Shown in pieces: positions 1 through 36,336 of a DNA stretch of 36,336 nucleotides. The stretch is from Methanothrix sp. (lineage in GTDB: Archaea; Halobacteriota; Methanosarcinia; Methanotrichales; Methanotrichaceae), in assembly GCA_037128175.1 (NCBI GenBank), contig JBAXWY010000028.1, forward strand, positions 1 to 36,336, written 5' to 3'. Both the position numbers and the translations under genes were made by a program. Each line of letters opens with the position of its first letter. Within the stretch, counting starts at the first letter, position 1. The notes beneath the pieces were generated by a model. That model saw only the letters and a program-made list of their open reading frames with translations. It was not told the origin of the DNA and did no database searches.

Positions 1-216
1 TCTGCTCCAGATGCTGCGTTGCTTGTGGTAATTTATCTTCTTCTTGCCCTCTGACCTGAGCACTCCCGAGATCTGCAGGACCTTGGCTATGCTTTGGCGA
101 GGAAGACCAAGCTCCAGGTAATCCACCTTCTCCTGACTCTCCAGGATCAAGAGCGAATCAGGATCAGCGCCAGCGTCCGCTAGCATTTGTAAGGTATCTT
201 TTGGCCTGAACGGCAT
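1..216 (-). CDS. Hypothetical protein, partial (runs off the window edge)
   Basis: Manual translation MPFRPKDTLQMLADAGADPDSLLILESQEK... is open to position 1; GAGGT RBS just upstream. Confidence 0.7.
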   Translation of the reverse strand, partial: MPFRPKDTLQMLADAGADPDSLLILESQEKVDYLELGLPRQSIAKVLQISGVLRSEGKKKINYHKQRSIWSR

Positions 217-224
217 AAAAACCT

Positions 225-419
225 CTATTTTCGGTTTGCTAATTCCAGGGCACGGTCCCAATCTTCCGGCGTTGGGGCTCGTGGGAGGTAGACCACAGAG
301 CCTGGAGCTTCGCCCATCTCCTCGGCGTAGATCTCCTCCAACCCTGGATCATCTGCCATCATGGCCAGCAACTCCCTGTCGAGCTTGGCCATCTCTTCAA
401 AGATCTTCTCTACTTCCAT
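225..419 (-). CDS. Small acidic hypothetical protein
   Basis: 64-aa ORF, tightly packed in the minus-strand operon. Confidence 0.6.
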   Translation of the reverse strand: MEVEKIFEEMAKLDRELLAMMADDPGLEEIYAEEMGEAPGSVVYLPRAPTPEDWDRALELANRK

Positions 420-441
420 CTCAAGAACATATCTGACTTCA

Positions 442-741
442 TCATTTATATATTATTCTGCTTCTCTTCTGTTCTTTCAACCTCCTGTAATGCTCTATCT
501 CCTGCCTTGATCTTCTCATGGGCTGGGACTTTTTGGGTTCAGTGCCGCAACTCGGACAATGTGGAACCTGTCGCCCGTCGAAAATTACAGCCTCCTGTTT
601 GCAGTGCGGACACATTCGAGGCCGGAAGAGGGTGATATCTTCAAGCTCAACTTTCTCGAAACGCCAGAAACGGCCAGCTTTGCCACCATGATGTTCAGTG
701 GCAAGTCTTGTCCCAGGCTCCCGGAGGGGCTCAAGAAACAT
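442..741 (-). CDS. Zinc-ribbon protein
   Basis: CPHC...CPSC motif pair and basic C-terminus; start uncertain. Confidence 0.65.
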   Translation of the reverse strand: MFLEPLREPGTRLATEHHGGKAGRFWRFEKVELEDITLFRPRMCPHCKQEAVIFDGRQVPHCPSCGTEPKKSQPMRRSRQEIEHYRRLKEQKRSRIIYK

Positions 742-846
742 CGATAGAGTCCTCCGAAAAGAGTCTGCTCACGAGCAAAGCCTGAGCATTATAAGGAACT
801 GTAATTCTTATTATATTTAAGGATTTGTAATAAGGGGATGTCCACT

Positions 847-1116
847 TCACGACTTAACCTCCAAAGCAATCTCAGATAGATCGGCATGGAGGGGCTCTAC
901 CTGTACCATGAAAGCCTTGGCCAGGTCCTCAATATCGCGATCAATCCCAGGAAGGTGCATCATGCGGGCCATCTCGGCCAGGATCTTGAAGCTCATCCGG
1001 AGGTCAGAGGGAAAGCTGTGCATGTCGTATTCGTCTTCCCTGAGGCGGCCTGTGATCTCTCCCAGAGCGGTCCTGGTGCTATCCAAGGCCGCGGAACAGA
1101 GGCGGCACATCCTCAA
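847..1116 (-). CDS. Hypothetical protein (N-terminal CxxC)
   Basis: TTG start overlaps the TGA of the upstream ORF; GGAGGTG RBS. Confidence 0.6.
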   Translation of the reverse strand: MRMCRLCSAALDSTRTALGEITGRLREDEYDMHSFPSDLRMSFKILAEMARMMHLPGIDRDIEDLAKAFMVQVEPLHADLSEIALEVKS

Positions 1117-1283
1117 TCCGCCACCTCCTGAATCTCGATAGTTACCAGAACACGCTTTCCTCTGGCCCCTTCCAGGAACTGGTTTGCGTCTCCGATGAGA
1201 GACCCCGGCATTTCCAGGCTGAAATGAACGGAGCCCATCATGCCAAAGCTGGTCAGGAGAGTCCCTGCAAACTCCTTTCTCAC
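1113..1283 (-). CDS. 56-aa hypothetical protein (not in ORF track)
   Basis: MRKEFAGTLLTSFGMMGSVHFSLEMPGSLIGDANQFLEGARGKRVLVTIEIQEVAD*; start and stop both overlap neighbouring ORFs. Confidence 0.55.
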   Translation of the reverse strand: MRKEFAGTLLTSFGMMGSVHFSLEMPGSLIGDANQFLEGARGKRVLVTIEIQEVAD

Positions 1284-1366
1284 GCGGTCGCCCCCATTAG
1301 AGGAGCCTTTTGCCTAAGCTTGAGATCCTCGGCGCTCAGGCTATTGACACCCACAATTTGGCACAT
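1280..1366 (-). CDS. 28-aa micro-ORF
   Basis: MCQIVGVNSLSAEDLKLRQKAPLMGATA*; GGTGA RBS; GTGA overlap with the next ORF. Confidence 0.35.
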   Translation of the reverse strand: MCQIVGVNSLSAEDLKLRQKAPLMGATA

Positions 1367-1734
1367 CTCGCTCTCACCACACGATTCTGCGATACATTTC
1401 CGGTGAAACGCAATCTATAGGCGCGAATTTGTTACCTGCCTAGCGCCCACACGCCAGACAGGAACGAAGACACATCTCACCGCATGACCGAACAAATCAC
1501 GACTATTTAAATATTGTAGCAGTATGGGGATAAACTAGGCCTTAGTTTTGATCAAGTAAAAATTGCTTACTTACGCGAAGCATAACGATTAATCAGATGG
1601 ATATTAGAGACGGTATCATGTCAATACATGGCAAAACAGTTTTATATTTTGCTGGCAAACGCCAAATAAGGAAATGTAATACGAATCATAGATAAGATAC
1701 CTGTTTACGGGGGATGAAGGCAGAAGAATTATGT

Positions 1735-1772
1735 CTTCGCGACGAAAGAGTATGGGCTCCTTCGTCGCAAAG
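1735..1772. other. Stem-loop
   Basis: GCGACGAA/TTCGTCGC perfect stem, extended by GAG/CTC inside and CTT/AAG outside. Confidence 0.5.
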
Positions 1773-2155
1773 TTGCCAACGCCAGTGGTGAGATGGCGAT
1801 GTGCCTACCGACCTGCCTGACATCCGGTGCCGAGACCTTGCAAGCCATGGCTAACCTAGAAGTAAAGAGGCAAGTCTGATGATATATGTAGAGCAACAAG
1901 ATAAAAGGCTTTGCGTTATAGCTTATTGCACAGCTACAAGCTTTTTTGGCCTTTCTCTAGCCCAAAATCAAACTGCGACGGAGCATCCGAGCAGCAAGCT
2001 GGAGGGAATTACATCCAAAATTAAAATAGAAAGATTGACACGGAGAGCTGCCCTTGCTCTCCGAGGCCTGTTGCGAGTCTTTGGGAGGTTCGCAAAACCA
2101 CAACGCGGTCCGGAGTTGCAATCATGAATCTCGGAACTGGCTGGGGTTTACAGGC

Positions 2156-3106
2156 ATGAATCTGGTTGTCGTCCCAGATATAAACTCTTTTCGCACTGCG
2201 CAGGAGCTTTCTTCATCTGAGCCGACACAGCTCAGGAGAACCATTGCAGAGCTCGAGGCCAGGATAATGGAACAAGATTCTCTTATTGCCCAGCAAAATG
2301 GGGGCATCGAGAACCTGGCCAACAGGCTCAAGCAGCGAGAGCTAGAGCTAATCGACATCAAGAAGACGCGCAGCAAAACGAGCCAAGGGCTCAATACTCC
2401 TGAGAGCTTCGAGCACACCCTGGAAAGAGATCGGTTGGTGAAGGCCAACAAGAACATGGAGGCCCTGATCGAAGAATTCGAAGAGGGCTTCTGGACTCTC
2501 TTATCCGAGCAGCGCCAGGGGCTGGATGAATGCCTGAAGTCCCTTGGGCAGCTCCCCGCCACCCCCGAGACGAAGAGCCTCTACGCCCATATCAAGAAGG
2601 AGTGGCAAGCCATCGAGGCGGCAAAGAAACGAGGCACAATATCTCCTGTGAACGCCCTGCGGCAATTGGCCGACCTGGAACGGGCCGTTGTAACATTCAT
2701 CCTGTGCAGGCCCAGGCTGAGCCTGACCACTGTCGATACCTTGCGGGCCGAGATCCTCCTGGAGGCCTTTACAACAGACCGCAAATTGAAACAGCTTACC
2801 ACTAACGATTCTATAAGGACCATCTCCGCCAAAGAGGAGAGGAAGATCTACAGGGAGCAGGCCCTGCGAGCCATGCGCCGCGCTGCTGCGCTCTTCCCGG
2901 ATCAGGTCAATTTTGAGAAGAAGGGCAAGGCGGCCAGGATCATCAAGATCAACGAGGGATTCGGCGCGAATTTGGCCCAACGATGCATGATAACAGTTTG
3001 TTACGCAATTTGTTATTGTCACAGTTTGTTACAATCTTCCTGCGAGCTGCCGGAAGGTGTGGTTTGTACATTAGGGGGAATCTTCAGGGATACAGTGGCC
3101 TTTTGA
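2156..3106 (+). CDS. Coiled-coil protein with C-terminal wHTH-like domain; paralog of 4114..4782
   Basis: Long ORF; ATG 2156 preferred over TTG 2054; N-terminal heptads; C-terminal motif aligns with the 4114 ORF. Confidence 0.75.
   Translation: MNLVVVPDINSFRTAQELSSSEPTQLRRTIAELEARIMEQDSLIAQQNGGIENLANRLKQRELELIDIKKTRSKTSQGLNTPESFEHTLERDRLVKANKNMEALIEEFEEGFWTLLSEQRQGLDECLKSLGQLPATPETKSLYAHIKKEWQAIEAAKKRGTISPVNALRQLADLERAVVTFILCRPRLSLTTVDTLRAEILLEAFTTDRKLKQLTTNDSIRTISAKEERKIYREQALRAMRRAAALFPDQVNFEKKGKAARIIKINEGFGANLAQRCMITVCYAICYCHSLLQSSCELPEGVVCTLGGIFRDTVAF
2993..3032. repeat. Iteron-like direct repeats ACAGTTTGTTAC
   Basis: Exact copies at 2993-3004 and 3021-3032, degenerate copy at 3005-3016, inverted-like GTAACAAAC near 3220. 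Confidence 0.5.
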
Positions 3107-3450
3107 AAGAAGTTAATCAAAGAAGATGACATGAAACAGGATGTTATGTTAGTTTACGGTTTATTTGTCTCGGGGTCTTAGGTCGGGGAGTCTGAGGGGT
3201 CTAGAGAGAAACCGAGGATGTAACAAACGGTTACAATAGTGAGTCGCGAAATAATGGCCTCAATGAAAACGTCTATCTGATAAGATGAGCCGAAAGAAAA
3301 GACATTTTAGCCCCTTAAAATTCAGATCCTGATATTCATTTAACCCAACTTTGTAAACAAGAGCGAATATAATAAATAAAATTTATTAGATAATCTTCAT
3401 AGAAAAACATAGAATACGCTTAAATACGCAAAATTAGGAAACACTTGTGT

Positions 3451-3612
3451 ATGGGTGTAGCGAAGGTAAAAGTTACGGCATCGATCAAAGGAGACCTTGT
3501 CGATTGGGTTGATAAAGAAGTGGACAAGAGTCGCTTTGCCAGCAGAACTCATGCTGTGGAATATGCCTTAACTAAGCTTAAAGAAGCCGACAATCTAGCG
3601 CTTCCAAACTAG
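3451..3612 (+). CDS. Ribbon-helix-helix (CopG-like) regulator, 53 aa (not in ORF track)
   Basis: MGVAKVKVTASIKGDLVDWVDKEVDKSRFASRTHAVEYALTKLKEADNLALPN*; TTAAATA box about 25 nt upstream. Confidence 0.85.
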   Translation: MGVAKVKVTASIKGDLVDWVDKEVDKSRFASRTHAVEYALTKLKEADNLALPN

Positions 3613-4113
3613 CATTCAAACCTAGATCGAGCTTTAAGCATAACCCAGAAGAATACAGACGATCGTATAGAGAAATAGGAATAAAACTTAGATAAAATAT
3701 ATTTCAGCCCAGGGCTGGTACCCCTGGACCGAAAAACCCCTAAGAATGGAATTCAATTATGATAGAGATAGCTTTAGCTGGGATATATAGTTTTGCATCA
3801 GAACCGCCCAATCACAATCTACTAAAGGATTTTCTCAACAAAATTAAAATATTTTCTTATAAAGTCGCGAGTCTCGTAGAGAATATTCGTTTAATTAAAA
3901 TTATTTGTAATCAATAATAGCTTGTAAAAATTGTTTCCGGCCCAGGTGTTACGAGCACCTGGACTGGGATACTCCGAGCAGGAGCGTTCGTGTATGGTAA
4001 ATTTAGCCTTGGCTAGAATAAATAGCTTTGCATCCGAGCCTGATACAGGTTTTCCTCCAGGCAATGTAGCGTCGCACGAAAATGTATCCTCAAGGTTTGC
4101 GGTGGCGGTCTGA

Positions 4114-4782
4114 ATGGACATCTTCCAAACAGACGAGATCCTCGAGATCCCTGTCTCCGAGATTCAAGCCTTATTCAAGGACTTGATCCAGGTCTACGAT
4201 ACCTTGAACGAGGTCCTCAAGGATGCCGGAATCCTGCGAGGCCGTGAGCTGGCCGAGATGAATACTAAGGCTAGCCGTGCCGTTGAAGCCGAGAAATCGC
4301 CTGTTGGAAAGCTCGTTCTTCTCAATGCCTACATCAAAAAGGAAATCTGGCATATTCACAATGCTTTAAAGACGAGGCCCGCCTCTGCGCCCACAGAGGA
4401 AGGAAAAATCAGGCAAGCAATCACAAAGATTCAGTTGAGAGCTTCCGCTATTGTAGAGCATGTAAAGACCATTGCCCAGGGAAGGAAGGAAGTCGCCTTC
4501 AACTCCTGCCAGGCCCGAGACTTCCTATCAGGCAGAGAGGGAAAACCGCCCAGTCGTCGCGACACAATCAGAGCTCTGAAGAGAGCTGAGAAGATCTGTC
4601 CGGCCTTGGCCTGCGACCATACTCCCAATGATGGACGCCAAACCACAAGGTTAACTGCAACCGTTGAAGACTTAAAACAATCTGATATTATAAAAGTGGA
4701 GCGTGACTGTGACACAAGGCAACGGTCGCGAATGGATGAGCTTAGGGTTATCTTCTTTAAAGAGCCAGGAAGCCACGTTTAA
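4114..4782 (+). CDS. Helical protein with C-terminal wHTH-like domain; paralog of 2156..3106
   Basis: 222-aa ORF; LSGREGKPPSRRDTIRALKRA aligns with ISAKEERKIYREQALRAMRRA. Confidence 0.75.
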   Translation: MDIFQTDEILEIPVSEIQALFKDLIQVYDTLNEVLKDAGILRGRELAEMNTKASRAVEAEKSPVGKLVLLNAYIKKEIWHIHNALKTRPASAPTEEGKIRQAITKIQLRASAIVEHVKTIAQGRKEVAFNSCQARDFLSGREGKPPSRRDTIRALKRAEKICPALACDHTPNDGRQTTRLTATVEDLKQSDIIKVERDCDTRQRSRMDELRVIFFKEPGSHV

Positions 4783-5018
4783 ATTGTCATGATAACGCCC
4801 TAAAAAGTACACAAAAATTTATTCTGTCGGGTAGTAGAGAGATTAGTTAGCTAGCTTTAGTTTACGGTATAGCAACGAATCAAGGCAGAATCAATTATAA
4901 TAGCAATTTAATATTATTAAATCAAGAAGATAGATCTTCACTTCAGACCGTTGCCAAAGGCAACGCAATATACAGTAGAAAAATGTTTTTATAGAACCTG
5001 AGATACTGATGATAGATA

Positions 5019-5329
5019 ATGAGGAGAAGTCCGGAGAAGATCACAGAAGATATCCTATCCTAAGAATCTGTACAGAGGCAACTGGCAAGACCAAAATCGT
5101 TTATCAGTGCAATCTTAATTTCCATACCGTAAATATACATCTTCAACGATTGATTAATGCCAGTCTCCTCAAATCCTCTGGGTCCGAAGATAACCCATCT
5201 TATAGGACTACCGCGAAGGGAATAGAAGTCCTGGGGCACATCAATGTACTCAGAGATCTTCTTACCGCAGTCCCCGGCTCTCAGGGTAGACTTGTTGTTC
5301 CTGAAGGTCAGGAAGATCAAGAGCAGTGA
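5019..5329 (+). pseudogene. ArnR1-like archaeal winged-helix regulator, frameshifted
   Basis: Removing one copy of the TATCC duplication (5051-5060) restores MRRSPEKITEDILRICTEATGKTKIVYQCNLNF...YRTTAKG. Confidence 0.75.
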
Positions 5330-5467
5330 GGTAAATGAATCATATTGTGTAGATCATCATTACCATCACGCTTTTATGTAATTCGCCTTTTCCTTTTGTG
5401 TAAAAATGGTTTAATGCTATCCTTTTCCGGCCAAACTACTTATTCTCACAGGGCCAAAGGGTATAGT

Positions 5468-5716
5468 ATGGCAGGAGTTCTTGAGCGGTTAATGGGTCCT
5501 CAGAATCAGAGGCGTTTAGTGCAGCGTTCCGGAAAGGCTCCCTGGGTGGATTCCAAGGTCCTGGAGCTCCAAACGGCCATGGAGATCCTGGCCGAGGTCT
5601 TCTGCATCAGGATCTCGGATGTGGAGGAGATGCTCCGAGAGCGCAGTAAGGTGGAGATCCAATCATGCAGGGGGGAAGTTGCCCTTTGGCCAGAGAGCTT
5701 CTGTCTGGCTGATTAG
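5468..5716 (+). CDS. Hypothetical protein (MAGVLERLM...)
   Basis: 82-aa ORF; related N-terminal fragment at 12973. Confidence 0.6.
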   Translation: MAGVLERLMGPQNQRRLVQRSGKAPWVDSKVLELQTAMEILAEVFCIRISDVEEMLRERSKVEIQSCRGEVALWPESFCLAD

Positions 5717-5768
5717 GGCTCCATCTCACACTTTTCTAGATCAAGGCGATCTCTTTCGTCTCTTAAAT

Positions 5769-6731
5769 TCACTGCTTCCCATTTCCTTCATTTATTCGCT
5801 TCAATATCTTCTCGCACAGCTCCGGGTAGGCTTCCTTGAGCGCGTTCTCCACCATCTCCCGGGCCTTGGTGGATTTGCGGTATTGCAGGAGTGTCGTCTC
5901 CCTGCGGTTTAATAGCATCAACTGCTGGCTTTCCAGGACGGCAAGCAGCAGCGGGGAGTAGAGTGATATCTTGGGCGACTTCAGGGCCTGAGCGACCGCC
6001 TGGTCTATTATGTCATCTGTCATGACTCCCGACTCTTGAGTCTCGTTTCTGGACTTTTTCATCTCTTCTTGACTCTGGGGTCTGGTCTCCTGAATCTGGG
6101 CTGTTGACTCCGGAGTCATGACTCTGGACTCTGGAAGACTGACGCTTGACTCAAGTCTCACATATTTCTCTTCCGGTGCAGTAATTCCCGACTCTGGAGT
6201 CTTGACTCCCGACTCCTGACTCTGTGTGCTGGGGTCTTGAAGCTTGATGCTTGATTCCTGACTCTGCACTCTGTAATCCTGAGTCTTGACTCCGGACTCC
6301 TGAACCCTGATGCTTGACTCCTGTTTCACATCTTTCTCTTCCGGTGCAGTTATTCCCGACTCTTGACTCCTGACTCTTGAATCCTGACTCAAGGTTCTGG
6401 GGTCTTGAAGCCTGTGCCCTGCTTCTTGCTTCTTAAATCCCGACTCTGGAGTCGTGACTTTTGCTTCTTGAAGCCTGACGTTTGTTTCATGTTTCACATC
6501 TCTTTCTTCAGCGGCAATAATTTCTAAATTCTGAGTCGTGACTCCTGACTCCTGACTCTGGGTGCCGGGGTCTTGAAGCTGGACGCTCTTGTCTTGACTC
6601 TCCTCTCCTGGCTCCTGAGTCATGACTCCTGACTCTTGAAGCGTGCCTTCTGACTCAGGTTTCTTGCTTTTTGGCTCTATGCCTTTCAGCATGAAGTCAA
6701 GCCCTTTCGTCATGCGATCTCCTGGGCTCAT
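5769..6731 (-). CDS. ParA partner: heptapeptide-repeat linker plus probable RHH-like C-terminal DNA-binding domain
   Basis: ATGA overlap with the parA stop; N-terminal KGLDFML; QESGVxT repeats; C-terminal strand-helix-helix pattern. Confidence 0.75.
   Translation of the reverse strand: MSPGDRMTKGLDFMLKGIEPKSKKPESEGTLQESGVMTQEPGEESQDKSVQLQDPGTQSQESGVTTQNLEIIAAEERDVKHETNVRLQEAKVTTPESGFKKQEAGHRLQDPRTLSQDSRVRSQESGITAPEEKDVKQESSIRVQESGVKTQDYRVQSQESSIKLQDPSTQSQESGVKTPESGITAPEEKYVRLESSVSLPESRVMTPESTAQIQETRPQSQEEMKKSRNETQESGVMTDDIIDQAVAQALKSPKISLYSPLLLAVLESQQLMLLNRRETTLLQYRKSTKAREMVENALKEAYPELCEKILKRINEGNGKQ
6024..6660. repeat. Intragenic 7-bp GANTCnn satellite with 168-bp higher-order unit
   Basis: e.g. 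gactctg gagtctt gactccc gactcct gactctg; register kept from 6071 to about 6590; TTCCGGTGCAGT at 6171 and 6339. Confidence 0.9.
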
Positions 6732-7468
6732 GCCGCCACCTCATCTGCCAGATCTTTGTAGCCCAGTGCCCCTGAGCAGGATGGATCATAGAGACATATT
6801 GGCAGGCCCTGGGACGGAGCCTCCACCAGCCGCACATTCTCGGGAATAACGACTTTGAAGACGGCATCTCCCAATAGGCTCCTGATCTTGGTGGACACCT
6901 CTTCGGTTATCTTCCGTCTGTTGTCGCACATGGTGAGAAGGTATCTTCTCTCCGGCTGATAGCCCAGTTCATCAAGCTCATCCAGCATTCTGATGAGTGT
7001 CTTCAGTCCTTCTACTGCGAAGAATTCCACTTGGACTGGGACAATAACCCTATCACTGGCCACAAGTGCGTTCAGGGTCATGTTGCCCAGGGCTGGGGGC
7101 GTGTCGATGATTACATAATCGTAGTTCAACGCCTGGACCTTCTTTCTGAGGCGTTTCTCACGGCCCACTTTGCTGGTTAGGACCGCATCGGCCTCAACGA
7201 GGTCGTTATTTGTGGGGGCGATATCAAGCCCTTTTACGGTCGTGGGTATGATGATGTCCTCCAGCTTGGTCCTATCCATCATGACCTCGTTCATGTTCTT
7301 GGGCAGGTTGTCTTTGTCAATGCCAAGATGGGTGGTCGAAGAGCCCTGTGGGTCGAGGTCTATCAGCAGAACATGAGAACCTCGCAGGGCGAGATATGCG
7401 GCCAGATTGACGGTGGTCGTGGTCTTGCCGCACCCACCCTTTTGGTTGGCTATTGCTATTACCTCCAT
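6728..7468 (-). CDS. parA: ParA/Soj family ATPase
   Basis: ANQKGGCGKTTT deviant Walker A, IDLDPQG, YVIIDTPP, ENVRLVEAPSQGLP. Confidence 0.96.
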   Translation of the reverse strand: MEVIAIANQKGGCGKTTTTVNLAAYLALRGSHVLLIDLDPQGSSTTHLGIDKDNLPKNMNEVMMDRTKLEDIIIPTTVKGLDIAPTNNDLVEADAVLTSKVGREKRLRKKVQALNYDYVIIDTPPALGNMTLNALVASDRVIVPVQVEFFAVEGLKTLIRMLDELDELGYQPERRYLLTMCDNRRKITEEVSTKIRSLLGDAVFKVVIPENVRLVEAPSQGLPICLYDPSCSGALGYKDLADEVAA

Positions 7469-7508
7469 AACTGTAAACTCTTCATGAATGTCTATAAGGA
7501 TTGTGCTT

Positions 7509-7585
7509 GACTCTGGAGTCTGGTATCTGGATGCAAGGGTCAGGATGCTGGAGTCAGGAGTACGGAGTCATGACTCTGGATTCAG
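7509..7585. repeat. 11 tandem heptamers upstream of parA (candidate parS/operator)
   Basis: gactctg gagtctg gtatctg gatgcaa gggtcag gatgctg gagtcag gagtacg gagtcat gactctg gattcag. Confidence 0.8.
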
Positions 7586-7963
7586 GCCTCTCTTGCAGGC
7601 CATACGGGAGAGCCTGCAGCCAGGCCAGGTGTGGCTCTTCCCCGGCCGGAGCTCCGGACATCTGTGCACCAAGACGGTGCTCAGGACCATAGACCGCCTG
7701 GCAGAAGAGGCCGGGATCCAGGAGGTTTCGCCCAGGCAGAAGCTCTCCCGGAAGAAGGTCACGCCCCACATCCTCAGGCACAGCCATGTGGTGAATGCGC
7801 TCATGGCCGGCGTGCCGGTGCCCATGATTCAGATAGCCGGGTGGGGCACAAGAGGCTGTCTACGACGGAGATTTACGCTACCGTGGCGCCAGCGCTGGTG
7901 AAGGAGGCTTACGATCTGCATGGATTCGGACCGGTGCTCACCAGAGTAAAGCCGACCTGTTAG
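7586..7963 (+). pseudogene. Tyrosine recombinase C-terminal remnant, frameshifted
   Basis: WLFPGR...VTPHILRHSH in one frame, VGHKRLSTTEIY in another; N-terminal half absent. Confidence 0.88.
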
Positions 7964-7966
7964 AAA

Positions 7967-7992
7967 GATGGAGACACTGGCAAGTCTCCATC
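7967..7992. terminator. Hairpin between convergent genes
   Basis: GATGGAGAC-N8-GTCTCCATC, 9-bp perfect stem. Confidence 0.5.
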
Positions 7993-8016
7993 CAATCGAT
8001 TATGCTTGTTGATCGG

Positions 8017-11000
8017 TTACTCGACAATATCCTCGTCCGGCGAGAGTTCAATGGTGATTCCCTCGTCCGGCGAGGTCATGTTCCAGTCGGGAGTCTGCCA
8101 GCCACCGTACCTGGTGGTCTTGGGCGCCACCCCGCTGCTCCACACCTCAACTCTGGCCGCAGCATCGGCTGTGTCATAACCGGCTGCATCCACGGCAGTT
8201 GCATCCAGATGCACAGAGTTGACATAACTGTCATCCATGGTTGCCCGGGCCAGGTATTGGATAGTTGCCACACCACCTGGCTGCAGGTCGGGGACAATCC
8301 ATTGCAGGAACTGGCCCTCCTGGCGGCTCGGTTCGGGTGAGGCGCTCAGGAATGTCAGGCCGGCTGGCAGCATGTCGGTCAACGTGGCGGCCAAGGTGCT
8401 GTCGGCATTATTGCGCACTTCGATGGTGAAATGGACCAGCGTGGGATCGGTGGCATCGAGCACTGCCCTCTTGTCCAGCCTAACCTCGGACAGGCAGCAG
8501 GGCAGCCCGGCGGATTCTAATGCCGCATAAGCCGCTCCTGATACGCAGGCGTCTTTGTTCATGCCGCAAACCATGACGCGGTTGACAATGTTGCCGGGCG
8601 CGTACTCGGTCAAGTTCAGTTCCAGTTCTATCTCAATGGTGTTCCCTATACCGAGATGAACTAAAGTCCAGTTCGCATCGGTCTTGGAGATGCTTGCAGG
8701 CCTGATGGACGAGCCTATGTACTCCGTGCCTGGCGGGAAGATGTCCCGGACATTTATGGGTGCCAGAGCCACGTTTCCGTCATTGGTTATGGTTATGACG
8801 TACTTGGCTACCTGGGCATTGGTCTTGTTGAACCACCTGGTGGTCATGTTGCCTTCCTTCTTCACGGTTATGTGAGGTCGGTCGTATCTGGACACGCCGG
8901 TGAGAAGCACCTTCCGTCTGATGTCATATTGGCCTACATAGCGCTCCTCGTTATCGACCTTGGTTGCCTGGTTCTCGCCTATTGATTTTACCTCGAAGTC
9001 GGCCATGCCGCTGAAGCTGGCGTTGGTCTTCATCTCGTTGAGGCCGGATGCAATGGTCTCTTTCTTCAGGCTATCCAGCGAAGAGAATCTCTCGCTGATG
9101 TAGGAAGCTGGAGGCGAGCTGTTGCCAGTTTTTGTGACAGGAATGCCGCAGTTGCTGCTATCCTTGAATATATCGCCGCCAGCCAGGTAGCCGCTCCTGG
9201 ACCACATGCCTTCGCTCCATTTCATGTTCTGGCTGACGCCAAATCTCGGTGTGTAGTTGTAGCTGGTGGGGCCGTGGACAAGGGAGATGTCCTTGGCTAT
9301 GAAGTTGGATGGAGTATCGATGATCTCATCGCTCTGGTAGGAGCCGGTGCCCGACTCGTAAGTCCTCTGGCTGCCCTGCACGCGCTTGTTAACGTCCACG
9401 TAGCCGTAGCCAGTCACTGATTTGTTGGACCGGACGCTGCTGCCGTATTCATCCACATTCTCGAATACCCTGAAGCTGCCCACGTAGTCCTCGCCCGCTT
9501 CATAAACCGGCCTGGACCTGGGATGAGCATCTGGGCTTTGCTTCTTCAGAACTCCGATATGGCCGCTGCCCTCGAACTCGACCTCAGTCTTCATGGTCGA
9601 ACCGTTTTCGTCCAACTCGATGGACCGGTCCTTATCGATCTTGCTGGCAAAGGTGTACTCCTCGTTCATGGTAGCACCGGTTATTGTGTTGATGCCTTTG
9701 GACTTCTCAGTCCATTTGGTGACATAACCGATTGATCGGTCCTGAGGCAAAGCGAAGGTGGTTGGCTTATGTGTTGCAGAGAGGCTTGTGACTGATCTGA
9801 TGGACTTGTTCTCCGTGCGAATCCTTGTCAACTCCTCGCTCTCATAAGTGCCGCTGCCAAACTCGCGTCTCCTGAGTTCCGTTCCCGGATCGACTATGCT
9901 GCTAGATGCGCAGCTGGACATGGTCTCTACCAGATCGGCTTTGGCGTAGGCGCAGTTGGTTATGGAATCAGGACCCTGGTGAGTGTCATAGTCATTATGG
10001 ACGTTGACGAAACCAACTCCCTGGACTCCCTGAGACATGTCGTAATTGATATCAACTATCGGAACGCGCACCACCAGTTCCACGTAGAAGCACTGGCCGG
10101 GGTAAAGGGCGCCAATGTACCAGGTGAGATTGGTGGATGAAGGCGCGGGGTAGACCGAGACCAGCTCGACGCCTTTGGGTAGGACATCCCATAGGGTGAC
10201 ATTGGTGAAGGAAATCCCATCGGGACAGGGATTGCAGAGATTGATGGTGTAGTTGATGTCTTCACCCCTATGGACTGTGGGCTTGTCTGCGGTCTTGGTC
10301 AATATGAGATTGCAAGGTGCATCATTATAGAAGTCCAGATTCGGAACGCTCTCGCTGTATCCTAGAATTATATTGTAGCAACCATCGGTCTCAATCTGGG
10401 TGCCATCCTTAATGACCTGGGTCCATCCATCTTTTAGCTCTTCACAGACCGTGTATGAGTCGGCGGGCAGGCCGCAGACCTGCCAGTAGCCTGTGTCATT
10501 GGTAACGGTAGTCAATTGGTCCGTGACGTTACTGACCACGATGGTCCAACCAGCCAGACCCTTGCCGGTGCTGTTCTCGAAATTGTGGCCGGAGATGCAA
10601 ATATTCTTCGATTCCACGCTTGCCGTGGTGCTGGAGTTGACTTCATCGCCGTGCTCGGGCTTGGCCTTCACATCCACGCGGTTGGTCAATGTGCCGTAGA
10701 CTGATCCGTCGATTGTAGCTTTAATCCAGAGAGTGTGGGATGCGCCGTCGGCCAGCGGGCCGACGTCGGTCCAGTTGATGTACTTGCCGCTGCTCACCCC
10801 TCCAGCAGAAGAGTCGTAGGCGAGGCCAGCCGGCAATTTGTCGCTCACGAAGACATGCGGTAGCATGGCTTCGCCATTGTTGGTCACAGTCAAGGTGAAG
10901 TCGATCAGGGCTCCTGTGAGACCAAATGCTGGATCAGCTGTTTTGGTGACTGAGATCTTGGCTTCCTGGGCCTGAACAGAAGCTGTGGCATAATCGGTGA

Positions 11001-12162
11001 CAATCCCTCCATTTGCGGGCCTGGCCTCCACATCCACGCGGTTGGTCAGAGTCTGGACGCCTGAGACCGGGCCGTCGATGCGGGCCACGATTTGAAGCGA
11101 CTTGCTAGCCCCTGAACTAAAGGGGCCGATGTCGCTCCAGTAAACGTTCTGGCCGCTGTGAGTGCCGCCAGATGAAGATGCGATGTAGCTCATGCCAACC
11201 GGCAGAAGATCGCTGACGAAGACATGAGGCAGCGAAGAGCTGCCGCTATTGATAACGTTCAAGGTGAAGGTTACCGGAGTGCCCTCTGAACCAAATGCTG
11301 GATCAGCTGTTTTGGTGACTGAGATCTTGGCTTCCTGGGCCTGAACAGAAGCTGTGGCATAATCGGTGACAATCCCTCCATTTGCGGGCCTGGCTTCCAC
11401 ATCCACGCGGTTGGTCAGAGTCTGGACGCCTAAGACCGAGCCGTCGATGCGGGCCACCATCATAAGCCACTTTCTGTCTCCTGAAAGCAAGGGGCCGATG
11501 TCGCTCCAGACAACGGTCTGGCCGCTGGGAGTGCCGCCAGATGAAGATGCGATGTAGCTCATGCCAGCCGGCAGAAGATCGCTGACGAAGACATGAGGCA
11601 GGTCAGAGCTGCCGCTATTGATAACGTTCAAGGTGAAGGTAACATCCGTACCTGGCGAGCCGACTGTAGGATAGGCTGTTTTGATGACTGAGATCTTGGC
11701 TTCCTGGGCCTGAACAGAAGCTGTGGCATAATCGGTGACAATCCCTCCATTTGCGGGCCTGGCCTCCACATCCACGCGGTTGGTCAGAGTCTGGACGCCT
11801 GAGACCGGGCCGTCGATGCGGGCCACGATTTGAAGCGACTTGCTAGCCCCTGAACTAAAGGGGCCGATGTCGCTCCAGTAAACGTTCTGGCCGCTGTGAG
11901 TGCCGCCAGATGAAGATGCGATGTAGCTCATGCCAACCGGCAGAAGATCGCTGACGAAGACATGAGGCAGCGAAGAGCTGCCGCTATTGATAACGTTCAA
12001 GGTGAAGGTTACCGAAGTGCCCTCTGAACCAAATGCTGGATCAGCTGTTTTGGTGACTGATATCTTTGCTTCCTGGGCCTGAACAGAACAGTTCACGAGC
12101 AGCAGAATGAGAATGAATAGACCTTTCAGTAAGGTCCCCTGTTTATGATGATCATAAGCCAT
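8017..12162 (-). CDS. Large secreted/surface protein with multiple DUF11 domains and an SdrD-B/Cna-like domain
   Basis: Signal peptide; repeated VTKTA...FTLNVINSG...VSDLLP; GLAGWTI...TNDTGYW. Confidence 0.9.
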   Translation of the reverse strand: MAYDHHKQGTLLKGLFILILLLVNCSVQAQEAKISVTKTADPAFGSEGTSVTFTLNVINSGSSSLPHVFVSDLLPVGMSYIASSSGGTHSGQNVYWSDIGPFSSGASKSLQIVARIDGPVSGVQTLTNRVDVEARPANGGIVTDYATASVQAQEAKISVIKTAYPTVGSPGTDVTFTLNVINSGSSDLPHVFVSDLLPAGMSYIASSSGGTPSGQTVVWSDIGPLLSGDRKWLMMVARIDGSVLGVQTLTNRVDVEARPANGGIVTDYATASVQAQEAKISVTKTADPAFGSEGTPVTFTLNVINSGSSSLPHVFVSDLLPVGMSYIASSSGGTHSGQNVYWSDIGPFSSGASKSLQIVARIDGPVSGVQTLTNRVDVEARPANGGIVTDYATASVQAQEAKISVTKTADPAFGLTGALIDFTLTVTNNGEAMLPHVFVSDKLPAGLAYDSSAGGVSSGKYINWTDVGPLADGASHTLWIKATIDGSVYGTLTNRVDVKAKPEHGDEVNSSTTASVESKNICISGHNFENSTGKGLAGWTIVVSNVTDQLTTVTNDTGYWQVCGLPADSYTVCEELKDGWTQVIKDGTQIETDGCYNIILGYSESVPNLDFYNDAPCNLILTKTADKPTVHRGEDINYTINLCNPCPDGISFTNVTLWDVLPKGVELVSVYPAPSSTNLTWYIGALYPGQCFYVELVVRVPIVDINYDMSQGVQGVGFVNVHNDYDTHQGPDSITNCAYAKADLVETMSSCASSSIVDPGTELRRREFGSGTYESEELTRIRTENKSIRSVTSLSATHKPTTFALPQDRSIGYVTKWTEKSKGINTITGATMNEEYTFASKIDKDRSIELDENGSTMKTEVEFEGSGHIGVLKKQSPDAHPRSRPVYEAGEDYVGSFRVFENVDEYGSSVRSNKSVTGYGYVDVNKRVQGSQRTYESGTGSYQSDEIIDTPSNFIAKDISLVHGPTSYNYTPRFGVSQNMKWSEGMWSRSGYLAGGDIFKDSSNCGIPVTKTGNSSPPASYISERFSSLDSLKKETIASGLNEMKTNASFSGMADFEVKSIGENQATKVDNEERYVGQYDIRRKVLLTGVSRYDRPHITVKKEGNMTTRWFNKTNAQVAKYVITITNDGNVALAPINVRDIFPPGTEYIGSSIRPASISKTDANWTLVHLGIGNTIEIELELNLTEYAPGNIVNRVMVCGMNKDACVSGAAYAALESAGLPCCLSEVRLDKRAVLDATDPTLVHFTIEVRNNADSTLAATLTDMLPAGLTFLSASPEPSRQEGQFLQWIVPDLQPGGVATIQYLARATMDDSYVNSVHLDATAVDAAGYDTADAAARVEVWSSGVAPKTTRYGGWQTPDWNMTSPDEGITIELSPDEDIVE
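10963..12087 (-). repeat. Three 369-bp tandem DUF11-coding repeats
   Basis: TTCCTGGGCCTGAACAGAA at 10963, 11332, 11701 and 12070; units 1 and 3 nearly identical. Confidence 0.92.
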
Positions 12163-13441
12163 AATCTCTCTCCAACCATTGGATCTGTCAGATTATTTTT
12201 TGTGATTTGAGGAGAAGTATTTGGCAGATATAGCACTATCGATGATTGGGAATGCTGCCGGGCATCTCCGGCGAATAATCACATATTGAAGCAGTGTAGG
12301 ATAGGAGACGAGCGCGTCACCATAGCCCCACGCTTCTGAAGCATTCAATTGCTGGGCCAAAAATGCAACGCTATAACAGCGATAATTAACCTCATAATAT
12401 ACCTCTCTAGCATAGCTCCAGTCAGCAGCCAAGCCTTCTTTTCAAATTTATGCTGAAATACAGGTGAAAGACCAGTATTCTTCAAAAAATATTTCATAAT
12501 GAAATAGCCAGCTTCAAGTAGTATGTATAACTCGCAAACAATAATTTACTATTAGATATCCATTAATTGACAGGATATTATTATAAGAATGTTTTCTGGA
12601 CTCAAACCCTCCTTATGGTGCGCTACGTAAAAGGCCCTTGCAAGAACCGTTATCTGTAACCTGAATAGACCGATATGAGGAGATCGAACAAGTAGAATTG
12701 TGCTCTATTCTGTAGTGTGTGGAATGAGGACTTAGCCCAAAGAGCTTTTGAGCTGTTTTCATCATGCCGTGCTGGTTGTACAAGCCGGTGCGTACAAATT
12801 GCAATAGTTCTATTGCATTTTCATAAAATCTTTTAAAAATGCCATAGAACTATTTCAGAAGAGCAGGACAGCGAGCACATAAAATCGATTATGCGAATGA
12901 TATAAATGGGAGCTGCGGGCCTGGCCAGTCATCAAGCCCCATAACTCCGACTTAATTGCCTCTCTCCTCCTAATGGCTGGCGTTCTGGAAAGAATGAAGG
13001 ACGAGTCAGGCTATAAGTCTTTGGGAAGCTGAGAATGGATGAAACCGGATGCTGTAGGATCTCACGAAATATGGATAAGAGGGAGGGAGGCAAAAGTCAA
13101 TTTGATGTAGGAGGGAAAAATAGCCATCGACTTTCGCCAATACACTATACGTCAATTGCCGAGATAAAAGGCTTTCGCTTCAAGTTAGAAAAGACCCTTC
13201 TCCACCAAGAAGAAATAACCAAAGAGAATAAGATATCAAGTCCCAGGCGGGCCAGCGCCGATCCACAGCGCCCTTTTAGAAGGAGCCAATCACCGCGAAG
13301 TGATGGTCTGACCCTGCCCGAAGCTCGACTTTAAGCCTGGCTCGAAGGTAGCATATGCGCTGGAATTTCACACAGCGTCCGAATTACCGGAACCCTTTTC
13401 ATGGGGCCTCTTGCCCGCCCTCTCGTCTTTGGCTTGATTTG

Positions 13442-13730
13442 TGCCGCTTCATGCCCCGACCGTGTATTAGCGTGAGATTCGGCGGATTACTGCGCCAGTT
13501 ACAGCGCGCAACTTTTTCAGCCCACCGAAATATCAGCCTCACAGGCTCGTAGCCAAATGCAGTGCCACGACGGCATGCATCTCCTGTACCAAGGGATCAA
13601 GACCATCCAGCCTTTAGGAGCTGGCGGCATGTTGCTCCATGGTGAAGCAAACACCCTTGTCATCAGAGCATCATCAGATACGTTAAGCCCACGGCACGCC
13701 CGCCACCCTATTCAATGGCATGAAGCGGCA
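13442..13730. other. 289-bp segment bounded by a 14-bp perfect inverted repeat
   Basis: TGCCGCTTCATGCC (13442-13455) and GGCATGAAGCGGCA (13717-13730). Confidence 0.5.
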
Positions 13731-13828
13731 AACTATGTATATAATCATTATAGATATTTGTAGTTGGCGGTCGAGAGCCGCCTGGACTGGAAAATAGATC
13801 AATAATTGAGCCGGACTGGCGTCCGGGC

Positions 13829-14236
13829 TCAAGCGGTAATCTTGGTCTTGGCGATGTACTTGATAAGCTCCGAGCCGATCCTGGCCTTCTTCTGAATCTG
13901 ATCGGCCACATCATCCGCGGATGCGCCGCTTGCTGCCAGGGAGCGAATCTCCTCAAGCGTGCTGTCTTCCACGGTGAAGTACTCATCTAGGTCTTTTCTG
14001 TGGCCCCACACGTCGCCTTCCAGCATCTCAATGCCCTGCATGTCCAGGAATACCTGGATGGCACTGGACATGGTCTTGCGGTAGGATGGCGGGACCTGAA
14101 TCATTCTCAGCCTGGGGCATCTCTGCATCAGGTTAAGGAAATCTACATTGCTGGCCCTGAAGGCCAGGTGAACTGTCTTCTCATTTGGATTCAAATTGGG
14201 GATCTCATTTCTGGCGCTGATTACTCTAAGTCTCAT
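13829..14236 (-). CDS. DUF1699 family protein
   Basis: MRLRVISARNEIPNLNPNEKTVHLAFRASN...GDVWGHRKDLDEY; start set by alignment with 16900..17307. Confidence 0.92.
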   Translation of the reverse strand: MRLRVISARNEIPNLNPNEKTVHLAFRASNVDFLNLMQRCPRLRMIQVPPSYRKTMSSAIQVFLDMQGIEMLEGDVWGHRKDLDEYFTVEDSTLEEIRSLAASGASADDVADQIQKKARIGSELIKYIAKTKITA

Positions 14237-14270
14237 TTTAGCACTCCAGACCCTAAGATGCATTCCCTAA

Positions 14271-14285
14271 TATTAATAGACACTT
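14271..14285 (-). promoter_or_regulatory. Conserved promoter motif of DUF1699 copy 1
   Basis: TATTAATAGACACTT (plus strand), identical to 17342-17356 and at the same offset from the ATG. Confidence 0.65.
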
Positions 14286-14365
14286 CCGAGTAATATCATC
14301 ATTAAAAATCTGGATTTAGCACTGCGCTGGAGCGAGGAGATTTATACCCTCTTCAATAATCTGAG

Positions 14366-14557
14366 ATGGGAGAATGGGTAAAATTAGCTAAGAAAGCGAA
14401 GCATAGCGATGCCGTCATGACCTGCATTCTCGTTACCAGGTTCAAAATGGGCCAAATCAACGTCGAGGACCTGGAGCAGATGACGGCAGACGAGTCCAGG
14501 GCGGAGAGGTGCTCGGCAGCGAAAAAGGTGCTGGTGGCGGTGAGATATTCAGCCTGA
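14366..14557 (+). CDS. Small hypothetical protein
   Basis: 63-aa helical ORF divergent from DUF1699; 3' part duplicated at 15154. Confidence 0.6.
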   Translation: MGEWVKLAKKAKHSDAVMTCILVTRFKMGQINVEDLEQMTADESRAERCSAAKKVLVAVRYSA

Positions 14558-14602
14558 TCCCAACCATTATGCCACTGCATTATGAAAAAAAATGGCTATA
14601 TT

Positions 14603-14941
14603 CTAGGCATAAGATGAATTCGTAAGTAAGGTCACGTTCTGCATCGTGATGACGTTCAAGGTCACATTCTGAATTATGAAAACATTCGTGGCCGCATTCA
14701 TCATTTCTTTAGTCCTGTTCATTGGCATATCCATAGGCATCGACATTGGCATGCTCATACTCATAGGCATTGACATTGGCATATTCATAGACATAGTCTT
14801 GTTAACCGGCATTGTCATGTTATCTGACATAGTCTTGTTATCTGGCATTGCCATGTTCTCTTTCGCAGCCAAGGCCACGCCAAAAGAGAGCGTCAAGAGA
14901 ATGGATGCGAGCATTATTCCAATAAATATGTTGCTTTTCAT
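14603..14941 (-). CDS. Secreted Met/Pro-rich protein
   Basis: Signal peptide ending ALA; MPMSMPMSMSMPMSMPMDMPM tract; GAGG RBS. Confidence 0.75.
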   Translation of the reverse strand: MKSNIFIGIMLASILLTLSFGVALAAKENMAMPDNKTMSDNMTMPVNKTMSMNMPMSMPMSMSMPMSMPMDMPMNRTKEMMNAATNVFIIQNVTLNVITMQNVTLLTNSSYA

Positions 14942-15153
14942 TTTTCTTCCTCTGATTTTTCTTTACGAGTTGATTAGCCAAATGTCTTTCGGTCAAGGTT
15001 TTCGGTTTAGGCTGGAAAAGATTACTTTCACAGCAAAGAAATAATCAAGAGAGATATCGAGACGTTGGCGGGCCGGCGTCCTTGGTAAGGTGGAGCCTGA
15101 TAGCCAGACCTCGCCCGATGTTCGACTTTAAGCCTGGCTTGGAGGCGGATATC

Positions 15154-15193
15154 TCCAGGGCGGAGAGGTGCTCGGCAGCGAAAAAGGTGCTGG
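15154..15193 (+). repeat. 40-bp exact direct repeat of 14495-14534
   Basis: TCCAGGGCGGAGAGGTGCTCGGCAGCGAAAAAGGTGCTGG in both places. Confidence 0.9.
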
Positions 15194-15278
15194 AGACGGT
15201 GAGGGACCAGCCTGATCACTGCCGTCGATAATGCAGTTCTCCTCATTTTTCTTGGTGGCTTCTCGATTGCATTTGTCT

Positions 15279-15911
15279 CTATAATGTTGGGATACGGTGC
15301 GTGAGTTCGCCCCATTCGCTACCGATGGCCGTTTTGATGAGTTCTTTTACTCCCGCGAAGGTAGGCGCAGGCATCACCATCTGCCAGATGCGGATCATGT
15401 TATCTCTATCGTCGTTTCCTATCAGCGGGAACATCCATGCCACCAATTCGGGGAACCGCTCCTTAGGAACAGTGCTGGACATGATACCAATCGCCTTCCC
15501 TTGGTCAGGCAGGGTGACTCGTTCCTTGAAAATCCGGTAGAGGTGTGTATCTTCCTTGTCCAGATGGATATTGAGATGAAAACGGAATGCAGCAGTGGCC
15601 CGTGCCGTTAGCAGAAGGTCGCGTGCAGAATATGATTTATTCAATGTGTCATATGCAAAATCCAAACCACGGTGGTCTTTTACATAGGCTTCTGCAACCA
15701 GGGGGGCAACATTATCGAGCAGGGGGAAGATAGCTAACTCTTCTCCGTGGGCATGCCAGACCAATACTTCGTTGAAGAACCGGAAACGTTCGATGGTGGC
15801 GCCAAGCCCCTCCTTTCCCCTTGCAGAGTCTAACGCGGCAGAATCGATACGTTCCAAATCATTCCTGAACGCATTGTGAATCGCCCTTATTGCATCGACA
15901 GGTTCAACCAT
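15279..15911 (-). CDS. Hemerythrin (HHE) domain protein
   Basis: IHNAFR...HAHGEE...DH...HLDKED. Confidence 0.9.
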   Translation of the reverse strand: MVEPVDAIRAIHNAFRNDLERIDSAALDSARGKEGLGATIERFRFFNEVLVWHAHGEELAIFPLLDNVAPLVAEAYVKDHRGLDFAYDTLNKSYSARDLLLTARATAAFRFHLNIHLDKEDTHLYRIFKERVTLPDQGKAIGIMSSTVPKERFPELVAWMFPLIGNDDRDNMIRIWQMVMPAPTFAGVKELIKTAIGSEWGELTHRIPTL

Positions 15912-16211
15912 GACTATTTACTCATGCGATTTTCGTATTAAGATATTTCTGTTACAGGCAACTACTCAGGCATCCTAATCGGACAATAGCTCGTGTCCAC
16001 AAAACACCCATTTACGAGTGCATCAAGCTGGGATCCGGGCCAAGGCGGCTCGCGGGCCGGGCGATGAAGCAGGCAACATCCAGGCCCGGCTGCGGGAGAT
16101 ACGCGAGACTGGGCGGACCTGATGACTGGCAGAAATCCTAGCGGGCCGGGGTGAGGTTGCCCAGCACCTTTCTACGTTAGGCAAAATTTATAATAGATTA
16201 TAGGCTTACAA

Positions 16212-16631
16212 ATGTGTATGAAACATATTTGGTGTTTTGCACTGCTGGCCATGGTCTTTTTGGCCACGGGGATCTGTACGGCAGAAGTTCCTGACCTGCT
16301 CGGGATTTGGACCGGCTCGTGGAGTTCATATGATGAAGGGATAGGCCACTCCAATTCGACGGAAAACGTTAGCATCATTTTTGCTTTCATCGAGCAGGAT
16401 GACCGTCTCTTCGCAGGAAATATAACAATCAAGCAGGAGAACGAGACAGAGATTGGTGAAGGATTTGCCGGAGCCATTGGTTTGGATAATAAAACGCTCT
16501 ATATTGCCGAGTTTGATAAGGGCTATAGCCTGGGGACGATTATTTCCAACGATGAGATGGAGCTGATATATCTCGCGGATGGAGAAAATGCCTCGGTGGC
16601 CATTGATAGGCTTCATCGGATAAGAGCATAA
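16212..16631 (+). CDS. Secreted beta-rich hypothetical protein
   Basis: Signal peptide followed by VPDLLGIWTG. Confidence 0.75.
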   Translation: MCMKHIWCFALLAMVFLATGICTAEVPDLLGIWTGSWSSYDEGIGHSNSTENVSIIFAFIEQDDRLFAGNITIKQENETEIGEGFAGAIGLDNKTLYIAEFDKGYSLGTIISNDEMELIYLADGENASVAIDRLHRIRA

Positions 16632-16648
16632 ATTTGGCCGGTGATTTT

Positions 16649-16842
16649 ATGGCGAGTGAGATTCAAGCAAATTGGGGAAATCCCATAGAATAGGAATAAG
16701 GCTTGTGTCGCTCATTATTGACAACATCGTCATCGGCATCATTATTGGAGCAGTCGGAAGTATTATCTGCTTTGGTATGATGACGCAGAAAATGGTCCCC
16801 TGGTGGATTGGCTTACTTAAGACAATTGTCGTAAAGGCCTGA
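16649..16842 (+). pseudogene. RDD-family membrane protein remnant
   Basis: GGTGA RBS and ATG, frameshift, then IGIRLVSLIIDNIVIG joined to terminal KTIVVKA*. Confidence 0.55.
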
Positions 16843-16899
16843 TAAATAAAGGAGAAAAGGCAGAGCCGGACTATTTTGCCCGTCTCTGAATGCCCGGCT

Positions 16900-17307
16900 T
16901 TAAGCGGTGATCTTGCTCTTGGCGATGTACTTGATGAGGTCCGGACCGAGTCTGGCCCTCTTCTGAACCTGGCTGGCCAGATCCTCTATGGCGGTGCCGC
17001 TGGCCACCAGGGAGCTGATCTCCACTAAGGTGCTGTCATCCACGGTGAAGTACTCGTCCAGATCCTTTCTGTGGCCCCAAACATCTCCTTCCAATAGCTC
17101 AATGCCCTGCATGTTCAGGAATACCTGGATGGCATTGGACATGGTCTTGTGGTAGGACGGGGGTACCTGAATCATTCGCAACCTGGGGCATCTTTGCATC
17201 AAGCTGAGGAAGTCTACATTGCTGGCGCGAAAAGCCAGGTGAACCATCTTCTCATTGGGATTGAGATTTGGAATCTCATTTTTTGAGCTAACTACTCTAA
17301 GTCTCAT
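16900..17307 (-). CDS. DUF1699 family protein
   Basis: Close paralog of 13829..14236; GGAG RBS. Confidence 0.92.
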   Translation of the reverse strand: MRLRVVSSKNEIPNLNPNEKMVHLAFRASNVDFLSLMQRCPRLRMIQVPPSYHKTMSNAIQVFLNMQGIELLEGDVWGHRKDLDEYFTVDDSTLVEISSLVASGTAIEDLASQVQKRARLGPDLIKYIAKSKITA

Positions 17308-17341
17308 TTGATTCTCCTATTTACTAAAGAATATTCCCTTG

Positions 17342-17356
17342 TATTAATAGACACTT
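17342..17356 (-). promoter_or_regulatory. Conserved promoter motif of DUF1699 copy 2
   Basis: Identical 15-mer to 14271-14285. Confidence 0.65.
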
Positions 17357-17741
17357 TAGGTGGACACATGTGCACAGAAAGATATCTAAGGGCGATACAC
17401 ATTTTAACAAGATAATCCTCTGGCCGTTTGAGGTACTAAATTTGAAAAAAATGATATGATATTAGAATAATACATGACATATATCTTAAGCTAATTACGA
17501 GAGACACAACATAGATGGGACTTCCGATTTGCCTTCAATTTTTAAAAGAAAGCCTGAAGGTAGTATTATTAATAGTTGTCGCTAATTCAGAAGAACTATC
17601 GGCAATATTAGACTCTAAATAGCTATCAAAAATTGGTAAGTATTTCCCGGTTACTGCCTTTTTGGCGGGAATGTTTGCTGCCAACTTGCGGCATATTGAG
17701 GTACAGTAAGCGGGATAATCAATAGCAGTGTAGATCGTAGA

Positions 17742-18188
17742 TTAGAGTCGGTTCTTCAAAGTGAGCAGATAAAGCTGCATTTTTTCATCCCAGGCTCTTT
17801 CTGCAGCAAGACCGCAGATCTCGAATAATACCGCTTCCACAATCAGGTAGACTTCAGCTTTATCTCGAATGCAGCCCAAGATGGACTGCCGTCCTCGTCC
17901 CAATGCAGAATGTATGTGCAGCTTAGGCCCCTCGACAGATGGGTAAATTGTAGCCATGCCGAAGACCTCCCAGGCACTCTCATAGGCTTCAAAATTGGGC
18001 GTGGGAGGAACTATCGGCAGCATGGGACCGGTCACTGCCCGGCCATCACGTAGTGCCCCCATGAAAAGTGCCGTGCAAGACTTGATCTTCTTCTCCTGCA
18101 GGAACTTTTGCAGCGATTCAATTAGATCTTCGCCATGGTCCATTCTCAGGACGAATACCCTGCCCAAACTGCCCTCGGAATATTGCAT
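17742..18188 (-). CDS. PPC/DUF296 domain protein
   Basis: GRVFVLRMDHGEDL, LHIHSALG. Confidence 0.9.
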   Translation of the reverse strand: MQYSEGSLGRVFVLRMDHGEDLIESLQKFLQEKKIKSCTALFMGALRDGRAVTGPMLPIVPPTPNFEAYESAWEVFGMATIYPSVEGPKLHIHSALGRGRQSILGCIRDKAEVYLIVEAVLFEICGLAAERAWDEKMQLYLLTLKNRL

Positions 18189-18232
18189 GGCAAGGAGTTT
18201 TGCTTATTCATTCTTATTATTTTCCATCCTTA

Positions 18233-18595
18233 TTATTTTTCTTGACCGGCTTTTAGCAGTAGATTTTCCAGCACGCATCGCTTCCACTTGATGGTTACCG
18301 GCTTTGCGCACCTTCCCTCTAGGAGATAGACCTGTCCGGGACGGGTTTTCAGAAATTGCTTAATCTCAGAAAGCGCAGTACTGGAAAGCTGAATCTTTCT
18401 GTCCGCAGCAACTTGCAACTGTCCGCTCTCAGTGTCCAGATCAGAGACGCATAGCTTGATCAGGTATTCAAGATCAAGGCGGGTCTCAAAGAGGAGAAGA
18501 AGTATGATTTTATCCATGCCTGATGCTAAATCGAGCAACCTTTTTTTCTCCGTCTCGGCAATCTCGCTTAAGCCATTCACATTATTTCCAGACAC
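18233..18595 (-). CDS. Tyrosine-recombinase-derived small protein lacking catalytic residues
   Basis: LLLFETRLDLEYLIKLCVSDLD (degenerate box I); PGQVYLLEGR matches PGQVWLFPGR of the 7586 remnant; start uncertain. Confidence 0.55.
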   Translation of the reverse strand: MSGNNVNGLSEIAETEKKRLLDLASGMDKIILLLLFETRLDLEYLIKLCVSDLDTESGQLQVAADRKIQLSSTALSEIKQFLKTRPGQVYLLEGRCAKPVTIKWKRCVLENLLLKAGQEK

Positions 18596-21500
18596 CGATC
18601 GAGCATTTCCGCCAGTTCTCTTCGCTTAACCGGCTTGGCAATGAAATCGTTCATTCCGGCTTGAATACACTTCTCCCGATCACCTTGCATGGCGAGAGCC
18701 GTCATGGCAATGATAGGAATGCCTGGATTGAGTGCCTTCGATCCTTGCCGGCGAATTATGCGTGTGGCCTCGTAACCGTCCATCTCAGGCATTTGGCAGT
18801 CCATCAGCACCAGGTCGTAGGGAGTGGTCTGGAGCGAATTGACGGCCTCCAGACCATTGGCCACAACATCCGCTTGCAGCCCCATCTTTCGGAGCAAGGC
18901 CTGGGCTACTTTCTGGTTTACGGGATTATCCTCCGCCACCAGGATGCGTATTTTGTGTTTGAACGATCGGGATATAGCAGGCCCAGTCGCGAAACGGTCT
19001 ATCGCACCACCTCCCTCAATTTTGGCAAACATCTCATCTGCAGATCCAGAGCCTTCCGGCTGCTTCTCAAACACCGCGGTGAACCAGAAGGTCGTGCCTT
19101 TGCATTCTTCGCTTTCCACGCCGATCATGCCGCCCATCAGTTCGGCAAGCTGCCGGGAGATGGCCAGCCCCAGACCGGTTCCACCATATTTGCGTGTTGT
19201 CGATCCGTCCACCTGAGTGAACGGTGAGAAGAGAATATCCTGCCTATTTGCCGGGATGCCGATACCCGTATCTCTGACCGAGAAGCGAATTGTGACTTTT
19301 CGTTCGTCTTCGCTCTCCAGGCTGGCACGAATCACGATCTCTCCCTTCTCGGTAAACTTAACGGCATTGCTTCCCAGGTTGACTAGAATCTGGACCAGCC
19401 TTCCTGGATCACCTCTCAGCCGCGACGGCACCGTAGGGTCCACCATAGAGACCAGTTCCAGTCTTTTCTCATGAGCACCGACTGCCAGGAGATCTATCGT
19501 ATTGTCAAACGTAGATCGCAGATCGAAGTCCAGCGTTTCCAGCTCCAGTTTACGGGCTTCGATCTTGGAGAAATCCAGGATGTCGTTGATGAGAGACAAC
19601 AGTATTTCGCCGCTGATACTGGCGATTTTTGCGTATTCACTCTGCTCGGCATTCAAATTCATATCCAGCAGCAATCCGATCATGCCGATGACGCCGTTCA
19701 AGGGGGTACGAATCTCGTGGCTCATATTGGCCAGAAATTCGCTCTTGGCGGCATTGGCCTTCCTGGCCAGATCGGCCATCTCATTGGATCGAGCGGTCTG
19801 CTCATTGAGATACTTGTTAAGTCGGTTAGCTTCGTTCAGAGTCTCAAGCAAATCTTCATCCGCACGAGCGGTCTGAATGACCTGGGTGACTGTATTACTG
19901 AGGATGTTGAGCTGGGCATCTTCCTCGCCGGTGATAGGTTGTTTGCTGAAAAGTGCCATGACACCCAAGGTCTCTCCACCAGGTAAACGTAACTGGTAAC
20001 CGGCAAACGAGACGAGGCCAATCTCCTTTGCCCATTCGTGGTTGTAAATCCAAGGTTCGCTTTGTACATCGTTGGTAAGGAATCTGTGTTCCTGCTCCGA
20101 TGCAACGCACCCGATCTTGTAGCAACCAAAAGGCACGCGTCTGTGAAACACCCCGTCCGTGTGGGTATACCGTCCCGAACTGGCCAGGAGTCGGAGACAT
20201 CGATCTTTATAAAGGCAGACGTGCGGTCCAACAGTCGTCGCTGCATGTATGCATCCGGCATCGCAGAGGTCACCGGAACTGGTGATCCAAATGCGGCAAA
20301 AGTCGGCCCCGAAGATATCCACCACACCGTCGGTGATCTTCTTGAGTTTCTGCTCCAATTTGGCGGGGCTTAGCAGAGTCTGTTGAAGCAGATTCAACTG
20401 CCCCTGTCGTACCAGGGAATGTGCACGGCTTAAATCTGCATTCTTGCGCTCGGTGATATCGGTAAGCATGGCAAAGGATCCGGCAAATTGGCCTGTTTCA
20501 TCTTTAAGCGGTGTTGCCGATACTATCGTCCAGCAGCAGCTTCCATCCTTGCGACGATGCCTGCGCTCATATTGCGCACCTGTGCAGGATACACGCACTT
20601 GCATCCTGGCTTTGTGATCCGGGAGGTCCTCTTCGAAAATGAAGGCGGTTACCGGCTTACCTAGCATCTCCTCTGCTTGATAGCCCAGCATGTTGGCCAG
20701 CTTCTTGTTCACGAAAGCATAGCGGAATTGATCATCCATGATCATGATGCCTTCGTTGGCAGTCTCGACTATTCGTTTGTATCGTGCTTCGCTATCTCGC
20801 AGCGCCCCCTCCGCCCGCTTGCGCTCGGTGATGTCCCGCAACTGCTCGACAATGAATTCGATCTCTCCTTCTTCATTCAATACGGGATTAGACCGGCAGT
20901 TCAGATAAACTCCGTATTCGGGCAGATACTTCTCTGTCTGTTCCAATCTCTTTGTCTTTTGCGCCTTTTCGCTTGCACATTCTTCGCAGGGAAGGTTTCG
21001 ACCGATTAGTTCGTAGCATCGTCGCCCGTGAACCTCCTCTGGAGAAAGGTTCAAAAATTCATATCCAGCGCGGTTATAGCGTACTATCGTATGGTCAGGA
21101 TTTTGTATTCCAATGATATCAGGTATGGAATCGAGGGTAGCGTTCAGAAGTGCTTCTGATGAAGCAATTTTCTCTTCCGCCTTCTCACGCTCTGTGATAT
21201 CCTCGCCGCATGAAAGCGTACCTGTGATATTTCCCGCCTCGTCTCTTAATATGGTGTTATGCCAGGAAACAATTCTCTCCTCGCCATTGCGGGTCAATAC
21301 CACGCCCTCTACATACCTGGCCGGCTCAATAATCCCTATCATCAAATGATCAAATATCTCTTCAACATCCGCTCTTGCCCGCGCCGGCAAAAAACGGCTA
21401 AACCAGTTCGTGCCTATAATCTCGTCTTCACGGTATCCCAGCAGACGACAACCGGCCTGGTTGACCAGAGTTACCGTATGGTCGGAGCTGATGGAGATAA

Positions 21501-22386
21501 TTATTGTCCCCACAATATCAAGATATAGCTGGGCCAGTTCTTTCTCTTGCCGTAGAGCCTCCTCCGACTGCTTGCGTTCGGTGATGTCCGTGGCGATTTC
21601 CATACGAACCAGCGTTTTGCCGGTCCAAGGGATTGCTTGGTCCCGGCATTCATACCATCTACCAGTAACCGTATTTTGAAACTCCCACAGGAACACACCG
21701 GTCGAGATCCCGGTATCAGACACAAGTTTATCATTCGTGCAAAATGAACATGGGCCTTTTTGGCCTTTTTGAATGACCTGCCAACATTTCCGCCCCTGCA
21801 CATCACCCCACGTGTCACGACCATATTTATTGATGAACAATAGCTCGTAAGAATTTAAATTCGCCACATACACCAAAGAATCAAGGCTATCCAGAATATC
21901 CGTTAGGCACTTATGACTCTCGTCGATCGCCTCTTCCGCCTGCTTTCGCTCAGTGATATTGCTTGTGGTGCCAAAGACGGAAACTCTGCCATCCGGCTGA
22001 GAATAAGCCGAACCCTTAGAACCAACACAAAGCGTCGTGCCGTCAGCCTTTCGCAGACGGTATTCGGCGGTTTTATCTTTTCCAAGCGTTTGTATCCCCT
22101 CGGAAATTATCTTCTGCACAGCCGGCAAGTCATCCGGATGGACATAGGAGAAATATTTGTCAAAGCTGTTTCCGATGGTGCCTTCCGGCAAGCCGAGCAT
22201 CCTATCCGCAACCGGCGAGATATAGGAGCCGACAGGCTCGCCTTTTGCATTGACATCATAGCGCCAGACGATATCGGATATCATCGATACGACCTGCTCG
22301 TACTGGGCTTGGCTGTCCTCTGTAGCTTGCCTGGCTTTTCGCAGAGCTTCCAGAACCTCTCTGCGATCGATGATGTCATTGCCCAT
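18577..22386 (-). CDS. Hybrid sensor histidine kinase (multiple PAS, GAF, HisKA, HATPase, REC)
   Basis: Repeated DITERK; FLANMSHEIRTPLNG; GGTGLGLAI; LMDCQMPEMDG. Confidence 0.96.
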   Translation of the reverse strand: MGNDIIDRREVLEALRKARQATEDSQAQYEQVVSMISDIVWRYDVNAKGEPVGSYISPVADRMLGLPEGTIGNSFDKYFSYVHPDDLPAVQKIISEGIQTLGKDKTAEYRLRKADGTTLCVGSKGSAYSQPDGRVSVFGTTSNITERKQAEEAIDESHKCLTDILDSLDSLVYVANLNSYELLFINKYGRDTWGDVQGRKCWQVIQKGQKGPCSFCTNDKLVSDTGISTGVFLWEFQNTVTGRWYECRDQAIPWTGKTLVRMEIATDITERKQSEEALRQEKELAQLYLDIVGTIIISISSDHTVTLVNQAGCRLLGYREDEIIGTNWFSRFLPARARADVEEIFDHLMIGIIEPARYVEGVVLTRNGEERIVSWHNTILRDEAGNITGTLSCGEDITEREKAEEKIASSEALLNATLDSIPDIIGIQNPDHTIVRYNRAGYEFLNLSPEEVHGRRCYELIGRNLPCEECASEKAQKTKRLEQTEKYLPEYGVYLNCRSNPVLNEEGEIEFIVEQLRDITERKRAEGALRDSEARYKRIVETANEGIMIMDDQFRYAFVNKKLANMLGYQAEEMLGKPVTAFIFEEDLPDHKARMQVRVSCTGAQYERRHRRKDGSCCWTIVSATPLKDETGQFAGSFAMLTDITERKNADLSRAHSLVRQGQLNLLQQTLLSPAKLEQKLKKITDGVVDIFGADFCRIWITSSGDLCDAGCIHAATTVGPHVCLYKDRCLRLLASSGRYTHTDGVFHRRVPFGCYKIGCVASEQEHRFLTNDVQSEPWIYNHEWAKEIGLVSFAGYQLRLPGGETLGVMALFSKQPITGEEDAQLNILSNTVTQVIQTARADEDLLETLNEANRLNKYLNEQTARSNEMADLARKANAAKSEFLANMSHEIRTPLNGVIGMIGLLLDMNLNAEQSEYAKIASISGEILLSLINDILDFSKIEARKLELETLDFDLRSTFDNTIDLLAVGAHEKRLELVSMVDPTVPSRLRGDPGRLVQILVNLGSNAVKFTEKGEIVIRASLESEDERKVTIRFSVRDTGIGIPANRQDILFSPFTQVDGSTTRKYGGTGLGLAISRQLAELMGGMIGVESEECKGTTFWFTAVFEKQPEGSGSADEMFAKIEGGGAIDRFATGPAISRSFKHKIRILVAEDNPVNQKVAQALLRKMGLQADVVANGLEAVNSLQTTPYDLVLMDCQMPEMDGYEATRIIRRQGSKALNPGIPIIAMTALAMQGDREKCIQAGMNDFIAKPVKRRELAEMLDRCLEIM

Positions 22387-22549
22387 GATTACTAATGAAT
22401 GGTTCTGATTGATACATCTGTTGGAAGAGTTTTTTCCCCAAATTCCATTGGTTATCTCGTGACTCCTGCAGCATTCACCTCGTTGCCCAAGGAGGCCCCA
22501 TACTTCTTCGCCGCTATCCAGTCGAGCTTCTACATGGGGCTGTATTGGG

Positions 22550-22673
22550 CCGGTTCATCTCGCATTCTCGTGCGCTGCCTTGCGACGCAGGGCCGTTCGC
22601 CCGCGTGGGCATGCGTCCGTGCGCCCGCATGTGGGCTCGGCACGCCCGGGTGGGCAGGAGGCCATAGGGCCGG
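22550..22673. repeat. GC-rich dispersed repeat, copy 1
   Basis: CTCGCATTCTCGTG...TCGCCCGCGTGGGCATGCG...GCCATAGGGCCGG shared with 23139 and 33449. Confidence 0.8.
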
Positions 22674-22771
22674 ACCACTGTGGTTTTTGCATCTTCCTGA
22701 TGAGGAGGTCGATCTCGCCAAAATTAAGGGAGTCTTGGTTTTGTTGACTTATCGCATAGCAGTAGTAGCGA

Positions 22772-22924
22772 TCATATCTCATTGAATACTTCGATAAACT
22801 CTTCTCTGGAAATTCCTGCTTGCCTTAAGATTATCAATAGCGTGGAACCCTTAATCACTTCATGGTTCGGCATAGTCAGGGGCGTTTTGCTTCCATCGGG
22901 ATTTATCCTATTCATGGAAATGTA
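22772..22924 (-). pseudogene. hicA: HicA toxin C-terminal remnant
   Basis: ISMNRINPDGSKTPLTMPNHEVIKGSTLLIILRQAGISREEF; N-terminal half missing. Confidence 0.8.
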
Positions 22925-23070
22925 TCTATATGGAACTGGATGGCAGATTTAACATCAGCAATTGCTTCCTCATAAGTATCGCCTTCACCTACTATTATCC
23001 CCTTGATGCCGATGGGATAGGCGACATAGCCATCAGGATGCTTTTCTATAATTATCTTTATCGGCTGCAT
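22912..23070 (-). pseudogene. hicB: HicB antitoxin, probably 3'-truncated (not in ORF track)
   Basis: MQPIKIIIEKHPDGYVAYPIGIKGIIVGEGDTYEEAIADVKSAIQFHIDTFP*. Confidence 0.85.
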
Positions 23071-23138
23071 CTATTAGCAAGAGGTTGTTCTTGAAAATAA
23101 ATCTATGCTTGGACGGTCGCGCAATTCATCGTTCTCAT

Positions 23139-23275
23139 CGGCTCGCTTCGCATCTTCATGCGCTGCCTCCGGATGCGAGGCCGCTCGCCCGCGTGGGCAT
23201 GCGCCTGCCCGCGCTCGTGCGCCCGTAAGCGGAGCCCCGGTGCGCTCGGGTGAGCCGGTGCCCTCGGGCCGGGGG
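23139..23275. repeat. GC-rich dispersed repeat, copy 2
   Basis: Shared core; homology with copy 3 continues 23284-23391 versus about 33588-33693. Confidence 0.8.
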
Positions 23276-23378
23276 TCGATAGCTGATCAAATCAGGGGCG
23301 GCATTTTGGAGCTGGCTTTCTGTTGGTTTGCGTTAGGCAATTACCGTCACCAGCACTCGTTTCTTTTTCCGGGTCATA

Positions 23379-23801
23379 GGTCAAATTACCTACCACATCG
23401 TACTGGTGCCAAAGTATCGATACAAGATATTCTTTGATAAGCGAGTTAAAAAGGATTGCGAGCTAATTCTCAACAATATTTGCATGGATCAAGGCTATAA
23501 AATTCATGCCATGGAAATTGTAGACGATCATGTTCACTTGTTCCTGGAATTCCACCCGAGTTCTTCTCTATCAAGAGTCGTTCAATTTTTGAAAGGAGGC
23601 AGTTCATATAGAATGTTCAAGCTTCATCCCGAATTGAAAAAAAGATATTGGGGCGGAAGCTTGTGGTCAAGTGGCAAATTCTTTCGATCCGTTGGAAATG
23701 TGACTGCTGACACAATAAAGCACTATATTAAGGAATCTCAGGAGAAACCAAAAGCAGAGTCGCAATTTTGCAGATCAAATTTAATAATTCTAGGATACTA
23801 A
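23379..23801 (+). mobile_element. tnpA: IS200/IS605 Y1 transposase, 5'-truncated
   Basis: YHIVLVPKYR, DHVHL (HUH), KGGSS, LWSSGKF, YIKESQ; no start codon ahead of the YHIV motif and no tnpB. Confidence 0.9.
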
Positions 23802-24038
23802 GGAATTTTCTGGATATCAAGCGCAAGAAAGACCCATTCTGGGGACGTTAATCTCCCCGACTTTTTTAAAAATAAGTTCTTCTCAGTTAGCTGTGGTACG
23901 TATCCATCTGTTTAATCTCCTTTGACTGGTAAATAACTTCAAGTATACCTATGCTTTACATTTTAAAAAATACTCAAGAATAACTTTTAAATAGTTAGAA
24001 TGGTAACATTATATTTTAAAAAGAAATGGGGTGAGATT

Positions 24039-24479
24039 ATGAGCCTAGGAACAAGTAAGGAGAATGTTCTTGTTGTTGGATGCAAAATCGACATGATCGA
24101 TAAATGCGTAGCATGCAGTCGTTGCATAAAAGCATTCAATGACAGGGATGATGAGTTTACAGGTATAAGCCCATCAGCCGAACTCATTGGATTACTTGAC
24201 TGTGGAGGTTGCCCTGGAGTCGCTATGGGCGCAAGGCTTAATGAATTCAAGTTTTGGAATCAACCACCAATGGGGGACCTACCGACCCACGTATTTATAG
24301 GCAATTGCATTACCGCCAAAAACAAAGCAGGTAAATATATCTGTCCTTACGCAGAAAATATCATCGAAACGATTCATGCTAAGATGGAGACGGATCCAGT
24401 TACAGGAACAGATCCAACAGGGAAATTCCATACGCATAAAGGGACGCACTCCAAAGGCAAACACAATCTTCATCCATAG
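24039..24479 (+). CDS. CGGC domain protein
   Basis: CVACSRC, DCGGCPG, CPY; GGTGA RBS before ATG 24039. Confidence 0.88.
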   Translation: MSLGTSKENVLVVGCKIDMIDKCVACSRCIKAFNDRDDEFTGISPSAELIGLLDCGGCPGVAMGARLNEFKFWNQPPMGDLPTHVFIGNCITAKNKAGKYICPYAENIIETIHAKMETDPVTGTDPTGKFHTHKGTHSKGKHNLHP

Positions 24480-24679
24480 CTCCAGGTGGGCAGGCAATAA
24501 AATCGATTGCAGTCTGAGTGCATATTATTCTATATTTTTTTAATTAATTTTTTATAAACAATTTGTTAAAAAATTGGCAGCAGCGGAAATGCCGGCGGTT
24601 TGCTTTGCATATCTATTCGCTGCCACCTTAATTCTTAGATTCTTCGCCACATTTTGCGAGTGAATGTGAATGCATGGTT

Positions 24680-25681
24680 TCATGTCATCTTCTTGGACTG
24701 CATCACCTTATCGTAGAAGCGGTTATCGAAGAGGTCACTTTGGTTCATCATCTTCTGCGTATAATTCATTGCATATTGCGCTTCTGCAAATTCCATTGTG
24801 TCGTTGATCAGTAGATGCGGGTCACTCATCCATTTACCATCCCATGTTTTTATGGAGTACTTGATCATCTCCAGGTCCTGTCCCGTGCGATTGGAGTAAA
24901 TTTCTGCGGCTTCCATGGGGTGAGCATTGGCATAATCCGTGGCATTAATATGCGTACGAATTATCTGTTCCACTAGCTCTGGTTCTTCCCTTATCAGCTT
25001 GCCGCTGACGACTATGGCGCAACATGCGTGGTTGGGTTTCATTTTGCCTGAGGCCACCGCGGACTTGCCCTTTTTCGCCAATTCAATCATTGCGGGACCT
25101 GGTTCTGGGAGGAATACCCCATCTACTTTTCCTGCAAGCATGGAGCTCACGGCATCTCCTGGCCCCATGGAAGTGATGTTGACCTCGGAGATGCTTACGC
25201 CGTTATTTTCCAGCCATACCTTCAGTAAGGTGTCCTGGGCTGTGCCTGCCGGTAAGGCCCCTATTTTTAATCCTCGCAGAGACTGCGGTCCTTTATAATT
25301 AAAATCGGGCCTCAACACGAGGGTTGAGCCATTAATATTTACAGCTACCACAATCTTTGCATCTAGGCCTCTCGTTACGGGACGAATAAACGGCGCAGTA
25401 CATATATAGGCCGCATCTATGTCTCCTGCCTTCATAGCCTCTAATTCAGAACCACCCGAAGGATATCCAAATTCCTTGATCTCTTTGATCCCAAACGGCA
25501 TTAGATCTTCCTGCCACCAGCCCTTCGCCTGCGCGATCATTTCTGCCACGTGATGAGTTGTAGGCTGGTAACCTATGCGAAGTTGAGTGACTTTTTCGGT
25601 CTTATTCTCTGGAGACGTAATGCATCCAAGAGAAAAAAGCATAACGACTGCTAGCATAGTAATAAGAGTAATACTTTTCAA
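24680..25681 (-). CDS. ABC transporter substrate-binding lipoprotein (SsuA/TauA/NMT1-like)
   Basis: Lipobox SLGC; LRIGYQP; VDGVFLPEP; HACC. Confidence 0.92.
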   Translation of the reverse strand: MKSITLITMLAVVMLFSLGCITSPENKTEKVTQLRIGYQPTTHHVAEMIAQAKGWWQEDLMPFGIKEIKEFGYPSGGSELEAMKAGDIDAAYICTAPFIRPVTRGLDAKIVVAVNINGSTLVLRPDFNYKGPQSLRGLKIGALPAGTAQDTLLKVWLENNGVSISEVNITSMGPGDAVSSMLAGKVDGVFLPEPGPAMIELAKKGKSAVASGKMKPNHACCAIVVSGKLIREEPELVEQIIRTHINATDYANAHPMEAAEIYSNRTGQDLEMIKYSIKTWDGKWMSDPHLLINDTMEFAEAQYAMNYTQKMMNQSDLFDNRFYDKVMQSKKMT

Positions 25682-25748
25682 AAGCCATCACCTTTAACAT
25701 AATGCTAATGATCTTTCATTGATAATAATCTTTTGGTATATGTTTGGC

Positions 25749-27491
25749 TCAGCATGTAAGAAAAAATGATTCACATGGCAGGAATTCAATCTCCATTGCA
25801 GAACCATCGCTGGTTTTATATCGTTGGATGATTCCGCCGCAAAGGGCAAATGATCTTTCGAAAAATCTCCAGGTTTGTTCGTCCAGAATATAATCCAGAT
25901 CTTTTTCCTGTACAGCTATGCATATGGAGACCCAGCCTTGATTAGAGGACGTAATTATTTGTATCTCTGTTACCTCTGCACTAGGTAGCCTTTCCATGAG
26001 GTCCATCAAGGCATCGGTGAAACGCTCTTTATCCATGCGCACTAATGGCAGGTTTTTGTCGGCTTTGAACTCCAGATTTGCTCTCTCAAGCAAATTGACA
26101 TAAGCTATCCTCGTCCGCAGCTCCCTGACGTAATCTTCATGAACATCGGCATCGATGATAGCATCATCTTCATAAGGCCTGGATAGAGAGCGATCTATGA
26201 TCTCATTTAAGATTATATTGAGGTCCACATCATCTGCATAATAAGTGGGCCTAAAGCCACGATATGTGATGGCATAGTCGTTTAGCATTCTATTGGCTCT
26301 TCTCAAAAGCGATCTGTCCGGAAACGATCCTAGCTTTTTGCCCTCAAAAACCTGATCCAACTTCTTTATAATCTGTCCAGCTTTATGCACCAAATCCCAA
26401 TCAAGCTTCTTGCCATTATGCAATTCCTGTACAAAGCTATTGAATTCAAGGAAAAGCTTATCAATTTCTTTTATATCGAGGAGTGTCTGCATGTCCTCCG
26501 CTTCTCCGCTTTCCTCCAGCCAATCGAGCACATGAGAGACATAAGCCAATCTGCCAACTATTATCGTAAGAAGCCTCTCCAGCTCTCTCATCAAATCCTG
26601 GGCATAAATTGCTGTATTCCTAGCCCACTGCGGTGTGATCTCCTCCAGGCCTGACAGCGAAAGTACATCCTGATACATAGTGCTCAGAATAGTCCATGCT
26701 GTATCTATGTCGATAATTCGGCCATGTCCTGGGCAGCAAAAGCTGATATTCTTTTTCTCAAGAATCCACATAATTTTATAAATAGATTTTATAAGATTCG
26801 GCTGGCTCCAGCCGTATGCTCCTGCCATTCCCGGATTGGGGGCGAAGAAAAGGTCTCCGGTGAAAAGAAGACTTCCAGCCCTCATGCATAAGCTATCTGG
26901 GCTGTGACCGGGTATGGAATATATCTCAAGAGAGTCCTCATTGCCCAATGAAATCGTTTGGCTTTGCAGGACGGGACCATAGCGTATTTTAATAGAGTCT
27001 ATATAATATGAAAATATCCATCCTTTCTGTTCAAGCTCAAGCGATCCGCCAATAATCATATCCTGTTTGGAAAGCAGTTTGATATCGACCGAAATGGGGG
27101 CCATTTTTATGCCGAGAAGGCCAGCCAAGGTCAATTCGGAGTCCTGCCTTATCAGGGCGTCCGCCCCAATCTCTTGAGCTGCTACTACAATCTCGCCCAG
27201 ACCCTTGATACTTTTGAGGCGGTTTAATTGAAAACAATGGTCTAAATGGGCATGGGTTAGATATACAACCACCGGCCTATTCTTCTCGTTAAGCATGATG
27301 GCAATGTTCTCTACCAGGCAATCGAGCTGGTCGTCCAGAGCACCTGGGTCTATTACTGCGATTTGGTTTTCTCCAGATAGGATGAAAGAATTAGAGGACA
27401 TGAGGTCTATCTTTCGAATATATGGATAGAACTTCATTCCTCTGGTTCCAGGAATCGGTTGTATAATATTGGATTTTATCATAATAATCAT
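25749..27491 (-). CDS. Metallo-beta-lactamase-fold hydrolase fused to a degenerate histidine-kinase-like C-terminus
   Basis: THAHLDH, PGHSPD, TGD, PGHG; VDLNIILNE...PLVRMDKERF; start uncertain. Confidence 0.85.
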   Translation of the reverse strand: MIIMIKSNIIQPIPGTRGMKFYPYIRKIDLMSSNSFILSGENQIAVIDPGALDDQLDCLVENIAIMLNEKNRPVVVYLTHAHLDHCFQLNRLKSIKGLGEIVVAAQEIGADALIRQDSELTLAGLLGIKMAPISVDIKLLSKQDMIIGGSLELEQKGWIFSYYIDSIKIRYGPVLQSQTISLGNEDSLEIYSIPGHSPDSLCMRAGSLLFTGDLFFAPNPGMAGAYGWSQPNLIKSIYKIMWILEKKNISFCCPGHGRIIDIDTAWTILSTMYQDVLSLSGLEEITPQWARNTAIYAQDLMRELERLLTIIVGRLAYVSHVLDWLEESGEAEDMQTLLDIKEIDKLFLEFNSFVQELHNGKKLDWDLVHKAGQIIKKLDQVFEGKKLGSFPDRSLLRRANRMLNDYAITYRGFRPTYYADDVDLNIILNEIIDRSLSRPYEDDAIIDADVHEDYVRELRTRIAYVNLLERANLEFKADKNLPLVRMDKERFTDALMDLMERLPSAEVTEIQIITSSNQGWVSICIAVQEKDLDYILDEQTWRFFERSFALCGGIIQRYKTSDGSAMEIEFLPCESFFLTC

Positions 27492-27670
27492 CAGGTGCTA
27501 TGAGATTTTATATAGATAATGAATATGTTGCATATTTAACGATTACGTTAAAATAGGCAGAAGTGCAATAGTACACTATGGACTTTGAGTCTGGTGGATC
27601 TTTCGCTCAAACTCTTTTGATCCATATCTCTTCAATTTCTGGTGATATTCGTCCTGGGAGGAAGTGATAA

Positions 27671-30600
27671 ATGAATCTGCGCGAGAAGACACTAATTGTT
27701 ATGGGATCTTCCCTTATCCTCGTAGTCCTGATCCTATACATCACTGCCCAAATGGAACTATTTCTAGGTTTTTCGAAGCTGGAAGAGGATGTTATACGCA
27801 AGGATGTTGAGAGAGCCTTAAACGCCATATCAAATGACCTCGATAGCATGGAAGGTCTGGCGGATCATTGGGCCTCCAGGAATGATACTTTTGCTTTCCT
27901 CAATGCAAACGATTCATCTTTCGTCAAAAATAATCTAGAAGAACTTGCTGATGAGAGCCTGAGCAATATGGGGATTAACATGCTGCTCTTCATGGATTCT
28001 TTTGGGCAAATCGCCTTCAGCAGATACTTAGACGAAAATGGCAGCCGCGTAGAAATTCCCTCTGACCTGCCAGATCAATTATCCTTCTATGGTTTTTGTC
28101 CAGGATGCTTGGATAAACAAAGCAAATATTCTGGCATTATTCTGATTTCCAACCATCCCATGCTTGTAGTCACTAATCCTGTAATCATGAGAAAAGGAGA
28201 TGGAGCTTCTGCGGGCAGAGTAGTATTGGGGCGCTATCTGACTGACAAGGAGGTTTCCAGGCTTTCCCAGATCACTCAATTGCATACAACAATTATATCG
28301 TTGAAAGATGAGAAGATGCCTTCGGATTTCAAGGTGGCTCAACTCGCTTTGCTCGGCAATGATTCCGTGCTGGTAAAAAATCTCGATAATGACACCATTG
28401 CGGGATATGCCCTCTTAAACAATATCTACAACAATCCACTATTATTACTAAGAGTTGATTCAACACGGGCGATTTATATGCAAGGTTTGAAAAGCCTGCG
28501 CAGTTTTGTAATCCTATTCTCCCTGGCAGACATTTTTCTATTTATTCTTACCTTATTTTTCCTTGATCGTTACGTCCTATACCGGTTAAGCGTTCTTACC
28601 GCAGGAGTTGCCATGATAGGCAAGAGTCATAACATGACCTCCCGCCTTGTGATCCAAGGAAAGGACGAGTTGTCTGGTCTTGCTTCATCCGTAAATGGTA
28701 TGCTCGATGCTTTAGGGCAGGCTCATGAAGAAATCACCAATAGCGAAAGGCGCTACAAAGCAGTTGTTGAAGAACAATCGGATATGATCCTGAGAACCTT
28801 GAGTGACGGCACAATAACCTTTGCCAACGAAGTTGTCTGTAGATTCTTCTCAAATAGCTTGGATAAGATAGTTGGAAAAGGAATCGACAGTCTGGTCCCA
28901 ACCGATAATTTGCTGCCGGCTGTAGACGTAGTCAGCGGGCTTATGCCCGATAACCCTACGGCATCCTTTGAGAGTCTATTCTTGAGGCCAGAAGGCCGAC
29001 GTTGGATCCAATGGACCAGTCATGGCATATTCAACCAATCGGGTTCTCTAATCGAGATTCAATCTGTAGGCAGGGACATAACCGAGCTAAAGCTGGCCGA
29101 GGATGGTCTCAAGCAGTCGGAGAGACGTCTGGCCGACATAATTGATTTCATGCCTGATGCCATCCTTGCCGTTGATCTGGACGGTAGGGTAATGGTCTGG
29201 AATAAAGCCATGGAGAGCCTTACGGGCGTCAAGGCAGAGGATATGCTGGACAAAGGCAATTACGAGCATGCTTTGCCATTCTACGGATTTCGAAGACCAA
29301 TTCTGGTCGATATGGTATTAACACCATTCAAGGAATTTGAAACCGAGTATGCGAGCTTCAAAAAAGAAGGAAATGCGGTTTTAGGTGAAATCTTTATCTC
29401 CCATCTTGGGCCAAATGGGTCTTATCTGTTGGCAAAGGCAGCAACGCTATACAATGCGGCAGGTGATACGGTAGGTGCCATAGAATCCATCAAGGATATT
29501 ACCGAACGAAGGAAAATGCAGCAAAAACTGGAAATAACGAGGACGGAATTGCATATTGCGTCAGATATCCAGAAGAGCTTCATTCCTAAAAAGACTCCAG
29601 ATATTCCTGAATTTGAGATAGAAGCGGCGACAATTCCTGCCATGGCGGTGGGTGGGGATTTTTATGATTTTATTATTCAACCAGATGGAAAATATGGAAT
29701 CGTAATTGCCGATGTCGCGGGAAAAAGCATTCCAGCAGCCATTTTCATGGCGCTTTCCAGGACGATAATTCGTGCCAATGCCACAAACCAGTCTAATGTA
29801 TCAAGGGTGGCTAAGAATGCCAATAAGATGATTGCATCTGATGCACCGACAGGCATGTTTGTAACCCTAATTTACGGCGTTTTGGATGGAGAAACCTTAT
29901 CTTTCCATTATGCAAATGCAGGTCATCCACCGCCTTTGCTATTCAGATCGGCAGACTGCACCATTGAAGAGGAAGCTCCAATGGGAATTGTCATGGGTAT
30001 TATAGATGACGCTGAATACAAGGAAAGTTGCATCAAGTTCTCCTCCGGTGACATGGCTATCTTTTACACCGATGGGATTACAGAGGCTATGAACCGCCAA
30101 GGAGAGCTATATGGAGTAAATCGTCTCATCGAAGTCATTAGAGATAATTGTCTGTTAGAGACAAAAGAAATTTTAAATAGGATACGTGCGGACATATCTG
30201 AGTTTAGCCAGAACACAGAGCAACATGATGACATTACCTTGATAATAATAAAGGCCATATGTCAAGAGAATGATCATTGCAGGACAAAGATGATTTCATG
30301 CAAGGAAAATATACCTAAGATCGTTAACTATATTGACAAAAAGATGTCTGAATGGGGTTATAACCGAGAACAAATATTAGAGCTGCAGGTGGCAGTAGAG
30401 GAAGCGTTCGTTAATATAACCAACCATGGATATAATAAAGAAGAAGGTCTTATCTGGGTTTCTTTTGATTCAGGAAATGGATTCTTTATGGTAACCTTGG
30501 AGGATGAAGCCCCTCGCTTTGATCCTACTTTGTTTAATAAGCGAAATCAAGGGGGCAATATTCAAGATCATCCTGTTGGTGGATGGGGCATAAATCTTAT

Positions 30601-30715
30601 TAGGTCACTAACGGATGAATTGAAATACGAGTATAACAATGGGAAAAATAAATTGATATTGATAAAAACTAAGAGAGTTCACTCTAAGAAAAGCGATAAT
30701 ACTTATTTGAAATGA
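27671..30715 (+). CDS. CHASE4-HAMP-PAS-PAS-SpoIIE (PP2C) phosphatase fused to an RsbW-like kinase
   Basis: Two TM helices; KDELSGLASSVNGML; VGGDFYD, IADVAGK, YTDGITEA, DDIT; EEAFVNITNHGY, GGWGINLI. Confidence 0.93.
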   Translation: MNLREKTLIVMGSSLILVVLILYITAQMELFLGFSKLEEDVIRKDVERALNAISNDLDSMEGLADHWASRNDTFAFLNANDSSFVKNNLEELADESLSNMGINMLLFMDSFGQIAFSRYLDENGSRVEIPSDLPDQLSFYGFCPGCLDKQSKYSGIILISNHPMLVVTNPVIMRKGDGASAGRVVLGRYLTDKEVSRLSQITQLHTTIISLKDEKMPSDFKVAQLALLGNDSVLVKNLDNDTIAGYALLNNIYNNPLLLLRVDSTRAIYMQGLKSLRSFVILFSLADIFLFILTLFFLDRYVLYRLSVLTAGVAMIGKSHNMTSRLVIQGKDELSGLASSVNGMLDALGQAHEEITNSERRYKAVVEEQSDMILRTLSDGTITFANEVVCRFFSNSLDKIVGKGIDSLVPTDNLLPAVDVVSGLMPDNPTASFESLFLRPEGRRWIQWTSHGIFNQSGSLIEIQSVGRDITELKLAEDGLKQSERRLADIIDFMPDAILAVDLDGRVMVWNKAMESLTGVKAEDMLDKGNYEHALPFYGFRRPILVDMVLTPFKEFETEYASFKKEGNAVLGEIFISHLGPNGSYLLAKAATLYNAAGDTVGAIESIKDITERRKMQQKLEITRTELHIASDIQKSFIPKKTPDIPEFEIEAATIPAMAVGGDFYDFIIQPDGKYGIVIADVAGKSIPAAIFMALSRTIIRANATNQSNVSRVAKNANKMIASDAPTGMFVTLIYGVLDGETLSFHYANAGHPPPLLFRSADCTIEEEAPMGIVMGIIDDAEYKESCIKFSSGDMAIFYTDGITEAMNRQGELYGVNRLIEVIRDNCLLETKEILNRIRADISEFSQNTEQHDDITLIIIKAICQENDHCRTKMISCKENIPKIVNYIDKKMSEWGYNREQILELQVAVEEAFVNITNHGYNKEEGLIWVSFDSGNGFFMVTLEDEAPRFDPTLFNKRNQGGNIQDHPVGGWGINLIRSLTDELKYEYNNGKNKLILIKTKRVHSKKSDNTYLK

Positions 30716-30765
30716 TCTCAAAAGAAATATATCTCTTGAAAAGAGTTCGAGGGGATGGCGAGCAG

Positions 30766-31113
30766 ATGGAAATTGCTGAGAAAATTATAGGAGATATCTG
30801 TATTATCTCAATATCAGGAAGAATTGATACGGTTACTTCCAAGGATGTGGAGGCTAAACTGGACGGAGCAATCGAGGAAAGTAAATATAAGATAATCATT
30901 AATTTGGCGAAAATGGACTATATCAGCAGTGTAGGGTTGAGGGTTCTGTTGGCTGCTTTGAAGAAACAGAGACAGAATCAGGGATCGCTTCAGCTTGCTT
31001 CTCTACAGCCTTTTGTGCAGAACATATTTAAGATAACGGGATTAGATATGGTTTTTAAGATATATCCCACGGAGGACGCGGCATTAAAGAGTCTGACGTC
31101 CGTTGAAGTCTAG
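30766..31113 (+). CDS. STAS anti-anti-sigma-type protein
   Basis: ISGRID, YISSVGLRVL, IFKITG; start 30766 preferred over 30712. Confidence 0.92.
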   Translation: MEIAEKIIGDICIISISGRIDTVTSKDVEAKLDGAIEESKYKIIINLAKMDYISSVGLRVLLAALKKQRQNQGSLQLASLQPFVQNIFKITGLDMVFKIYPTEDAALKSLTSVEV

Positions 31114-31148
31114 CGATTAATAAGTCGAAAAAAGTTAGGAATAATATC

Positions 31149-31481
31149 ATGAAGATAACTGATAAGAACATCAATAATATCCAAGTGATAACGATCTCTG
31201 GAAGGATCGACGTAGTATCCGCAAATGATCTTGAGATATTTCTAAATGATGCCATAGGCAAGAATTCCAGAATGATCTTTGATCTATCTGAGACAGAGTA
31301 CATAAGCAGCTCAGGTTTGCGCGTCTTCCTTGCGACGCTTAAGATATTGAATAAAAAAAATGGCGAAATGAGACTGGCATCACTTCAGCCCGTTATCAGG
31401 AATATACTAGATATATCTGGTCTCTCAAATATATTTTCGATACATCATAATCTTAAAGAGGCCATGGATAGCTTTGACTGA
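31149..31481 (+). CDS. STAS anti-anti-sigma-type protein
   Basis: ISGRID, YISSSGLRVF, ILDISG. Confidence 0.92.
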   Translation: MKITDKNINNIQVITISGRIDVVSANDLEIFLNDAIGKNSRMIFDLSETEYISSSGLRVFLATLKILNKKNGEMRLASLQPVIRNILDISGLSNIFSIHHNLKEAMDSFD

Positions 31482-31505
31482 GCCTTAAATAAAGTTTAGA
31501 ACGGA

Positions 31506-31523
31506 GGCTTCTGCCTATTTTTT
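31506..31523 (+). terminator. Short hairpin plus T-run
   Basis: AGGC-TTCT-GCCT followed by ATTTTTT after the STAS operon. Confidence 0.4.
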
Positions 31524-31583
31524 GGATCTGACAATCAACACAGGCAGCGCCCCCATCCTGGCCAGTCCAATCTCTCATTTTCT

Positions 31584-31901
31584 TCATTCTACATGCCAGA
31601 GGTATATCCCACGAATGTCTGCCCCGGTGAGGTCTGCCCCACTGAGGTATGCTCCACGAATGTCCGCCCCGATGAGGTCTGCTCCACGAATGTCTGCCCC
31701 ACTGAGGTCTGCTCCACGAAGGTCTGCCCCACGAAGGTCTGCCCCACGAAGGTCTGCTCCACGAAGGTCTGCCCCGCTGAGGTTTGCTCCACGAAGGTCT
31801 ACATCATGGAGGCATATCGGATCATTAGGATGTTCTTTTCTCCATTTATTCCAAGCCGTTGCCCCTTGCATAAGAACCTTGATCTGTTCATCGTTTGTCA
31901 T
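31584..31901 (-). CDS. Pentapeptide-repeat protein, possibly 3'-truncated
   Basis: GATAWNKWR leader and [10 protein letters not shown] repeats (15-bp DNA period). Confidence 0.8.
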
Positions 31902-32357
31902 AGATTCCGAACGACTTATCGTTCTCTTTATATAAACATCTTGCAGTGCTATATTTTCAACGATAAAAATAAGAGTCGCTAAGGTATGTACAATTTGCTA
32001 GCCTCATCGTCTCTTTTCCTAACCAGACAACTTAACCAGAATCGCAAGATATTTTTATAAACACCATTCCAGATTGATAAGTAGTTTGTTGCGCGATGGA
32101 TTAATCAGCATATTTTCATGCTATTGCTATCGAAAAAGTAATATCGCGCAATTGTTGATAGATCATTCCATAATGTATTAAAATGGGCGGTTAGACGGAA
32201 GAGGAAAAACGTTGTCCATCTCCTTCACCAGTTCCAATGTTACGTTTGAAATGTAATTATATTTTAAATTATTATAAGTATCTCGTCACCCTAGGAAATC
32301 TCAGCGACTCTCTCCTACCTATCATGGCGAACGTTGCAGCTATTGGTTTCCAAAAGA

Positions 32358-32981
32358 CTAAATTGTGATTTCCTTCTTGATTTTATCAAAGAAGTATGAT
32401 AAATCCTTCGTTTGATCACTTCTTGGTATTTGCACTTTCATGGCCCCGTCGATGTTGCTCATCAGGTCTTCGTTGAAGTCCCGGCGGTCCAGCACCGTGA
32501 ATTTATCCGTTCCCTGGAAAAGAGCGCAGGTTACAGCGGCATGAGGGTAGATGTAGTCCAGGTTCCTGGAAAAGAAGAGAATCCCGGCGTTGTTTACGAT
32601 TATCCTGTCGTCTTCCAGCCGCTCTGCTGCTCCCAGGTTTAGCAGGATCGATTGGTCGTCCATGACTTTGGATATGCCTGCCAGGCGCAGGAATCGGTCC
32701 AGCTTCTTGGAATCGAAGTGCTCATCGTAGACGAACTGAGAATTGCGCAGGTCGTCGAACCTGATCTTCTCCTCGTCCTTGAGAAATTCGATGATCTCAC
32801 TGCGATTGGAGATCTTTGCTCCCTTGATCTTCCGTCCATCGGTGATGCCCACAAGTATCCTGCCGTCGGAGGCGTTGGCAAAAGCTACCAGCTCTTTGTC
32901 AAGGTTAGCCAGGGACTCCTTGAACTCGATCTTCTGGCCTTCGCCTTCTTCGAGAATTTGCTGTAGCTCTTGCTCGTTCAC
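32358..32981 (-). pseudogene. Schlafen/AlbA_2 domain protein, internally deleted and 3'-truncated
   Basis: GEGQKIEFKES...VAFANASDGRILVGITD, abrupt jump to RSEIIEF; unrelated-looking tail after DGAMK. Confidence 0.78.
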
Positions 32982-33029
32982 TTGGCCTCACTACTGAGAT
33001 CTTCTTGTATTTTCTGGATCTTTCTTCAT
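32978..33029 (-). pseudogene. Probable HEPN (DUF86) toxin scar: start fused to end
   Basis: ATG overlaps the MNT stop (MKKDP); a second frame KIQKIQEDLSSEAK* overlaps the AlbA GTG. Confidence 0.55.
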
Positions 33030-33313
33030 ATTATCGGGACCTGCTCGGCCAGAATTCTATCTTTGGTGCGGGGGTGCAGCGATCTGTAAGTCAGAACATC
33101 TACTCGTCTGCTAATGGCATCTTCCAGCTCGTTCTTCAAATGGGCAATATCCAGAAGGCTCTTTTTGCCTTCAAATTCCACCAAAAGATCCACATCGCTC
33201 TCTTCGGTCATCTCCCCTCTCACGATTGAACCGAAAAAGGATGCCCTTTTTACATCATTCCTGTGCAAAATGCCTATTATCTTTTCACGGATGGGCTGCA
33301 TCTGGTCGCTCAT
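33026..33313 (-). CDS. Minimal nucleotidyltransferase (MNT antitoxin)
   Basis: FFGSIVRGEMTEESDVDLLVEF...VDV. Confidence 0.93.
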   Translation of the reverse strand: MSDQMQPIREKIIGILHRNDVKRASFFGSIVRGEMTEESDVDLLVEFEGKKSLLDIAHLKNELEDAISRRVDVLTYRSLHPRTKDRILAEQVPII

Positions 33314-33448
33314 GCTTTTCCTCTCTCTAAAGACAATGAGGTTATGGCATTTGATCTTTTCTAAGATGTAATCCGCGTTAGCCGGAATTCCAATTGCTTA
33401 TCCAGTTCATCCTGACAGGCACGCTGGTCACTGCCCTAGCCGTCCTCC

Positions 33449-33577
33449 CCGGCTCGCCTCGCATTCTCGTGGCCGCCTTCGCAAGCGGGGCCGCTCGCCC
33501 GCGGGGGCACGCGCCCGTGAGCCTGCGCGTGGGGCCGGAGGCGCGCTCGGATGGGTCGGGTTGCCATAGGGCCGGGG
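33449..33577. repeat. GC-rich dispersed repeat, copy 3
   Basis: Shared core with 22550 and 23139. Confidence 0.8.
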
Positions 33578-33676
33578 TTGGGTAGCCGATCAAATCAGGT
33601 GCATTATTTTGGAGCTGGCTTTCTGTTGGTTTGCGTCAGGCAATTACCGTCGCCAGGACTCTTTTCTTTTCCCAGG

Positions 33677-33995
33677 TCATAAGTCGATTACCTCGACTCC
33701 GCTTTCTCTGAGCCTCTCTGCAATTACCCCTCGATGGCAGAACTTAACGTCTTTCTCAAAGCACATCAAGGATACTTTTTTATTTTGTCCGATCGACTTT
33801 ATTCTTTCCAGGCAGTCCATTTTCGTTTCAATTTCCATTCTGTTGCCAGCAAAGAGGGCTTGGTAGTCCTTATAGGAATTGAGATTCTTCCGGGAGTCGC
33901 TGGGAATGCCAAGCTCTGGCATGTGGATGTAATCGATGCCGATTTTCTCCAGGTAGCTCTTTAGTTTATTTCGCTGAAATCCAAATTTCAGGTCG
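33677..33995 (-). pseudogene. DUF488 family protein, 5'-truncated
   Basis: GFQRNKL...YIHMPELG...LMCFEKDVKFCHR; N-terminal TIG-type motif absent. Confidence 0.8.
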
Positions 33996-34367
33996 CGTAC
34001 GTGGGCTACTGAAAGCGCTAGCAAGTAACGCAATAGATGTCTGCTGCCAAATAGATCTCACGCATTCGATTTTTGTGATGATTTTCAGTAGTCTACGCCA
34101 TGACCAAAGCTTGCGGGATATATAAATGCAAAACATTCCTTGGTGTCCTTGCTGTATTACGCAAATGCATGAAATCCGCAAGCTGCGGCCATACCAACAT
34201 GTCCGCAGATATAGATGGAAAATAGGCATCTAGCGGCATGATATGCTTGAATAATATAACAGATTATGGACACTAAGAAACATTCGGGACTCTACAAATA
34301 GTAAATTCAACAGAAACATTTAAATATATCAATACGTATTTAACCATACTATAACCAGAGTGATTTA

Positions 34368-35327
34368 ATGAATTTTATTAAAACCAAAATTTCGGAGGGT
34401 TTGTCCCATTTGCCACGGTTTAAAGTAGCAAACTTACTCACTGACCCGATGGTATATAATTATAAAATAGCTTTAATTCCCCTCCGTCTTGACATTGATC
34501 AATTTGAACATGAGACATCCGAGACTACTAATTATAAAATATTGAAAATTAAGGAAAAATACTCGAAAGATATTCAAAATCAGATTGTTTTTATCTCTAA
34601 AGAGGCAGCTAAAGCCGGGGCCAAATTAATAATTTTTGGTGAATTAAGTTATCCAATAATTGAGGATGAGACATTAAGCATGGAGCTTTATAATATATGT
34701 AGACGTTATGATTGTATCATAATACCTGGATCTTATCATGAATTAAGGATGCGTGATTTTGGACTCAATAAATCGCCAATATTTACACCATATTCGCATA
34801 AACCGTTTACTCAAGTAAAAAATAGTAGAGGTTTCTATATTGGCGAACCTGAGGAAACAAGGATTTTGAGTTCTAAAGAAATATCCTTATTTAAATCTAA
34901 ATATGGCACATTTATAGTTACACTGGGAACGGATATTATAGATTCAAATTTAAATTGGAATGTTAGGGTTTTAAATGAACCAGATAATATATACACATCG
35001 ATCGATCTAATCATTGTCCCTTGTTTCACGGACAAGCCTGCTGAATTTATTCATTGGTGTAAAGATCTAAGTTTAGCGACAATGTCATATGTTATTTTTA
35101 TAAATAGTATTAAAATGAAGAATTATTCGGCCGTATTTATCAATGGGAAAAAATCACAATCCTGGGCAATAGAAGATTCGATGCTAGACGATACTCCAAT
35201 CAAGTTCTATGATATAGATCTAATAAACCTATATAGATTGAGGGCATCTAAAAAGCTCACGAGACGCTCAAGATTTTTCCATAGTGAGATTACTAAGAAT
35301 ATAGAAGACATGAATAATTATGGATAA
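34368..35327 (+). CDS. Carbon-nitrogen hydrolase (nitrilase)-fold protein with atypical active site
   Basis: GAKLIIFGELSYP, IIIPGSY, NKSPIF, TQVK, YGTFIVTLGTD, DLIIVP; alternative start at 34449. Confidence 0.78.
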   Translation: MNFIKTKISEGLSHLPRFKVANLLTDPMVYNYKIALIPLRLDIDQFEHETSETTNYKILKIKEKYSKDIQNQIVFISKEAAKAGAKLIIFGELSYPIIEDETLSMELYNICRRYDCIIIPGSYHELRMRDFGLNKSPIFTPYSHKPFTQVKNSRGFYIGEPEETRILSSKEISLFKSKYGTFIVTLGTDIIDSNLNWNVRVLNEPDNIYTSIDLIIVPCFTDKPAEFIHWCKDLSLATMSYVIFINSIKMKNYSAVFINGKKSQSWAIEDSMLDDTPIKFYDIDLINLYRLRASKKLTRRSRFFHSEITKNIEDMNNYG

Positions 35328-36282
35328 AATAAAAAGTCCGTCAAATGGAGAAAAGATATTAGATGATTTACTTAAAGGTAGGTATCAAAAAGAGCGGAAA
35401 ATAGATAAAAGCGAAATCAATTCAAAAACACTAGTAATGCTGAAAGAGGTAATAATAAATGCTGTAAATAGTAAATCAAAGGTTCTTTGGTTAGATATTG
35501 GATGTGGTGATGGTCGTTGTTTAGAGATTCTAGAAGTCTTTAATGGAAAAAATCCAAAAAAAACGTTAGCAAAAATACGATATTTAGGTTTAGATAGTTC
35601 GTCTGAATTTAAATCTCGAACTGAAGAATTAATAAAAAAATATAATATTATTGGCGAATGCAAAAAGGCCGAAGCATCAAAATTAAGACTTAAAGATAAA
35701 TATGACGTAATTTCAATGATATTAGTACTACATGAGATGGATCCACTTGAAATTCCCATAATTTTTAAAAACGCTATAAAAATGTTAAAGGAGGATGGTA
35801 GACTTATAATATCAGATTTTAATGATCCTTACGAACCTGAAAAAAATATTCTAATTTGGAAGGAGAAAGAAATATTAAATATTATTAATTATACAGGTGG
35901 ACTTATTGCTAAATCGGAATTATCTAATGCTGAGCGAGTGCCGAATGTTAAATTCTATAATATTGATGTTAGAAAATTTAATGTAGCGAAAGGTCAATTC
36001 AAGTGCCTGATGAATGATTATGATAAAATATTAAAGCTTAAATCTTTGGATTTAATAACTGAATATCGGCAAATAGAAGACCACTTAATCAATAAGATAT
36101 ACACCATTATGGAAAAGAAGGTGACGATCAAGAATCTAAGTCATGATGATAGATCCTTTATTCTCAGCAAATTTACAGATGATGATTTTGCATTGTATGA
36201 TCGGAAAGAACTTATAAAAGAACAACACATGTTGATAGACGAAAAAAGATTTGAGTTAGAAAAGATTATTAGCAAACATTAA
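35320..36282 (+). CDS. Class I SAM-dependent methyltransferase with helical C-terminal extension
   Basis: WLDIGCGDGR, YLGLD, YDVI...VLHE, LKEDGRLIISD; 8-nt overlap with the upstream gene. Confidence 0.9.
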   Translation: MDKIKSPSNGEKILDDLLKGRYQKERKIDKSEINSKTLVMLKEVIINAVNSKSKVLWLDIGCGDGRCLEILEVFNGKNPKKTLAKIRYLGLDSSSEFKSRTEELIKKYNIIGECKKAEASKLRLKDKYDVISMILVLHEMDPLEIPIIFKNAIKMLKEDGRLIISDFNDPYEPEKNILIWKEKEILNIINYTGGLIAKSELSNAERVPNVKFYNIDVRKFNVAKGQFKCLMNDYDKILKLKSLDLITEYRQIEDHLINKIYTIMEKKVTIKNLSHDDRSFILSKFTDDDFALYDRKELIKEQHMLIDEKRFELEKIISKH

Positions 36283-36336
36283 TCCTACATTCCGCACTTT
36301 TGGTTGATAATTCCAGAATTTCCTTCTCGTAAATAT

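Follow-up and report, generated by a model that had tools for sequence, protein, structure and literature searches.

A SegAB-type partition cassette of Methanothrix with candidate centromere heptads upstream of segA and inside segB

The gene pair at positions 5769-7468 (minus strand) of a Methanothrix sp. contig (JBAXWY010000028.1; the window, i.e., the whole stretch of DNA that was analysed, comprises 36,336 nucleotides) is a partition cassette of the SegAB type. From the sequence comparisons described below it is regarded as probable that this cassette, which is situated at a provirus-like edge, uses a heptad as the cognate site of its SegB protein, and that an array of this heptad inside segB is part of the centromere and at the same time encodes a disordered spacer.

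Results

A ParA-type ATPase gene overlaps with a gene for a SegB homologue

The original prediction for this region had been a partition system composed of a gene for a ParA/Soj ATPase and an overlapping partner gene. This was confirmed, and the partner was recognized as a homologue of archaeal SegB. As such, the 320-aa protein would be the centromere binder itself, and not an adaptor, the role that it had been assigned. The cassette and its surroundings comprise the following features:

5769-6731, minus strand: segB homologue, 320 aa; its start overlaps the segA stop codon via ATGA (6728-6731)
5772-6029, minus strand: C-terminal SegB-type ribbon-helix-helix (RHH) domain, predicted to bind DNA, residues 235-320, with the strand PKISLYS
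6024-6665, minus strand: linker-coding heptad array, encoding residues 23-236, which are predicted to be disordered
6687-6707, minus strand: N-terminal motif KGLDFML, residues 9-15, candidate SegA-stimulating peptide
6728-7468, minus strand: segA/parA, 246 aa, Soj-type ATPase with a deviant Walker A motif
7492-7498, minus strand: TATA-like box CTTATAG (TTATAG at 7492-7497), putative promoter element 27 nt before the segA ATG
7509-7585, no strand assigned: upstream array, 11 heptads in mixed orientation (plus-strand reading GAsTCnn), candidate segS centromere/operator
7596-7963, plus strand: tyrosine-integrase gene, 3′ half only, with a frameshift; it begins 11 nt past the upstream array

The segB frame is open throughout the array, and the other two frames of the same strand contain no open reading frame of at least 50 aa there. 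SegA matched the Pfam families AAA_31 (E 4.8e-56) and CbiA (E 5.7e-24), contains KGGCGKT close to its N-terminus, and is the sole AAA_31 match of the genome at E<=1e-20. Its closest solved relatives are ParA 8RAY (1e-55) and the Soj protein of T. thermophilus 1WCV (2.5e-51); Soj structures were matched with E-values of 1e-44 to 1e-55, while SegA of Saccharolobus solfataricus (Sso; 7DUT) reached only 9e-19. A ParA match adjoins the segB-type gene in 30 of 44 related loci. The other 14 comprise five fragments or contig ends and nine loci from other families of the class.

The SegB assignment was obtained with a profile of 26 family members, which was compared with the PDB. Two SegB structures were retrieved with E-values of 1.5e-12 (7DUV) and 8.1e-12 (7DV2), and the next match had an E-value of 0.12. 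This significance comes from the family profile only, as the SegB homologue as a single sequence matched SegB with a non-significant E-value of 0.42. When the structural model was compared with 48,161 chains using VIA-align, the best two matches were SegB (Z 7.7 and 7.5, next 4.6); they cover 74-76 residues, and the top match has an rmsd of 2.6 Å with 74/74 residues aligned. The top three Foldseek matches of the C-terminal domain were also SegB (probability.93-.99, at weak E-values of 0.07). The AF2 pLDDT of the domain was 77.9 when it was modelled alone and >90 within the full-length model. The solved structure of SegB is an RHH (PMC8682754), and the domain is regarded as RHH-like because of its homology to this protein. 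The C-terminal RHH-like binder that had been proposed was thus borne out by SegB homology and structure prediction, and its binding to DNA is predicted from the sequence.

The published SegB signature (K/R-D/N-P-K/R-I-G/T-V/L-W-S-Y/P-P/E; bioRxiv 10.1101/2025.04.15.649018) is matched by the window protein (K-S-P-K-I-S-L-Y-S-P-L) at 7/11 positions. The lysine and the serine that correspond to K52 and S57 of Sso SegB are retained, and W56 is replaced by tyrosine. Relatives with NPRISLWSP or KPKLGVYSP fit the signature better than the window protein. A scan of 26 members revealed no Pfam or NCBIfam family for the C-terminal domain. An identity as ParB (HTH, CTP-dependent clamp) was considered and rejected: 0/26 members matched ParB families, no ParB/Srx or HTH parS-binding domain was matched, and the window SegB had no Pfam match at E<=0.1 except for a chance match to Pectinesterase. 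The omega protein of pSM19035, with which the gene product had initially been compared, gave way to SegB as the closest family; omega and ParG are absent from the eight profile matches at E<=10 and from the fold matches listed. The SegB homologue may work like the type Ib RHH binders omega and ParG, which is an analogy in the mode of action and not a membership supported by sequence or profile.

At its N-terminus, KGLDFML had been suggested to be a motif of the ParA-stimulating type. This was corroborated insofar as the family has a conserved motif of this pattern at the same position, i.e., basic-G-[LIMV]-D-x-[LIMF]-[LF], with RLGRGLEALLS in one distant member. AF2 predicts a helix at residues 5-14. 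The function may be assumed by analogy with Sso SegB, the first 21 residues of which are required for the stimulation of SegA (PMC8682754).

Two arrays of the same heptad flank segA

The linker-coding array contains 87 heptad slots in one register at 6057-6665, with the consensus aaGAsTC, and three shifted heptads at 6024-6044. The predicted register was therefore correct, while the predicted number of roughly 75 units was somewhat too low. In the region 6000-6700, 34 of 37 GANTC sequences are in one phase (6071-6652) and three at 6024-6038 are offset by 2 nt; none is present between 6653 and 7508. The expected autocorrelation peak at 7 was found both in this region (identity 0.52) and at 7500-7590 (0.56-0.59). 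The identities at lags 14, 21 and 168 were 0.49, 0.50 and 0.63 in the region 6000-6700, compared to a mean of 0.27 and a background value of 0.24 at lag 3; at 7500-7590 the lag-14 identity was 0.61. The high value at lag 168 reflects the superperiod that had been noticed before, and TRF also reported a period of 168 nt (3.3 copies, 72% matches, 6106-6663). AF2 predicts no structure for SegB residues 20-235 (pLDDT <50), and orthologues differ by linker indels of 28 and 21 aa, which are multiples of 7 aa. Both observations are in accordance with the proposal of an expandable array that would encode a disordered linker.

In the upstream array, six of 11 heptads have an exact GANTC, and all six (at 7509-7583) are in one phase. 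As predicted, the eleven heptads lie just upstream of the putative segA TATA box, with a distance of 10 nt to the nearest one. The TATA-like string is identical in sequence and spacing in the related loci L008, L011, L013, L014 and L016, and the upstream array is also conserved in orthologous loci. At least five GANTC in the same phase within 84 nt occur at just two places of the 2,964,426-base genome, namely the linker array and the upstream array, and elsewhere in the genome GASTC pairs with a spacing of 7 nt were not in excess (3 pairs versus 1-7 at neighbouring spacings). The possibility that the upstream array is a simple duplicate of a gene fragment had been raised in the original prediction, and it was rejected: the best ungapped identity to the gene array was 0.62-0.66 (77 nt), which is lower than the internal mean of 0.76.

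The heptad core GA-S-TC coincides with the part of the published Sulfolobus SegB site that is invariant. ChIP with Sso SegB revealed TCTAGA-S-TCTAGA with the "almost invariant core AGA g/c TCT" (PMC12284271), and the Saci segS site consists of three [AGNGTNN] heptads (bioRxiv 10.1101/2025.04.15.649018). The exact Sso consensus TCTAGACTCTAGAG is present upstream of segA in the related locus L012. A scan of a collection of genome contigs with the 17-nt Sso S1 site yielded only four chance bacterial matches.

The linker is constrained at the level of the DNA

The sequence of the linker is constrained as DNA and not as a series of codons. The pattern is a DNA-level one, because the identity at lag 7 is about the same as at lag 21 and lag 3 is at background. 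Since the 7-nt unit and the 3-nt codon have no common factor, successive heptads run through all three frames and yield the peptide repeat QESGVxT, whose proposed equivalence to three heptads was verified. The conservation of the seven heptad columns is.60,.47,.85,.78,.44,.62 and.78, and agreement with the consensus varies little between the three codon positions (.70/.64/.61).

In a comparison with six orthologues, 330/1536 sites differed in core columns and 455/1152 in the other columns, and a DNA-level alignment gave very similar numbers (337/1564 and 449/1173). The frequency of changes in core bases is thus half of that in spacer bases, irrespective of the codon position, with the p-values being overstated because the orthologues share ancestry. 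In the C-terminal domain, the differences are distributed over the codon positions as usual (.08/.04/.29). Codons that complete a core are enriched in the linker, i.e., GTC accounts for 10/15 valines (genome.28), ACT for 8/17 threonines (genome.18), and AGT for 8/27 serines (genome.08), where the repeat units are non-independent samples. Coding does shape the array, as 14, 14 and 6 of the 29 heptads in each codon phase have an exact GANTC, so that one phase has fewer than the other two. Concerted evolution within the array can mimic a conservation of the core.

The upstream and the intragenic units co-vary

In 28 related loci all stretches with a lag-7 identity of at least 0.5 are located either just upstream of segA or within segB, and both arrays are present in 11 of these loci. 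Co-variation was analysed with 15 lineages with C-terminal domains less than 70% identical, and the top hexamers of each linker were compared with the upstream 160 nt. The linker hexamers matched best to their own upstream region in 9/15 lineages, none of 20,000 permutations reached the observed sum, and control regions were at about 0. The suggested co-variation of upstream and intragenic units was thus found. No shared motif was seen in 6/15 lineages (L018/L044, L020, L021, L046, L048; L047 not the row maximum).

The motif types of the lineages are GASTC, TCTAGAS, TTACTAA, CTTAAG, CATGAGTC and GAAGTwC, and in another class TGATAAG is common to both arrays. Even where the linker has been turned over completely, the motif is retained. 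On the peptide level, the pattern (E/D)S(G/R)V also occurs in distant family members. The distribution of the cassette is patchy (28/104 genomes of the family), and relatives were found neither among the PLSDB plasmids nor in the GenBank phage set.

Neighbourhood and transcription

The cassette adjoins provirus-like genes. The integrase remnant matches PF00589 (E 7.6e-8) only at profile positions 77-151 of 172, and this flank is kept in L008, L014 and L016, but not in L011. The portal protein of a related provirus had no match in G000 (one query; the window contig ends inside the homologous region). Contigs from RNA libraries, derived from two runs of a single study, cover no more than 6656-6865, 6887-7093 and 6806-7061, and this does not suffice for a claim on expression. 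The assembled contigs aligned with the arrays contain no indel or joint in the parts that they cover; the uncovered parts are uninformative.

Discussion

A model for the SegAB cassette

In the reading that is regarded as probable, SegB would consist of three parts, i.e., a short SegA-activating N-terminal peptide, a spacer of about 215 residues that is disordered, and an RHH domain at the C-terminus for dimerisation and DNA binding. Its cognate site would be the 7-bp unit with the core GA(G/C)TC. The eleven units upstream of the TATA box would serve as centromere and, probably, as autoregulatory operator, and about 87 further units of the same heptad would encode the SegB spacer, with the core of the heptad being the conserved entity, not the peptide. 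SegB dimers could cooperatively coat both arrays, one on either side of segA, and in this case the segB gene would itself be part of the centromere. Slippage in steps of 21 nt would alter the number of sites and the length of the spacer together. The family membership, the two arrays and their uniqueness in the genome, the DNA-level constraint and the co-variation across lineages are established by the sequence comparisons; the binding of SegB to the heptads, the occupancy of the intragenic copies in vivo, and the autoregulation are inferred.

A wider generalization is put forward tentatively, and we would sooner bet against it than for it. One stretch of DNA might act as centromere, as operator-linked binding platform and as coding sequence, and in every lineage segS heptads might be both the raw material and the lasting template of the SegB middle part, and this would include the 42-nt repeats of Metallosphaera. 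In that case, slippage by 21 nt might adjust the number of sites jointly with how far the SegA-activating N-terminus can reach, and SegB bound to its own reading frame might feed back on its synthesis.

Alternative explanations

The most serious alternative, which is nevertheless thought to be unlikely, is that the intragenic array is a historical by-product. Centromere repeats would have been captured in frame, have slipped, and have undergone gene conversion, the intragenic copies would be unbound and devoid of a DNA-level function, and selection would only act on the length of a flexible spacer. The two arrays indeed share whole units including the spacer bases, e.g., a 15-nt unit in L009 and an identical 18-nt string in the window, which is explained equally well by copying or gene conversion and by selection for binding. 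The turnover of the linker is also fast: its divergence between orthologues is 1.5-3.8 times that of the C-terminal domain, and the linkers of L012 and L017 cannot be aligned. Moreover, slippage has been named as the source of long SegB insertions (bioRxiv 10.1101/2025.04.15.649018). However, the cores but not the spacers are conserved, whether units of the array or orthologues are compared, and this applies to all codon positions; the motif also outlives its linker. In addition, a SegB protein that binds to the upstream units would be expected to bind to intact copies at a distance of 0.8 kb as well.

A selection at the peptide level is clearly less probable still. Repeats of the QESGVxT type would be functional by multivalent contacts, condensation or a beta-solenoid, the DNA period would be their shadow, and the upstream array would be unrelated or a derived fragment. 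The lag-7 identity is not below the lag-21 identity, conservation follows the heptad column instead of the codon position, and AF2 finds no structure in the linker, all of which argues against this explanation. It also does not account for the presence of the motif in non-coding upstream DNA in mixed orientation, where it changes together with the linker motif in 9/15 lineages. A beta-helix has been predicted for the Metallosphaera SegB repeats (PMC12284271), and the recurrence of (E/D)S(G/R)V in distant members as well as the codon phase with fewer exact cores would be compatible with a peptide-level contribution. Lastly, it is very improbable that the heptads serve something other than SegB, e.g., as a methylation or restriction target (GANTC is palindromic) or in an mRNA structure formed by inverted units: the linker RNA folds better than shuffled sequences (z -2.8 and -6.5; 0/100 shuffles as stable, for each half), but such additional pairing arises automatically when GAGTC and GACTC units are mixed, the motif varies by lineage while the architecture stays tied to segAB, and the core is the experimentally defined SegB core.

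Implications and comparison with known systems

To our knowledge, SegAB is the only segregation machine of the chromosome type that has been studied in archaea. The present results broaden the known range of SegB, which now includes a further archaeal phylum as well as provirus-like elements. Long and variable SegB insertions are left unexplained in the parts covered of two recent papers (slippage is named in bioRxiv 10.1101/2025.04.15.649018); if such insertions consist of the protein's own binding sites, this would give them an origin and a testable function, namely a centromere that expands and contracts in parallel with the spacer of the protein bound to it. This would also be an unusually clear overlap of a DNA-level and a protein-level code in one reading frame. 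The pairs of motif and beta-strand (GASTC, TCTAGAS, CTTAAG, TTACTAA, TGATAAG) form a natural series that could serve for decoding how this RHH family reads DNA.

The closest counterparts are the SegAB systems of the Sulfolobales (Saccharolobus solfataricus, Sulfolobus acidocaldarius), in which a ParA-type ATPase gene also overlaps the gene for an archaea-specific RHH binder (PMC8682754, PMC12284271, bioRxiv 10.1101/2025.04.15.649018). There, the N-terminus of SegB activates the ATPase, as is predicted for the window protein, and sites lie just upstream of segA, as do the candidate sites of the window (PMC8682754, PMC12284271). Like the window heptads, the site AGA-S-TCT is intrinsically repetitive with a unit of 7 bp (two copies of TCTAGAS; three of [AGNGTNN]), and in S. 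acidocaldarius some SegB sites are within segAB (bioRxiv 10.1101/2025.04.15.649018; PMC12284271). In contrast, the window has about 100 heptads instead of two to three, mostly inside the spacer-coding part of segB, no dispersed chromosomal sites were seen in its genome, and its ATPase resembles bacterial Soj more closely than Sso SegA. The host belongs to a phylum other than that of the Sulfolobales, the distribution is patchy, and the neighbours are provirus-like; the main texts of PMC12284271 and bioRxiv 10.1101/2025.04.15.649018 name no member of its class. Metallosphaera has long SegB proteins with 5-13 tandem 14-aa repeats, which are likewise inserted between a conserved N-terminus and the RHH and vary in length by species; 14 aa equal 42 nt or six heptads. 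In the passages covered these repeats are viewed at the protein level (beta-helix) or put down to G[A]n slippage, with no link to the segS motif.

Bacterial systems share single aspects. The omega/delta system of pSM19035 has an RHH dimer on contiguous 7-bp arrays that are both centromere and operator, and at least four contiguous heptads are needed for the activation of ParA (PMC9499535). However, the arrays bound by omega are situated between genes, the omega protein lacks a long spacer, and no sequence relationship was detected (profile E<=10). In ParG/ParF with parH of TP228, the RHH binder stimulates the ATPase by means of its flexible N-terminal tail, and the centromere consists of short degenerate boxes (PMC3130281); the RHH domains of SegB and ParG superimpose with an rmsd of 0.7 Å (PMC8682754). 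Unlike the window, parH has tetramer boxes with AT-rich spacers, which are only upstream, and the protein is small.

Centromere sites inside the gene for their own binder have a bacterial parallel: in 1998, Lin and Grossman reportedly described a parS site within parB/spo0J. This is said to be a single 16-bp site in a region coding for a folded domain, and the protein to be a ParB of the HTH/CTPase type. Fast-evolving tandem DNA repeats also add disordered segments to proteins encoded by archaeal mobile elements, the Borgs (PMC9879509). The abstract of that study describes no link between a repeat unit and a cognate DNA site, whereas the unit of the window is not a multiple of three and matches the regulatory array.

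A SegB-type partner of a ParA ATPase

The ParA gene had been described as translationally coupled to a 320-aa gene, and indeed the reading frame of the 246-aa ParA overlaps its neighbor by ATGA. The features of the region are:

5009-5329: wHTH gene (HTH_45), downstream of segB, within a provirus-collinear region
5345-5716: ORF of 123 aa, downstream of segB, within the same region
5769-6731 (-): segB homologue, with a heptad-encoded linker
6728-7468 (-): segA (parA)
7509-7585: upstream array of 11 heptads
7596-7963 (+): 3' half of a tyrosine-integrase gene, starting 11 nt beyond the upstream array

The ATPase is a Soj-type ParA (AAA_31 match 4.8e-56) and the sole AAA_31 gene at E<=1e-20 in the genome. 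Comparison with solved structures yielded 1e-44 to 1e-55 for Soj/ParA and 9e-19 for Sso SegA (7DUT). The partner protein matched no Pfam or NCBIfam family. A search of 1.84 billion representative proteins with its last 86 residues retrieved 27 relatives of 75-322 aa, in all of which the domain is C-terminal. A profile of 26 relatives matched the SegB structures of Saccharolobus solfataricus (7DUV 1.5e-12, 7DV2 8.1e-12, next match 0.12); for the window protein as a single sequence the match was not significant (E 0.42). The AF2 model of the C-terminal domain (C-domain, residues 235-320; pLDDT 77.9) contains a helix, the extended segment PKISLYS and further helices. Its top two matches among 48,161 chains were SegB (Z 7.7, rmsd 2.6 Å, 74/74 residues; Z 7.5; next 4.6), and Foldseek gave the same ranking with weak E-values. 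The ribbon-helix-helix-like binder predicted at the C-terminus is thus homologous to SegB by profile and fold.

SegB is described as an archaea-specific ribbon-helix-helix protein that binds the centromere in the SegAB system; SegA stimulation requires its residues 1-21, and DNA binding requires Lys52 of the strand (PMC8682754). The window SegB retains the matching Lys and Ser, and it fits the published signature at 7 of 11 positions. Its N-terminal KGLDFML sits at the conserved family motif basic-G-[LIMV]-D-x-[LIMF]-[LF], and the corresponding sequence in a member of another class is RLGRGLEALLS. Motifs of this type presumably resemble the ParA-activating N-terminus of bacterial ParB.

Among the related loci (L numbers), L015, L018, L044, L022, L037 and L050 encode two tandem SegB-type C-domains per chain, as found also in proteins P0020 and P0021, which would make a single-chain pseudo-dimer of a ribbon-helix-helix fold. 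In other families of the class, the SegB-like genes of L035-L041, L049 and L050 have a different N-terminus, e.g., ESASEKLRRRLEE. No ParA gene similar to that of the window was found within about 1.5 kb of them, and their products may have another partner.

Of the 104 other genomes of the family, 28 contain segB by profile (15/58 in the genus); the counts in the rest of the class are 3/20 and 6/177 for two families and 0/90 for five others, and a sample of the phylum added only two matches. The distribution is patchy and accessory.

Two heptad arrays

Autocorrelation was expected to peak at 7 nt in both stretches, and lag-7 identities of 0.52 (6000-6700) and 0.56 (7500-7590) were obtained. In the former, lags 14, 21 and 168 gave 0.49, 0.50 and 0.63 (mean 0.27), while lag 3 was at background (0.24); in the latter, lag 14 gave 0.61. 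The proposed 168-nt superperiod was recovered by TRF (period 168 nt, 3.3 copies, 72% matches). Of the 37 GANTC in 6000-6700, 34 share a single phase and span 6071-6652, and the final three (6024-6038) are off by 2 nt. The upstream stretch has all 6 of its GANTC in one phase, and parA contains none. The common register of the gene array stands, and the number of units is somewhat higher than the roughly 75 noted, with 87 heptad slots of the consensus aaGAsTC at 6057-6665.

A scan of the entire 2.96-Mb assembly detected at least five same-phase GANTC within 84 nt in these two arrays only. Paired GASTC at 7-nt spacing showed no excess elsewhere in the genome, a pattern more in keeping with a self-contained module than with a chromosome organiser. 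Separately, GASTC pairs whose starts are 11 nt apart occur 23 times in the genome, versus 1-7 times at other distances from 5 to 21, and must be carried by some other repeated element.

The upstream array stops 10 nt short of TTATAG, itself 27 nt ahead of the segA ATG, and the arrangement is kept in five orthologous loci; therefore, a protein bound there would be in a position to repress the promoter.

Constraint on the linker

The pattern had been assigned to the DNA level, and in agreement lag-7 identity is not below that of lag 21 and a lag-3 signal is absent. Conservation of the heptad columns is.60.47.85.78.44.62.78, and the consensus match at codon positions 1/2/3 is nearly equal (.70/.64/.61). 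In a comparison with six orthologues, differences fall at 330/1536 sites of the four core columns and at 455/1152 sites of the three remaining columns (337/1564 and 449/1173 in a DNA-level alignment), values for which units and orthologues are non-independent samples, the repeat alignment favours cores, and concerted evolution may mimic core conservation. Differences by codon position are.24/.29/.35 in the linker versus.08/.04/.29 in the C-domain. Among synonymous codons, those completing the core are over-represented, with the same non-independence: GTC for 10/15 Val (genome.28), ACT for 8/17 Thr (.18), AGT for 8/27 Ser (.08), GGA for 8/11 Gly and AGA for 7/11 Arg. Coding leaves a mark too, as the codon phases hold 14, 14 and 6 of 29 exact cores, and in the lineage with TCTAGAS units a heptad that would give an in-frame TAG is altered to TCGAGAG. 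Judged from these comparisons, the constraint appears to act on DNA and not on codons.

The array is open in one frame, with no ORF of at least 50 aa in the other two frames of the strand, and the indels between orthologue linkers are clean, measuring 28 and 21 aa. In line with the proposed disorder, the AF2 model lacks secondary structure over residues 20-235, where pLDDT is <50, against >90 in the C-domain. For the linker mRNA (6060-6680, -), predicted folding is much stronger than for shuffled sequences (z -2.8 and -6.5), owing to pairing between GAGTC and GACTC units, and this might influence translation or stability.

Co-variation of the arrays

In 28 related loci (about 3.3 kb each), all stretches with lag-7 identity of at least 0.5 lie directly upstream of segA or within segB, and 11 loci have both arrays. 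It had been proposed to determine whether the units co-vary. Loci with no recognisable segA start, <100 nt upstream or a linker <12 residues were left out, and the 24 usable loci formed 15 lineages (C-domain <70% identical). For each lineage, the eight commonest linker hexamers were scored in the 160-nt region preceding the segA of every lineage. Co-variation was evident: in 9/15 lineages the linker matched its own upstream region best, the observed sum was reached by 0/20,000 permutations, and control regions (downstream of segB, within segA, farther upstream) scored about 0.

Table. Motifs shared by linker and upstream region
Window group: GASTC with AG/AA/CA spacers
L012, L017: TCTAGAS
L006: TTACTAA
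L015, L045, L047: CTTAAG
L042: CATGAGTC
L034: GAAGTwC
L009: 15-nt unit, found in both arrays

The six remaining lineages were L018/L044, L020, L021, L046 and L048, which lack a shared motif, and L047, which was not the row maximum. Outside the formal test, an independent member of another class has TGATAAG in both linker and upstream region. The strand residues vary with the motif (PKISLYS, PKLGVYS, PRIGIYS, RRMIGVWS, PRLSTWS, PRISAYS).

The main rival explanation is that capture and gene conversion made the arrays alike, without function; the two arrays of the window have an 18-nt string in common. A plain copy of a gene piece was ruled out for the upstream array, since its best ungapped identity (0.62-0.66) is lower than the internal mean of the gene array (0.76).

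At one locus (L005, G002:C2), the ParA gene adjoining segB is split across two frames and a KGGxGK(S/T) motif was not found in it, while both arrays are retained; this is a decaying cassette.

Probable provirus context

Positions 1-6411 and the beginning of an IMG/VR record (G718; L058/L059) are collinear, with 77-81% identity; the record is classed as provirus (CheckV completeness 29%) and further on encodes a terminase large subunit, an SPP1-type portal, a minor capsid protein and a capsid protein. Therefore, a head-tailed temperate virus or related element is the probable present or former carrier of the cassette. The collinear region also includes ORFs of 222 and 350 aa downstream of segB. 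With one query, the rest of the element was not found in the assembly; the homologous region runs off the end of the contig. The integrase remnant is frameshifted near its end, with the GHKRLSTTEIY part in another frame; this flank recurs in three same-genus relatives and is absent from the related locus L011. Elsewhere, the window encodes a 1381-aa DUF11-repeat surface-type protein with three near-identical N-terminal repeats of about 145 aa (8017-12162, -) and two DUF1699 paralogues (13829-14263 and 16900-17307).

Discussion

The locus is best read as a putative SegAB-type partition cassette whose centromere repeat doubles as coding material of the binder's disordered spacer. There is good support for SegB family membership and for the comparative pattern; we infer that SegB occupies the intragenic array, along with any feedback that this might have on expression.

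A literature search retrieved no description of an intragenic centromere array encoding the linker of its binder. Long SegBs with repeat insertions appear in two 2025 papers (PMC12284271; bioRxiv 10.1101/2025.04.15.649018), treated as protein domains or G[A]n slippage; the main texts neither link the insertions to the binding motif nor name a member of the window's class, which the supplements could hold.

The published site sequences, which include TCTAGA-S-TCTAGA from ChIP of S. solfataricus SegB (PMC12284271) and the three [AGNGTNN] repeats of S. acidocaldarius segS (bioRxiv 10.1101/2025.04.15.649018), indicate that the SegB site is a 7-bp repeat with the GA-S-TC core (S = G or C) of the window. 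The window heptad thus appears to be a variant form of the known site, and L012 has an exact TCTAGACTCTAGAG directly upstream of its segA. Unlike the 14-aa repeats of Metallosphaera SegB, for which a beta-helix is predicted (PMC12284271), the window linker has no structure in its AF2 model.
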